From: a virus
Reading direction: 5' to 3' (one strand)
Length of the DNA stretch: 64,000 nucleotides
IMG/VR virus record: IMGVR_UViG_3300048579_000065
The notes beneath the pieces were generated by a model that made no database searches, was not told the DNA's origin, and worked only from the letters and a program-made list of their open reading frames with translations. The position numbers and the translations under genes are program-made. Below, piece after piece: positions 1-64,000 of this stretch (positions are counted from its first letter, which is position 1; every line of letters begins with the position of its first letter).

Positions 1-7314: not shown

Positions 7315-9117
7315 ATGCCTATCGAACTTTGGTTATCACATAATAATCTAGCTTTCAGGATCTGTCAAGGTCCAAACTTTAGAGATGAGAAAGAACGTCT
7401 TAAGTTTGTGCTAAATAAGACTCCAATATATAAATTGGATACCTTTGACCATTGGGAAATACCAAAAGCTAATTATAGTAAGCTTAAAGAGGTTTATGCA
7501 GATAGGATTTTAGTCAAGCCCGAGGCTCAAGATTTCATAAAATACTACCAAATTCAGACGGCTAGACTTAAAGATCTTCCTAAAGAGAGGCTAGAAGTAC
7601 AAAGCTTAGATGGAAAAATACTGAAACCCTATCAAGAGGATTGGGTCTGTACATACAGTAAGAGAAAGGGTTTAGCGATTTTTCTAGATACGGGCACGGG
7701 GAAAACTCTTGGAAGTTGCTTAAGATCTGCAAATTTAGGATTTGAACAACTTTTAGTAGTCTGTGGCGCTCAAAATATAGCAGATTGGAAGGAAAACCTA
7801 AGAGCAATCCTTGGGCTAACAGATTGCTTAATCTACACAGGTGAAATACCTAAGAAGAAAAGAAATGAACTTAACTTAGAAAGTCCTAAAGTAATCATCT
7901 GTAACTATGAGATGCTTAAGGAGCTAGAAGGAAAGTTATCTAAGAAGCTTGACTCTATTATAGTAGATGAGGCTCATAATGTTTCTACAGGAAATCAGGC
8001 TGGAAAAGCACTATACAGGATAGTGAGAAAGGCTCAAAAGCTTACTGATGCTTCAGTTCAGGTTATGACGGCTACTCCTAAAGAAGATAGCTTAGAGGAA
8101 CTTTGGACACTAGTTAATCTAGTAAATCCTGAGCTAGCTGGAGATAAGAAAGAGTTTCTTAATAAGTATCAGGAAGTAACAAGATACCAATTAATTAAGC
8201 TTCCAAATGGTAGAGAATGGAGGCAGCCAGCAGGATTTAAGACTAAAAATGAAGCAGAATTGAGAGATTTCATCAGCCGGGCTGGATACAGAGTAAATAA
8301 AGAGTTCTACATTAAGTTTGAAGATATAAGTAGAATTGTTCCTGTAGACATGACAGCTAAGCAGGCTGAGGTCTATAATGAGATTAGAGAAGACCTTTTA
8401 ATACTGTCACAAGATAAGACGTTCTATCTAGAAAATCCTCTAGTGAGGCTAGGAAAGTCCTTAGAGGCCGCTGAGGGTGCTTACAATATCTATCCTGACA
8501 TGATTGAATCAGGAAAGTTAAATTATGCTGAAAAGGAGGTAATTCCAAGTCTTCAGAGGTCTGGAAAAAAAGGAATAATGTTCTTTAGGTATGTGTTAGG
8601 CTCTGAGATTGTTCATAGCTGGATACCTAATTCCTCAGTTCTTATTAATGGATCTGTGCCAAATGACTTAAAACTATTGTCTAGAATGGCCTTTCAAGGT
8701 GCTAAGTCAGATGTTGAAAGAGATGGGTACAAAAGGCTGCTAGAAAAATATCCAGAATTTCCTCATAAAAATCCAGGTGATGCTCAAATCCTAATAGCCA
8801 CATACTCTAAGAGGTCAGGTGCTGGACATAACTATCCAGATGCTGACTCAATGTGGATCTTCAGCTATGATTGGTCAGCTACTTCATTAAGTCAAGCTAT
8901 TGGAAGAAATAAAAGACTTGACAGTAACTTCACAAAGAGTTATACTAACTACATAATCTCGGCTAAAACAGTTGAGACAGAGGCTGTACCACAAATAATC
9001 AAGAAAATCAAGGAAAATTCTGATATGCTTGATGGTGTTGGCAGCTCACAAAGTCTCCGAGCTAGAGAAATAATGTCAATGATAAGGAAAGTAAGATGGA
9101 AGCTGCACTTCTATTAA
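7315..9117 (+). CDS. SNF2/SWI2-family (SF2) helicase-ATPase
   Basis: LDTGTGKT, IVDEAHN, MTATP, GAGHN, QAIGR..R. Confidence 0.9.
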   Translation: MPIELWLSHNNLAFRICQGPNFRDEKERLKFVLNKTPIYKLDTFDHWEIPKANYSKLKEVYADRILVKPEAQDFIKYYQIQTARLKDLPKERLEVQSLDGKILKPYQEDWVCTYSKRKGLAIFLDTGTGKTLGSCLRSANLGFEQLLVVCGAQNIADWKENLRAILGLTDCLIYTGEIPKKKRNELNLESPKVIICNYEMLKELEGKLSKKLDSIIVDEAHNVSTGNQAGKALYRIVRKAQKLTDASVQVMTATPKEDSLEELWTLVNLVNPELAGDKKEFLNKYQEVTRYQLIKLPNGREWRQPAGFKTKNEAELRDFISRAGYRVNKEFYIKFEDISRIVPVDMTAKQAEVYNEIREDLLILSQDKTFYLENPLVRLGKSLEAAEGAYNIYPDMIESGKLNYAEKEVIPSLQRSGKKGIMFFRYVLGSEIVHSWIPNSSVLINGSVPNDLKLLSRMAFQGAKSDVERDGYKRLLEKYPEFPHKNPGDAQILIATYSKRSGAGHNYPDADSMWIFSYDWSATSLSQAIGRNKRLDSNFTKSYTNYIISAKTVETEAVPQIIKKIKENSDMLDGVGSSQSLRAREIMSMIRKVRWKLHFY

Positions 9118-9289
9118 TAGTTTTTAGTGTTTTATGTGCTAATTTGGTTGGTTTAGACAATTGTTTGAGTATAAGAAAATTGAATCAAAGAATTGAAAAA
9201 TTAGAGAGGGTAGAAAAATAGACTTACTTAATTTACTTCAAAATAATAAAAAAGGTGGCCTAGTATTTCCTGCTATCCGAGAATCAAGG

Positions 9290-10084
9290 ATGAGGAAGGA
9301 TTTCAAGCAAAGGAAGGAAAAAAAGGAGTGGTATGGCAAGCTGGCTAGCCCTTCTAAAATGTCCTTCAATGAATGTCCTTATGAGTATTATTCAACTATT
9401 AATGATCCAAATAAGCCTCAAAAGTATACTAATGTAGATCCTGAGAGTCTTGTATATAAGGCTCATAACGGCCATGCTAAACATGCTGAGTTTCAAGAAG
9501 ACCTGAAAAACCTTGATGTACCTTGGCTAAAATTATTCAAAGATCCTGGGCTAGATAAGATCCATCCTAAAATTGCTGAAAAAATGCTTAAGCATAACAA
9601 GCAATATCAAGGTTGTATTGAGTTTCCACTTTACTTCGAAAAATATGACATTTTAAGTTATATTGATGCTATTGTAGACAGAGGTGACAATCATCCCATT
9701 CCAGGTGACTTTAAGATTAAGCACTATACAGCAAAGATCTTTAAGGATAGGGTAGAAAAAAATGAAATTGTAGATGATACAAATTTTACTCAGATTTGTG
9801 TGTACATGTTTGGGCTAAATGAATCAAAAATATTTGAAAAACCTGTAAAGGAAGGTTGGCTCTGGTATTACAACTCTCCTGAAGTCGGCGAGCTAAGTGC
9901 TGAAAAAGAATACAAGATTGATTTTGTACCAGAATTACAAGAATTAACAAAATACCTGCTTGACGAACACCTAAAAGCTGCTAATCTATGTAAAGAAACC
10001 ACGCTAAAACATGATTCTAATGATTGTGGTTATAGGTTTTGTGGAGAGTCTAGGAGGCTAGATACAAAGAAATGGTACAAGTAG
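9290..10084 (+). CDS. PD-(D/E)xK exonuclease (RecB/Cas4-like)
   Basis: SPSK...CPY, YIDAI, GDFKIK, QI.VY, C-terminal C...C. Confidence 0.75.
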   Translation: MRKDFKQRKEKKEWYGKLASPSKMSFNECPYEYYSTINDPNKPQKYTNVDPESLVYKAHNGHAKHAEFQEDLKNLDVPWLKLFKDPGLDKIHPKIAEKMLKHNKQYQGCIEFPLYFEKYDILSYIDAIVDRGDNHPIPGDFKIKHYTAKIFKDRVEKNEIVDDTNFTQICVYMFGLNESKIFEKPVKEGWLWYYNSPEVGELSAEKEYKIDFVPELQELTKYLLDEHLKAANLCKETTLKHDSNDCGYRFCGESRRLDTKKWYK

Positions 10085-10806
10085 AAGAAAAGAGAATAAG
10101 AGCTTGGCATTTCCTACCAAATAATGGATTTGTTAAAAGATTAAATACAAAAGCTGAGAAAGGACTAATAATTACCCATGAAGGCCCTATAAACATTTGC
10201 AAAACCGGGCTACATGCTTCTATAAGGGCAATTGATGCTTTAGCTTATGCTCCAGGTCATATGGCTAGTATTGTAGAAATTTGGGGTGATGTCCAGTCTC
10301 AAGATGATAAAATCTGTGGAAGAAACAGAGAAATCATTGAGTTATTTGAAGCCAGAGATGTTTTAAATAGATTTGCTTGTAATGAAGCAAAAATGGCTTT
10401 AGATTTGAGAAAAGAAAGTGGATTTAATGTAGATCCTAGAAGTTATGAAGCCATAAGAGTTAAGCTTCTATGGCTAGATGGTAAGGCTAGTGATCAGGAA
10501 TTGAGAGAAGCTAGACAGGCTGCTGCTGCTGCTGCTGCTGCTAATGCTGCTTATGCTGCTGCTTGGGCTGCTGCTGCTGCTGCTGATGCTGCTGATGCTG
10601 ATGCTGCTGCTGCTGCTGCTAATGCTGCTTATGCTGCTGCTGCTAATGCTGCTTATGCTGCTGCTTATGCTGCTGCTTATGCTGCTGCTTATGCTGCTGA
10701 TGCTGCTTATGCTGCTTATGCTGCTTATGCTGCTGCTTATGCTGCTTATAAACAAAAACAAAATGAAAGACTTGAAGAGGCCTTGCTAAAATGCATAAAG
10801 CCTTAA
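10072..10806 (+). CDS. phage protein with C..GLHAS N-domain, Imm5-like helical domain and Ala-rich repeat
   Basis: ICKTGLHAS..AIDALAY; FAC.EA....DPRS.EAI......G.AS..EL; poly-Ala/AY tract. Confidence 0.6.
   Translation: MVQVEEKRIRAWHFLPNNGFVKRLNTKAEKGLIITHEGPINICKTGLHASIRAIDALAYAPGHMASIVEIWGDVQSQDDKICGRNREIIELFEARDVLNRFACNEAKMALDLRKESGFNVDPRSYEAIRVKLLWLDGKASDQELREARQAAAAAAAANAAYAAAWAAAAAADAADADAAAAAANAAYAAAANAAYAAAYAAAYAAAYAADAAYAAYAAYAAAYAAYKQKQNERLEEALLKCIKP
10519..10749 (+). repeat. in-frame (GCT)n tract interrupted by TAT/AAT/GAT/TGG codons
   Basis: seen directly; about 77 codons. Confidence 0.95.
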
Positions 10807-11663
10807 TTAGTATTACAACCTTTAAGAAAACTAAGGCTTTACAAGCTTTGCTAGAAAGTCTTGTAAAACATGGTTATAGTGAATTTCCAATAGTTGTAGC
10901 AGACGATTGGTCAAATCAGAAAGATCAGTTTGGGCTAAGTGCTTCAGACGTGCTAGAAGAATTTAGAGGAAAATTTGCTAGTCTTAAGCTTTGCTATAAT
11001 GATAAGTCTTTCCAGCTTGGTATATCAAGGAATAAAAACAGAGGAATTAGGGAGTTTCTAAAAGAGCCTGAATATGAAAGTATTTTAATGTTAGATGATG
11101 ATGTTCTGATGATGAGGCGTGGCTATATTGAATATTGCCTAGAAGTATCAAAAAAATGCAATATTGGTCATCTTAATGGATATTGGACTGATTTTAATCA
11201 AGAAAGGTTTGAGTCAGATAAGCTTGTAGGACTATCGGGGCTAAACTGGCACAAAGACTTCTCTATTAAAGCATTCCTATATGATCCTGAGACAGATACT
11301 GATTTAGTCTCAATACACAATGGAACCCAAGGGTGTGCTGTCTGGGTTTCAAGAGACTTAATGGTAAAAACTGGTTATTTTAACAAGATGCCCTACACAT
11401 ATGGGATGGAGCATTCGCTAGCTAGCGCTAGGATGAATATGATAGAAAACCTACCACCTGAACAATTCCCTGTATTAAGAAGGTGTCATTACTGGATAAT
11501 GGGCCAAAATATACCTAATGATTATGATATTAGCCATGAAAAACTAAACACTATTCAAACACAAGCATACCAGGCTGGGCTAAGAGATGTCTACGCTGGT
11601 AGAGAATTACTACAAACTGAAAGTCATTTGCCTAAAAAAGGAGAAATAGTAACATGTCTATAG
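10791..11663 (+). CDS. GT-A (GT2-like) glycosyltransferase
   Basis: IVVADD, GISRNKN, ILMLDDD (DxD) motifs. Confidence 0.8.
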   Translation: MHKALISITTFKKTKALQALLESLVKHGYSEFPIVVADDWSNQKDQFGLSASDVLEEFRGKFASLKLCYNDKSFQLGISRNKNRGIREFLKEPEYESILMLDDDVLMMRRGYIEYCLEVSKKCNIGHLNGYWTDFNQERFESDKLVGLSGLNWHKDFSIKAFLYDPETDTDLVSIHNGTQGCAVWVSRDLMVKTGYFNKMPYTYGMEHSLASARMNMIENLPPEQFPVLRRCHYWIMGQNIPNDYDISHEKLNTIQTQAYQAGLRDVYAGRELLQTESHLPKKGEIVTCL

Positions 11664-11917
11664 AATTTGAACTTACTTATAGAGTAAGAGACAATGGTGA
11701 TGGTTCAGCCTCTGTTCTCTTTTATAAAGAAGAATCAGAGGCTCAAAAGTCAGAAGAGGATGATGATCAACCATTTTGTGAGTCAATTGGAAGTTTGACA
11801 CTAAAAGTAAAAGATAATAAACTATTTTTCCGAGATTTTGAAGAAATTAATGGTGTTTACCAATATGTCTGGAAACCTGTAAAAATTAAGGCTAATACAA
11901 AGAGAAAAGAAGGCTAA
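11654..11917 (+). CDS. hypothetical protein
   Basis: ORF track; AGGAG upstream. Confidence 0.6.
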   Translation: MSIEFELTYRVRDNGDGSASVLFYKEESEAQKSEEDDDQPFCESIGSLTLKVKDNKLFFRDFEEINGVYQYVWKPVKIKANTKRKEG

Positions 11918-11963
11918 AAGCCTTACATTTAGAACTTTTGGAGATTCAAGAGTCTTTAAGGTG

Positions 11964-11992
11964 TTGACAAACTAATCCCCATCAATTATCAT
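11964..11992 (+). promoter_or_regulatory. sigma70 early promoter
   Basis: TTGACA-N17-TATCAT. Confidence 0.75.
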
Positions 11993-12019
11993 GTAAGTAA
12001 TTGATAGGAGATTAAACCA

Positions 12020-12493
12020 ATGAAAAAATATCTTTTAGCCATCAAAGATCATGGTATGTTTACATATCTTACTGAAGAAGAAAGACAAGTTGTAGCTGAC
12101 AACTTTAATAAGCACAAATATCAGGTTGCTTATAGTGAAGTTGATGAACCACCTAACACTTATAAAGAATTTATCAAGGTTATATCTGAGCTAAATGCTG
12201 AGGAAAAACAACTTTTGGCTGAAATATGGAAAAACTCAGTATGGAAAAGAGCTGAAGCATCTACATATAAGCTATACCCCAACTCTATAGAGAAATCACT
12301 TGAAGACAAAGGCCTGCTAAAACGACTTTACTCAAGTACCGGTAATTCTTATAGATATGATCTGCCTGAAAGATTAAATGGAAGACAGGCATTAGATATT
12401 TTGCTAGATGGCTTGACATTTATTCCAAAGGTAAGTACTATTCAGGAATCAAGTGATTATCTTGAATGTCTTGAATATCAAGGAGTTTCATAA
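12020..12493 (+). CDS. hypothetical protein
   Basis: AGGAG RBS directly after the promoter. Confidence 0.7.
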   Translation: MKKYLLAIKDHGMFTYLTEEERQVVADNFNKHKYQVAYSEVDEPPNTYKEFIKVISELNAEEKQLLAEIWKNSVWKRAEASTYKLYPNSIEKSLEDKGLLKRLYSSTGNSYRYDLPERLNGRQALDILLDGLTFIPKVSTIQESSDYLECLEYQGVS

Positions 12494-12494
12494 T

Positions 12495-13919
12495 ATGCCA
12501 CAGGTTAAAATAGGTCCAAGCTACTTCCAACAAGCTTTCAAAGACTACTCCAATTGGTGCTGGGCATGGGCTAGAGAGATTATGCAAAATTGCATAGATG
12601 CTCCTGGTTGCAATAAGATTGATATTGTCACAACTCCTAGCTTTGAGAAGGAGTACATTATCTCGGTTACTAATAATGGTATCCCCATGACTAGAGACAT
12701 ATTAGAGAACAAGTTCTTATCTCTAGGTGAGTCTGGCAAGCGCTTTGAAGGCTCAGTAGGGGGATTTGGTAAGGCCAAAGAGCTAATAGCTTTCTGTCAT
12801 AAGGCATGGACTATTAGAACTGGAAACCTAGTCTGTACAGGCGAAGGAGGAGACTATCAAATAATTGAGACTAAGGATTACTTTCATGGCACTAGAACTG
12901 AAGTAATCATTGATGAGTCTTGGGTAATGGATAGACTCATCTCATGGGCTAATAAAGCTGACTGGTCAGGAACCCTGACTATAAACGGAGAAGTAATTCC
13001 AACAAACTTTGGTGCTGGAAAACTCAGAAAGGAATTTAATTGGGGTAAAGTCTACACTAAAGGTGTCTGTAATGGTATGTCTAGCCACCTGATAGCTAGA
13101 GTCAATGGTATGCCTATGTTTCATCAATACATTAACTATCCCGATGGAGTTATTGTCATTGAGCTTACAGACTCAAGAATTTTACAATCTAATCGTGACA
13201 ATCTAGTATGGGAGGCCCAAAGGGAGCTAAATAAGTTTATTGAAGATGTTTCAATGAGCAAGAGTGCTGCCTTCAAAGAATCAAAGAATGTTAAGAAAGT
13301 AATCTTTAAGGGTTATCAGCTTTCAGGTAAGTATGTCAAGGAAGGTGAAAGCAATCCAGTTATCATGGCTGCTGAGACTAAAACCAATATCAATGCAACC
13401 TCAGAAAAGGCTGAAAAGTTTCTAGAAACAATTGTTCCAAGACAAGTAGATAGCGATGGCTATGATTCAACTAGCTTCCGTCCTAGATTCTTTCTCAGGA
13501 TTGAAGATGAAATCAATGTACCTCTAGGCTGTCAACCTGATAATTTCTCTAAGAATAGCTTGACTCTCCTTAACAACTGGGCTAACATCTTAGTTGAATT
13601 AGTCACATTGCTTAAGGGTTATCAACAATTCTCAGTTGGTTTTGTCTTTAGTGATGATGCTCGGGCTGCATATGAATATGACAGCAATTGGGGGAATATA
13701 CTGTATGTTAATCCTCTCAAGGCCAACAAATCAATCAACTATTGGACTAAAGAAAACTATTGGGAATTAGTGTCAGCCGCTGCTCATGAAACAGTACACA
13801 TGCTAGGCTATGACAGACATGATGAGAAGTATGCCAGCAAGTTAATAACAGAAGTCATGGCTATCTGCTTAGCAAACCGGGCTAAACTGCAACCTAAGAA
13901 ACTACAGGAGTTCAAATAA
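12495..13919 (+). CDS. GHKL (HATPase_c) ATPase with C-terminal HExxH zincin-like domain
   Basis: REIMQNCIDA, NNG..M, GESGK...VGGFGKA; AHETVHMLG...HD; start moved to MPQV after AGGAG. Confidence 0.75.
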   Translation: MPQVKIGPSYFQQAFKDYSNWCWAWAREIMQNCIDAPGCNKIDIVTTPSFEKEYIISVTNNGIPMTRDILENKFLSLGESGKRFEGSVGGFGKAKELIAFCHKAWTIRTGNLVCTGEGGDYQIIETKDYFHGTRTEVIIDESWVMDRLISWANKADWSGTLTINGEVIPTNFGAGKLRKEFNWGKVYTKGVCNGMSSHLIARVNGMPMFHQYINYPDGVIVIELTDSRILQSNRDNLVWEAQRELNKFIEDVSMSKSAAFKESKNVKKVIFKGYQLSGKYVKEGESNPVIMAAETKTNINATSEKAEKFLETIVPRQVDSDGYDSTSFRPRFFLRIEDEINVPLGCQPDNFSKNSLTLLNNWANILVELVTLLKGYQQFSVGFVFSDDARAAYEYDSNWGNILYVNPLKANKSINYWTKENYWELVSAAAHETVHMLGYDRHDEKYASKLITEVMAICLANRAKLQPKKLQEFK

Positions 13920-14122
13920 TGAAAGCTCAAATACTAAAGGAAAAATTAATCAAGCTTAGGGACAGTAATTGGGAAATGGAGAAAACTTTAAGACATTACA
14001 ATATAAATGGTAAAGGAATTACAGTACAAGAAATAGAATGCCAGCAAATGGGTCATGCTGCCAACATGTTAATTGGTTGGCTAGATGATTTAGTATATAA
14101 TCAAGATTTGGAGCTAAAATAG
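13919..14122 (+). CDS. hypothetical protein
   Basis: ORF track. Confidence 0.55.
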   Translation: MKAQILKEKLIKLRDSNWEMEKTLRHYNINGKGITVQEIECQQMGHAANMLIGWLDDLVYNQDLELK

Positions 14123-14123
14123 A

Positions 14124-14618
14124 ATGCTTAAAACTATAACAATGAAACAAATAATGTCATGGGGACCATGTGAAAGGTCAAATCCAAGTCAATATGCTGG
14201 AGAAAATTGGCAAGGCAATGCACTAAAGATACTAAACAACCCCAATATTCCAGAAAATGATAAATTATGGGTTGTTTTAAGGAAGGAGTGTTTGTCTGAC
14301 AAGACTTTAAGACTTTTTGCAGTATTTTGTGCAAGAGAAGCTATTCAGACCTCTGGTCTGAATGATCCAAGAAGTCTGAAAGCTGTTGATGTTGCTGAAC
14401 TGCACGCCCATGGGCGTGCTAGTGATCGGGAATTGAGAGAAGCTAGGCAGGCTGCTGCTGATGCTGCTGCTTGGGCTGATGCTGCTGCTGATGCTGCTTA
14501 TGCTGCTGCTGATGCTGCTTATGCTGCTGCTTATGCTGCTGATGCTGCTGTTAGAAAACAAGCTAGAAAAGATCAAGTCAAACAACTAATCAAACTTATT
14601 TTAGAATATGAGGCCTAA
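14124..14618 (+). CDS. Imm5-like helical protein with Ala-rich repeat
   Basis: LRLFAVFCAREA....DPRSL.AV.VA..HA.G.AS..EL; paralogous to the C-half of 10072..10806. Confidence 0.6.
   Translation: MLKTITMKQIMSWGPCERSNPSQYAGENWQGNALKILNNPNIPENDKLWVVLRKECLSDKTLRLFAVFCAREAIQTSGLNDPRSLKAVDVAELHAHGRASDRELREARQAAADAAAWADAAADAAYAAADAAYAAAYAADAAVRKQARKDQVKQLIKLILEYEA
14451..14549 (+). repeat. in-frame (GCT)n tract with GAT/TAT/TGG interruptions
   Basis: seen directly. Confidence 0.9.
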
Positions 14619-14853
14619 CCAATGAAACTATTATTCTCAACCTTATTGCTAATGTTAGGTTTCTGTGGTATTGTAACATCAATCGGGCTAAACATTCTAG
14701 CCGCGCTAGTCTCAATAGGAGGTCTTAAGTGAATATTGGAGATAGTGTAGCATATTCAGTACAATTCTTGGAAAGTATAGGTATGTCTGATTCGGAGCTA
14801 GCACATGCTAGAGGAAAAATTGAAGCATTAATACAAAATTTTCAAATTGCTAA

Positions 14854-14882
14854 TTGACAAATATCAATAACCTTGATACTAT
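14854..14882 (+). promoter_or_regulatory. sigma70 early promoter
   Basis: TTGACA-N17-TACTAT. Confidence 0.7.
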
Positions 14883-14913
14883 CTAAATATCACCAATTTT
14901 GAGGGCTAACAAA

Positions 14914-15324
14914 ATGTTACAAGATACTATTAATGAACCAACAAGCCTAGATGATGTTTTGGCTAACACATTGGGCTGGGAAGTAATGGAAAAGCCAATG
15001 TTTTACAAGGATCTTGATGGTAGTACGGACATACCATCAGATAAGAAGATTACACAAAAGGATGCTGAAAAGGCTCTTGAAGATGACGAAAGAAAGCCTA
15101 GAATGTTAGATCCTATCATTCATCTATTTCACAATGGAATAGGTCATGATCTGGAAGGATTCAAAGGCACAGGGCTAGCCCTTTGGAATGCAATAACTGA
15201 GCATAACAACCACTATTCAGGCTCTAAGAGCACATATGATAGCCGGGTGGAATCAGTATTGTTCGGAGCTGGATCTAGAATCAACGAAAAGGCTGAAAGT
15301 GCAATACTAGCACTGGCTAAATGA
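14914..15324 (+). pseudogene. DUF932/TIGR03299-like protein with large in-frame internal deletion
   Basis: LGWEVMEKP N-motif joined directly to the GT..ALWNAITEH..H...R..S.LFG C-motif; only 136 aa. Confidence 0.5.
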
Positions 15325-15678
15325 ATTTTATAATAATCTTAAGCCAGAAAGCCAGGTTAAATTTGACATGATTAGTCTACCAAAACTAGTAGATTTTGCT
15401 TACAAACATTGTAAGATTGGAGCTTAAGGTGTCTAGACTAATCACACTATCTCTTGAAGGCTATACACCTGAACAAACCGGGCTAGAATATCCAAAAGAT
15501 GTTTGGATGTTTGTTTTACCAATTACTCATGTAAAATCTGGTTTTAGTGGGGATCTGGTAGTAAGAAATACAAACAAAATTAATAGTGGTCATGATATAG
15601 TAATAGGAACTTTCAGAAGGAAGAAACTAGTTACTATAGTATAAGATCAATATTAAACTTTTTTGAAGGGGGTCTAAA

Positions 15679-16047
15679 ATGATCATAACATCACCTAAAA
15701 CCATTTCGCCTGAGCTGCTAGAAACTATCTCAGACAACCTGAGAGAAGCTGAAACAGTCTTTACAGAGATAGAAAACATAGTGAATCTAGCCAATGATGT
15801 TGAAGTCTTGGCAGATGATCTAGGGGAGGATTTTTCAGCAGATCTGGATAAATACATGCTAGATGAAGAAAAGGGAGAAAAACAGACTAAATTTATTGTG
15901 AAATGGGGAGAAAGACTGGAAAAGCTTGAAGAAAAGGTGAAAGAACTGGTTCGTGTAGTGGAAAGACAGGACTATTATACAAATAACACTAAACCTCGGC
16001 CGCTAGAGATTCTAGACAAATTAGAAAGAGAAGTATTGACAAACTAG
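15679..16047 (+). CDS. hypothetical acidic protein
   Basis: ORF track; GGGGGTCTAAA leader. Confidence 0.65.
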   Translation: MIITSPKTISPELLETISDNLREAETVFTEIENIVNLANDVEVLADDLGEDFSADLDKYMLDEEKGEKQTKFIVKWGERLEKLEEKVKELVRVVERQDYYTNNTKPRPLEILDKLEREVLTN

Positions 16048-16064
16048 ATAACCTGAGTGATAAT
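16036..16064 (+). promoter_or_regulatory. sigma70 early promoter
   Basis: TTGACA-N17-GATAAT. Confidence 0.6.
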
Positions 16065-16280
16065 GTAGAAACAAGGTGCAAAACAGAGCCAGACGCTGAC
16101 TAGTAGGAAAGACTACTTCCCACTCAACGTTAGAGGAAAAATAAGGAAACTAAGTAGCTCATGAATGCTAGTTTCTGGGGATTATAAAGTGTCTAGTTTG
16201 TTAGTTGGTTAAATGTAGTAATAACTAATTAATGGTTAGACTACAGCCTTGATTCTATTTTATTAGCGAGGAGAGATCAG

Positions 16281-16565
16281 ATGACTACAACACAATTTGA
16301 AGAACAAGCAAGCATATCCAAAGCAGTTAAGCCTTTCATGATATGTGCGAAGCTGCTAAATAAACTTCAATCTATCTTACAGGTTGCATATGAATACAAC
16401 TTGACAACTGAAAAGGTGTTAGATGAAATGGTTTTCATTTGCTCTGATAAGCAAGATAATGTAAATTATCTTCAAGGCTTGAAAAGAGCAATAATCAAGA
16501 AAGAGGAAGTTTTGGCTGAACTCAGAAAAGAAGTAGAAAAGCAAATAGAGGAGCTAAGCAAATGA
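16281..16565 (+). CDS. hypothetical protein
   Basis: GAGGAG RBS. Confidence 0.65.
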   Translation: MTTTQFEEQASISKAVKPFMICAKLLNKLQSILQVAYEYNLTTEKVLDEMVFICSDKQDNVNYLQGLKRAIIKKEEVLAELRKEVEKQIEELSK

Positions 16566-16720
16566 ACAAGAAACTACAGATGATCTCAATAACAGTGCAT
16601 GGCAGGCTTTATACTGCCTTTGTTGAAATGACTGGAAACCAATTGTCTATGAAGGCTTTGTATGACATTTTTCCAATTCTGAGCACATTACGACGTGGTG
16701 ACACATATTCAAGGGGCTAA
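16562..16720 (+). CDS. small hypothetical protein (52 aa, not in ORF track)
   Basis: ATG overlapping the upstream stop; GAGGAG upstream. Confidence 0.5.
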   Translation: MNKKLQMISITVHGRLYTAFVEMTGNQLSMKALYDIFPILSTLRRGDTYSRG

Positions 16721-16724
16721 ATAA

Positions 16725-17063
16725 ATGACAACAGAAACTAAACTTATGTACTCAAATCCTAGAAAAGAAGTAACAATTGAAAACTGGCCAAGTGGCGGCC
16801 AAATAGTCACGGCTAATTTCTCAGTGGAAGTAAATAAGAAGGGTGAAAGGGGTGTCCGGCAAACAACTGGAAAACCTAAGAAGCTTACATATGCTAGAAA
16901 GGTTGTATTTGCTGATGGATCAGACGGCCGACTATATGTCCTAGAACTCGGCTGCTACAATAACGCTATCAGTGTTATGCGTGGAACTTTCGACCATAGC
17001 CAAGAATACATAACAGAAACAGACGAAAGACATGCTGATTTAATGAAATTTTTCCTTGACTAA
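16725..17063 (+). CDS. hypothetical protein
   Basis: AGGGGCTAA leader. Confidence 0.7.
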   Translation: MTTETKLMYSNPRKEVTIENWPSGGQIVTANFSVEVNKKGERGVRQTTGKPKKLTYARKVVFADGSDGRLYVLELGCYNNAISVMRGTFDHSQEYITETDERHADLMKFFLD

Positions 17064-17084
17064 TAATTAGGTTAGTGTTAGTCT
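17056..17084 (+). promoter_or_regulatory. sigma70 early promoter
   Basis: TTGACT-N17-TAGTCT. Confidence 0.55.
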
Positions 17085-17350
17085 GTAGAAACAAGCAAAA
17101 CGAGGGCTAAAATGATGTCAGAACTAGAAAACCTATTGAAATTAGATGCACTTGCTGAAGCTGAAAAGATAACAGGCAAGAGTTACAAGGATGATCATGA
17201 CACTAATTCATTTTGGAGATGAAAAACAACAGGAACACTTAGAATTTAATCTCAGATTTGAGAATAGGGAAGAAGTTCTAAAAGAAAGGGCTAGCAAGAT
17301 TTATCACCTAATCAGGCCAGAAGGTTAAACAAGCCTAGCACAATTTAAGC

Positions 17351-17379
17351 TTGACAAACAGAAAAACAGGGTTTATACT
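17351..17379 (+). promoter_or_regulatory. sigma70 early promoter
   Basis: TTGACA-N17-TATACT. Confidence 0.75.
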
Positions 17380-17408
17380 CAGGTTATTGTTAATCGGAGA
17401 TGAAAAAC

Positions 17409-17576
17409 ATGAACTTCAAGCAAGCTTTGGCTGAACTCAAGAAAACCAGAAAAATTACAACAGGTATGCTAAAACCTCTAAATATTAGCTTTGAGTCTTG
17501 GCTAAGATATGCTCAAATGCCTGAAAAACAAGCAAATCAACTGATCAACCAATTGATTGATTTGCTTGAACATTGA
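17409..17576 (+). CDS. small hypothetical protein (55 aa, not in ORF track)
   Basis: GGAG RBS downstream of the promoter. Confidence 0.55.
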   Translation: MNFKQALAELKKTRKITTGMLKPLNISFESWLRYAQMPEKQANQLINQLIDLLEH

Positions 17577-17601
17577 CAAAATAAAGAAAACCTGAAATAA
17601 T
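17573..17601 (+). promoter_or_regulatory. sigma70 early promoter
   Basis: TTGACA-N17-AATAAT. Confidence 0.55.
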
Positions 17602-17632
17602 CTCAATATTCCTGAAAAACGAGGGCTAAAAC

Positions 17633-17845
17633 ATGATCAAAGCTATTGTATCCTTGAAAAATGAGAAAACAGGCGAATTCCCAGAAGTTGGGATGACTGA
17701 TAGGAACGTGTTTTCCGGCAAATCTGAAAAAATAGTGAATAATCAGGCTAAAAAATATGCACAAAATAGAGAATATCGTGTAGAATACTTCCAAGCTGAA
17801 AGATTCTACTCAGATCCTTTCAAAACATTATATTTTGGAGCTTAG
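17633..17845 (+). CDS. hypothetical protein
   Basis: GAGGGCTAA leader. Confidence 0.7.
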   Translation: MIKAIVSLKNEKTGEFPEVGMTDRNVFSGKSEKIVNNQAKKYAQNREYRVEYFQAERFYSDPFKTLYFGA

Positions 17846-17852
17846 AAAAAAA

Positions 17853-18218
17853 ATGGAAAAAATAGCAAGTAAGCCTAGACTAGCAGAAAACGAAGACAGT
17901 TGCTGGGCTGCTATCTACGAAAAAATAAAGGAATATAAAGGCCATGGATTAGTAGTCATAGAGGTTTTCGGACTAGGCCTGTGTAGTCTTAATGCTCAAA
18001 ATAAGTGGATAAAAATGAAGAAGATTCCTGACAAGTCAATGTATTGGGGGTATTTGCCAATTTACCAATTGTTAACAAGTGCTGAAAAAATAGAGCTTTC
18101 TGACGCTATAGCAAAGGATCAGGCTGACATTTGGTTCGAGCCATACTCAAAACATCAGGATGCTAAGTGCTTGCATAAATGCTCAGGAAAAAATTGGTTG
18201 ACAACAGTAAAAATATGA
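17853..18218 (+). CDS. hypothetical protein
   Basis: start moved to MEKI after GGAG. Confidence 0.6.
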   Translation: MEKIASKPRLAENEDSCWAAIYEKIKEYKGHGLVVIEVFGLGLCSLNAQNKWIKMKKIPDKSMYWGYLPIYQLLTSAEKIELSDAIAKDQADIWFEPYSKHQDAKCLHKCSGKNWLTTVKI

Positions 18219-18225
18219 GTATTAT
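18198..18225 (+). promoter_or_regulatory. sigma70 early promoter
   Basis: TTGACA-N16-TATTAT. Confidence 0.55.
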
Positions 18226-18252
18226 TGTCCTATGACTTCTGAGGATAAAAAA

Positions 18253-18475
18253 ATGCAATTGAAAAATATAGGCTCAAACATGACTGAACTCCAATTAGGT
18301 GATAAAACTATACTATTTTCTTATTCTACTCCAGTTGCTTATTCGGAGAAAGGATCTTGCTACAAAACAGAAAAAAAAATGGAGCAATACAACCAGCAAA
18401 CACATTAACAAGTGGCTCGACGGCCGACATGCTGAAACAATTGATCAATCTAAGCTTGACTTTATTCAAAGCTAG
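18253..18475 (+). pseudogene. small phage protein frameshifted at an A9 run
   Basis: MQLKNIGSNMTELQLGD..ILFSYSTPVA; removing one A at 18371-18379 continues as TEKKWSNTTSKHINKWLDG. Confidence 0.65.
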
Positions 18476-18532
18476 GAGTTGTGACAATATCAATCTTATT
18501 CAGACTACAGAAAACAAAAGAAGCGCTTTGAC

Positions 18533-18763
18533 GTGGAAATTAGCGAAGTCAAGTTTATTGGAAGGCCAAAATACCTTAATAGCCAAATGACAAGAGCCAA
18601 AGAAAAAATATCATTTGTTCTAAATGGCCAAAAAATAGAGCGTACGGCTGATATAAGGATGATCGGGAACTGGAGCCCAGCCTGGGTCAATGTCGCTGGG
18701 AAGTCATGGCAAATTGACAATTATAAGCTGACAAGATTCGAAGATGTTGACACAATAGCCTGA
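18533..18763 (+). CDS. hypothetical protein
   Basis: ORF track. Confidence 0.5.
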   Translation: MEISEVKFIGRPKYLNSQMTRAKEKISFVLNGQKIERTADIRMIGNWSPAWVNVAGKSWQIDNYKLTRFEDVDTIA

Positions 18764-18775
18764 CAAGCTTACAAT
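18747..18775 (+). promoter_or_regulatory. sigma70 early promoter
   Basis: TTGACA-N17-TACAAT. Confidence 0.75.
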
Positions 18776-18814
18776 AGAACTCAGTAATGGGTATTTACTT
18801 TCGAGGGCTAACAA

Positions 18815-20371
18815 ATGGTTAACTGGACAAATGAGCAAAATGACATATTCAACTTTACGCTAGAATCATCCCAAAATGGGGTATTTGAGGCCGTTGCTGG
18901 ATCTGGTAAAACCAGCACAATAATTGAGGCTGCTAAGCACTTCAAGGCTGCTAACCCTACTAAAACAGTCAGGTTTACTGCTTTTGGCAATAAAATTGCG
19001 GCTGAAATTAGACGTAAAACGGAGGGATCTAGTGTCGAGGTGACTACAAGTCACGCTTTGGGCTATCAAGCTTGGAAGCAAGTAGCCCCAAATTGCAAGC
19101 TCTTGGGCGGGACTGGCAAGGGGGGAGCTGGATTATTTGACCGGGCTAAGATCTCCGATACAACAGTATACAAGGGGTTTACTTTTGACGAAAAGATTGA
19201 ATTGTCCCAATTTGTCGAGGCTCTTGTTGAGAAAGCTAAAAACAGTGGAGTAGTAATACTCTGGGAGGTTGAAAACAGGTCAAAATATTGGGAATTAGTT
19301 CGTAAATTTGACCTAGCCTATTTGATTGGTTCCAACCCTTGGAACCCAGGAACTGATGATCAGGTCGAGGATGGGATTACATTTGCTATTCGAACAATTA
19401 AAGAGCATATCAGGCTAGCATATGATTATATGGGATTTGTAGATCAGTTGTGGTTCCCACTTGTCTTCAAAGTTCTAATCCCTAAAGTGGATTTAGTATT
19501 TGGAGATGAAGCTCAGGACTTTAACGCTTTGCAGCAAATTTTGCTCAAGTTGCAAGGTCATAGGATCATTGCCGTGGGAGATAGTCAGCAAGCAATATTC
19601 GGCTTTACTGGATCTGATAATGAGAGTTTAGGGAACTTAGCCAAGCAACTAAATGCAACTGTTTTGGGGCTAACATATTGTTTCAGATGTCCACTCGTTG
19701 CTATTCGATATGCTCAACAGTACAACCCTCGCATACAAGCTCATCCAGCTGCTATCGAAGGTGAGGAATACTCTTTGACCTACAAAGAGCTGCTAGCAAG
19801 TGCTGACAAGCTTGTATCGACTGATGCTATTTTGTGCCGAAAGACTGCCCCGCTAGTTGAACTGGCTTATACCCTTATCAGCCGTGGTATAGCTTGCCAC
19901 GTAGAAGGCCGAGATATTGGTAAATCTCTTATCAAGTTCGTCACTAAGTGGAAGCGAGTCAAGACAATACAAGATCTATTTGACAAGCTTGACGAATATT
20001 CAGCCAAGCAAATCGCTAGCTTGACTGCTAAGGGGCAAGAGACTCAGGCCGCTAGTCTAGATGACAAGTGCGAAACACTTAAAGTAATAGCAGATAGTCT
20101 AGATCCAAGTGATTCAATTGACACGCTTAAAGTAAAGATAGAATCAATCTTTGCTGATGATCAGCCCAATGTGACCTTATCGACAATTCACAAGGCCAAA
20201 GGTCGGGAGTGGGATCGAGTATTTTGGCTAGGTCAAGCAGCTTATCAACCTTCCAAGTTCGCCAGACAGGACTGGCAACTTGAGCAAGAGGATAATCTCT
20301 GCTACGTTGCTGCTACACGTACAAAGCACACGCTAGTACACGTCAGCGCTAAGCCAAAAGATAAGGATTAA
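18815..20371 (+). CDS. UvrD/Rep-like SF1A DNA helicase
   Basis: AVAGSGKT, GDEAQD, VGD..QAIFGF, STIHKAKGREW, YVAATR. Confidence 0.92.
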   Translation: MVNWTNEQNDIFNFTLESSQNGVFEAVAGSGKTSTIIEAAKHFKAANPTKTVRFTAFGNKIAAEIRRKTEGSSVEVTTSHALGYQAWKQVAPNCKLLGGTGKGGAGLFDRAKISDTTVYKGFTFDEKIELSQFVEALVEKAKNSGVVILWEVENRSKYWELVRKFDLAYLIGSNPWNPGTDDQVEDGITFAIRTIKEHIRLAYDYMGFVDQLWFPLVFKVLIPKVDLVFGDEAQDFNALQQILLKLQGHRIIAVGDSQQAIFGFTGSDNESLGNLAKQLNATVLGLTYCFRCPLVAIRYAQQYNPRIQAHPAAIEGEEYSLTYKELLASADKLVSTDAILCRKTAPLVELAYTLISRGIACHVEGRDIGKSLIKFVTKWKRVKTIQDLFDKLDEYSAKQIASLTAKGQETQAASLDDKCETLKVIADSLDPSDSIDTLKVKIESIFADDQPNVTLSTIHKAKGREWDRVFWLGQAAYQPSKFARQDWQLEQEDNLCYVAATRTKHTLVHVSAKPKDKD

Positions 20372-20383
20372 CAAGCCCTCGCT

Positions 20384-20424
20384 AGATAAGCCTCTGATCT
20401 TGACTGATTGGGGGCTTATCGTTT
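20384..20424 (+). terminator. long hairpin after the helicase, with TTGACT in its loop
   Basis: GATAAGCCTCTGATC / GATTGGGGGCTTATC 15-bp stem (with G-U pairs), then GTTT. Confidence 0.55.
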
Positions 20425-20458
20425 ATATTAGTAATATCAATCCAGCGAGGGATCTAAG

Positions 20459-20719
20459 ATGCTAAATAAACTTATCAAACAAGCTTTTCAGTTCGGGCTG
20501 AACTCGGCCAGCTATCTCCAGTTCACAAACAAGAGCACTGGAACTGTCAAGCTAGATGGTTCCGAAAGTCTTAGACTCCAGATCTCCAAATCTGGAGAGG
20601 TTATCAAAGTTCCAACTGAAATGTCATTTTCCAGATCTGTTGTCGGGCTGACTGTTGTAACCTCAGATCGTCAAGGTGCCGGGTTTGCTAACATCGTTGC
20701 TGCTAGACAAGCAGCATAA
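20459..20719 (+). CDS. hypothetical protein ending ANIVAARQAA
   Basis: GAGGGATCTAAG leader. Confidence 0.65.
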   Translation: MLNKLIKQAFQFGLNSASYLQFTNKSTGTVKLDGSESLRLQISKSGEVIKVPTEMSFSRSVVGLTVVTSDRQGAGFANIVAARQAA

Positions 20720-20986
20720 AGACTTAACAAGCCAGGGCTAACAACCTTGGCTAGTTCCCTTTGCAGGTTTCCTGTTGGACTAAAGCAGTCCAAGTTGATT
20801 GAGGGTGCAAATAGTCATGTGGAGGCAGTTGCTAAACTGTTGGCTGACTTCGAAGCCAATTCAGTCAACAAAGGCCAACATACTAATATGCACTTTGACG
20901 GAACTAGCTATGAGATCCAAGATACTGGAGCTGCTAAGATCCTTTCAACCTTTCAGCACTAAACCAAGCTCCAATAAGCATCTCAG

Positions 20987-21014
20987 GACCTCGGACTAAC
21001 CATCTGAGGTCTTT
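20987..21014 (+). terminator. terminator-like hairpin
   Basis: GACCTCGG / CTGAGGTC stem followed by TTT. Confidence 0.45.
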
Positions 21015-21030
21015 GACTATTGTTGTAAGG

Positions 21031-21125
21031 TAGGTTTACCAGCTTCAGCTGGTCTAGTTGCTGGCCAAAAGAGACTTTCCAACTTCCTGTTAATCCAACC
21101 GGTTCGAACCGGTAAACCTAACAGG
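21031..21125. other. structured non-coding element containing a 16-bp perfect palindrome
   Basis: ACCGGTTCGAACCGGT at 21098-21113; CCTGTTA/TAACAGG; TAGGTTTACC/GGTAAACCTA. Confidence 0.6.
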
Positions 21126-21697
21126 TTAAATTCTCAAAAACAAAATACCAGATCTGATGTCTGGCTTAGTCTATTATTCAATTAGTGTTGTGCTCGTTCT
21201 AAACTTGTCTTCTGACTTTAAGTTATAACTTAGCTTCTTAGTGTCATTGTTGTTTTGATCTACCTAAACTACACTGACAATTAATATTCTATCTAGTAAT
21301 TGACACGTCTAGCCTATTGACTAGCAGCAACTGTTAGTGTATTGGAGACATTAAACCCGAAGATCCTTGCTAGACAAGGCTTTTAAGCATTTCTCTTCTA
21401 ATCAATAATTGAGCACATGCCAGTATGGTTACATACCTACTAAATAAGTTTCAACAGGAGACCTCTGGGCTAGCTCTAATGCCAATTATGGCTCATAGTA
21501 GATAGCAAATTATTTTGTCAGCAATACAACAAGTAGTATATGTCACTAATAGTAGGTTTACAATTCTTATCACACTACTCCCTACTATACTCATTAATAG
21601 ACTACTATACATTAACAACCTCTAATCTAATTAACTGTTATAAACCTTCCTACTAAGGGCATATAACTAGTATGGGACGCATGAGGGCTAGCGGACA

Positions 21698-21799
21698 ATG
21701 ACATTTGACACTATCAAAGATGCTTACTCCACATTCACTACACTGCGCAGTCAGGGCTACAAGGTTACTCTTGTAGGCCATACAATACACTTCAACTAG
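21698..21799 (+). CDS. 33-aa microprotein
   Basis: GAGGGCTAG leader at 21683. Confidence 0.45.
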   Translation: MTFDTIKDAYSTFTTLRSQGYKVTLVGHTIHFN

Positions 21800-21832
21800 T
21801 CACTCATACCTGAGTGACGGGAGGGCTAACAT

Positions 21833-22006
21833 ATGGACAATACAAGTAAACTGGTTCTTAGGCATGAGTATGATCAAGCCATTGCTAAATGGACATCTGA
21901 GCAACGAGACAAGTATCTTTCCAAGCTTGATAGGTCATGGCTAGCATGTGGCGTCAGAGTATCTGGCAGTGCTGCTCTTAGTAATGCACACTTGCATTAT
22001 GCATGA
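21833..22006 (+). CDS. 57-aa microprotein
   Basis: GAGGGCTAAC leader at 21821. Confidence 0.55.
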   Translation: MDNTSKLVLRHEYDQAIAKWTSEQRDKYLSKLDRSWLACGVRVSGSAALSNAHLHYA

Positions 22007-22408
22007 CTGGGCTGGATGTCTTAAGAGAATAGTTCCTTGATTAGAGACTGGGCTTTTCTTTACCTATTCCTTACTAGGCTCTATAGTAGTATAGGGGGGT
22101 TCCCTAACCTTAGCCCATTCATCGTACCGGTCAGTTACACATGCCGGGGGCATTTTTATTAGACCGGTCGTCTAGAGGGGCTGTTGACTACAACCCTTGG
22201 CTATTGTCCTTACCATAGTGCTTACTAAATAAGATTCAATCCCTCCCATATTTCCCTGTAATCTTCCCTAGCATTTCTTATAGATGTAGTCTTAAGTTCT
22301 TAATAAGTTCATTTACTATTGCTTTTGATCTCCGATTAAGGACCAGTGATTTAGCCCTCAACTTCAGGTCCTCCAAGTACTCTTTATCAGCCTCGCTCGC
22401 TAAATTTC

Positions 22409-22552
22409 TTAAATCACACTATCCTTACAACCAATAATCCTACACCAATAAGAACCACTACCCCTACAGGCTGAGCACCAAGTCTGATAATGATTACACC
22501 ATTTACAAGATTCAAAGCCATGACTCTCACATCTTACTATAATTTTGTCCAA
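22409..22552 (-). CDS. 47-aa Cys-rich microprotein
   Basis: TTG start after AGGAGG; CESH, CKWC, CSAC, C..IGC. Confidence 0.5.
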   Translation of the reverse strand: MDKIIVRCESHGFESCKWCNHYQTWCSACRGSGSYWCRIIGCKDSVI

Positions 22553-22560
22553 ATTACCAC

Positions 22561-22846
22561 CTCCTAGTTAAATAAGTTTTAACCAAGGAACTCTTCCTTA
22601 AACACTTTCTCATAATAACAAGTAGGATGTATATGTTCTGTTCCTTCAAAGCACCTAATCTTTATAGTACCATTATCAATGATCTTGATTACTTCTGCAT
22701 CTCCCCAATCACAAGCAGAAACAGGAGATCCTTTCTTAGTTACTTTATCCCCTACCTTCATAGGCTTAGCCTTCCATGCTTTATACTTAGCCAACCAGTT
22801 TTCATAATCTTCTAACAAAACACCAACTCCTAGTTAAATAAGTTTT
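22561..22846 (-). repeat. 20-bp direct repeat CTCCTAGTTAAATAAGTTTT (22561-22580, 22827-22846); variant at 23836-23851
   Basis: exact repeat; on the minus strand it reads AAAACTTATTTAACTAGGAG, which includes the RBS. Confidence 0.85.
22579..22818 (-). CDS. hypothetical protein (SH3-like barrel?)
   Basis: MKVGDKV....AEVIKI pattern. Confidence 0.55.
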   Translation of the reverse strand: MLEDYENWLAKYKAWKAKPMKVGDKVTKKGSPVSACDWGDAEVIKIIDNGTIKIRCFEGTEHIHPTCYYEKVFKEEFLG

Positions 22847-22912
22847 GACAATTACCTTCACATGTACTAAGTATTTTAGTTCTTATGTGTTATTTTGTCA
22901 AGCCCGGCCATA

Positions 22913-23152
22913 CTACCTCAACCTTTCCTTTAACTTATTTAGTGCAGTGTATACATCCTCTAGCAAGTTCTCTACTGATTCTGATATCTTTTGGATACCA
23001 CTTAGCCCGCAGGACTCACTACAAGCCATTTCAAATGAGCCACGAACTGTATCCCTTACTATCCATACACTATCACCTTCATTCCAGGATTTAGTGCAGA
23101 ACCTGCACTGCTTTGATTTTCTAGCTGTCTCTAACGTTGACGTGTATCTCAT
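22913..23152 (-). CDS. Zn-ribbon protein
   Basis: CRFC...CSESC. Confidence 0.55.
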   Translation of the reverse strand: MRYTSTLETARKSKQCRFCTKSWNEGDSVWIVRDTVRGSFEMACSESCGLSGIQKISESVENLLEDVYTALNKLKERLR

Positions 23153-23219
23153 CTAACTAACTCCTTAAGTTTCTTCATTACAGCAATAGTGTTTGCTATG
23201 TCCTTATTAGCTGTATGAT

Positions 23220-23826
23220 TCACTCCCCTGGTAATGCTAAATCTAATAGTACTAAGTCATTAAAGTCTTTTACTTTCCTAATGTGATTTCTATACTGTTT
23301 GATTATGGAAGATTTACAATCAAACATATGATTGAAGTACTCAAGGTATGTAGCTGGCTGACCATCTATAAGATTAATTACCTCACATTTATGAAGAAAT
23401 TCTTCTAACCCAAATTTATTTATAAACTCAAGACCTCTTACCTTACATGTCTGATCCTCAAATCTGTTTAGTATTCTTACTTCTACTTCCCAGGCTTTAA
23501 TCTCTGCCTCCATAAACACCTTAATAAAATTGCCCCCTATCACCATCCATAACACTATTCCAAAGCTTAGCCTGGTGTTCTCTATCCTTTATATGTGTGA
23601 CCTCATGAGAGATGCAGGCCAATATGTCTAAAGGTTTCCAATCATGAGTACTAGACATATAGATATTATGAAAGTCTGTTACAGCCATGCCAGTACAATT
23701 TGTTTTAATGATTGGTATCTTATTCTCTTCAATATATCTTAAAGCTTCCTGAACCTCAGGAATCTTTGAAAAAATCTTGAGTTTACACTTAAATAAGTTT
23801 TCTAGATATTTTATGCACATTCCCAC
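23220..23826 (-). pseudogene. HExxH zincin-like protein split by a frameshift at a G5 run
   Basis: ISHEVTH in ORF 23521..23826; EAEIKAW in ORF 23220..23555; deleting one G (C5 on + at 23533-23537) fuses them. Confidence 0.55.
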
Positions 23827-23876
23827 AATCTCACTCTCCTGTTAAATAAGTCTCAATATCCTTAATTAATGCTTTC

Positions 23877-24143
23877 CTAACTAGCATTCCATGCAGAGTG
23901 TAGTTGTTTCAGAGCATCTTGGCGACCTTCATGCAAAATGATCGGCAAGTGTGTGTTATTGTCACAATCATTGCACTGAAAGTGTTCACGTTTTACAGGA
24001 AAAGTGAGGTGTTGGTCATTGAGTTTGAAACCACGCTTCGTTAGTGCGTCGTCTATGTCCATGCAAAACTGATCGATCCATCCTTCAGACTTAGGATCAA
24101 TGCCATCATCCAAAAATATTTCCACTGTAATTTTTGTGCTCAT
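23877..24143 (-). CDS. hypothetical protein (CpG-rich island)
   Basis: ORF track. Confidence 0.55.
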   Translation of the reverse strand: MSTKITVEIFLDDGIDPKSEGWIDQFCMDIDDALTKRGFKLNDQHLTFPVKREHFQCNDCDNNTHLPIILHEGRQDALKQLHSAWNAS

Positions 24144-24287
24144 TAAAATAAGTTTCCTATTGTAAGTTGACTTTCTAGCATTTCATATCCAACCTTACCA
24201 TATGCTTGATGTCCAGTCTTGTAGTTGTGTAGCCGGAGGAAGTAGCCATCCTTATCTACTAATACAACACATTCAACCTGTGGCCGC

Positions 24288-24584
24288 CTAATCATAAACC
24301 ATTACTTCACGAGAGTGATTAGTACGACACGGTTGTTTCTTTTCTGATTGCAGCTGCTTGATGATATCAATGGCAATTTCTTTAGCTCTATCATCTAATT
24401 CAGTGCTCACTTTGAGCATTTCAGCTTTGATAGACTCATTTCGCTCAATGTACTCACCGATTTCATCAAGAATATCGAGCATCTCTTTTCGCTCATTCAA
24501 GCTAGAAAAAATAGACACAAACATTCTTGCAACTATGCTGCCTGCGATAATGATAAATATGAAGGATATTATTGTTAGATTCAT
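24288..24584 (-). CDS. membrane-anchored coiled-coil protein (CpG-rich island)
   Basis: N-terminal TM helix followed by a charged helix. Confidence 0.6.
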   Translation of the reverse strand: MNLTIISFIFIIIAGSIVARMFVSIFSSLNERKEMLDILDEIGEYIERNESIKAEMLKVSTELDDRAKEIAIDIIKQLQSEKKQPCRTNHSREVMVYD

Positions 24585-24639
24585 TCTTCTGATCCTCCTT
24601 TACTATGTCTACCCACTTGCGAGCCTTTTTCCCTATTAT

Positions 24640-25323
24640 CTAATATTTTTTTTGCTTCGGAGCCATGATCATGGCAGTAAACCAATATGGGTCCTCTTTG
24701 GGATAAGGAAACAAGTCGAAAGTCAGTGCTAATCTGAGACTAAGCATTGTAAAAAGTCCGATGATTGATACTTCGAGACAGAGTGACTTCTCACATGCTG
24801 AATAAAAGCTTTTGTTGGTTAAATCTATTTTTTCAAAACCAACAAAGTGGGAGCCTTCACCGAAACTAAGGCAGATTAGTCCTATAGAGACAGCCGCAAG
24901 CACTGCTAGAGAACGAGGATGTTTGTCCGCGTTCATTAATGATATTACAGTGGTGATGAACATTGCCATAACCGTATAACCACTAAAGTAATGAAAATTT
25001 GATGTAAACAATAAAAATGGCAGTAAAGGACAAATTACCTCGATGAAGAAATAGATTAGAGATGACTGAATGAACGCCAAAACTGTTCCGACCTTATTCG
25101 CTGGAAATTTATCTCTAGAGCGATTGCCATAATGATGAAAAGTTTGCTGGACGTAGGTAATGACAACGATGCAGCTTGCAATGGGTAAAAACCATTGAAG
25201 CCTAGTCCATAGTAGTGTGGTTCTATCAACCACTGTCTCTTTAGCTCTCTTAGCCTTAGCAAGCTCAAGTTGTTTACTCCAGTGATCTAAGTAATCCTCT
25301 CTATTCATTCCAATTTCTCTCAT
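24640..25323 (-). CDS. polytopic membrane protein (CpG-rich island)
   Basis: about five hydrophobic segments. Confidence 0.6.
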   Translation of the reverse strand: MREIGMNREDYLDHWSKQLELAKAKRAKETVVDRTTLLWTRLQWFLPIASCIVVITYVQQTFHHYGNRSRDKFPANKVGTVLAFIQSSLIYFFIEVICPLLPFLLFTSNFHYFSGYTVMAMFITTVISLMNADKHPRSLAVLAAVSIGLICLSFGEGSHFVGFEKIDLTNKSFYSACEKSLCLEVSIIGLFTMLSLRLALTFDLFPYPKEDPYWFTAMIMAPKQKKY

Positions 25324-25552
25324 ATGATTTCATAGAGTTACCTGTTAGTCTTGTTTGTGTGCATCCATGTCCAGGCATGGACTGTTCTAACTCCAGGCTA
25401 GCCCTGTAGTCACATTGCTTTGAGCAAACAAAGCCTCCATAATAGTTAACCTTACATTGTTTACCATTAAAGTAAGCAAAACCACCTTGACTATAAGGTT
25501 TACCTTCCAATTCTTTTTTACAGGCTCGGCAAATAGCTTTAGAATTTTCCAT
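25301..25552 (-). CDS. Zn-binding hypothetical protein
   Basis: CRAC...VCS..C. Confidence 0.55.
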   Translation of the reverse strand: MENSKAICRACKKELEGKPYSQGGFAYFNGKQCKVNYYGGFVCSKQCDYRASLELEQSMPGHGCTQTRLTGNSMKSYERNWNE

Positions 25553-25763
25553 CTGATAACCACTTCTTTAGTTTTTCAATATTAAGTAAGGTGTCAGCAT
25601 AACCACCTTCAGCATCTATATATAAATACTTCTCTCCATTTGTGTCTGTGACCACCTTAAGACCATCAGCACACCATTCTATAAAATCTAAATCATGAGG
25701 AATGTCTTCCCATTTAGACCTTCTACAGAAATCTCTTTTCCCTTCTCCAAACAATATTGTCAT
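25539..25763 (-). CDS. hypothetical protein
   Basis: ORF track. Confidence 0.55.
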   Translation of the reverse strand: MTILFGEGKRDFCRRSKWEDIPHDLDFIEWCADGLKVVTDTNGEKYLYIDAEGGYADTLLNIEKLKKWLSDGKF

Positions 25764-26407
25764 TGTTTACCTTTCCTGAAGCTAAGCTTGTAATCAAAGC
25801 CGTGCTTTACTATCTTACTCTTATCACTCAATACTACCATAGGATTTTGTTTTTGGCACATGTTATTGCTTATATAAGTTTCAATTTCTTGAAAGGTTGT
25901 GTAAGCATCCTTTACTCTTTGAAATCCTAAATCTTTTAGCACCGGACACTTTACAACTACAACACCTTTCTTTCTACCAATCCGCTTAGCCTTAAACAAA
26001 AGCACTGGACAATCATACTTAATGTGAAGATCATGACAAGGAGTATTAATCCAATTATCCATCTCATGCCTATCCATCCAACCATAATAAGGATAATCAG
26101 GATTTTTTACTTTCTTATTTGTAAACTTTTCAAATCTTTCCACTAACTCTTCATAGGAAGAGCTAAATAAGTTTGGATCAGGTTTAGTAAGTAATCCTTC
26201 CTCCTGTCCATGAAGTGGATATATCTTTCCACAGAAGGCTAAATAAGTTACACAATAATAAAGTGAGTTTAATGTGTACTCATACAACCAATCTGTATTA
26301 AGCTCTCCTGGAACCTCTTCAGTATTTCTGACCCAAACAATATCCTCATCTTGGCCATATTGCATACCAATATCACAGTAATCTTTGAATTTTGATATTA
26401 TTCTCAT
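25760..26407 (-). CDS. conserved-looking phage hypothetical protein
   Basis: MRIISKFKDYCD...FCGKIYP...KHGFD..SFRK. Confidence 0.65.
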   Translation of the reverse strand: MRIISKFKDYCDIGMQYGQDEDIVWVRNTEEVPGELNTDWLYEYTLNSLYYCVTYLAFCGKIYPLHGQEEGLLTKPDPNLFSSSYEELVERFEKFTNKKVKNPDYPYYGWMDRHEMDNWINTPCHDLHIKYDCPVLLFKAKRIGRKKGVVVVKCPVLKDLGFQRVKDAYTTFQEIETYISNNMCQKQNPMVVLSDKSKIVKHGFDYKLSFRKGKQ

Positions 26408-26598
26408 ACAACTACCTTCTGTTCTTCCCATAATTGTAACTCTATAGCCTCAACTCTGTCAAGAGTTTTAGTCAAAGCTTCTGAAATTTCTCCTAAATCT
26501 TTTCTTAATTTAGCCTGCTCTTTCTTAAATAAGTTTCTCTTTTCATTAAGAGCATCAAGTCTAGCAGACCTAGCTAGGGCTGTTTTTATATCAACCAT
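26404..26598 (-). CDS. hypothetical coiled-coil protein
   Basis: ORF track. Confidence 0.55.
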   Translation of the reverse strand: MVDIKTALARSARLDALNEKRNLFKKEQAKLRKDLGEISEALTKTLDRVEAIELQLWEEQKVVV

Positions 26599-27341
26599 CA
26601 GTCTACAACCTCAATTTTCTTAAGACAATTTTCTATTTCATTAGCAAAGTCATTGAAGGTCCAGCCAGCATCATCATTAAGGTCTGACATTTGCTCATAC
26701 TTACCAATTCTCATGTCATCAAATCCAAAAAACTCTCTTGGAGTTTCTATATCATAAGGGTCACCCGATGCAAGCTTGTTTGTAAGTCCTGCTGCACACA
26801 ATCTATCACCTATTACAAACGAGTAGAAGCTTTGCTTAACCTTTGTCGTTCTAAATTCCTTAACTAACTTCTTACAATTAGCTACTTGCTTCTTAGTCAT
26901 CTTTGTAACTTTCTTGTTGTTTTCATCAATTAGCATTATTAATAACCTCTCAGCCAGTTTTCTTTGTTCAAAAGCAATCACATACTCTTGATCCTTAACT
27001 TTCTTATCAAACTCTTGCTTTCTCTTATCTTCAATAGCTTTCTGTTCTTTTGCTCTTTGTAAGTCTAGCCACAGCTTGGGATCAGAAGACTCTAAATACT
27101 CAAGAGGCACTTCCTTAGAATCAGTATAATCTTCAAATAGAGGTTCCTTCCTACCAACCTTAAATGTTACTGTTAGACTCTCTTTTTCAGGATTTAGTAT
27201 GGCTGACTCAATACCAATTGAATAGTAACAACCATTAGATACTATGTAGTTTCTAATTTTTTGCCTATGTTTGGCTAAAAGTTCTTCACCTTCAGATTTA
27301 ATAGTTTCCAAATAGTCTTTAAGCTTTTCTTTACTTTTCAT
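26598..27341 (-). CDS. hypothetical protein (possible fusion of two modules)
   Basis: ORF track; C-terminal CAAG...NDD..WTF..FA..IE. Confidence 0.6.
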   Translation of the reverse strand: MKSKEKLKDYLETIKSEGEELLAKHRQKIRNYIVSNGCYYSIGIESAILNPEKESLTVTFKVGRKEPLFEDYTDSKEVPLEYLESSDPKLWLDLQRAKEQKAIEDKRKQEFDKKVKDQEYVIAFEQRKLAERLLIMLIDENNKKVTKMTKKQVANCKKLVKEFRTTKVKQSFYSFVIGDRLCAAGLTNKLASGDPYDIETPREFFGFDDMRIGKYEQMSDLNDDAGWTFNDFANEIENCLKKIEVVD

Positions 27342-27485
27342 CTTTAGACTCCATTAATTTTTTAGCCTTCTCAGCAAGTCTATTAATATCATCTGCAAAA
27401 TCTATAATATCTTGTAGAGTCTCAATCCCACCAATAAGATTAGCATTGTGTATTTGTGCCTTTGCTTCCATGATCAGTTCATCAC

Positions 27486-27761
27486 TCATTTTCCTGCTCT
27501 CCTTTTAATAGTCTCAGCTAGGAAAGCATCAGCACAATCATAGGAGTATTTAGCCGCCTGAGCTTTATCAGGAAACCAACTATGGACTTGTGGATTAACA
27601 AACAATGAAAAGGCTAGCATTTCTCTTTTGTTTAGATGTAGGCCAACAGCCCCGCCTAGAAAACTCTCATTACCTAAATCTTGTACAGGATTAGAAGCCA
27701 AGGCTACTATACAGAAAACAAAAGGAACTAACATAAACAAGTAAATAAGTTTCTTCATCAA
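27486..27761 (-). CDS. hypothetical protein with signal or TM N-terminus
   Basis: MKKLIYLFMLV; Y..ADAFL motif. Confidence 0.55.
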   Translation of the reverse strand: MMKKLIYLFMLVPFVFCIVALASNPVQDLGNESFLGGAVGLHLNKREMLAFSLFVNPQVHSWFPDKAQAAKYSYDCADAFLAETIKRRAGK

Positions 27762-27946
27762 ACTCCTCCATAAGGTATTAGATTAAGTATTTGTTCTACA
27801 CTTTCCTTAACAAAGTATTCATGTTCATTATCCATAACTAAGACTGTTACACCTTCTTGTCCAAAAGAGCTAAAAGATGTAATATGCCTTGGATTTATGT
27901 AGATTTTTCTATCTATCCTAGCAAGACTTAATTCAATAAAATTCAT
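27758..27946 (-). CDS. FlbD-like small protein
   Basis: IYINP.HI......T.L.M.....VKESVEQI. Confidence 0.5.
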   Translation of the reverse strand: MNFIELSLARIDRKIYINPRHITSFSSFGQEGVTVLVMDNEHEYFVKESVEQILNLIPYGGV

Positions 27947-28203
27947 AAGTCTCTCCTTAATTCATCAAATAAATCTGACATAGTTTTAATATCACACTCA
28001 TGCCTAACATCTTGCTGAGCCTGATAATCAAGCTCTCTTCTAATATCTCTAAGCATAACCTCCTTAGTTAATTTTGTCAAGCTTTCTTTATGTTTCTTAA
28101 CAATCTCACATATAGTACTTACAGTATAAGTATGTCTAGGCAAAACATACCTTAAAGCACAGATGCACAAGTCATTTAAGTCTAGGTTGTTTACTTCTAC
28201 CAT
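27943..28203 (-). CDS. hypothetical protein
   Basis: CALRY.L.R.TY pattern. Confidence 0.6.
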   Translation of the reverse strand: MVEVNNLDLNDLCICALRYVLPRHTYTVSTICEIVKKHKESLTKLTKEVMLRDIRRELDYQAQQDVRHECDIKTMSDLFDELRRDL

Positions 28204-28211
28204 TACTTACC

Positions 28212-28640
28212 TCACTTAACTTGAAACACAGTGTAGCCATGCTCTCTAAGATGTTGCACTATTTCAGGATTATCTTCTAGAACAAGAATGGCTCCATAAT
28301 CTTTTAGCCACTTATGATTATCTATTTCCCAAAGTTTGAAGTCTTTGGCAGGCCTTTCATCATCATCATGGGCTAAGATTAAATCAGAATAATGTATTTC
28401 CGTTTTCTTAAGCCAAGCTTCAGTAACTTCTCTATCAAACTCATGTCTAGCAGTAAGTATAACAATCATATTATTGTTATTATTTAGAGATTCAATTGTT
28501 TCACAAGTTTGCCAAATTAGCTTATCTGTCATCACAGCTTCCATGCTGTGAATATCATTTAAGTCTCCTGTTTCTTTGTATTTAGCCCATCTTGCATCAT
28601 TATTAGCCAAGGTGTTATCTAAGTCACAGAATACTAACAT
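28212..28640 (-). CDS. HAD-family phosphatase (PNKP 3'-phosphatase-like)
   Basis: DLDNTL motif I, LTAR motif II, RP..DFK, LEDN motif IV. Confidence 0.85.
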   Translation of the reverse strand: MLVFCDLDNTLANNDARWAKYKETGDLNDIHSMEAVMTDKLIWQTCETIESLNNNNNMIVILTARHEFDREVTEAWLKKTEIHYSDLILAHDDDERPAKDFKLWEIDNHKWLKDYGAILVLEDNPEIVQHLREHGYTVFQVK

Positions 28641-28784
28641 TGTTACTTACCTCTAAATTGTTCAAATAAAGCCCAGCTAATAAACCCACACACTATTATA
28701 GGCCAAATAGCTACTTTTAGCCACAGTAAGGCACACCCAGCTAAGAGATTTAAGTAAACTTGATCATTCATTACACTAAAATAC

Positions 28785-29117
28785 CTAAACTATCTCCACC
28801 ATACTTACTATCACAATTTCCTCTATCTTGTATCTCCATACTTTTATGTCAGCCATCTGTAGCTTCTCTATTAGCCCCACCATTGCATTTTGCAGTACAT
28901 AGCGCTGACTATGATGGCCTGTACAGAAAGTATCATTCTTGCTTCTCTCAGGTGTGTCTGCTGACCTTTTCTGCATAAGCAGATTAGCAACCTTGAAAGG
29001 TACAGCAGCATCAGCACAAATCTCCTTAAACTTATCTAAGTCGGAATCAAATAGGGGACAAACTGTAATATGTGATTCATACAATTTACTCATACTTGTC
29101 TTTCTCTTTTTACACAA
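28785..29117 (-). CDS. hypothetical protein
   Basis: ORF track. Confidence 0.55.
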   Translation of the reverse strand: MCKKRKTSMSKLYESHITVCPLFDSDLDKFKEICADAAVPFKVANLLMQKRSADTPERSKNDTFCTGHHSQRYVLQNAMVGLIEKLQMADIKVWRYKIEEIVIVSMVEIV

Positions 29118-29731
29118 AAGGGTTTAGTTGACAGAATCTGATCTAGTGTCCAACCTTTGTTGTACCTTCTATAAACTGTTCTTCTACTCACGTTCTTAAC
29201 ATACTTTTTAATAAAGTCTTCCATGCACATTTCCTTGTCTTTATATACAATATTAATATTTCTACTAGTATTTCTTAATTGTTCTTTTCTAGTAGCCCAT
29301 CTACAATTAGAAGGCTCATAATTGCCGTCATTATTGATTCTATCAAGTTGCAACTTATTACCGTAGTTATTTGATAACGCCCATTCAATAAACAAAGATA
29401 ATCCAGATATTGGATTAAGCCACTCATCACAAACTTTAATACCTCTAGCTCCATAAATTCTATAATTTGGGCACTTGCTGTTGTTGCAACGTTGAATTAT
29501 ACCATTTCTTATATTTTTCAATCTTATCTTATCTTTTCTTAATGCTCCATTACAACCACAAGATTTTATTTCACCAGAAATGAGATCATTTTTTCTTATC
29601 CTTCTCAATTCACCACAAGAACATTTACATAAGTAGTAACTTTCTCTATGCTTTCCACTATATGATTTTTCTATTACAGTAAATTCATTAAAAACTTGGT
29701 TTGGAAGTAATTTTTCTCCCCTAATTACCAT
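29090..29731 (-). CDS. HNH-like homing endonuclease
   Basis: CKCSCG; YGARGIKVCDEW; LDRINNDGNYEPSNCRWAT. Confidence 0.8.
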   Translation of the reverse strand: MVIRGEKLLPNQVFNEFTVIEKSYSGKHRESYYLCKCSCGELRRIRKNDLISGEIKSCGCNGALRKDKIRLKNIRNGIIQRCNNSKCPNYRIYGARGIKVCDEWLNPISGLSLFIEWALSNNYGNKLQLDRINNDGNYEPSNCRWATRKEQLRNTSRNINIVYKDKEMCMEDFIKKYVKNVSRRTVYRRYNKGWTLDQILSTKPFCVKRERQV

Positions 29732-29958
29732 TTGTGTACTCCTATTTCAATCTGTTGGCTAAGTCTAACATTTACTTCATTACAATTCATTTGCTCTCCA
29801 AGTGACTGTATGGCCAGGGCTAGAGCATTAAAGTACAAAATTGAGTAAGGTAATCCTTCTGCAATGAAATTACCATCTCTATAAAACTGAGCTTTCACAG
29901 TGCAATCATAGGGTTCTTTACTTTCAGTGTAAATGAACTTGACTTCATTATGTAACAT
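29725..29958 (-). CDS. hypothetical protein
   Basis: ORF track. Confidence 0.5.
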   Translation of the reverse strand: MLHNEVKFIYTESKEPYDCTVKAQFYRDGNFIAEGLPYSILYFNALALAIQSLGEQMNCNEVNVRLSQQIEIGVHKW

Positions 29959-30126
29959 ATTACAAATACCATTTTAGACTATCAGACATTTCCTTAAAGT
30001 CTTGTAAGAAGTCCTCATCTAACATATTAAAGTCCTCCTCAATACTATTTAGTATATTGATAACAGCGTTTATTCTACCTTTAAGCTCATGTATATTCCA
30101 TTCATTTATATCATCATAACTTTCCA

Positions 30127-30732
30127 TTATACACTCCTAATCTTTTGGTAAAACTCTTCATACTTACTGTTTTGAAAGTCCTGATCCCACTCATAACCAG
30201 GACCATGTTCATCATACAAGTATTTTCTTTGTTGAAAATTATAACTCATTAACTCTCTAAACTCAAGTAAAATCTCAGCCTTACGCCTTTTAATCTTCAA
30301 GTATGGTAACAGTTTCTCAAGAGCTTTGCCTGCTGCATCACAATGAGCATAGTATGTGTAATGATAGTCACGAATAGTACTGTAGGACTTTGTTTTAGAG
30401 ACTTCACCTACTACCAAAATCCTTTTAATGATTTCTGGAATGTCTTGGTTTACAGATGTCACTATGAATCTAGCCATGTAATGCTCATGCTTAGATGTGC
30501 TTGTGGCACCCTTTTTAAGTTTAGTGATTGTTATAGATGAGGCTCTATCAACTAGCCCGGCAATGTAAGCTAGCTCTACTTTTTCGGCTAGAACATCCAA
30601 AACTCTATGATAGTGCTTATTCCTTTTACCTTTCTCAAGGTTGTAAATGTCACGTCTATGTACTCCAGAACGCTTAGAAAGCTCTGCTGTACTAAGCTTA
30701 CAAGATTCTCTAATCTCTTTAAGTATTGTCAA
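30127..30732 (-). CDS. XRE-HTH fused to a degenerate LAGLIDADG domain
   Basis: LKEIRE...STAELSKRSGV....I..LEKG; LAYIAGLVDRASSI; LEKLLPYLKIKR..AEI. Confidence 0.75.
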   Translation of the reverse strand: MTILKEIRESCKLSTAELSKRSGVHRRDIYNLEKGKRNKHYHRVLDVLAEKVELAYIAGLVDRASSITITKLKKGATSTSKHEHYMARFIVTSVNQDIPEIIKRILVVGEVSKTKSYSTIRDYHYTYYAHCDAAGKALEKLLPYLKIKRRKAEILLEFRELMSYNFQQRKYLYDEHGPGYEWDQDFQNSKYEEFYQKIRSV

Positions 30733-31054
30733 CTGCTAATTCCTTTGGTAGATGCTTTTTAATGTAACATACATCACTAGCTTTGGCTACTAATTTCTCC
30801 CCTGTTTTTGGTGTTATGACTATGACTTCATTTCCTAAAATCTGATGCAGATGCCACCAACAGCCCTTTTTAGCCCAAGAAAGGTGTACTCCTTTTCCTA
30901 TAAAGTCTGGCAGTAAATAATCAGGAATTTGTATCATTCCAGCCATGCTTGTCATTCTCCCCCACTTGTATGTCTCTAAACATTTTCTTAAGATTGTCCA
31001 AATGAAATTTTTCTGGATGTTCCACATAAGTATTTCCAAGCTTAGGTCTAGCAA
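30719..31054 (-). CDS. hypothetical protein (start uncertain)
   Basis: ORF track; 5' part overlaps its neighbour. Confidence 0.45.
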   Translation of the reverse strand: MLDLSLEILMWNIQKNFIWTILRKCLETYKWGRMTSMAGMIQIPDYLLPDFIGKGVHLSWAKKGCWWHLHQILGNEVIVITPKTGEKLVAKASDVCYIKKHLPKELAVDNT

Positions 31055-31102
31055 AGATCCTAGTATTAATCTTGGCTAATTCTCTAAGCTTTTCTAAAGT
31101 TG

Positions 31103-31315
31103 TTAAAGGTCTCTGCATTTTATCCTCTTAAGCTTTGCTGTACTCATATGATGATGTCTCATTTCTTCACCCAAATGACTGTCAGCATGTAATTCTAACA
31201 TTCTTCTATGTGGATTGCAAGCTACTTCATCATACAGACAGTCATCTGTATAGATTCTAAGATAGCACGTCCGGCTAGAACATACAAAGCATTCATCAGA
31301 TCTCTTATGCTTCAT
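31103..31315 (-). CDS. Cys/His-rich hypothetical protein
   Basis: CFVC..R.C...C..H. Confidence 0.5.
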   Translation of the reverse strand: MKHKRSDECFVCSSRTCYLRIYTDDCLYDEVACNPHRRMLELHADSHLGEEMRHHHMSTAKLKRIKCRDL

Positions 31316-32018
31316 GTACTAGATTAACCAAATCATTTATGTAATCATGGTCTTTGGAAAACTCAGGTATTTCATAGTCAGTACCATAATCTGAATCTGT
31401 CTTATAGGCAAATCCTCTTTTCTTCCATGTTGGCTCATGGTTCCAATTAAGATTATGTTCACTAAATAACTTTTCTTGTATTTGGCTATTGTTTAATCCT
31501 TGCATGTTCTTGTGCTTTATTAGGCTTTGTCCATACATTTGTATGCTATTTCTTGTAGCATCCTTTTGTCTCCACAGGAAATAGTTATTTACATCTTCTT
31601 TTGGTACATTAAACACTCTAGCATCAAAGAAAGCAACTTTTCTCTTAAGAGGTAAATAAATGTTAGCATAATTATTAAAGAAGCCTGTAGCCATGCTAGC
31701 AGCCACAGATGCTATTTTCTGTACATTACCATCGAACCATTGCTCAGTCTCAAGTTTCTTATAATCTATGAGTAGCAATGAGATTTCATCACTTTGGCTA
31801 TAACCAAATACACAGTTTTGTATCTCATCACAAAGAGCTTGTAAAGTTGTGCTCATAACAATCTTAAGTCTCTCATCATAAGGTTTCTCAAGACCTTTAG
31901 TCCAAGAATGAAATGCCTTACCATCAATTCTTATGACTACTGGTGTTCGGCGCTGTAACCATCCTTCAGTTACAAGCTCCATCCTTTTGAATCTATCACC
32001 CATTGAATCTTTAGTCAT
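31305..32018 (-). CDS. thg1: tRNA(His) guanylyltransferase / Thg1-like 3'-5' polymerase
   Basis: IRIDGKAFH, GYSQSDEISL, FDG..QKI.S..AS, FDARVF, YF.WRQ.DA.RNS. Confidence 0.93.
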   Translation of the reverse strand: MTKDSMGDRFKRMELVTEGWLQRRTPVVIRIDGKAFHSWTKGLEKPYDERLKIVMSTTLQALCDEIQNCVFGYSQSDEISLLLIDYKKLETEQWFDGNVQKIASVAASMATGFFNNYANIYLPLKRKVAFFDARVFNVPKEDVNNYFLWRQKDATRNSIQMYGQSLIKHKNMQGLNNSQIQEKLFSEHNLNWNHEPTWKKRGFAYKTDSDYGTDYEIPEFSKDHDYINDLVNLVHEA

Positions 32019-32241
32019 CTACCAACACCACATAATCTACAAACTTCCTAACCTCCTTGGCCACCTGCTCTGAATCCTCCATTTGAGATCTTAGTGTCCA
32101 ATAAGCATTAGAGTTGGGCAAAACCTTCTCTATTACTTTTAGCTCCTTCCTGAGATGGTCTGTCCAACACTCAAGACTACAGACTACATTAATCCAGTAT
32201 GACTTTGTTAGTTCTAGTGTATGTTTTTTATTATTTAACAT
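32011..32241 (-). CDS. hypothetical protein
   Basis: GGAGG RBS. Confidence 0.55.
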   Translation of the reverse strand: MLNNKKHTLELTKSYWINVVCSLECWTDHLRKELKVIEKVLPNSNAYWTLRSQMEDSEQVAKEVRKFVDYVVLVDD

Positions 32242-32341
32242 CTTTCCTCCAATATAGTAATATTATAGGCCATCATTTAGTAATTTGTCAATAGCATCTC
32301 TAACATCTAGAGTGGATCTATGGGGATGACTGAAAATTTAT

Positions 32342-32623
32342 TCATCTACTTCTCCAAATCCTTTGTTTAGCATCGGCCTTAAACCACATTTCAGGGTCTT
32401 CTACTTCTATTGGGCATAAGTACACATTGGCTGTATAGCAAAGGTCATAAAGTTCTTCATAAAATCCAGCCTGGTAACACATACCAATCCTGTCATCAAT
32501 CCTGCATAAGTCACCTTTATCTATTATTTCATAGTGTGAAGAAATTGTGATCTCTTCTCTATTGTTCTTTTCAGTTAAGAAACCATTTATAGTCCAAGAA
32601 CCATCAGGAATGTTAACAATCAT
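32342..32623 (-). CDS. hypothetical protein
   Basis: ORF track. Confidence 0.55.
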   Translation of the reverse strand: MIVNIPDGSWTINGFLTEKNNREEITISSHYEIIDKGDLCRIDDRIGMCYQAGFYEELYDLCYTANVYLCPIEVEDPEMWFKADAKQRIWRSR

Positions 32624-32707
32624 TATAGCACCTTAATAAATAGAATAGTTAACACTATTCCAAGACAGAAACCACCTAAATACCATGTAAAATAAGTTAT
32701 AACTTGT

Positions 32708-33020
32708 TTAACCATAAAGAAACTTTACAAACTCTTCTCTAATAGTTGACCACTTACTTTTAATCTCTTTGTTTACATCATGGTATTGTTCAACATTTCT
32801 CATATCAAAGGTTTGTAGAGCTTGTAGAACAAGGTTCCATACACATTTGGACCTCTTAGCCTAAAACTCTAGTGAATGCAACATTCTTAGCCCAAAGGTG
32901 TACTCCATAATTTCCTATATCACCTGTTCCGGTAGCATCGTTGGCTATTTCCATCCTACCAATAACAACAGACTTATCTTCATCACCTTTCGGCCATAAT
33001 TCAACCTTCACTACTAGCAT
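32708..33020 (-). pseudogene. frameshifted small phage gene (not in ORF track)
   Basis: MLVVKVELWPKGD...IANDATGTGDIGNY...TRVLG* continues in another frame as KRSKCVWNLVLQAL...; span is 3n+1. Confidence 0.4.
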
Positions 33021-33823
33021 TAGTAATTCCTCAACAGCAACTCTTTACCTTCATTTTGGCTAGAACCATAAGAGATTTGATACTCTTCAAACTTCCAATC
33101 CTTATACAGTTCTCTTATCTCTCTACAGTCATTATAGGTTATAAGAACCCTACTGTCAATCTTATTTAATCTCTCAGCCAATAGCTTATGGTCAAAATTC
33201 TTATGGTCTTTGTAAAGAGTTGGAGTCTTAAATCCTTCTGACTGGCAGTAGGGAGGATCACAGAAAATAAAATCTCTTCTATTAGGAAACATACTTATAT
33301 TTCGATAGTAGTCTTGACAGAAAATAGCTGGAGAATTGTCAGGATCAAAAACATTCTTGAAATTCAATAATTCATCTATTCCAGCTTTAGTGAATCTATC
33401 TCCACCATTAAACCCACCAAACATCCCTGTCCCACTAAAACTACACCTGTTTATTAGGTAGTACATAGCAGCTCTTTGAGCATGATAGGGCTTATAATGT
33501 TCTGATACTATTGCCTCTTTCACTCTATAGAAGAAAAGTTTGAGTTCTTCCCTTGTTAGATTTTCAAGCCACTCTCTACAAATATGAACAACATGTTCAT
33601 TAGTCTTTTCAGACCTTATTTGGTTAAAGAAATTAACTAATTGCTCTTCAAAATCACTGAAAACACAGAAACTTGGTTTCTTTTCTTTATAAACATTAAG
33701 TCCAACACATAATGATCCCATAAAAGGCTCTCTGTAAGTGTTAATATTATTTGGTATTAGAGGCATTATGTATTTTAGTGCTCTTGTTTTAGAGCCTATG
33801 TATCTTAATGGAGATTTTAACAT
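33020..33823 (-). CDS. DNA adenine methyltransferase (Dam/D12 class), orphan
   Basis: PLRYIGSK, YREPFMGS, AAMYYLINR..FSG, FIFCDPPY, ITYND, GKELL..NY. Confidence 0.9.
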   Translation of the reverse strand: MLKSPLRYIGSKTRALKYIMPLIPNNINTYREPFMGSLCVGLNVYKEKKPSFCVFSDFEEQLVNFFNQIRSEKTNEHVVHICREWLENLTREELKLFFYRVKEAIVSEHYKPYHAQRAAMYYLINRCSFSGTGMFGGFNGGDRFTKAGIDELLNFKNVFDPDNSPAIFCQDYYRNISMFPNRRDFIFCDPPYCQSEGFKTPTLYKDHKNFDHKLLAERLNKIDSRVLITYNDCREIRELYKDWKFEEYQISYGSSQNEGKELLLRNY

Positions 33824-34029
33824 TACCTTGTCCTCTCCACTAACACACTATGTTTTGGTTTAACATAAACTACCACATAGGGTTCTAGGAAATCACCAAA
33901 GACTTCCTTTCTCAGGTGCTGTAAGCAGTCTATACTAAATGCTGCATTTAGCCAATCAATGGTGCCAAACTTCAATGAATCTCTCTTTGTTCTATATTCT
34001 AGAATCTTCCTGTCTAGTATTTCAATCAT
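33823..34029 (-). CDS. hypothetical protein
   Basis: ORF track. Confidence 0.5.
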   Translation of the reverse strand: MIEILDRKILEYRTKRDSLKFGTIDWLNAAFSIDCLQHLRKEVFGDFLEPYVVVYVKPKHSVLVERTR

Positions 34030-34468
34030 TGATAAGATCCTTTATGGAGTTGAGTTTAGCCCTCATTGATTCATTCTCAGCCTTAATCCTAGACATAAAA
34101 GACTCATCATTTTGATTAAGGATGTGTTGTAGCAGGCCATTTGTATGATCTACACTAGACTGAACCATACCCCACAATTCACTTTTAGGTGTGTGGACAT
34201 CAAGCACCTTCAATACTTCTCTAAATAGAGATTTGGCTACTATCATCCTCCTGTCCCAATCTAATTCTTGAAGTTTGGCCAAAAAGTCTACATAAAATTC
34301 CTTTTCAATTAAATTTAATTGTTTAGGATTCACTTTCTTAGCTGTTTCAGGTATAGATTCTATTTTACTTGTATCTAGAAGGTCTTCAAGACTTCCATCA
34401 TTAACCAAAACCTCATTATTTTCATTTAGGATTGGTCCTATTGGTATCTGTTGGTTTTTTAGGAACAT
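34022..34468 (-). CDS. hypothetical protein
   Basis: ORF track. Confidence 0.6.
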   Translation of the reverse strand: MFLKNQQIPIGPILNENNEVLVNDGSLEDLLDTSKIESIPETAKKVNPKQLNLIEKEFYVDFLAKLQELDWDRRMIVAKSLFREVLKVLDVHTPKSELWGMVQSSVDHTNGLLQHILNQNDESFMSRIKAENESMRAKLNSIKDLIND

Positions 34469-35015
34469 TTTTTAATCTCTCCAGTATTTCTAGCCCGTAG
34501 GTGTTATGTTCTTTAACAAATCCGGCATTATACATGCTAAATCCTAACAACTTGTCACCTTTAGATTGAGTAAACCAATACTCAAGGTCTTTGTAAACTT
34601 GATTTACTTGACTCTCTCTATTATGCACGAATTTTAAGCATGTGTCAAGAGCCTTTGCTGAACTATGTCCTTCTTTTAATACTTCCTTATAGAGGTAAAG
34701 CATTATCTTTTGACCTAGCCCTATACTACATGATAGTAAAAACCTTACTGAAATATCAAGTTGGGCTAGGTTCTTATCACTATTGATTTCTTTCCACCTA
34801 GCAGGACTAAACCTAAACTTAGCCACATGTAGTGAATTTCCTTCAATCTTATTTAGATGCTTAAAGGCTTTGTTTAGCTCAACTTCATCTGTAATGTGCT
34901 CTCTAACCTTCCTACAATTAAGCCTATATTGCCTATTCTCATAAGAGTCAAAGTACATCTCACCTGATGATTCTTGAGCTATAACAGCATTAACTTCTTG
35001 TTCAGTTGGTTTCAA
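34422..35015 (-). CDS. hypothetical protein
   Basis: ORF track. Confidence 0.6.
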   Translation of the reverse strand: MKPTEQEVNAVIAQESSGEMYFDSYENRQYRLNCRKVREHITDEVELNKAFKHLNKIEGNSLHVAKFRFSPARWKEINSDKNLAQLDISVRFLLSCSIGLGQKIMLYLYKEVLKEGHSSAKALDTCLKFVHNRESQVNQVYKDLEYWFTQSKGDKLLGFSMYNAGFVKEHNTYGLEILERLKNVPKKPTDTNRTNPK

Positions 35016-35287
35016 AGTATTGCTATAACCTCTTCTGGTAGTAGGTTTAGGTGGTCTTCTTTGTTAATTTTGAATATTCTTGCTTCTTGTCCAGCCGCTA
35101 ATGCATAAAGTACTTTATCATTGACTACTGGAGTCTCATTATTATCCCAATTAGCAGCCACATGAGTAACAATACCAAGTTGGCTAGGCTTTCCATCATC
35201 AACTTTTTCAAGTAAACCACTACCTATCTTGTTATCAGAAGGAATTAACTTAACTATAATGCCATTAAAGCATTTTTCTATTACCAT
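35012..35287 (-). CDS. groES: GroES (cpn10)-like co-chaperonin
   Basis: IIVK....GSGLL....GIVTHV....V.DKVLY...G...KIN..DHL.L..EEVIAIL; 91 aa. Confidence 0.8.
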   Translation of the reverse strand: MVIEKCFNGIIVKLIPSDNKIGSGLLEKVDDGKPSQLGIVTHVAANWDNNETPVVNDKVLYALAAGQEARIFKINKEDHLNLLPEEVIAIL

Positions 35288-35411
35288 GATCTTGTACTCC
35301 TTGTAATTTGGTCAATTTTGCACAATTCATTTACATGATTTTCAAAAACCTTTAAAATTTGATTGAAGACCTTCATATTAGGGGCCTTAGACAACCTAAG
35401 TCTAAGCTTTG

Positions 35412-35729
35412 TCATTGCTTCTTTTCTCCATCTGTACTCTTCTGCATAATTTGACATACTTTACTCTCCTTATCAACTACTTCTTTAGCACTTTTGACAC
35501 AAGTATTAACAATATCTTCATATTTTTCATCATCTTCAGTGCAATTTCTTGCCAAACCTATTAAAGCATAGAAATAAATCTTTTGCAAGTACCTTTCATA
35601 CTTTATTTTCTCAAACACTATTTGATCTATCTTCTCAGAATAGTATTTGGACATGTCTAGTCGGGCTGCTAGGTTCCCTAGTACAAAACCTAAGACTACT
35701 AGAGCACTAATCTCTAAGTAATGCATCAT
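35412..35729 (-). CDS. membrane-anchored hypothetical protein
   Basis: N-terminal TM helix. Confidence 0.55.
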   Translation of the reverse strand: MMHYLEISALVVLGFVLGNLAARLDMSKYYSEKIDQIVFEKIKYERYLQKIYFYALIGLARNCTEDDEKYEDIVNTCVKSAKEVVDKESKVCQIMQKSTDGEKKQ

Positions 35730-35934
35730 TTCTTATCTTCATAATCTCATCAACAAGCTTTTCTAAGTCTTGCCTGTGTAATTCAAGCTTATTAAACATG
35801 ACTTGTCTTGGATCATCATAGTCTGAGACATTTTCAGACTCTAAACTACCTAAAATTTTGTCACTTGATGCCAGATCAGCAAGCAGCATGGCTGCATCAG
35901 TCAAATTATTAACTACTTTCTCTATTCTGAGCAT
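35707..35934 (-). CDS. hypothetical protein
   Basis: ORF track. Confidence 0.55.
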   Translation of the reverse strand: MLRIEKVVNNLTDAAMLLADLASSDKILGSLESENVSDYDDPRQVMFNKLELHRQDLEKLVDEIMKIRNDALLRD

Positions 35935-36173
35935 AAAAAGTTACTCCTCACTCTTCTTGTATGTATCATACTACATGATAAACACTTTAATGTGAACTCT
36001 AATGAATAATTAGGAAGTCTTAATCCATACTCTTTGGCAGCTTTTGGTATATCAATGACACTTAAAGACACTTTGTCTCCTGTTGAGTAGCATCCTATGC
36101 AAGTAAAAGTGTTATTTTGAAACATCCTTAGTCTTCCTTTTTCTTGTGGATGGTATATTGTTAGCCAACTCAT
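35922..36173 (-). CDS. Zn-ribbon hypothetical protein
   Basis: CIGC...CLSC. Confidence 0.5.
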   Translation of the reverse strand: MSWLTIYHPQEKGRLRMFQNNTFTCIGCYSTGDKVSLSVIDIPKAAKEYGLRLPNYSLEFTLKCLSCSMIHTRRVRSNFLCSE

Positions 36174-36396
36174 TTAAGTGTTTCCTAAAAAGAGATACTT
36201 TTGGCTCAAAAAGGTCTACAATCATTGAGAATGACTCTCTGTAGCCCCACTCATCCTTAATTAAAACATTTCCATGCTCATCCTTAAAGGCTTTTATTTT
36301 GTCAAAAACCTCCTGAAACTCCAAACTTAACTTATTTAACTCACTTTTAGACATATTCACCTCAAAATAATGCAAATTGATTAACATTATTAACAC
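36112..36396 (-). CDS. hypothetical protein
   Basis: likely start MSKSEL after GAGGTG. Confidence 0.55.
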   Translation of the reverse strand: MLIMLINLHYFEVNMSKSELNKLSLEFQEVFDKIKAFKDEHGNVLIKDEWGYRESFSMIVDLFEPKVSLFRKHLNELANNIPSTRKRKTKDVSK

Positions 36397-38575
36397 TAGA
36401 AATACCTTCTGGATAAACTAAAGGTTCAGTATGGTAGTCCTCGGCTAACTCTTTACCTTTTACCCACATACTTGATTCTACATTATAACTCCAAGATGTC
36501 AAATATTGCTGGCTTGAAGCACTAATGTACTTAAAAACAGTGATTTTATTGTTATTTTTTGGTAAATGGAAGTTCCCAGCACCTGGAGTTACCAAACCAA
36601 ACGTGGCTACCTGATCAACTACCTGATTTATAACACCATTTATAGGGTGCCACTTGATATAAGGAAAGAATTGTGGTGTAGTACTTAACAAATTGTTTGT
36701 GCTAAGACTAAAATCAGCTCTATTCTGCACTAAGGCTGTTAAACCTGTATTAATTCCTGTGAAAAACACTTCACCATTAGAATCAGTGGTCTTAAAAGCA
36801 CTTTTAGGAGATGGGGCACCTAAAAATGTACCAAAGTAACTAAAAAAGTTATTGTTTATGTTGGAGTGTGTGTCTGAGTCCCAACCTGTGGTAGTATTTG
36901 CTACAGTCATTGTCTCTGTATCATTATAAACACTATAACCACCATAGGTTGTGTTGTTATAATTGAAAGATAGGTCATCTCCAACAGAATCACTTGTAGC
37001 TGTTTCAGTTGTCCACTCTTCAGCATCAAAATATACTGTTTGATTCAGGCTAGCACTGTTCATTACATCAGAAATAGTCACAAATTTAGTCTGTGTTCTA
37101 GAAATCGTTGGAATATCAGCATAATATCCAGGCACAGTGTCTACAGCAACAACAGTATTAAAAAGAGGTAGGTCTCCTAAATAAGATTCTGTATCCTCAA
37201 CATCTGAAAGGTCTACAAGAAAAGCATCTCCAGGCTGAGTCAGGTAGTATAAGGCAGTAGATGTGACAGTACCAAATGTTGCATCTTCTATTTCCAATGG
37301 TGGATGGCAGTATATTTGTAGATAACCAAATGGGGGGCTAGGGTTAGTAACTAAATCAATAGAACCTAAAGGGCCACCACTATTAAGTGTGTCTATAGCC
37401 TGACCAACACCTAAAGGAGTGTATTCTAGTAAATCTGCTTGTGTAATTGAGTATGTGGTGGTTGCTGTCCTGCTTCTAACACCATTTATACTAGGTCCAT
37501 ATGTATACACTGTGCTAGTTACTGCTTCCCATTCGCCTTGCAAAGGAGTTAAGTGAGTAGTTAGATTATCTGGATCTGGACCATAAGTTTCACTAAATAC
37601 AGTCCTAAAGGTTCCATGAAAGGTTGTAACCTCACTTTCAAGAATTTTAGCCTGAAATGGGTAGTTTGTCTGTATATAGGAGTCACATATGTCAATTTTA
37701 TTTCCAGGAGTCAAGACCATAGCACCTAATTGAGGCTGCCTGTCATTAGAGTACCTAGAGTTATATTCTGTTATAGCCCCAGGATCTGTGTCATCTCCAT
37801 ATGTTAAAACATTAGAGACTGTCCATGTGTACCGACTATCAGATGGAGCTGTGGCTGTTTCCTCATAGCCAGCAGACATAACAAAGGTATTGTTATTGTT
37901 AGGATCAGGTGGTGCTGATAATGCAGAACTGTTGAATATAAATGATCCACTACTGTTAATAGCATTAGTTATAGTATTAACATTATCAACTGTTGTATAT
38001 GATGGTGCAATGTAGGCCCAATCTAAGCCAATATCACCAGGATTTAATCCTTCAACAGGAGTGTCATAGTTTCCAAACCTTAAAACATAATTAAACCACT
38101 GAGTAGGACTCTTAAAGAATCCTGAACTAAGTCTCATATCATTATCAGGCAATCCAGACTCAATAGGAGCCGGTATTGTGGCATGTGTATTGATAGTAGG
38201 TGGGGTATAAAGATAAAAAGTTCTTGATTTTGCCTTCCTGACATAGTAAACAGTATTGCTATCAACAATACCTTGATACAAATAGAGACCTAGATCAAGA
38301 CTTTGATCTATAGATCTGTATCTAACATTCCTGCCACGTACTAGATACTGTTTAGCACCTACTCTGATACCTAAATCCCTATCTCTAGGCATTCCTATAG
38401 GAATTGTGTCTACTTCAATTCCTGAATCTGTCTTTCCTTTTGTCCTCTCTCCATTGGTAAATGTAATAAATTCAGTATTATTTAGTCCCGGTGGGCTTAT
38501 GTTTCCAGGCTGTTGACTAAGAAGGTTATTTAAGACCCTCCTGGTTTCTTTTCTAACAAAATCTCCAAAACCCAT
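36362..38575 (-). CDS. large virion tail-tip or receptor-binding protein
   Basis: 737 aa, T/S/aromatic beta-rich; last gene of the tail module. Confidence 0.6.
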   Translation of the reverse strand: MGFGDFVRKETRRVLNNLLSQQPGNISPPGLNNTEFITFTNGERTKGKTDSGIEVDTIPIGMPRDRDLGIRVGAKQYLVRGRNVRYRSIDQSLDLGLYLYQGIVDSNTVYYVRKAKSRTFYLYTPPTINTHATIPAPIESGLPDNDMRLSSGFFKSPTQWFNYVLRFGNYDTPVEGLNPGDIGLDWAYIAPSYTTVDNVNTITNAINSSGSFIFNSSALSAPPDPNNNNTFVMSAGYEETATAPSDSRYTWTVSNVLTYGDDTDPGAITEYNSRYSNDRQPQLGAMVLTPGNKIDICDSYIQTNYPFQAKILESEVTTFHGTFRTVFSETYGPDPDNLTTHLTPLQGEWEAVTSTVYTYGPSINGVRSRTATTTYSITQADLLEYTPLGVGQAIDTLNSGGPLGSIDLVTNPSPPFGYLQIYCHPPLEIEDATFGTVTSTALYYLTQPGDAFLVDLSDVEDTESYLGDLPLFNTVVAVDTVPGYYADIPTISRTQTKFVTISDVMNSASLNQTVYFDAEEWTTETATSDSVGDDLSFNYNNTTYGGYSVYNDTETMTVANTTTGWDSDTHSNINNNFFSYFGTFLGAPSPKSAFKTTDSNGEVFFTGINTGLTALVQNRADFSLSTNNLLSTTPQFFPYIKWHPINGVINQVVDQVATFGLVTPGAGNFHLPKNNNKITVFKYISASSQQYLTSWSYNVESSMWVKGKELAEDYHTEPLVYPEGISSVNNVNQFALF

Positions 38576-38835
38576 TAGTAGATAAAGATCCCACCAACAT
38601 TGACACCTGTTACACCAGGACCAACAGGAGATGATCCTGGGCTGATCCCTGTCTCAGTTGTACCATCAGGATACTTTATTGTCAATAGTCCAGTCTTAGC
38701 ATCAAATGAATCTACAGTACCATTTCTAACACCTGAATTATTGTTAGCTTTAGTGCTATTTAAGGCATAGTAGGTGTTTAATATACTTCTGGCCTCAGAA
38801 TCAACAATTTTAGTTATTTTTGTCTTAAATCCCAT
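38575..38835 (-). CDS. small tail protein (OB-fold-like)
   Basis: GTVDSFD..TG..TIKYPDG. Confidence 0.5.
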   Translation of the reverse strand: MGFKTKITKIVDSEARSILNTYYALNSTKANNNSGVRNGTVDSFDAKTGLLTIKYPDGTTETGISPGSSPVGPGVTGVNVGGIFIY

Positions 38836-38836
38836 C

Positions 38837-40762
38837 TTATTGTTGCCCCATGGTGGTGTAATTCGTATAGAATTGTATCTCAGCCCATTGGACTGCTGTA
38901 ATGTTCAATATTCCAGGATTTGAAAAATCAACAGACTCAATGATTGTGCCAGGCTCTATCTGGAAGTCACCAATACCACCTCTAATCTCAAATCCATCAA
39001 ATGGTAAGGCTCCGCTGAATACAACAGTGATGTTATATTCACAGGCTGGAATAAATCTATATCTTTGTTGTGTTCTAGCCAAAGTTTGTTTCTCAATGTC
39101 AGGAGAATTGGCACTTTGCTGTAATTGACCACTAAGATTTTTTCGTTTGACCCCAACCTTAAAGATAAAGTGTCCATCAGCCATATCTTGATTAGTTTGG
39201 CTAAACAATGTCCAATTAATAGTGACTTGGGGCTTAAGAACTCCACCAACATCATTATAATTAATCCATGAGCCAGCAAAACCAGTCTGAAGTAGGAACC
39301 ATCTCTTAGGATTAGTGGTTACAAATTGACCTCCACCATCAGTGACAGTAATTGATTGCACGTAAACTGTATCCCAATCAAATGGAAGATCTATTGGAAA
39401 TGCTGGATCTTCAGGAGTTAGTAGTTTGCTTGATGTCCATATTTCTTCCACCTGAAAATCATTAGTAGGATTGGTAACTAAAGGATTAGTAGGGCCATTA
39501 GGTAAATTAATTGTTCCAGCATCAAATTGTGGAAGTTGGTAGAGAGTATAAACCCCAGGACTGTATATTCCAGTCTTTATATCAAGATGGCACCTTTTAG
39601 TTATCGCCTGAACTAAACAACAATCTGGAATTTCATATAATCCTGTAGGATCATTAGGATAATTAATAATATACTCTGTATCATTCTTTCTTCTGAGTTT
39701 AGCCCCAACGTTCTCTGCTAAGCTATTTAAGGCCTCTAATCCAGTTTGTCCAGCCTGGGCTGAAAAATCAGTAAGAGGATAATCAAGCACATTATACTGC
39801 ACACTGATATCAGTAGCAGAAGCCAGCGCCTGTACAGCAGCTTGATATGTTTGCCAATTACTTGGATCTGGTAAAGCTAAACTTTGTGAAGGTATCATAG
39901 TAGTGAAGTTTTGATTTCCAGCAATTAGGAAAGCCATAGGCTTATTAAGCTTGGCCTTGCCAAGTATACCTCCATTGCTGTAGGCAAAAGCACTCCCAGA
40001 CTTCTCTCTACCTTTTTCAGTTATTGTTCCAAGAATACCAAATACAGACTTTTCTTCTCCAAAGTCTCCATAGTCAGTAGTGGAGACTGTTTTCCAGGTT
40101 CCACCACCGCCACTCATGCTCAAATTCCAATTGAATAGATTGCCTAAACTTTGTCCGGCTATTGCATCACACTTCCAATTAACATAACATCTAGCATTTG
40201 CTAGACCATTAGGAGGCAATGTTCCAGGGTTAGACCACCAAGGTACACCATTAAGTATTAGAGTAGGCGTGACTGGATTCATAGCACTACTAGCATTAGT
40301 TACCAAGGCTAGATTATTAGAGATAACATTGAGGCTAGTTGAATAGTCATTATTAAGATCTTCTGAAATTTTTATAATTTGAGATCCTTGAATCCTAGTA
40401 TCCTCAACCACTTTAAGGATGACACTAAAATTAAGATTTAAGTCTTCATCAAATATACCAACAGCTTCATCAGGAGTGTATAGGAAATCCTCTACCACTA
40501 TGGTTGCAGCTGTGATCTCAACACTATCAATCATAGGTCCAACATCAGAACCAGCCTGAGGTGCATTTAGATCATCTATAGTTACTAAAAGATCAGTAAC
40601 TGTTATCCTATTTTCACCTGGAAGGGTTACTAATGGTTGGGCCTCATACACATAACCTAAATCTTCAGTGTCTATTTCACCTTTAGGAGAAATAGCAGGA
40701 TTAGGTTGACCTTCGTAGATTAAATCTAGATTCTTTTGGTCTTCTGAGTCTGGTAAGGGCAT
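38837..40762 (-). CDS. tail hub or baseplate protein
   Basis: synteny; LEALNSLAE..GAKLR hub-like segment. Confidence 0.55.
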   Translation of the reverse strand: MPLPDSEDQKNLDLIYEGQPNPAISPKGEIDTEDLGYVYEAQPLVTLPGENRITVTDLLVTIDDLNAPQAGSDVGPMIDSVEITAATIVVEDFLYTPDEAVGIFDEDLNLNFSVILKVVEDTRIQGSQIIKISEDLNNDYSTSLNVISNNLALVTNASSAMNPVTPTLILNGVPWWSNPGTLPPNGLANARCYVNWKCDAIAGQSLGNLFNWNLSMSGGGGTWKTVSTTDYGDFGEEKSVFGILGTITEKGREKSGSAFAYSNGGILGKAKLNKPMAFLIAGNQNFTTMIPSQSLALPDPSNWQTYQAAVQALASATDISVQYNVLDYPLTDFSAQAGQTGLEALNSLAENVGAKLRRKNDTEYIINYPNDPTGLYEIPDCCLVQAITKRCHLDIKTGIYSPGVYTLYQLPQFDAGTINLPNGPTNPLVTNPTNDFQVEEIWTSSKLLTPEDPAFPIDLPFDWDTVYVQSITVTDGGGQFVTTNPKRWFLLQTGFAGSWINYNDVGGVLKPQVTINWTLFSQTNQDMADGHFIFKVGVKRKNLSGQLQQSANSPDIEKQTLARTQQRYRFIPACEYNITVVFSGALPFDGFEIRGGIGDFQIEPGTIIESVDFSNPGILNITAVQWAEIQFYTNYTTMGQQ

Positions 40763-40775
40763 TTAATCACCCTCC

Positions 40776-42860
40776 CTAAGTTTGTGAGAAGTCTATACTT
40801 TCCACTTGTACATAATTAGATGTGGAACCTGTATCAGACCAAACCTCTAAGAAAACTTCTACAGTAGACCTTATAGATGGGACCATGCCTGTAATAGTAT
40901 AAGTGGTGAATGATGTAGAGGTGGCTACTGAATATACATCATTAGGTATGCCTAAGACTCTTCCACCATATACAATGAGTCTGGCTGATATATCTGTAGC
41001 ATGTGATTTTTTAATTGATGCAGTGAAGGTAAAGGTTCCTCCAGCATTAAGAGGCAGTGCTGCTAAGAGGATCTTTACTGGATAAATACTATTTCTTGCT
41101 GTGCTGGTGACATCAACTTCCCAATTGGATGAATTTGACTTATAGGTATAACCATCACCATAAGTCCTGTTATTTCTGTAATTACCATTAATTCCTTGAG
41201 CCTTAAATGTTGTACCTGAATAATCTGTTATACTGGTATTGAATAGTGAACCTTCACCAAAACAGGCATTTTCAACAAGAAAGTTGCATGTTCTATTAGG
41301 CAGAGACACTGTATATGCTACATTTGAGGCATTAAGGTTTGTTATTGAATTGTAAATCTTGATTGGTGCCCCTGGATTTGTGTACTCTGCTGCATAGGTG
41401 TTATTACTACTAGCAGAAAGGGAATTTATTATAATAGGGGCTGAATTATTGGTAATTGCTAGACCCGGACCTGCTATAGTCCTACTAGCCTGAATACTTC
41501 CAAAAACTCCACCACCACTGTTAATAGATACGCCTGCATCTCTGTTGTATCTTGTTTCCATTGTTCCAGAAACATTTACAAAGAGTGGGCTACTTATATT
41601 CACACCTACTGACTGGTTACTATCAACATTATACATATTTACCGCTGAAGCTGATGTAGATAGGTTTAAGATTACACCTCTGTCATTACCAAATGCTGCT
41701 GTAATATTTGAAATAGACGTTCCACCACCAACCATGCGAACACCTATGTCAGTGTTGTTACATGAATCAAAGTAGCCTTTAAGGTTTTGTGTGAATAGCT
41801 CAACTCCATTATTAAACCTTCTAACCTTAATTCTTTCATAATAAACATCATTGCTGGAAGTTGATCTTATACCAGTACCTAATCCTGACCTGCCATCAAT
41901 AAAGGTCTCTCCGATTTGTTGTGACATGTCAGTAGTGTCCCAGCCCCCACTGACTATAATTGGATTAGCCTCTGTACCTGCAAAATCAGCTGTTTGGTAT
42001 ATGCTAGTACTTATAGGAGGCATGATAGTCTCTCTAATAAAGGTCTCCACAGACTCCGTGCTACCTTGATACCTACCTTCTACTGAAGGTGAAAAGGATG
42101 AACTAGTATCCAGTGTGATATCAGTACCCCAAATAGATCTTATAGACAGCCAAGGTTCATTGCCTGTACCCTTGCTAATCTGGTGATTTAATGTAATACC
42201 ATTAGAAACAAAGAAATCATCAAGCCAAATCTTAGTGTCAGATGCAGGAAGTGTAACTACGTCTATAAGCATTGTAGTTACTGTACTACCACCTGTTAAC
42301 AAAGCACTTTCAATTGTTACTGGTATCCAAACATTAGGTGGTGGGGTGCCATTAAATGTAACATAACCTCCAGTTGGGGTACCAGCACCTAAAAAAGTCA
42401 AAAAAATGTTGTTGTTAGGATCAAAAGCAGCATTATCATACATAAACCAAAAACAAGTGTAATTGTAAGTGTTAATTGTGCGAGCACTGCTAAAGGTACA
42501 TTGTGCTATACGATTTAATGGCGTAGTACTTGTGAGAGTTGTTCTTATTGATCCTGTACCTTCTCTATACACAGATGTATCTACAGTACAGCCTGTATGA
42601 GATGACCAAAAATCATTACCAGGACTAAGACTATTAGTGTCACAGTTAGTTAGAGGATTAGTTAGAAAGGGAGTGGTTACAGTGTCAGAATTGTTAGTCC
42701 AATCACAAGTACCAATGCTGCTAGCACTTGGACTCATCATAATCTTAATCCTGTCTCCTGGAGACGGGCTAGTAGATGATAAATCCTTCTTTCTCTGGCT
42801 AAAACTCAAACCAGTATTTGAATTATTCCCATTAATAAAGTCAACAAACCAATCAGCCAC
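40776..42860 (-). CDS. tail fibre or spike with beta-helix (pectin-lyase-like) domain
   Basis: WFVDFINGNNSNTGLS N-motif; repeated N..G...GV.I beta-helix turns. Confidence 0.65.
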   Translation of the reverse strand: MADWFVDFINGNNSNTGLSFSQRKKDLSSTSPSPGDRIKIMMSPSASSIGTCDWTNNSDTVTTPFLTNPLTNCDTNSLSPGNDFWSSHTGCTVDTSVYREGTGSIRTTLTSTTPLNRIAQCTFSSARTINTYNYTCFWFMYDNAAFDPNNNIFLTFLGAGTPTGGYVTFNGTPPPNVWIPVTIESALLTGGSTVTTMLIDVVTLPASDTKIWLDDFFVSNGITLNHQISKGTGNEPWLSIRSIWGTDITLDTSSSFSPSVEGRYQGSTESVETFIRETIMPPISTSIYQTADFAGTEANPIIVSGGWDTTDMSQQIGETFIDGRSGLGTGIRSTSSNDVYYERIKVRRFNNGVELFTQNLKGYFDSCNNTDIGVRMVGGGTSISNITAAFGNDRGVILNLSTSASAVNMYNVDSNQSVGVNISSPLFVNVSGTMETRYNRDAGVSINSGGGVFGSIQASRTIAGPGLAITNNSAPIIINSLSASSNNTYAAEYTNPGAPIKIYNSITNLNASNVAYTVSLPNRTCNFLVENACFGEGSLFNTSITDYSGTTFKAQGINGNYRNNRTYGDGYTYKSNSSNWEVDVTSTARNSIYPVKILLAALPLNAGGTFTFTASIKKSHATDISARLIVYGGRVLGIPNDVYSVATSTSFTTYTITGMVPSIRSTVEVFLEVWSDTGSTSNYVQVESIDFSQT

Positions 42861-42863
42861 TGC

Positions 42864-43415
42864 TTATTGCCTCAAAATGACACTTATAGTCAAGGAATTA
42901 AGATTAGTTAAGTCAAATTGGTTGTCTAATACAATCTCATCTAACATTATTCCACTCGTAGCAGTAGGTGATGATGGCAGAATCCAAGTAGAAAACAAGC
43001 CAACCATATTTATTGGAGATCCTGGAATTGTTCCAAATGGGCTTCCTGGACCTATTTGAACACTTCCAACCATCTTTTGAGTAAATGTTATTCCAGAGTA
43101 CACATAGTTTTCGGCTGAAATTACCCAATTAGTTATCTGTTGTCTAACACCTTCTCCTGTATATTCATAACCACTACCACCGCCTAGACTAGTATGTGTT
43201 ACAACAGGAGTAATAGTAGAGCAAGGACCAAAGCCTAAGAAAGGAAAGCCACTAGGCGCTGAAAGAGGAAGGTAACCTATATACTTCATTACCTCTTGCT
43301 TACCAGTATCAACTACTAGCTTATCTAGTACTTCCTCATGAAATACTTGATTTCCTTGCTCATCATGTCCTACAAGGTCATAGCTTATATTAAGGTAGGA
43401 TGTGTTGTATTTCAT
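42864..43415 (-). CDS. baseplate or tail-fibre attachment protein
   Basis: LVVDTGK..V...IG, MVGLF, LTIS..LR pattern; synteny. Confidence 0.5.
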   Translation of the reverse strand: MKYNTSYLNISYDLVGHDEQGNQVFHEEVLDKLVVDTGKQEVMKYIGYLPLSAPSGFPFLGFGPCSTITPVVTHTSLGGGSGYEYTGEGVRQQITNWVISAENYVYSGITFTQKMVGSVQIGPGSPFGTIPGSPINMVGLFSTWILPSSPTATSGIMLDEIVLDNQFDLTNLNSLTISVILRQ

Positions 43416-43416
43416 T

Positions 43417-44274
43417 TTAGTCTCTTTGTTCCTTTTTAGCAGTGACTTCCATCGCTAAATTATAAAAATTAGCGGCCTGTCCTCCAGTAGCATTAGAGGG
43501 TACAATTAGCTTTGCAGCTATCGGAGCTAAGCATTCATAAATAGTCTCACCTATATAGTGAGGATAGTTAAAGCTACTAGCCATGGTCATAGTGTTACCT
43601 GAAATGTCTGAAACTTGTATGATTTCACTAGTAACATTACCAGAATTTAATTTTACATATCTCCCTTCAAGGAATGTACTAGCATCATCTACTACAATAG
43701 TTGTAGTGTTAGCATTAGCACTAGCTGAAACAAGGGTGAAGGCCGAAAATCCTGTGATCCATAAAGTGTCTCCTGTAGCTCCAAAAGTTAAAGGAGATCC
43801 TGTAGAGTCACAGCAGGCTAATTGTACCCAAGAGACTCCTGGTTCTACAGAAGTGATAAGATTAACAAATGTTAAACCTATTCCAGGTTGCCCTGTTACA
43901 GGGCTATAACTATAAGTGCTTATAGTATCAGGATCTCCGATCAGAAAGGTCTCTATATCTATTCTAGGATCATCAACACCATAAACTGAGTCAGAATCAT
44001 AAGCTGAAAGGACTAAGGCATTACTTGAAGGGATTACACCCTGGGCTCCTAAAGGAGGTACAGCATCTATAGTTACAGTCCCATCAACTGTATCTACAGA
44101 GTACCCCCCATCATAACGTCTCTTTTCAGTAGACGAATACTGTAAAGTCGAGCCTACATTCTCTACAGGAGCATAAGGAAAAGTATCATCTACATTATTG
44201 CCAACAAATGTAGCACTTTGGCCTATCAATGTGCCTGCATTAGCAGGTGTTCTATAGTATATGCCTAGAGCCAA
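43417..44274 (-). CDS. virion structural protein (tail)
   Basis: synteny; beta-rich. Confidence 0.55.
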   Translation of the reverse strand: MALGIYYRTPANAGTLIGQSATFVGNNVDDTFPYAPVENVGSTLQYSSTEKRRYDGGYSVDTVDGTVTIDAVPPLGAQGVIPSSNALVLSAYDSDSVYGVDDPRIDIETFLIGDPDTISTYSYSPVTGQPGIGLTFVNLITSVEPGVSWVQLACCDSTGSPLTFGATGDTLWITGFSAFTLVSASANANTTTIVVDDASTFLEGRYVKLNSGNVTSEIIQVSDISGNTMTMASSFNYPHYIGETIYECLAPIAAKLIVPSNATGGQAANFYNLAMEVTAKKEQRD

Positions 44275-44301
44275 TTATAACACCATTAACTTGACGGTTT
44301 A

Positions 44302-44309
44302 AGTTTATC
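44302..44309 (-). promoter_or_regulatory. GATAAACT motif, candidate late-promoter element (also at 48300, 49980, 51281)
   Basis: four copies at gene junctions of the tail module. Confidence 0.4.
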
Positions 44310-44398
44310 CACTTCAGAGTAGGTATACTTAAAACTATAGGAAAGGTCATAGGTAATGCCAAGCAAGTAAGTGGTAGGTAACCTCCTACACACCTTTC

Positions 44399-45058
44399 CT
44401 AATAAGTACTTCTTGTAGTTATAGTGTTTTGTTCAAGTGTCAGCTGCCACCCTTTTGTGATGCATGTTTGACTCTTCCAGTCTACATGAATTGCTCCACA
44501 AGAGAAGTCTTTAATCAAACAGTTAGTTACTGTACCAAACTCAAAAGGATCTATTAGGCTCAATCCAGTATTAGTTAGATAGTTAAAGTTTTGCCCAGCT
44601 AATTGTTGAAGCAACTGGTAGCTAATAGCCTCATCTCTCACTGCTAAATAATATTCAAATTGATCTTTCCTTCTTTGATGTTCATCTGAAATTGGTTGTA
44701 AACTATTGACACTAGTAGGTCCAGATGGTGCCCCTGTAATCTTAAAGGTTACACTGTTAATCCTCTGGAACATATTAGCCAAATTACTATCTTCTGGTCC
44801 TAAAGGTATACTGTATGGAAACCCACAGCCCTCTCCTGAACCTATTTGTATTGGAGCGTTTAGAGCATTCCTTACAACTGTAGGTTGAGAATAGTTAGTG
44901 CTATCAATACTATTCAGGTAGCGCCCATTACTCATTTCCACTCTCTTAAAGTCTTGAAAAGAGTAAGACCTTTGTATGTCAGATACATATAAGGTTATGT
45001 CTAGCCCGGAGGCTGCTAATACTAGATTTATAGGTGTTCCATTTGGTTGCCTGGCCAT
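44399..45058 (-). CDS. distal tail protein-like
   Basis: immediately downstream of the tape measure gene. Confidence 0.5.
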   Translation of the reverse strand: MARQPNGTPINLVLAASGLDITLYVSDIQRSYSFQDFKRVEMSNGRYLNSIDSTNYSQPTVVRNALNAPIQIGSGEGCGFPYSIPLGPEDSNLANMFQRINSVTFKITGAPSGPTSVNSLQPISDEHQRRKDQFEYYLAVRDEAISYQLLQQLAGQNFNYLTNTGLSLIDPFEFGTVTNCLIKDFSCGAIHVDWKSQTCITKGWQLTLEQNTITTRSTY

Positions 45059-47799
45059 TAGTTACTATCCACCCTATCTAAGCCAGCCTTAACACCATCT
45101 GCTACTTTAGTTGTAAAAGAATCAAAGAAAGTAGACAAGGTTGTATTAATGTCCTTAAATGATATGTTTCCACCAAATTTATCAGCTATCTGATCAATCT
45201 GACCACCTATTCCCTTATCCTTAAATAAGTCAGACAAATCATTTTTTAATTTTTTATCTAACTCACCAGCAGAAATTTGATCAGGAAGTCCTTTTATATA
45301 CTCATCACTTCCATTAAAAAATCCTTGGAATTGGTTTTTATCTATCTTAGTATCCGGTGGAAGTTTTTGTACTAGTTCTCTTATTTTTGTATACTTTTCA
45401 ACACTGTCTGATACAGTATTAAATTTCGCCTTAGCAGCCTCAGCCTTAAGATCTCTAAATCCTGATTTTCCTTGTAGTTCCTGTAGCCTAGTTTGATCAT
45501 CAAATCTAAATGGATCAAGTTTGGATGATTCAGTTTCAAACTGTTTTTGTAAAATGGCCAATCTTCTATCCTTACCTTTTAGGTCATCTCCAACATCAAA
45601 ACTAGAAAAACCTCTGGCAAAGGAACCAGAAACATTTCCACCCAATTCTTTAATTTGAGCAGCTAAGCCAAATAGCTTATCAGTGCCTTGTAGTTGTTCT
45701 AATTCTCTTTGTTTAGTTAAATCATTCAAAGCAGACGATGCTTCATTTATTCTTAATGTAAAGGTTTCTGTAACTTCAGAAACCTTGGAGAAATGTACTC
45801 CAAGATCTATTAATGATGTGTAAAGTTTTGCTTCTGTGGTAAGTTGATTAGTTTTAGCTCCAATAACCGACTCTCCAAGTCTTTTTTGGAAAATCTCATC
45901 ACTTATACTTCCAGAAAGACTTTGTTTTCTTAGTCCTATAACATCACTAGCAAATCCTCCTAAGATAGTGTTTTTATCTACATTTTTAGATAATTTTTGT
46001 TCAATTATACTGTTTATGTCTAGTGGAGAGAGGTTTGGTTCAAAATTAAAGCCACTAAGGTTAGGTCCAGTAGATGCTTGGAATGGTGTTCTACTTCCAA
46101 ATGAGTTAGCAGCTCCACCTACTACAGTACCTACACCACTTCCTAAAAGACCTCCTACTAAAGCCCCTCCAGCTATACCTAATGGTCCTAATGGTGCTCC
46201 AGCAAAACCACCAGCTACTGCCCCACCTAAAGCTCCTACACCACCCCCGGCAACAGCTCCACTAACAATTTGGGGGTTCTTACCTAAAAACTCAGCAAGT
46301 TTAGCTCCTGCTTGTATAAAATAGTTAACCAATTCTCCAATCTGTTTACCTAAAACAGCAACAGCCTTTTGGAATTGAGGATTTGATAGTGAATTTGCTA
46401 ACTCATTTAATCCAGGAGCAAGAGCAGAAATGAATTTATCACCAAACTCTCTTTGTAGGTTTTCAAAGTCTGTATTAACTTTCCTTAATGCAATGCTTGC
46501 ATTGTTTGAGTTGCTAGCTAATCCATCAAGTATAGGTCCAATTTCTGAGAAGGCAGAAACAAAGGCCTCAGCATCCCCTGAAGCAATGGCTGACTTAATT
46601 TGAGCACCTGTCCTACTTCCTAGTAAAGACTTCGAAAGTTCATTATTAGTTTGTCCAGCTAAAAAGTCTTCCACATCATTAGCAAACCTTGATATATTTT
46701 TAATCAAGTCCTCATTAGTAAGAGATGTGAAGCCAGCAATTGGTTTCAATACTTTTAATATTTGACTTTCATTTAAGCTAATGCCAGCTCTTGAAGTACC
46801 TGCTACAATACCTCTAATGCCTGCTGATACTCCTTCAGTACCTACACCAAATGGTGATAGAGCGTTTGTTCCTTTTTGTACAAGACTTCTTGATCTTAGA
46901 TTCTGAACCTCAATAGCTGTACCAATATCTACTTGCTTACCTCCCAAGTCTACAACCTTAGATGTAGCCTGAAGTGAGATGGAGACATTATTTACAGCCT
47001 CCTGAAATCTTAAACCAGCTTTGGCAGCCTCTTCTAAGGCTCCTTCTACCTTCTTAAAAGCTTCAACTGCTGATCCTACTACAGCTTGTCCTACAGTTGC
47101 TCCACCATAGACACCAGGACTACCTAAGAATCCAGCACCAATAGCACCTCCAACTAGACCACCAACACCACCTACAGCACCTGAAATTGCCACCTCTCTA
47201 AATGCAGCAGGATTGAACACCCTACCTATATCAAAGGAAGACCTTCTTGTTCCCGGATTTACTGTTCCTGATTGTAATCCTTTGGATCTTTCAAACTGCC
47301 TAGCAGCCTCTTGTGGCCCGTTAATAAAAGTGCTAAGTAACTCCTTTTCATCAAACAGATCTTGATACTTCTCTTGTCTAAGTTGTAAGTTTTGAGAGTT
47401 GCGTTGGAGTCTAGCTTGTAATCTCCTGGCAGGAGTGAAAGGTCCAGCAGCTGGAGGACCAACAGGAGGGATATTAGATGCTTGTATACCTAATCCAGCA
47501 AACAAACTTGATATTTGATTATTTAAGGCTGATAGGTTACCAATAGAAACATTAATACTAATGTTACCAATAGCCTGAGCTATCTGCTGCCTAAGTTGAG
47601 TAATGCTACCAAGTCTAGGATTAATATCAACTGGAATACTGCCAATTGCTTGAGTTATTGTTTGTCTAATCTGAGTTGCATTAAAATTAGGTTGAATATT
47701 AAGTCTTACGTTAATATCCATACCATTTTGTTGCCAACCTTGCAACCTGTTATAGATTGCAGGATTAGTTAATCTGAGTGTAAGATCTACATTAGCCAT
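45058..47799 (-). CDS. tape measure protein
   Basis: 913 aa, helical and A/G-rich with Gly-rich hydrophobic segments; position in the tail module. Confidence 0.85.
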   Translation of the reverse strand: MANVDLTLRLTNPAIYNRLQGWQQNGMDINVRLNIQPNFNATQIRQTITQAIGSIPVDINPRLGSITQLRQQIAQAIGNISINVSIGNLSALNNQISSLFAGLGIQASNIPPVGPPAAGPFTPARRLQARLQRNSQNLQLRQEKYQDLFDEKELLSTFINGPQEAARQFERSKGLQSGTVNPGTRRSSFDIGRVFNPAAFREVAISGAVGGVGGLVGGAIGAGFLGSPGVYGGATVGQAVVGSAVEAFKKVEGALEEAAKAGLRFQEAVNNVSISLQATSKVVDLGGKQVDIGTAIEVQNLRSRSLVQKGTNALSPFGVGTEGVSAGIRGIVAGTSRAGISLNESQILKVLKPIAGFTSLTNEDLIKNISRFANDVEDFLAGQTNNELSKSLLGSRTGAQIKSAIASGDAEAFVSAFSEIGPILDGLASNSNNASIALRKVNTDFENLQREFGDKFISALAPGLNELANSLSNPQFQKAVAVLGKQIGELVNYFIQAGAKLAEFLGKNPQIVSGAVAGGGVGALGGAVAGGFAGAPLGPLGIAGGALVGGLLGSGVGTVVGGAANSFGSRTPFQASTGPNLSGFNFEPNLSPLDINSIIEQKLSKNVDKNTILGGFASDVIGLRKQSLSGSISDEIFQKRLGESVIGAKTNQLTTEAKLYTSLIDLGVHFSKVSEVTETFTLRINEASSALNDLTKQRELEQLQGTDKLFGLAAQIKELGGNVSGSFARGFSSFDVGDDLKGKDRRLAILQKQFETESSKLDPFRFDDQTRLQELQGKSGFRDLKAEAAKAKFNTVSDSVEKYTKIRELVQKLPPDTKIDKNQFQGFFNGSDEYIKGLPDQISAGELDKKLKNDLSDLFKDKGIGGQIDQIADKFGGNISFKDINTTLSTFFDSFTTKVADGVKAGLDRVDSN

Positions 47800-48290
47800 T
47801 AGAAGATATACACCCTTGCTGACATTGCCTTGCCAAGATGAGCCTGAAGGCCTTGTGTAAAGATCCTGTCTGACTTATTAATCCAACCTTTGGTAGGAGT
47901 TCTAGCCTGAATGCTTGTAACGCCTGGAATTAATGGTAAAGAGCTTTTAGTACGTCTCATAAACCTTCCACGCTCATTATAACCATCATGCAAGATTGAA
48001 GCCAACTGGCTAGCTGGCTGAGGTTTACCATGACCAATATGGACATCATCTGTAACAATAACACTTACACTAAACCTAAGTTTATTAGCTTTTCTGATTT
48101 GACTATTCCTGAGTTCTAGTGTATCAATTGGTACAACAGACTTGGACACATCTACACCATACTGTGAGGCTAAATCTAGAGCATCATTGGCTACTCTCTG
48201 AAATATGTGTTCCAAGCCTAAAGCCTTAGCCCCAGTAATCAGGGCTTGACTTTTGGGGCTAATTTTAATATTATGGAGGGCTAATGGCAT
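47799..48290 (-). CDS. HK97 gp10-like tail completion protein
   Basis: VVPIDTLELRNS...LASILHDGY...P..GWI pattern. Confidence 0.55.
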   Translation of the reverse strand: MPLALHNIKISPKSQALITGAKALGLEHIFQRVANDALDLASQYGVDVSKSVVPIDTLELRNSQIRKANKLRFSVSVIVTDDVHIGHGKPQPASQLASILHDGYNERGRFMRRTKSSLPLIPGVTSIQARTPTKGWINKSDRIFTQGLQAHLGKAMSARVYIF

Positions 48291-48302
48291 AGTAGCCTAA
48301 GT

Positions 48303-48641
48303 TTATCTAGATTTTTTCTTAAACACAGTCATTAAGGTACGTATTAAAGCCCAGTGAGATACATCTAAAGGTAAAGCCTTAAGTTCGGTAGGATCAACAT
48401 TAAGCTTCTTTATATATTTTTCCTTAAGATAGTAAATATCATCAATAGGAGAGTTGTAGAAGTCTGTTAGTGTCCAGCCTTTATAGTATTCAGATAAAAA
48501 CTCATAAAGATCCAGAAGATACTTGTCATATTCGTCAAGCTCATATTCAGGGTCTGGTTCCTTACAAGCATTAGGATCAAACTTAAGATCCTCAAGTGGA
48601 ATGTAATTAGTATAGACCTTAATGACTTCATCATTAGCCAT
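48303..48641 (-). CDS. tail assembly chaperone-like protein
   Basis: YKGWTLTDFYNSP..DIYYL. Confidence 0.45.
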   Translation of the reverse strand: MANDEVIKVYTNYIPLEDLKFDPNACKEPDPEYELDEYDKYLLDLYEFLSEYYKGWTLTDFYNSPIDDIYYLKEKYIKKLNVDPTELKALPLDVSHWALIRTLMTVFKKKSR

Positions 48642-48657
48642 GAGTACCTATACACAC

Positions 48658-48933
48658 TTATCTTACATAAGATACTTTAAGACAGAAACTCTCTGTAAAC
48701 AGACCCTTAAAGTGCTTTGGGTAAAGAGTTAATTTGTTTTTGTAGATGTCATCAGAGATATCAACAAACTCATTAATATCCTGAGTTACTAAGGAATTTT
48801 TAACCTTTATAGTTTCTGCTTTCTGAGTTAGAATTTGGGCTAACACAGCCTTACAATCATATGGAAGGTCTAATACTACAGGTGGATCATCTTTAGCTAT
48901 TCTTTTACTTGAACTATAGAGTTGATTTAACAT
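48658..48933 (-). CDS. hypothetical protein (start MLNQL)
   Basis: ATG one base after the upstream stop. Confidence 0.5.
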   Translation of the reverse strand: MLNQLYSSSKRIAKDDPPVVLDLPYDCKAVLAQILTQKAETIKVKNSLVTQDINEFVDISDDIYKNKLTLYPKHFKGLFTESFCLKVSYVR

Positions 48934-48934
48934 A

Positions 48935-49402
48935 TTATGTCTCAAAATCGTTAGTAGGGAATTTACATTTCTTAAGAATCTTAACAATTAGCCCAAGAGC
49001 ATCATCTAGGCACACCTTATCAAAAGACTCATCAGTAACCTTATTGCCTTGACCAAATTCATCAGCCAATGCTGCTAGTACATCTTGATAATACTTAAGG
49101 TTTTCATCATGAGTAGTAGGCGCTAGAACTCTGTTTAGATAATCTTCATCCTTCTCACCTTCATTCCTAACAGCAGATTGGCCTAGATACTCTAGATACC
49201 TTGTAGTCCAATCCTCACCTGACTCATTAGGAAGTCTCTTGACCTTAGCATAAGGTGAATATTTCTTTTGTATCTCAAGTACTCTATTACGTATAATCTT
49301 AGTCTTACCTACTGTAATCTCTTTAGGATTGATAATCAGCCGGTGCTCACCAAGATTAACAAACAAGTCTGAACCTTGGACTAAATCTATTTGTTGTACC
49401 AT
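48935..49402 (-). CDS. tail assembly chaperone, putative
   Basis: acidic helical protein after the tube genes. Confidence 0.5.
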   Translation of the reverse strand: MVQQIDLVQGSDLFVNLGEHRLIINPKEITVGKTKIIRNRVLEIQKKYSPYAKVKRLPNESGEDWTTRYLEYLGQSAVRNEGEKDEDYLNRVLAPTTHDENLKYYQDVLAALADEFGQGNKVTDESFDKVCLDDALGLIVKILKKCKFPTNDFET

Positions 49403-49441
49403 TATACTTAAACCTTAAATAACTCTTCAGACTTATTATAT

Positions 49442-49948
49442 CTAAAGTGGACTTCTAGATCCTAAAATTGTTCCAAGTTCTGTGGCTGTGCCCCACCTTA
49501 CTATTGTATTAGACAAATCAGGACTTTCAGCCTTAAACTTATTTACAATTACAGTAGGATTTTCTTTATCATAGTTAGGCGATAAGTCTATAACTGGAGC
49601 TATACCATCAAACAACCAGCATAGACCCCCTTGAGTATTAATCAGTAAGATAGTGTACCTTCTATTAGGATCAGGAGTAGCATTGAGGTTAGTCTCGGCT
49701 ATGTCTAGCCCCCGGCTAATCAAAAATGGTATCTGAGAGTCAGTATAGTATGATAGTTGCCAATCTAACTTCTCATTAGCAGTCTGAACCCAGAGGTCTA
49801 GGCCATTTATGTATTCGGTAGGCACTGTGACTATTGGTTGGCAAGTACCTGTACGAATGGTAGGGATTGGAACAAGAGTTGATGTGGCTCCAAAGAGCCC
49901 TACGAACAGTCGGCCAGGTGCTCCTGCAATAGTAGGAAATGTAGACAA
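49442..49948 (-). CDS. tail tube-like protein 2
   Basis: G.PGRLFVG...; tube-like beta pattern; synteny. Confidence 0.5.
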   Translation of the reverse strand: MSTFPTIAGAPGRLFVGLFGATSTLVPIPTIRTGTCQPIVTVPTEYINGLDLWVQTANEKLDWQLSYYTDSQIPFLISRGLDIAETNLNATPDPNRRYTILLINTQGGLCWLFDGIAPVIDLSPNYDKENPTVIVNKFKAESPDLSNTIVRWGTATELGTILGSRSPL

Positions 49949-49994
49949 TTTTGGCTAAACCTTTACTTATTATGTTAAAAGTTTATCAATAACT

Positions 49995-50186
49995 AAAAAA
50001 CCACCCAAGTCTTAGTTGGATGGGATACATCATAATACTACCATAAAAGAAAGAGCCTGCCAACAAGAAGAATTATTAAGGATTGACAGGCTATTATAGG
50101 CCGTAACCTATAGAGCATTCAGCCTTAATCTGAATGGGGATGATTTAATTATAACAAAAAGCCTACCAATCCTAAAACTGGTAGGC
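49995..50186 (-). terminator. three tandem intrinsic terminators
   Basis: stems 50161-50186, 50054-50092 and 50001-50023, each with a U-rich tail on the minus strand; the mismatches in two stems become G-U pairs only in minus-strand RNA. Confidence 0.75.
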
Positions 50187-50215
50187 AGATGTTGGGCTAA
50201 GTACAGCTTAATTCT

Positions 50216-51235
50216 TTAATTCTCACGAATTACAGAGCTTACAGCATGGACACCTTGTAGCAAGGTATCAGCATTTACTGTTTCAAACACATAGGACAAG
50301 GTTGGAGGTTCTGATTTACCCCACTGGCTTGTACCACCTGTCTGATTCTGTCTAAGAGCAGCATACATGTAGAGTACTTCTACAGCTTTGTTTTGATTGA
50401 TGGGGAATAGTAGCTTAAGTGGCCAGTTACCTGTGTTGATTGCACCTGAAGCTTGATAAGCTCTAAGTGTAACTTCAGAGGTCTTTCCACCTGAGGTTGT
50501 GTATCTAACCCATTCACCAGCGCTGCTAGCAACGAAGTTTTGTGGATCATTTTGGAGAATCTTAAATGACACTTTAAGACCACGAGTTACAGCCAATTGA
50601 TAACTAGTAGCCGTTGCTGGCTTGTATTGGATCTGTTCAGTAGCATCCTCAAGAGCCAGACCTGGATCTTCCATAGTCCCAGCGCTAACAAAGGCTGTAC
50701 CAGTAATTCCAGTTCTCTTAGTCAACACAGAGTCTGTGATGGCTGAATTGGAAAGAGTAGAGTATGGCTCACTAATAGCATCTGTTTGTACATCAGTAAG
50801 AAGTACAGTACTCCAGATGGTTTGTGTGGAATCAGGAGGAAGAATTGAATGTAGGTAGAAGTTTCCACTATTCTTCTTAAGCCAAATCATAATACCAGCA
50901 GAATAGTCTACATCAGCAGGCCAAGAAATAGTATTAACTTCAATCCTAATGAATGGAAGCAAGGATGTAGGTTGCAGGAAGCCAGAGGCTGGAGAAGCAA
51001 CAGTAGCCGCAAATCCTTGACTTGTCGGATTATGTCCCATGGGCATCAAACAGACTTGATAAGTAGCAGTCTGGTCTAGTTGTCCACGTCTGTCATTGAT
51101 ATTAAAGAACTGCTGTTCTACTAAGACAGTTGAGGCTGATATTGACAGTGAAGCAAAACTAGGTATAGTTTTACTAGGAACCTCGTAGGGTATGTAAGGG
51201 AGCACCGCACCCGATCTATAGAACGTGGTTGACAT
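50216..51235 (-). CDS. major tail (tube) protein with N-terminal accessory domain
   Basis: C-half G.MEDPG..LE...E........V....KVSFKILQ; followed by strong terminators. Confidence 0.65.
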   Translation of the reverse strand: MSTTFYRSGAVLPYIPYEVPSKTIPSFASLSISASTVLVEQQFFNINDRRGQLDQTATYQVCLMPMGHNPTSQGFAATVASPASGFLQPTSLLPFIRIEVNTISWPADVDYSAGIMIWLKKNSGNFYLHSILPPDSTQTIWSTVLLTDVQTDAISEPYSTLSNSAITDSVLTKRTGITGTAFVSAGTMEDPGLALEDATEQIQYKPATATSYQLAVTRGLKVSFKILQNDPQNFVASSAGEWVRYTTSGGKTSEVTLRAYQASGAINTGNWPLKLLFPINQNKAVEVLYMYAALRQNQTGGTSQWGKSEPPTLSYVFETVNADTLLQGVHAVSSVIREN

Positions 51236-51294
51236 ACCTAGAAGTCTCCTAAGTTAAAACTTTATTTGGTTTACTTCCTAAGTTTATCTAAGAA

Positions 51295-51906
51295 TTAAAA
51301 TGGTACATGCTTCCACTGTTTTCCTTCAATAATCCTTGTGGCCGTTGTCCTACTTACATTAAACAATTCTCCTAACCTAGTTCTAGTAAACCCTCCAGTC
51401 TTAAACATCTTTCTCATTTCTATAACATCTTTCTCTGTAAGCTTAGAACAGGACACAGCACTACCAACAACCCTTCTACCTTTGTTAGCCATATCATCCA
51501 TATTGTCTTGGTGAGTGCCTAGAAACAGGTGCTCTGGATTACAGCATCTCATATTGTCACAATGATGACAAACAAACAAACCATCATTTATAGGACCATT
51601 AAATAAGATGTATGAGACTCTATAGGCCAGATCATCTTTTCCATCTAATGCTAATAATGAGCCACGTTTAGATTTTCCAGTCCAGTTCCAGCAACCCCTA
51701 TCATCCTTTACAGACTCATTTAATACCCTAGACTTGACATATTCAGGGCTAGACCTTCTAAACTTACCTCTACAAGATAAATTACAGAAGTGGTGTTTAT
51801 AGCCCTTCTTTAAGGCTTTCCTGTATAGCCCACCATTCTTCTTAAACTCCTTACCACAAGAGTCACAGATTAGCAAAAGTACTTCTTTCTTAGCACGTTT
51901 TCTCAT
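51295..51906 (-). CDS. HNH homing endonuclease (free-standing)
   Basis: CDSCGKEF; CWNWTG; VCHHCDN..CCNPEHLFLGT..DN. Confidence 0.85.
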   Translation of the reverse strand: MRKRAKKEVLLLICDSCGKEFKKNGGLYRKALKKGYKHHFCNLSCRGKFRRSSPEYVKSRVLNESVKDDRGCWNWTGKSKRGSLLALDGKDDLAYRVSYILFNGPINDGLFVCHHCDNMRCCNPEHLFLGTHQDNMDDMANKGRRVVGSAVSCSKLTEKDVIEMRKMFKTGGFTRTRLGELFNVSRTTATRIIEGKQWKHVPF

Positions 51907-51977
51907 TAAAGCTCTCCAGCAAATCCAACTTATCCTACAATACCAAAATGATGTTTTGGATAAGGGAAGTACTGGTT

Positions 51978-52568
51978 TTAGACAAATGTTAGATAATATG
52001 AGATATTGAATGTGGAGTAGCCAGCCGAGGCTATTGGTAGATAGGTACACTCAAACTGACATCTAAATGGTGATTGGTAGAAGCCGGAGGCTGTAGGAGG
52101 AATGATTAAATCAGCAAAGTCCACTGCTAAGCCCCCTCCAGTACGATTTTCTCTACATAGGTAGTCTAGTAAATAAGTTACACGATTTAGCACCTGATCT
52201 ACTAAGAATATGTTCTTATCAGTTACTACATTCTTTACTAAGATAGCTATTTTGGTAGTTCTAGCGCCAGTGATGTCTGATCTATTACCATTTCCTAGTG
52301 TAGCCGACTCATATAATTCCGTTGGCTGGATTACAATACAAGGTCCACTAGGAATTTGGGCCTGCCCATAGTCTGGGATCACTTTACTGGCAAGGTCTGA
52401 GCTAGCACAGCCTAGTAGTGTATACAAAGGTGTATATAAGAAAGGTGGGACATTAGAGCTACTAGCAAATACAGTAGTATTAGCATTGTAGATGTCTAAA
52501 GGATCTAACTGAATGCTATTAGCATCTAGGGCTAAATTGTATGCTATTACATCGCCTATAGTACTCAA
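51978..52568 (-). CDS. tail terminator-like neck protein
   Basis: synteny; PCIVIQP, VL..V..LLD. Confidence 0.5.
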   Translation of the reverse strand: MSTIGDVIAYNLALDANSIQLDPLDIYNANTTVFASSSNVPPFLYTPLYTLLGCASSDLASKVIPDYGQAQIPSGPCIVIQPTELYESATLGNGNRSDITGARTTKIAILVKNVVTDKNIFLVDQVLNRVTYLLDYLCRENRTGGGLAVDFADLIIPPTASGFYQSPFRCQFECTYLPIASAGYSTFNISYYLTFV

Positions 52569-53198
52569 TTACTGAATCTCCGACAGCTTAACAGTGAGTT
52601 CAGACATATTACCTACATCAGTAGATTGTTGGATGACCCATACTGTATTAGGATTATCTGTCTTATCATAGAATAGTAGCCCTTCAGTGTCATAGCCGGA
52701 GGTTCTTAAGTCTCTGGTATACATTATAATCTGATTAGTTGGAGTACCATCAGAGGCTAAAACCTTGTTGTGGATGGGTTTGTCACTGTAATTTACAGTC
52801 GTAGCATACTCAAAATATATGTTGTCATATAGTAAGGTTGAACCATTGTATATAGCCCCCAACCGGCTAGTCCTAAAAGCTGTCATCTCTTCAAAAGGAG
52901 ACTTGCTAATAAAGGTTAGTCTAGGAGTGTCAGAGTCAGCACGAAGAGGTAAGATAATGTCTCCTGGATTTATACCATCATACTCACCATGTACACAATA
53001 ATAAGAGGCATTAGGAAGTGGAGTCTGGACTAGGCTTGGTCCTCTTACTTCTGTCTTATATTTGCGCTGAGCATATTTTAACACTGGAGTCTGATCTTGT
53101 GCTGTGTAATCAACTGTTGAAATACTTACAGGTTGACCAAATATTAAGCCAAACCTTCTCTTTTCAAAGTTAAATCCCTTCTCATACATGTTAGGCAT
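52569..53198 (-). CDS. head closure or neck protein, putative
   Basis: synteny. Confidence 0.45.
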   Translation of the reverse strand: MPNMYEKGFNFEKRRFGLIFGQPVSISTVDYTAQDQTPVLKYAQRKYKTEVRGPSLVQTPLPNASYYCVHGEYDGINPGDIILPLRADSDTPRLTFISKSPFEEMTAFRTSRLGAIYNGSTLLYDNIYFEYATTVNYSDKPIHNKVLASDGTPTNQIIMYTRDLRTSGYDTEGLLFYDKTDNPNTVWVIQQSTDVGNMSELTVKLSEIQ

Positions 53199-53199
53199 A

Positions 53200-54150
53200 T
53201 TATTGACCTAAGAAGTATTGAGTCAGACTTGAGATTATATTTTCCCAAATTATGTTTCCCTCAAAGTATTCTATTGTGTAAGAACCACCTGATTGTCTCT
53301 TGACTCCTGGTAAGTATTGACCCTGGACAATTGGGATCACCTGAACTATACTATTTACAATATCTTGAGGTATGGTTCCAAAACCAGCAACATACACTAC
53401 TATAACATCATTGAAAGGTGAAAAGGGTTCAGGCCAGTCAACCATATTTTGTGCATACTTGTATACTAGCCAGCCGGTGTCCGGCTCCATATTATAGTTC
53501 TGTTTAACTGTACTGAAAGTTACAGCACTAAATAAGTTAAAGGCTATTGGTTGTCTTACTTGTGGAGAAAGGAAGTCAACTACAGGTGTCTTTTTGAGTC
53601 TTATACCATACTCCCATGAGAATGTCCCTTCCTGGAAATATGTACTGAGTACTATCTTATTATTAGTGAATCCTATTAGTTTAGCCGAGGCTAGTTCTAG
53701 TAGCTTAGCAACCTGTGCATTGGTAAGATCATTACCATTATTATCAGCCAGGTCTAACCCTGTTATTGTGGCTATCTCTCTACATTGGGGTACTGTAACT
53801 AATGTAGGATTGTTACCATTGTTGATAATATTGCCCATTGTTGAGCTAGCACTTAATACAAAAGAGCTTTGCCCCCATACACATATACAATGGTCGGTGC
53901 TAGTCACATTATATTGCTGTACTGATGGTAGGTCTACATAGTAGGGGGCTGAATTATTACTATAATCCATAGTAAGAGCTTGATTATTTTGTATTAGCCA
54001 GGTCAGTAGTTGTACAGCAGTCTTGTTGGCTAGTTCTTTCTCATCTTCTAGCCCGGTTAGACCTGATACAGCATATGTAAGAGCATTGCTAAAGGTTCTA
54101 TCATTGATCGTTACAGCAAGTCCACCACCTGAGCTAGCCCCTGGAGTCAT
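53200..54150 (-). CDS. head-tail connector (adaptor) protein with N-terminal extension
   Basis: LLELAS..LI.FT...; V.VVYVAGF.TIP.DI...IV. Confidence 0.65.
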   Translation of the reverse strand: MTPGASSGGGLAVTINDRTFSNALTYAVSGLTGLEDEKELANKTAVQLLTWLIQNNQALTMDYSNNSAPYYVDLPSVQQYNVTSTDHCICVWGQSSFVLSASSTMGNIINNGNNPTLVTVPQCREIATITGLDLADNNGNDLTNAQVAKLLELASAKLIGFTNNKIVLSTYFQEGTFSWEYGIRLKKTPVVDFLSPQVRQPIAFNLFSAVTFSTVKQNYNMEPDTGWLVYKYAQNMVDWPEPFSPFNDVIVVYVAGFGTIPQDIVNSIVQVIPIVQGQYLPGVKRQSGGSYTIEYFEGNIIWENIISSLTQYFLGQ

Positions 54151-54223
54151 AATGCTTAAATAATTTTGGGTATTGAAAATCAGGGAAGTCTAGACCTTTG
54201 GTTGCTAGCCTAATTTTACCTTC

Positions 54224-55014
54224 TTATACTAGGTTAAGTCTTTGCTGGCTAAGACTACAATACTCTTCTGACATGTCTATACCAATGTAGTTTCTTTGGT
54301 TCTTCTTAGCCATTTTTAATGTAGTTCCAGCCCCACACATTGGATCTAGCACAAGATCTCCTGGATTAGACCAACTTAATATATGATCCTCAGCTAATTT
54401 TTCAGGAAAGGTTGCCGGATGTATATAGCCCAAATTATCTGAATGATGTTTACCATATCCACAAGAGTATTCCCAAATATTAAATCTAAAGCCAAACTCC
54501 TTAATTACTCTACCCAATTGATTTCTTTCTGAACTGGTTTTAATTAGGCTACCATCCTTCTGTCTGCAAGTTGAGCCCTTTATAGGATTTCCTGTGTTTT
54601 TATTTTTTCTATCCTGTAAGGGATTGAAAGTTTTAGGACTTCCTTTGCTGAGGACAAACATGTACTCAAAAATATTGTAATACCGTGTTTTATCAGGATA
54701 TGGTGTGCTTAGTTTATTATAAATCATTGTGTCATGGAGGTTTAGCCCCAAATCCTTAAAATGCAGTGCTTGTCTAAAGCTTGTACCTGTCTCTGAGCCT
54801 TTGATTGTAGCATCACCTACTACCCAAACTATAACCCCCCCACCTTCAGGACTCTATAAAGCTCGGCTGCTATACCTTCAAAATCAAAAGAATAGCCTTT
54901 ATAGTCTCTAAGATTGTCATATGGGGGGCTAGTAACAACCAAATCAATAGACTTGTCATCAAAAGTCTTCATAACATCTATACAATTACCTTGAAGTACT
55001 TTATTAATTTCCAT
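54224..55014 (-). pseudogene. beta-class N4/N6 DNA methyltransferase split at a G7 run
   Basis: DLVVTSPPY in the 5' ORF; HPATFPE..A...I...SN.GD.VLDPMCG.GTT in the 3' ORF; adding one G at 54835-54841 gives LKVGGVIVWVVGDATIKGSETGTSF. Confidence 0.88.
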
Positions 55015-55015
55015 C

Positions 55016-55234
55016 TTACATCACCATCCACATTTTAGCTTCAGTATTCCATTTTAGATTGTCAAGTGGAAAGGTGGGATTGTCATAGTAATTTATAGAT
55101 CCTACAATCGTAGCAACCTTTCTTAGCCACCTAGCACTATTGTAAATCCTAGAGATATAGCCTGTTCCACCTTTGGAACCATAGACCTTATCTTTGACTT
55201 CTGGTATGTACTCTATTCTAGTGACTTCTTTCAT
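55016..55234 (-). CDS. hypothetical protein
   Basis: ORF track. Confidence 0.5.
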   Translation of the reverse strand: MKEVTRIEYIPEVKDKVYGSKGGTGYISRIYNSARWLRKVATIVGSINYYDNPTFPLDNLKWNTEAKMWMVM

Positions 55235-55530
55235 ACCTTCTCCACAGACACTATTCTTATATCCCCATCCTTAAAGAAAACAACATCTGAGTAAGGTGTT
55301 TCATCTTCATTTGTACATAAAGTAATGTGGTCATACAGTGAGCCGGATTCCTCAACATTTATTAACCATATACCATCCTCAACCCCATCAATGATCTTAC
55401 CATAGTGAGTGTTTAGTACAGTCCCATCACTCATTATGATCCTCAAATCTGTGTCATAACAGTCTATTGAGTCACTAATTTGTCCTGTAAACTGTATTAC
55501 ATCATCGGAATAGCCAAAAACCTTAGTCAT
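55231..55530 (-). CDS. hypothetical protein
   Basis: KVFGYSDD pattern. Confidence 0.6.
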   Translation of the reverse strand: MTKVFGYSDDVIQFTGQISDSIDCYDTDLRIIMSDGTVLNTHYGKIIDGVEDGIWLINVEESGSLYDHITLCTNEDETPYSDVVFFKDGDIRIVSVEKV

Positions 55531-55819
55531 AATCTAATATTTCCTCTGCTAATGGGTAGTAAAGTTTAGCCTTAGCTAGTTGTTGGCTAGCAAACTGTTG
55601 GAAAGTCCTACAATTGTTCTGCTTATAGACTCTATCTCTATTTGCATGGAAGTAGCCCCGCAATGGTCCTAGAATACATACAGGACAATACTTTACAGCA
55701 GCATTCATCTTATCCTTTAGACTTATAGGCTTTGTAACCTCGGTGCTAGCCCATTCAACATAATTAGGAGTAAGACCAACTCCATTACAGCAGCTAGCAA
55801 CCTCTCTACTTGTCTCCAC
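55523..55819 (-). CDS. Cys-containing hypothetical protein
   Basis: ORF track. Confidence 0.5.
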   Translation of the reverse strand: METSREVASCCNGVGLTPNYVEWASTEVTKPISLKDKMNAAVKYCPVCILGPLRGYFHANRDRVYKQNNCRTFQQFASQQLAKAKLYYPLAEEILDYD

Positions 55820-55877
55820 TTTGCTATACTATCCTTATAGGGGTTTACAGGTCTAATCATACAACAAAGGTGATCTA

Positions 55878-56963
55878 GTGTCAAGTACTTATGTAGTAGG
55901 AAAGCCAAAAATTGTTAATAAGGAATTATTCCTAAAAAGAGCTTCTGAGATTCTAGATTCAGGCTCTTGGGGTAATAACTCTACATATGTTTTAGCCCTT
56001 GAAGATTATATTAAAGAGTACTTAGGCTGTAAACATGTAATAGCTGTAAACTCAGCAACGACGGGGCTAGAATTAGCAATACAAACTCTTAAGGAGTTTG
56101 AGCTATTTGAGAATCCTACTTGTCTTATACCTTCCTTTACCTTCACTGCTACAGCATCAGCCTTAGTGAGAAATGGAATAAAGATTGAGTTTGGAGACAT
56201 TGATAATAATTTCTGCCTAAATAAGTCTAATACTGACAACATTACCGCTGACTTCTTTCTTCCAGTTAATCTGTTTGGAGAAACATGCCATCCTGATATA
56301 CAAGATGACAGCAGGAGTCTACTATTTGATCAGGCTCATTCAATTGGGGTCTTTAATGAAAGAACTGGTAAGTATTTAGGGGCTGACACTGAACTTAATT
56401 GTTTCAGTCTTCACTCAACTAAGATGGTTTCAGCCGGAGAGTGTGGCTTCATCACTACTTCTAGAGATGATTATGCTGAATATCTGAAAGAGCTTAGAAA
56501 CTTTGGCTATGACAGTAATTCAGGAGCTAGAGAAGGTGATGTTATTCACATAGGTACTAATGGTAAAATCTCTGAAATCACTGCTGCATTGGCACTTACC
56601 CAGCTTGAAAATATACAAGAGATTCAGGAACACTACTTTAATGTTCACCAAGAGTATGAAAGATTGTTACCAAACTTAATTAAGCAAAAGAATAATATGT
56701 TTAGTAACTGGTCTTATGTTGTTGTTCAGGTGGATGCTAGAAAAAGAGATAGTATTATTAGCAGAATGAACCAAGATGGTATTTTTCCTAGAACTTATTT
56801 TAAGCCTTTACATCACATGTCAGTATATAAAGAAAACATTAATCTTCCAATGACTAACAAAATAAGTTCTGAAATTATGTGTCTACCAACAGGTTTAACT
56901 ATTAGTTTAGAAGATGTGCAGTACATATCAAGGAGTTTAGCCAATGCAATCAAGGAAGGTTAA
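55878..56963 (+). CDS. DegT/DnrJ/EryC1/StrS PLP-dependent sugar aminotransferase
   Basis: VNSATTGL, PSFTF.AT, DQAHS.G, FSLHSTK (PLP Lys), GECG...T, GTNGKISE. Confidence 0.93.
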   Translation: MSSTYVVGKPKIVNKELFLKRASEILDSGSWGNNSTYVLALEDYIKEYLGCKHVIAVNSATTGLELAIQTLKEFELFENPTCLIPSFTFTATASALVRNGIKIEFGDIDNNFCLNKSNTDNITADFFLPVNLFGETCHPDIQDDSRSLLFDQAHSIGVFNERTGKYLGADTELNCFSLHSTKMVSAGECGFITTSRDDYAEYLKELRNFGYDSNSGAREGDVIHIGTNGKISEITAALALTQLENIQEIQEHYFNVHQEYERLLPNLIKQKNNMFSNWSYVVVQVDARKRDSIISRMNQDGIFPRTYFKPLHHMSVYKENINLPMTNKISSEIMCLPTGLTISLEDVQYISRSLANAIKEG

Positions 56964-57198
56964 TAAATCAGCTGAGGCAATGGAAGAGTCTCAAGATTTG
57001 GGGCTAGACCGGATGTCTGAATATGCTCAATGCATGAAAGTACTGATAGGCACTATTCATGATCTAAAGGAAGTAGGAGTTAGCCAATCGGTAGCTGTCA
57101 CTGTAGCTCAAGAGGCTATGGATTCTTTCCTCAACTATAGAGCTTTAATTGCTGCTCCACAAAGTTTGCTAGGCATGATAGAAGATGATCAGCATTAA
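56944..57198 (+). CDS. hypothetical protein
   Basis: co-oriented with the DegT gene. Confidence 0.5.
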   Translation: MQSRKVNKSAEAMEESQDLGLDRMSEYAQCMKVLIGTIHDLKEVGVSQSVAVTVAQEAMDSFLNYRALIAAPQSLLGMIEDDQH

Positions 57199-57377
57199 CG
57201 TAAAACCCTTAACTTAGCCTTCTCAAAATCATAGATCATAATTCTAATATTAGACAGGGCTAACATTAACTCTTCTATACTAGAATCATCATTACACATA
57301 TCTACTAGCGAGCCAATGTCTCTTAGTAGCTTTTTAGCAGCCCAAACTTCTTGGTAATCATTTCTTATGTTAGACAA
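57195..57377 (-). CDS. hypothetical protein
   Basis: ORF track. Confidence 0.5.
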   Translation of the reverse strand: MSNIRNDYQEVWAAKKLLRDIGSLVDMCNDDSSIEELMLALSNIRIMIYDFEKAKLRVLR

Positions 57378-57736
57378 TTTAGATCCTTTAATTCTTTGAT
57401 AACTTCATATTTCATCAAAGATACAAAATTCCCGCCACAATTCACATTATTATTTAATGTTGTTAAAAAACATATAAAGTAAATCTTCCTATTATGAAGC
57501 ACTACAAACCTTCTCTTATCTCCTGTAGGATCATCAACATAATTTACAAGGAAAACTCCATTATCATAATCATACAAAGTTTTAGGTTTTTGAGCCTTCT
57601 TTGCAGCTAAGAGCCTATTTAGACCTGCAATTTTATCCTCTAAATTAGCTATTTCATCTTCTAATGAAACCTTTTCTGGCTTAGCACTGCCAATAGACTC
57701 ATAGTAGCTTTCTGGACTATCTGTATCTCCATACAT
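57365..57736 (-). CDS. hypothetical protein
   Basis: ORF track. Confidence 0.55.
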   Translation of the reverse strand: MYGDTDSPESYYESIGSAKPEKVSLEDEIANLEDKIAGLNRLLAAKKAQKPKTLYDYDNGVFLVNYVDDPTGDKRRFVVLHNRKIYFICFLTTLNNNVNCGGNFVSLMKYEVIKELKDLNCLT

Positions 57737-58104
57737 TATTTATTCAATCTCCTTTCATCAGCAATACATTCTAACATAGCCATGGCTAGTTTTTCACTAG
57801 CATCCTTATAATCACAGTCAAAGGTTATAGCATGGTTGGCTATCTGAACAGTAAATAGTGGCCTGACTCCTGATGTAAACCTGACTATACCATTATGGTT
57901 CTTTCTAAACTTCTCTATAAGTTCAAAGGTTAGGTCTAGCCCGTCTGTATAATGCTTAGGAAACCAACCATTCTTGGCTTTCCATCTAGTAGTCTTAAAA
58001 CAAGCATGAAGTTTTAGCATGTCAGCCTTAATCTTACAAACCTTGAGGGCTAGATTAAGATTAAGTATGTTGAATCCTTTGGTTACTTTGTTCTTTATGC
58101 TCAA
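57736..58104 (-). CDS. hypothetical protein
   Basis: ORF track. Confidence 0.55.
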   Translation of the reverse strand: MSIKNKVTKGFNILNLNLALKVCKIKADMLKLHACFKTTRWKAKNGWFPKHYTDGLDLTFELIEKFRKNHNGIVRFTSGVRPLFTVQIANHAITFDCDYKDASEKLAMAMLECIADERRLNK

Positions 58105-58187
58105 TGTCTGCTACCTGTTCTTGTTTAGTTTGCTTTTGTTTAGAGTTTCCTCTAGGACCATCACCTGGCAGATAACCATTTAAGGTT

Positions 58188-58400
58188 TTAATCTTTCTCT
58201 TCTTTCTTTTGTGATTCATTTACTGCTTTCTCCACTTCATCTAGTGACCAACTACAATCATTTAGCGCGGCTGATAACACTATCTCACCAACTCTATCAG
58301 GATTGGTTCCTAGAGCCTTAGACATTATTACAAGCTTATCATACAATTTTTCATCAATATTAAGTACTAGCATTGCCATTCCATCCTCTATAGGTTCCAT
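58188..58400 (-). CDS. ribbon-helix-helix-like small protein
   Basis: LVLNIDEKLYDKL..MSKALG. Confidence 0.35.
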   Translation of the reverse strand: MEPIEDGMAMLVLNIDEKLYDKLVIMSKALGTNPDRVGEIVLSAALNDCSWSLDEVEKAVNESQKKEEKD

Positions 58401-58409
58401 AATTACTCC

Positions 58410-59003
58410 TTATTTGATTGCATCTACATAAAATGAAAACTTAGTTCTAACAGGGTCCATACTATCAATAGAAGGATCAGGCCAAGACTTGTTTACTTGG
58501 CTAAACCCAACAAACTTGGCTATAGCTTCAAACTTATCTTGATCCCAATTACTCTTATGTTCGTTACAAGGCTCAGGATCATATTGATAGTTAGACCATT
58601 CTACAATATCAATGAAAGTTCTGTATCTAGCATCTGAGAAGTCATTCCAATTGAATATCTCATAGAACTTCCAATCTTTCTCTACATAAGCTCTATAGAG
58701 TTGAAAGAAGTCAGGCAGGCAAACTCTAAATACTCCTCCTGGAACCATTTTGCTAAAGCATTCCTGCATTAGTTTAATAGCATCGGGGGTCTTTATGTGC
58801 TCCAAAACATGAGATGAATATACATAAGATATATTTTCTACTTGTTCTGGTAAACCATTCTTAACAAAATCCCACATTAAATATTCTTCCTTATCTTGTA
58901 AGTCAAGAATATCAAGGTTTAGGAAGCCTTCCTTAAGTTGTGTGTGGCAACCTAAGTGTACTTTATTCCATCTTCTATTTAAGTCTGTCATTATCCCTCT
59001 CAT
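58410..59003 (-). CDS. class I SAM-dependent methyltransferase (glycan-cluster type)
   Basis: VHLGC....EGFLNLD, YSSHVLEHI, M.PGG.FRV.LPD. Confidence 0.85.
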   Translation of the reverse strand: MRGIMTDLNRRWNKVHLGCHTQLKEGFLNLDILDLQDKEEYLMWDFVKNGLPEQVENISYVYSSHVLEHIKTPDAIKLMQECFSKMVPGGVFRVCLPDFFQLYRAYVEKDWKFYEIFNWNDFSDARYRTFIDIVEWSNYQYDPEPCNEHKSNWDQDKFEAIAKFVGFSQVNKSWPDPSIDSMDPVRTKFSFYVDAIK

Positions 59004-59181
59004 CTATTATCTCATACTTACAAGTCTTATCATCTAGCGCGTCAAAGTCTTCAGGATGTATTAGCACATGACCAAAGGCATGTGAAACTGCTCCTTTAGT
59101 AGCCTTTTCAGTAACAAGTATTGCTCTTATTCCTATACCACAATCATTATAGGATTTAATTATGTCTTGTAGTTTAGTCAT
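58975..59181 (-). CDS. hypothetical protein
   Basis: ORF track. Confidence 0.5.
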   Translation of the reverse strand: MTKLQDIIKSYNDCGIGIRAILVTEKATKGAVSHAFGHVLIHPEDFDALDDKTCKYEIIDERDNDRLK

Positions 59182-59773
59182 CTTTCTTTACTGGTTTATC
59201 CAAGTGTTTAAGTGCTTGTAGTGTATCTTTCCATAATCCAGCCGGGGCTAGCTCTGGATCTACCCATATCCTCCAATCTTCACCATCATGTGTAGTTATG
59301 ACCCATTCTCCATAACAATTCTTAGCAATCTCACTTCCATTGTGGAATCTACTTAATATGTCTCCAATCTGCTCCAGTCTAGATTGCTTATCTGATTTAA
59401 GTCTTTTAATCTCAGCCCTGAGTTTTAAGATCTCTCCATGCTGAGCCTTCCTAATTAGTTTACCACGTTCATAATAGTGTCTAATCTTAAATAGTAAATC
59501 TCTAGTCTCAAAGTAAAGACCTCTATAAAAATCACTGTAATTTAATGTGTGCTTTCTACTTAGTCCACCATTACTATACAAGCATTTTATGGCATTTGCT
59601 ACACCATGATAATAACTACCTTTTCTATCCTTACACCAACCATGTTTAGGATCACCTATATAAAAATAACCATGAGTTTTCTTTACAAGCTTTGCTAATT
59701 CCTCAGCCTCATCATTAGTAATTTTTTGAGGTTTAGGCTTGAACTTATTTAACAGGTTATCAAGTATTGTCAT
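59174..59773 (-). CDS. hypothetical protein
   Basis: ORF track. Confidence 0.6.
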   Translation of the reverse strand: MTILDNLLNKFKPKPQKITNDEAEELAKLVKKTHGYFYIGDPKHGWCKDRKGSYYHGVANAIKCLYSNGGLSRKHTLNYSDFYRGLYFETRDLLFKIRHYYERGKLIRKAQHGEILKLRAEIKRLKSDKQSRLEQIGDILSRFHNGSEIAKNCYGEWVITTHDGEDWRIWVDPELAPAGLWKDTLQALKHLDKPVKKDD

Positions 59774-60036
59774 GAGATTACATCCATTAATTCAGTGAAT
59801 TGCTTATTTTGGCTAGTAATGAAATCAACAATAGCACCTCTAGTATCTGAGTTCATAATAAACTTACCATTTAAGGTTTCAATTCTATACCTTGACCAAA
59901 GTGCAGCAATTGAGAAATTAAAACCTCTAAACTCTATTCTACCTAAACAGTATGTAGGATCTGATCCTGATTTAAGAGACATTTCCCATCTCTTATCCAA
60001 TTCACTAAGTACATTATCTAGTGTGTTATATTCCAT
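59770..60036 (-). CDS. hypothetical protein
   Basis: ORF track. Confidence 0.55.
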   Translation of the reverse strand: MEYNTLDNVLSELDKRWEMSLKSGSDPTYCLGRIEFRGFNFSIAALWSRYRIETLNGKFIMNSDTRGAIVDFITSQNKQFTELMDVIS

Positions 60037-60364
60037 TTATTACCTCAGCAGCATCATCACATAAACCATTTGTAATAACCATACACTTTCTACAATACCT
60101 AGCTGGCCATGACATATGATCAAGGTGTATTGTTAATGGCCTACCTGTTCCATACATTATAACCTCTTCACCATCAATGTCAATTGGATTAGGGCAGAAA
60201 CAAGTAAATCTTTCAGGAGTTTTCTTACTTAGAATGCCATTTTTCCAGTGAGCCTCTTCCTCAGTTTTAACAATTAAAGGAAATACTGAGCCTCCTGTAC
60301 CATCATAGTATAGATAGCCAATTATTTCATCTCCTACTTTAGCTTTGGCTATTTCCCAACTCAC
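60026..60364 (-). CDS. hypothetical protein
   Basis: YDGT pattern; CFC and CRKC. Confidence 0.55.
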   Translation of the reverse strand: MSWEIAKAKVGDEIIGYLYYDGTGGSVFPLIVKTEEEAHWKNGILSKKTPERFTCFCPNPIDIDGEEVIMYGTGRPLTIHLDHMSWPARYCRKCMVITNGLCDDAAEVINGI

Positions 60365-61163
60365 TTGTTAAGTACTCCCTCTTACATCCATTTGCTATCC
60401 ATTCCTTTACTAGCTGGTCAAGTCTTACAGACTCTTCTCTATTCTTATTGTTAATTCCTACAGAGTCTCTGTAGACTGAAAGTGACTCATTCATCCAACC
60501 TATCTTAGCTCCATTATAACACAAGTAGGCAAAGAGAGGGTGATCACCTAGATAAGAAAATTTCTTACTAAATTCTAGCGGGCTAGGAGCCTTTCTTATC
60601 AAATCTGCCTTACATAGAAAGCTACAAGTATAAATTGTGTTCATCTCCATAAGTCTTTGAACAGTTACAATTTTCTCCTGCCAACACGTTTTACTCCAAG
60701 CTTCCTTAATATAAGTACCATCAGGAAGTATGCAATCTACATCACCATGTACACCATCCAAGTTGTTTTCCTCGATAAATTCAAGACTTTTAGCCAGCTT
60801 GCCAGGCTTATAGTAGTCATCAGGTTCAAGGATAGTTATATACTGTCCTGTAGCCATTGATAGTGCTAAACTCATGCTAGCAGGGCCACCTAAATTCTCA
60901 GAATTTATATGAATCTTAAAGTTATTATTCTTGGCAAAGTACTTATCATTCCTTTCATAATCATGATCCCATCTCATGCTCCATAAGAAATTGGCTGTGC
61001 TATAAGACTCTCTTTCAGTCTTCTCATCTATTACTAGACAAACCTCTATGTCATACTTGTCAGTATCTAGACTGTCAAATTGACACATAATACCTTCATA
61101 CCAATCCTTAAGGTACTTAGTTTGATTGTGAGTAGCTGAGCAAATTGAGATTAACTCTTTCAT
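60339..61163 (-). CDS. GT-A (GT2) glycosyltransferase
   Basis: ISIC.AT.N..KYL, NLG......AL..ATG.YI..LEPDD. Confidence 0.85.
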   Translation of the reverse strand: MKELISICSATHNQTKYLKDWYEGIMCQFDSLDTDKYDIEVCLVIDEKTERESYSTANFLWSMRWDHDYERNDKYFAKNNNFKIHINSENLGGPASMSLALSMATGQYITILEPDDYYKPGKLAKSLEFIEENNLDGVHGDVDCILPDGTYIKEAWSKTCWQEKIVTVQRLMEMNTIYTCSFLCKADLIRKAPSPLEFSKKFSYLGDHPLFAYLCYNGAKIGWMNESLSVYRDSVGINNKNREESVRLDQLVKEWIANGCKREYLTSELGNSQS

Positions 61164-61399
61164 TTCTCACCAAGGAATATTTTAACTTGATTCAGCAAAG
61201 ATCTCATTTCAACACACTTATTGTCATATCTCTGCTTCCATTTAGTGGCTGTAGCCTCCTCACTTCTCTTATCCACCTCACCCCTACAGTTTTTACAAAC
61301 AAAGAACATACCACAACTACCTTTTCTCACAAGATCATCAACTTGTGATCTAAGTTTGTTATTTTCTTCCATTAACTTTAATTCATCTTGAGTATACAT
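61160..61399 (-). CDS. hypothetical protein
   Basis: ORF track. Confidence 0.5.
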   Translation of the reverse strand: MYTQDELKLMEENNKLRSQVDDLVRKGSCGMFFVCKNCRGEVDKRSEEATATKWKQRYDNKCVEMRSLLNQVKIFLGEK

Positions 61400-61403
61400 T
61401 AGG

Positions 61404-61730
61404 CTAAACTACTACCTCAGTTAAGCCAGTTTCCTTATAAAACTTAATCCTTTCCTTCTCATCAGTATCATTAATTTGATTTTGATTTCTAAATGAAACT
61501 TCCATACTGTGGTAGCTACCACTATGATTAATTTCTGGTTTTCTGAAAACAAAGCCTTCAGCAGCATTACCAAACAGATCCTCTGCTTTAATATAATCTC
61601 CCTTCTTAAGGAAGTTTAGATCAAAGTTCTTAAGCTTAATCATACTACTTTGTTGCCAAATATAGAAAGCTTCAGCCAAAACATTATGTTCTACACCATC
61701 ATGTGTAACTTTCATTTCAAATTCACTCAT
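61404..61730 (-). CDS. hypothetical protein
   Basis: ORF track. Confidence 0.5.
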   Translation of the reverse strand: MSEFEMKVTHDGVEHNVLAEAFYIWQQSSMIKLKNFDLNFLKKGDYIKAEDLFGNAAEGFVFRKPEINHSGSYHSMEVSFRNQNQINDTDEKERIKFYKETGLTEVVV

Positions 61731-61732
61731 TT

Positions 61733-62503
61733 TTAATATCCTCTCTTCATGTCAATATACAGTCTTTCATTTAATGCTGGAACTGAACTATAACCTAGTA
61801 TAGCACGTTCTTTGGCTGAAAGATCCTTATAAATTTCTTTAGGTAAAGCTTCTGTTATCTGGAAAGCTTGTTTAATCCACCATCTACAGAATGTTGCTAT
61901 AATACTCCATCTAGATTTTTCAGTCTTATTTGCTAAGGTTCCATGGATTAGTGAGCCTGTCCACATAATGACATCTCCTGCATTAGCTTCTACAGCTACC
62001 ATAGGCTCTGTACCATCAGCATACTTGCCTTTAAGATGACTTCCAGGGCTAACAACAGTACAACCATTATCTAGTGTAGAATCTTCAAGGAAGATAGCAA
62101 CCTGCATAGTCAGGAACTCTTTATCAGAAGGATAAGGTACAAAGCTATCAATATGGTTAGGTAAGGCAGTAGGGCCAGTAGACCTAGCTGAATATGAACG
62201 TAAAATATAATTAGGTAGATAGTCAGGAATTGCAGCATAGTACTTATCATTAAGGAAATACTTTAATATTTCTTCTACAGCTTGAGACTTAAATAGCATT
62301 TGTGTGAACCATCTATCCTTAGACTCAAGATTGTAGATGTTCCTGGCTATCCTGTTAAGCCTTGGTATTGTTAGATCATCAGGGCTAGGCAATCCAGGAT
62401 CTAAAGACTTAATCATCTCAAGAGTCTTGGCCACTTCATCCTTAGAGTAAACATTCCATAGTTTACAATAACCATTTATTTGTAATGATTCAATAGGTGT
62501 CAT
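61733..62503 (-). CDS. PhyH-family 2OG-Fe(II) dioxygenase
   Basis: HID, IFLED....NGCT...PGSH, AGDV..W.G..IHG, distal Arg. Confidence 0.88.
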   Translation of the reverse strand: MTPIESLQINGYCKLWNVYSKDEVAKTLEMIKSLDPGLPSPDDLTIPRLNRIARNIYNLESKDRWFTQMLFKSQAVEEILKYFLNDKYYAAIPDYLPNYILRSYSARSTGPTALPNHIDSFVPYPSDKEFLTMQVAIFLEDSTLDNGCTVVSPGSHLKGKYADGTEPMVAVEANAGDVIMWTGSLIHGTLANKTEKSRWSIIATFCRWWIKQAFQITEALPKEIYKDLSAKERAILGYSSVPALNERLYIDMKRGY

Positions 62504-62504
62504 T

Positions 62505-63350
62505 TTACTCCTTCCACGTTTTTACAAGAAGAATATTTCTTATTGTAACATCAGTTACATTATAAATCCTTGCTATGTGGGTAAAGTTATCATTACTAGT
62601 ATACTTAGATCTTATTTCATTAATTTGTGCATCAGATAATTTTGCATTACAATTTCTATTACGCTTGTGCTCTAATTGTCTTGGTAAACCATCCCACTCA
62701 GTTTTGATATGTGACCATGTTTCACAATATACTGCTTTTAACATTGTTGCATGAGATACATTATACTTCTTGGATAAGGAGTTAATGCTACTTAAGTCTT
62801 TGAAATGCTCCTTTCTGCAACTCTTTACTATCTCATCTGTAAGCTTGGCACCGGACATGCTCTCACCCTTAACTGGATTATGTCTATTTTTAGATAACAT
62901 ATCTTGTACATTATCTTGATGAGTACCTAGAAAAAGATGCTCAACATCAACACATACCTTATTGTCACATTTGTGACAAACCAATAACCCATTAGGTATA
63001 TAACCATTTTTTAGTGTCCAAGAATACCTGTGTGCCCACCATAACTTCCTGTCTACAAATACTTGTCCATAACCACTATGATGAACCTTTCCCTGCCACT
63101 CCAAGCAACCATTTTCCACATTCCTTACTGTTGATCTAAAAAATTGTTCTTCAGTTATTGTTTTTGATTTATAAGAACATTTTGTACTACAGAAGATTCT
63201 TCCTGTTGAATTTTTTCTTCTAAACATCCTATCATTATAATAAGATGTTGTTGCTAAAAATGGTTCTCTACATTGAAAACAATGTACTAAAACTGCTCGT
63301 TTCTTTCTATTTCTTTTATTTTTACTTTTAGGATCAAATTTAACTTTCAA
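62505..63350 (-). CDS. HNH homing endonuclease (free-standing)
   Basis: CLEWQG...SGYG, AHRYSW, VCHKCDN..CV...HLFLGT..DN. Confidence 0.88.
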   Translation of the reverse strand: MKVKFDPKSKNKRNRKKRAVLVHCFQCREPFLATTSYYNDRMFRRKNSTGRIFCSTKCSYKSKTITEEQFFRSTVRNVENGCLEWQGKVHHSGYGQVFVDRKLWWAHRYSWTLKNGYIPNGLLVCHKCDNKVCVDVEHLFLGTHQDNVQDMLSKNRHNPVKGESMSGAKLTDEIVKSCRKEHFKDLSSINSLSKKYNVSHATMLKAVYCETWSHIKTEWDGLPRQLEHKRNRNCNAKLSDAQINEIRSKYTSNDNFTHIARIYNVTDVTIRNILLVKTWKE

Positions 63351-63999
63351 CTAATACATACTCCATATTGCTTGGTTTTGGATTAAATACAAAATTACTA
63401 TTACCATTCTTATAATCTCTGTATTCTGGATCAAAGTATTTACTTTCTGGATATGAAAGTGACCATGCACAATGAAACAATTCAAGCTCCCTAATCTTAA
63501 CTGCTCCTCCCCTACCCCTTGCTAAATCCATTATACCAGAATCTAATGAGTTTCGAGATGTTCCATGGTATGTAAAGAAAAACTCTGTATTAAGAACCAT
63601 ACCCCAGATACCAAAGTTACAATCTTCTGAGCTAAAGCCCCTTCCAGCTGGAAGATAATTTTCCATTGAAAGATTAAATCCAGTAACAACCCAGCCCTTT
63701 TTGTGGTATTCCCTAGAAAGTGCTATCCAATCTCCATTTTCAGGGATTATTAAATCACAATCGCTCATACAGAATAGTTTGGTTTTAGGTCTAAAGTCTT
63801 CTATAGACTTCATTAAACAGTAGCCAAAACCGTTCTCCTTAAACTCTAACATCCTCTTAACTAAGCCTAATCTAATAAGCCTCCTTACATACTTCCTTAT
63901 TTCAGTTGTTCCAGAATTAGGCAAAGTATCATTTGGGCTAACAAAGGTTATCTCTATAGGCTCACTAGCTGTTCTAATAAACGAGTTAAGTGAGTCTCT
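63340..63999 (-). CDS. GT-A-like glycosyltransferase, 5'-partial
   Basis: frame open to the window edge (DSLNSFIRTASEPIEITFVS); SDCD DxD motif; late H in LFHCAW. Confidence 0.5.
   Translation of the reverse strand, partial: RDSLNSFIRTASEPIEITFVSPNDTLPNSGTTEIRKYVRRLIRLGLVKRMLEFKENGFGYCLMKSIEDFRPKTKLFCMSDCDLIIPENGDWIALSREYHKKGWVVTGFNLSMENYLPAGRGFSSEDCNFGIWGMVLNTEFFFTYHGTSRNSLDSGIMDLARGRGGAVKIRELELFHCAWSLSYPESKYFDPEYRDYKNGNSNFVFNPKPSNMEYVLVES

Positions 64000-64000: not shown

Follow-up and report, generated by a model that had tools for sequence, protein, structure and literature searches.

The minus-strand reading frames at 54224-55014 of the DNA analysed here (the window; 64,000 nucleotides of the IMG/VR virus record IMGVR_UViG_3300048579_000065) are confirmed as a single gene for a PF01555 beta-class DNA methyltransferase, broken exactly at a run of seven G residues. 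The reading rated most likely, though tentatively, is that the record miscounts this homopolymer and that the true tract is G8; the full 263-aa enzyme would then be made by ordinary decoding. A real seven-base allele, arising by replication slippage and switching the gene off, is a serious possibility, and the evidence on both is weighed below together with two much less probable explanations.

The window belongs to a novel, uncultured wastewater phage with a GC content of 36.7%. Its genes include a tape-measure-like gene, several HNH endonucleases, a Thg1-like enzyme and a polynucleotide kinase, and a sugar-modification cassette adjoins the methyltransferase gene. A second, intact DNA methyltransferase gene of the Dam/D12 class is found at 33020-33823 on the minus strand (PF02086, E 1.4e-27; TIGR00571 below cut-off); thus, the phage carries at least two DNA methyltransferase genes. 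Also on the minus strand, the polynucleotide kinase (phrog_415, 28212-28640) lies near a tRNA-His guanylyltransferase-like gene (phrog_4717, E 3.2e-86, 31305-32018), and these two genes may form an RNA repair module. tRNA and Rfam scans of the window found nothing, including no tRNA gene. Megablast of 40000-64000 against cultured phages gave no match, and blastn of the methyltransferase gene returned eight records with 60-80% identity over parts of the gene only. The best protein identity was 69% in IMG/VR, 62% in the JGI metagenomes among the matches listed, and 56% in GTDB genomes, where matches spread across many phyla and archaea and gave no hint of the host.

The two pieces of the gene occupy different frames of the minus strand. 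The N piece (54829-55014; 61 codons plus TAG) contains motif IV, with DLVVTSPPY at residues 24-32 and TSPPY itself at residues 28-32. The C frame (54224-54853; open for 209 codons) contains the target-recognition part and, near its C end, the SAM motif I, DPMCGAGTT. In PF01555 (N6_N4_Mtase) the C piece covers profile positions 46-220 of 221 with 126 bits (E 2.8e-36; curated cut-off 26.7); the N piece alone covers positions 1-47 with 21.8 bits, below that cut-off, and abuts the C piece at position 46. In phrog_67 the N piece falls on profile positions 121-189 and the C piece on 188-344. Because the placement is contiguous in both profiles, the pieces are one gene cut at the G7 run, which spans 54835-54841 (C7 on the plus strand) and encodes an invariant Gly-Gly. 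No other G/C run in the window has a length of 7.

At the break the minus strand reads AAG GTG GGG GGG TTA TAG, as the earlier note had reported from GTG onward. The N frame runs from the ATG at 55014 through 60 sense codons ending in AAG GTG GGG GGG, followed by TTA and the TAG stop at 54831-54829. The C frame, open from 54853 to its stop at 54224, reads GGG-VIVWVVGDATIKGSETG... and shares 25 bases around the run with the N frame. Adding a G, or slipping back by one base, fuses 60 residues of the first frame to 203 of the second, giving the 263-aa protein that the earlier note had proposed; profile placement and alignment with the closest intact relative, P0003, agree on this. The restored junction, KVGGVIVWVVGD, is identical to that of P0003, and the conserved KVGGVIVW is present. 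Motif IV lies N-terminal to motif I, the beta permutation, and both motifs fall in conserved alignment columns, so the further claim of a beta-class enzyme with catalytic and SAM-binding motifs intact also stands. Reading the TAG through as a residue was rejected because the conserved sequence lies in the -1 frame.

Judged by its sequence, the encoded protein is an ordinary member of the PF01555/phrog_67 family. It resembles the small orphan beta-class methyltransferases of phages in motif order, length (~260 aa) and conserved columns, and differs from them in that its gene, instead of being one uninterrupted frame, is interrupted by one base at the G7 run. Solved relatives include M.MboIIA (1g60), CcrM (6pbd), M.PvuII (1boo) and the rotifer N4CMT (8s9m). 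Every match to the NCBIfam profiles was far below cut-off, with no equivalog of CcrM or of any named enzyme. The motif IV of the N4-cytosine enzyme N4CMT is likewise SPPY and that of CcrM is DPPY, as described in the available part of PMC10406627, and S/DPPY/F is quoted for N4-cytosine enzymes generally in the available text of PMC6712171. Given its SPPY motif IV, the enzyme may possibly target N4-cytosine and not N6-adenine; since the motif is shared with N4CMT and S/DPPY/F applies across the class, an "adenine-specific" label should not be assumed. No restriction enzyme was recognisable among the genes neighbouring the methyltransferase, which bears out its earlier description as an orphan. 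From its family, the product is expected to serve in anti-restriction methylation: a working-grade, optional methyltransferase of this type would methylate the phage DNA and block cutting by a host restriction enzyme.

Apart from the one base, the gene is in good order. Of 101 alignment columns conserved to 90% or more among 120 homologues, the two pieces together keep 99, and both departures are conservative (F to L and S to A). The intact P0003 scores the same, and departures across the family have a median of 1.5. With a single defect in 263 codons and nearly all conserved columns kept, the break is not old. P0003 is a protein of 253 aa in one open frame, 88% identical to the C piece and 94% identical to the N piece.

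The site was checked in 240 relatives (80 IMG/VR, 80 metagenome and 80 prokaryote genome loci). Both parts of the protein are in one frame in 233 of these, and none is split at the site of the G run. The remaining seven are without a usable N part because of a contig end, a neighbouring second gene, a 5'-truncated remnant or the lack of a hit. Four loci considered as split relatives were rejected: in L102 and L131 the N-piece hits lie elsewhere in the locus, L216 is a remnant that has lost its 5' end, and none of the frames upstream of it contains an SPPY part, and L241 is interrupted where its contig stops. Three others (L025, L028, L138) have no match to the N piece. Only one relative of the 240, L026, has at least seven Gs at the site; it reads CCG GGG GGG GTT, a G8 run, in frame. 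Six prokaryote genome loci have G6. Thus, G8 in frame is a viable state, but the relatives have not conserved the tract. In the IMG/VR relative L070 there is an in-frame TGA (FRVTKD*GVVV) where all other relatives have the first Gly of the Gly-Gly, which suggests that this phage reads TGA as glycine (NCBI table 25).

By composition, the G7 run is not beyond chance; its position, exactly at the break in a conserved gene, is not chance. G/C runs of lengths 5, 6 and 7 number 18, 5 and 1 in the window against 18.1, 3.4 and 0.6 expected, and for runs of at least seven, 0.76 are expected and one is observed. In first-order Markov simulations, 219 of 300 sequences hold a G/C run of at least seven and 65 of 300 a run of at least eight. 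The tract is mildly odd by codon use: GGG is the rarest glycine codon (80 of 822, 9.7%), and only one of the 60 other Gly-Gly pairs is encoded GGG-GGG. A 19-base inverted repeat over the run (54828-54846 with 55071-55089, 79% complementary) was set aside as a functional element; its partner lies 224 bases upstream, in the preceding gene, and the match is probably chance.

The methyltransferase gene, the fourth of a leftward gene string with its ATG one base after the stop of the preceding gene, is an optional cassette cut precisely to the ORF, carried by one strain but not by a relative. In a contig (depth 6.4) of a related phage from another wastewater run, X1, window positions 54182 and 55014 are joined with only 37 letters in between. 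The final 15 of them are those of window 54207-54221, so the relative keeps the spacer and is without exactly 792 bases, the methyltransferase ORF. The phage can thus do without the gene, and an OFF allele, if real, would be tolerated. The 792-base segment has TCTTA at both edges: the left copy (54222-54226) contains the methyltransferase stop codon on the minus strand, and the right copy (55014-55018) contains the stop codon of the upstream gene at 55016-55234. An integron-type cassette bounded by attC sites was rejected: the 86-nt spacer that follows the gene folds about as well as shuffled versions of itself (z -0.11 and +0.74 for the two strands), showing no attC-like hairpin at the border, and there is no flanking repeat beyond the 5-base TCTTA. 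The GC content of the gene, 36.3%, is close to that of the window and gives no sign of recent foreign origin.

Other segments of the region also vary between the related contigs. Contigs of X1 and of a second run, X2, skip 630 bases at 51293-51922, with 11 other letters in their place, removing most of the HNH endonuclease gene at 51295-52050; this looks like a presence/absence difference of a homing endonuclease between related phages. Contigs of both runs also skip 277 bases at 48658-48934, the portion of ORF 48658-48987 that is free of overlap; this is another optional segment, located among the tail genes upstream of the tape measure gene. At 57755-60000 the window is almost identical to X1 and X2 contigs (four substitutions and no gaps in ~2.2 kb), and on either side the sequences diverge by several percent or give way to other sequence, a pattern that points to mosaic exchange between wastewater phages around this segment.

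Public records bear on the tract itself as follows. The exact N piece is on record once, probably from the same record, and so does not count as independent support. Seven public runs were listed, as contigs only, the best of them sharing 0.30 of the words of the region. Over 48001-60000, among the matches listed for four of these runs (X1, X2, X7 and X4), no contig is near-identical across 54835-54841. Short pieces from X1 and X2 that match inside the gene run on into unlike sequence and hence come from other methyltransferases; X7 probably holds a diverged piece of ~150 nt over 54798-54950, according to depth arithmetic.

A second gene in the window is broken in the same manner, which fits homopolymer miscounting and real slippage alike. 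The run A9 at 18371-18379, the longest A/T run of the window, splits a small phrog_5643 gene (18253-18475, plus strand), whose halves at 18253-18405 and 18299-18472 fall on profile positions 1-45 and 40-73 of 79. The run is one A above the in-frame length, A8; loss of one A, or slippage by RNA polymerase, would restore the frame. Both IMG/VR relatives found (L081 and L082) are intact at the site, where neither has a long A run. Long ORFs of the window contain six A7/T7 runs, every one of them in frame; an A8 near the end of one ORF could not be judged. At 17 other ORF junctions, namely 34422-34471 (A6), 24640-24739 (A8), 23521-23588 (G5) and 14 more, there was no homology evidence of a split gene, and in nearly all of them a start codon lies at or next to the upstream stop. 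The earlier note had counted two other homopolymer frameshifts in the window; one of these, the A9, is borne out and a second was not found among the 17 junctions. Its caution that technical error is a real alternative is strengthened by the finding of another gene broken at the longest A run.

Several lines of evidence favour a miscount of the record. Each of the two breaks falls at the run that is longest for its base type (A9 and G7), with the six A7/T7 runs in frame, and breakage that depends on run length is the pattern expected of homopolymer miscalls. The relatives of both genes are intact, no methyltransferase being split at the site and both of the phrog_5643 genes being whole, and the two broken genes are otherwise pristine; in the methyltransferase 99 of 101 conserved columns survive, the restored junction equals that of P0003, and the G8 of L026 is in frame. 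The A9 of the phrog_5643 gene would likewise be a miscount of A8. Against this, the two errors would have opposite signs, with an A added in one case and a G dropped in the other, and the assembly is not generally ridden with indels, as seen from the gap-free 57755-60000 segment and the six A7/T7 runs. G8 and A8 are, moreover, tracts on which real replication readily slips, and with the gene absent from the X1 relative an OFF allele would be tolerable. It is also quite conceivable that the DNA is truly G7, an OFF allele of an optional methyltransferase produced by replication slippage. Slippage at such tracts far outpaces the build-up of point mutations, so that an OFF allele free of other damage fits a recent or reversible slip: there is no decay besides the one base, and the closest relative, P0003, is ON. 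The tract is spelled GGG-GGG despite the rarity of this codon and of such pairs, and the assembly is clean elsewhere. There is precedent in the poly-G switching of a restriction-modification methyltransferase in Campylobacter, as given in the available part of PMC4889913. On the other side, no variation in tract length was seen, there being among the matches listed no near-identical contig that spans the tract; the one relative with at least seven Gs, like all the others, is not split; G/C runs are not enriched in the window; and the unrelated gene broken at A9 would need a separate explanation.

If the slipped allele is real, it could be an evolved bet-hedging switch, the reading favoured in the earlier note but considered unlikely here, or otherwise a recent, tolerated loss. 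High-rate reversion of G7 to G8 could plausibly leave a minority of ON genomes that survive a restricting host, making the tract a mutational ON/OFF contingency locus. As in contingency genes, a one-unit change in a repeat within the ORF toggles the frame (G7 out, G8 in); the tract is neither kept in the relatives nor over-represented. A tract of G7/G8 is also short for a contingency locus of the kind found in Campylobacter and Neisseria. The switch is held to this low rating because none of its positive marks was found, namely length variation, a conserved tract or enrichment of tracts. It is thus doubtful that the phage has a true contingency locus with a population of G7 (OFF) and G8 (ON) genomes, a minority pre-methylated and the majority spared the cost of the enzyme. 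Were it so, pre-methylation would counter the restriction system of only some hosts, and the A9 would either act as a second switch or be bypassed by slippage of RNA polymerase. Still less probable is programmed recoding, in which the DNA is G7 and -1 ribosomal slippage, or addition of a G by RNA polymerase, supplies a low and fixed amount of the full-length enzyme. The earlier note had pointed out that G GGG GGG matches the slippery pattern X XXY YYZ for -1 frameshifting. The heptamer does fit in the zero frame, which stops two codons later, and a -1 shift yields the conserved sequence; a programmed site is nevertheless poorly supported. The 100 nt after the run have a minimum free energy of -17.4 kcal/mol against a shuffle mean of -20.8 (z +1.04), with 171 of 200 shuffles folding at least as well, so there is no downstream stimulatory structure. 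None of the 240 relatives has the two-frame arrangement, P0003 being a single ORF, and G-rich heptamers whose A-site codon is GGG are not known to shift efficiently. Restoration of disrupted ORFs with slippage-prone runs at the mRNA level is known, although the slippage described in the available part of that source concerns runs of 9 A or T and not G7 (Baranov 2005, PMC1088944). An old, decaying pseudogene from a horizontally acquired cassette is disfavoured and is the least credible of the explanations: the gene is optional in the lineage and out of frame, but one defect in 263 codons, a conserved-column score equal to that of the intact P0003 and a GC content matching the window all speak against it.

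The interrupted gene can be compared with three known kinds of slippage. In the poly-G methyltransferase genes of Campylobacter and Helicobacter, e.g., Cj0031 (PMC4889913, in the part available), a G run in the ORF is likewise toggled by one base; the tracts of that type vary between cells and strains and are many per genome, whereas here there is a single tract of chance-like length in a phage. The transcriptional slippage described at runs of 9 A or T in Thermus dnaX, Shigella mxiE and IS elements also restores a disrupted ORF by a one-base change in the mRNA (Baranov 2005, PMC1088944, in the part available). That comparison applies best to the A9 at 18371-18379; the methyltransferase run is G7, not 9 A or T, and neither the G7 nor the A9 is conserved in relatives. 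The third kind is found in phages themselves, and like the case considered here would involve slippage at G runs that makes phenotypic variants. The polyG tracts of Campylobacter phages are reportedly hypermutable (Sorensen et al. 2021 are said to have described them), generating phenotypic diversity and evasion of bacterial resistance, and they reportedly lie in receptor-binding genes. The present tract is in a methyltransferase gene, and no heterogeneity in its length was seen.

The two longest homopolymers of the record are exactly where genes break. If the record is a miscount, single frameshifts at runs of 7-9 in contigs of uncultured phages should not be taken as biology without reads. 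If a G7/G8 mixture is real, it would be a reason against annotating such genes as pseudogenes, and a hypermutable tract hedging anti-restriction methylation would offer phages a simple route to host-range flexibility. Bet-hedging by slippage would then not be confined to the receptor-binding genes of Campylobacter phages; it would also cover anti-restriction methylation, and this in a wastewater phage unrelated to them.
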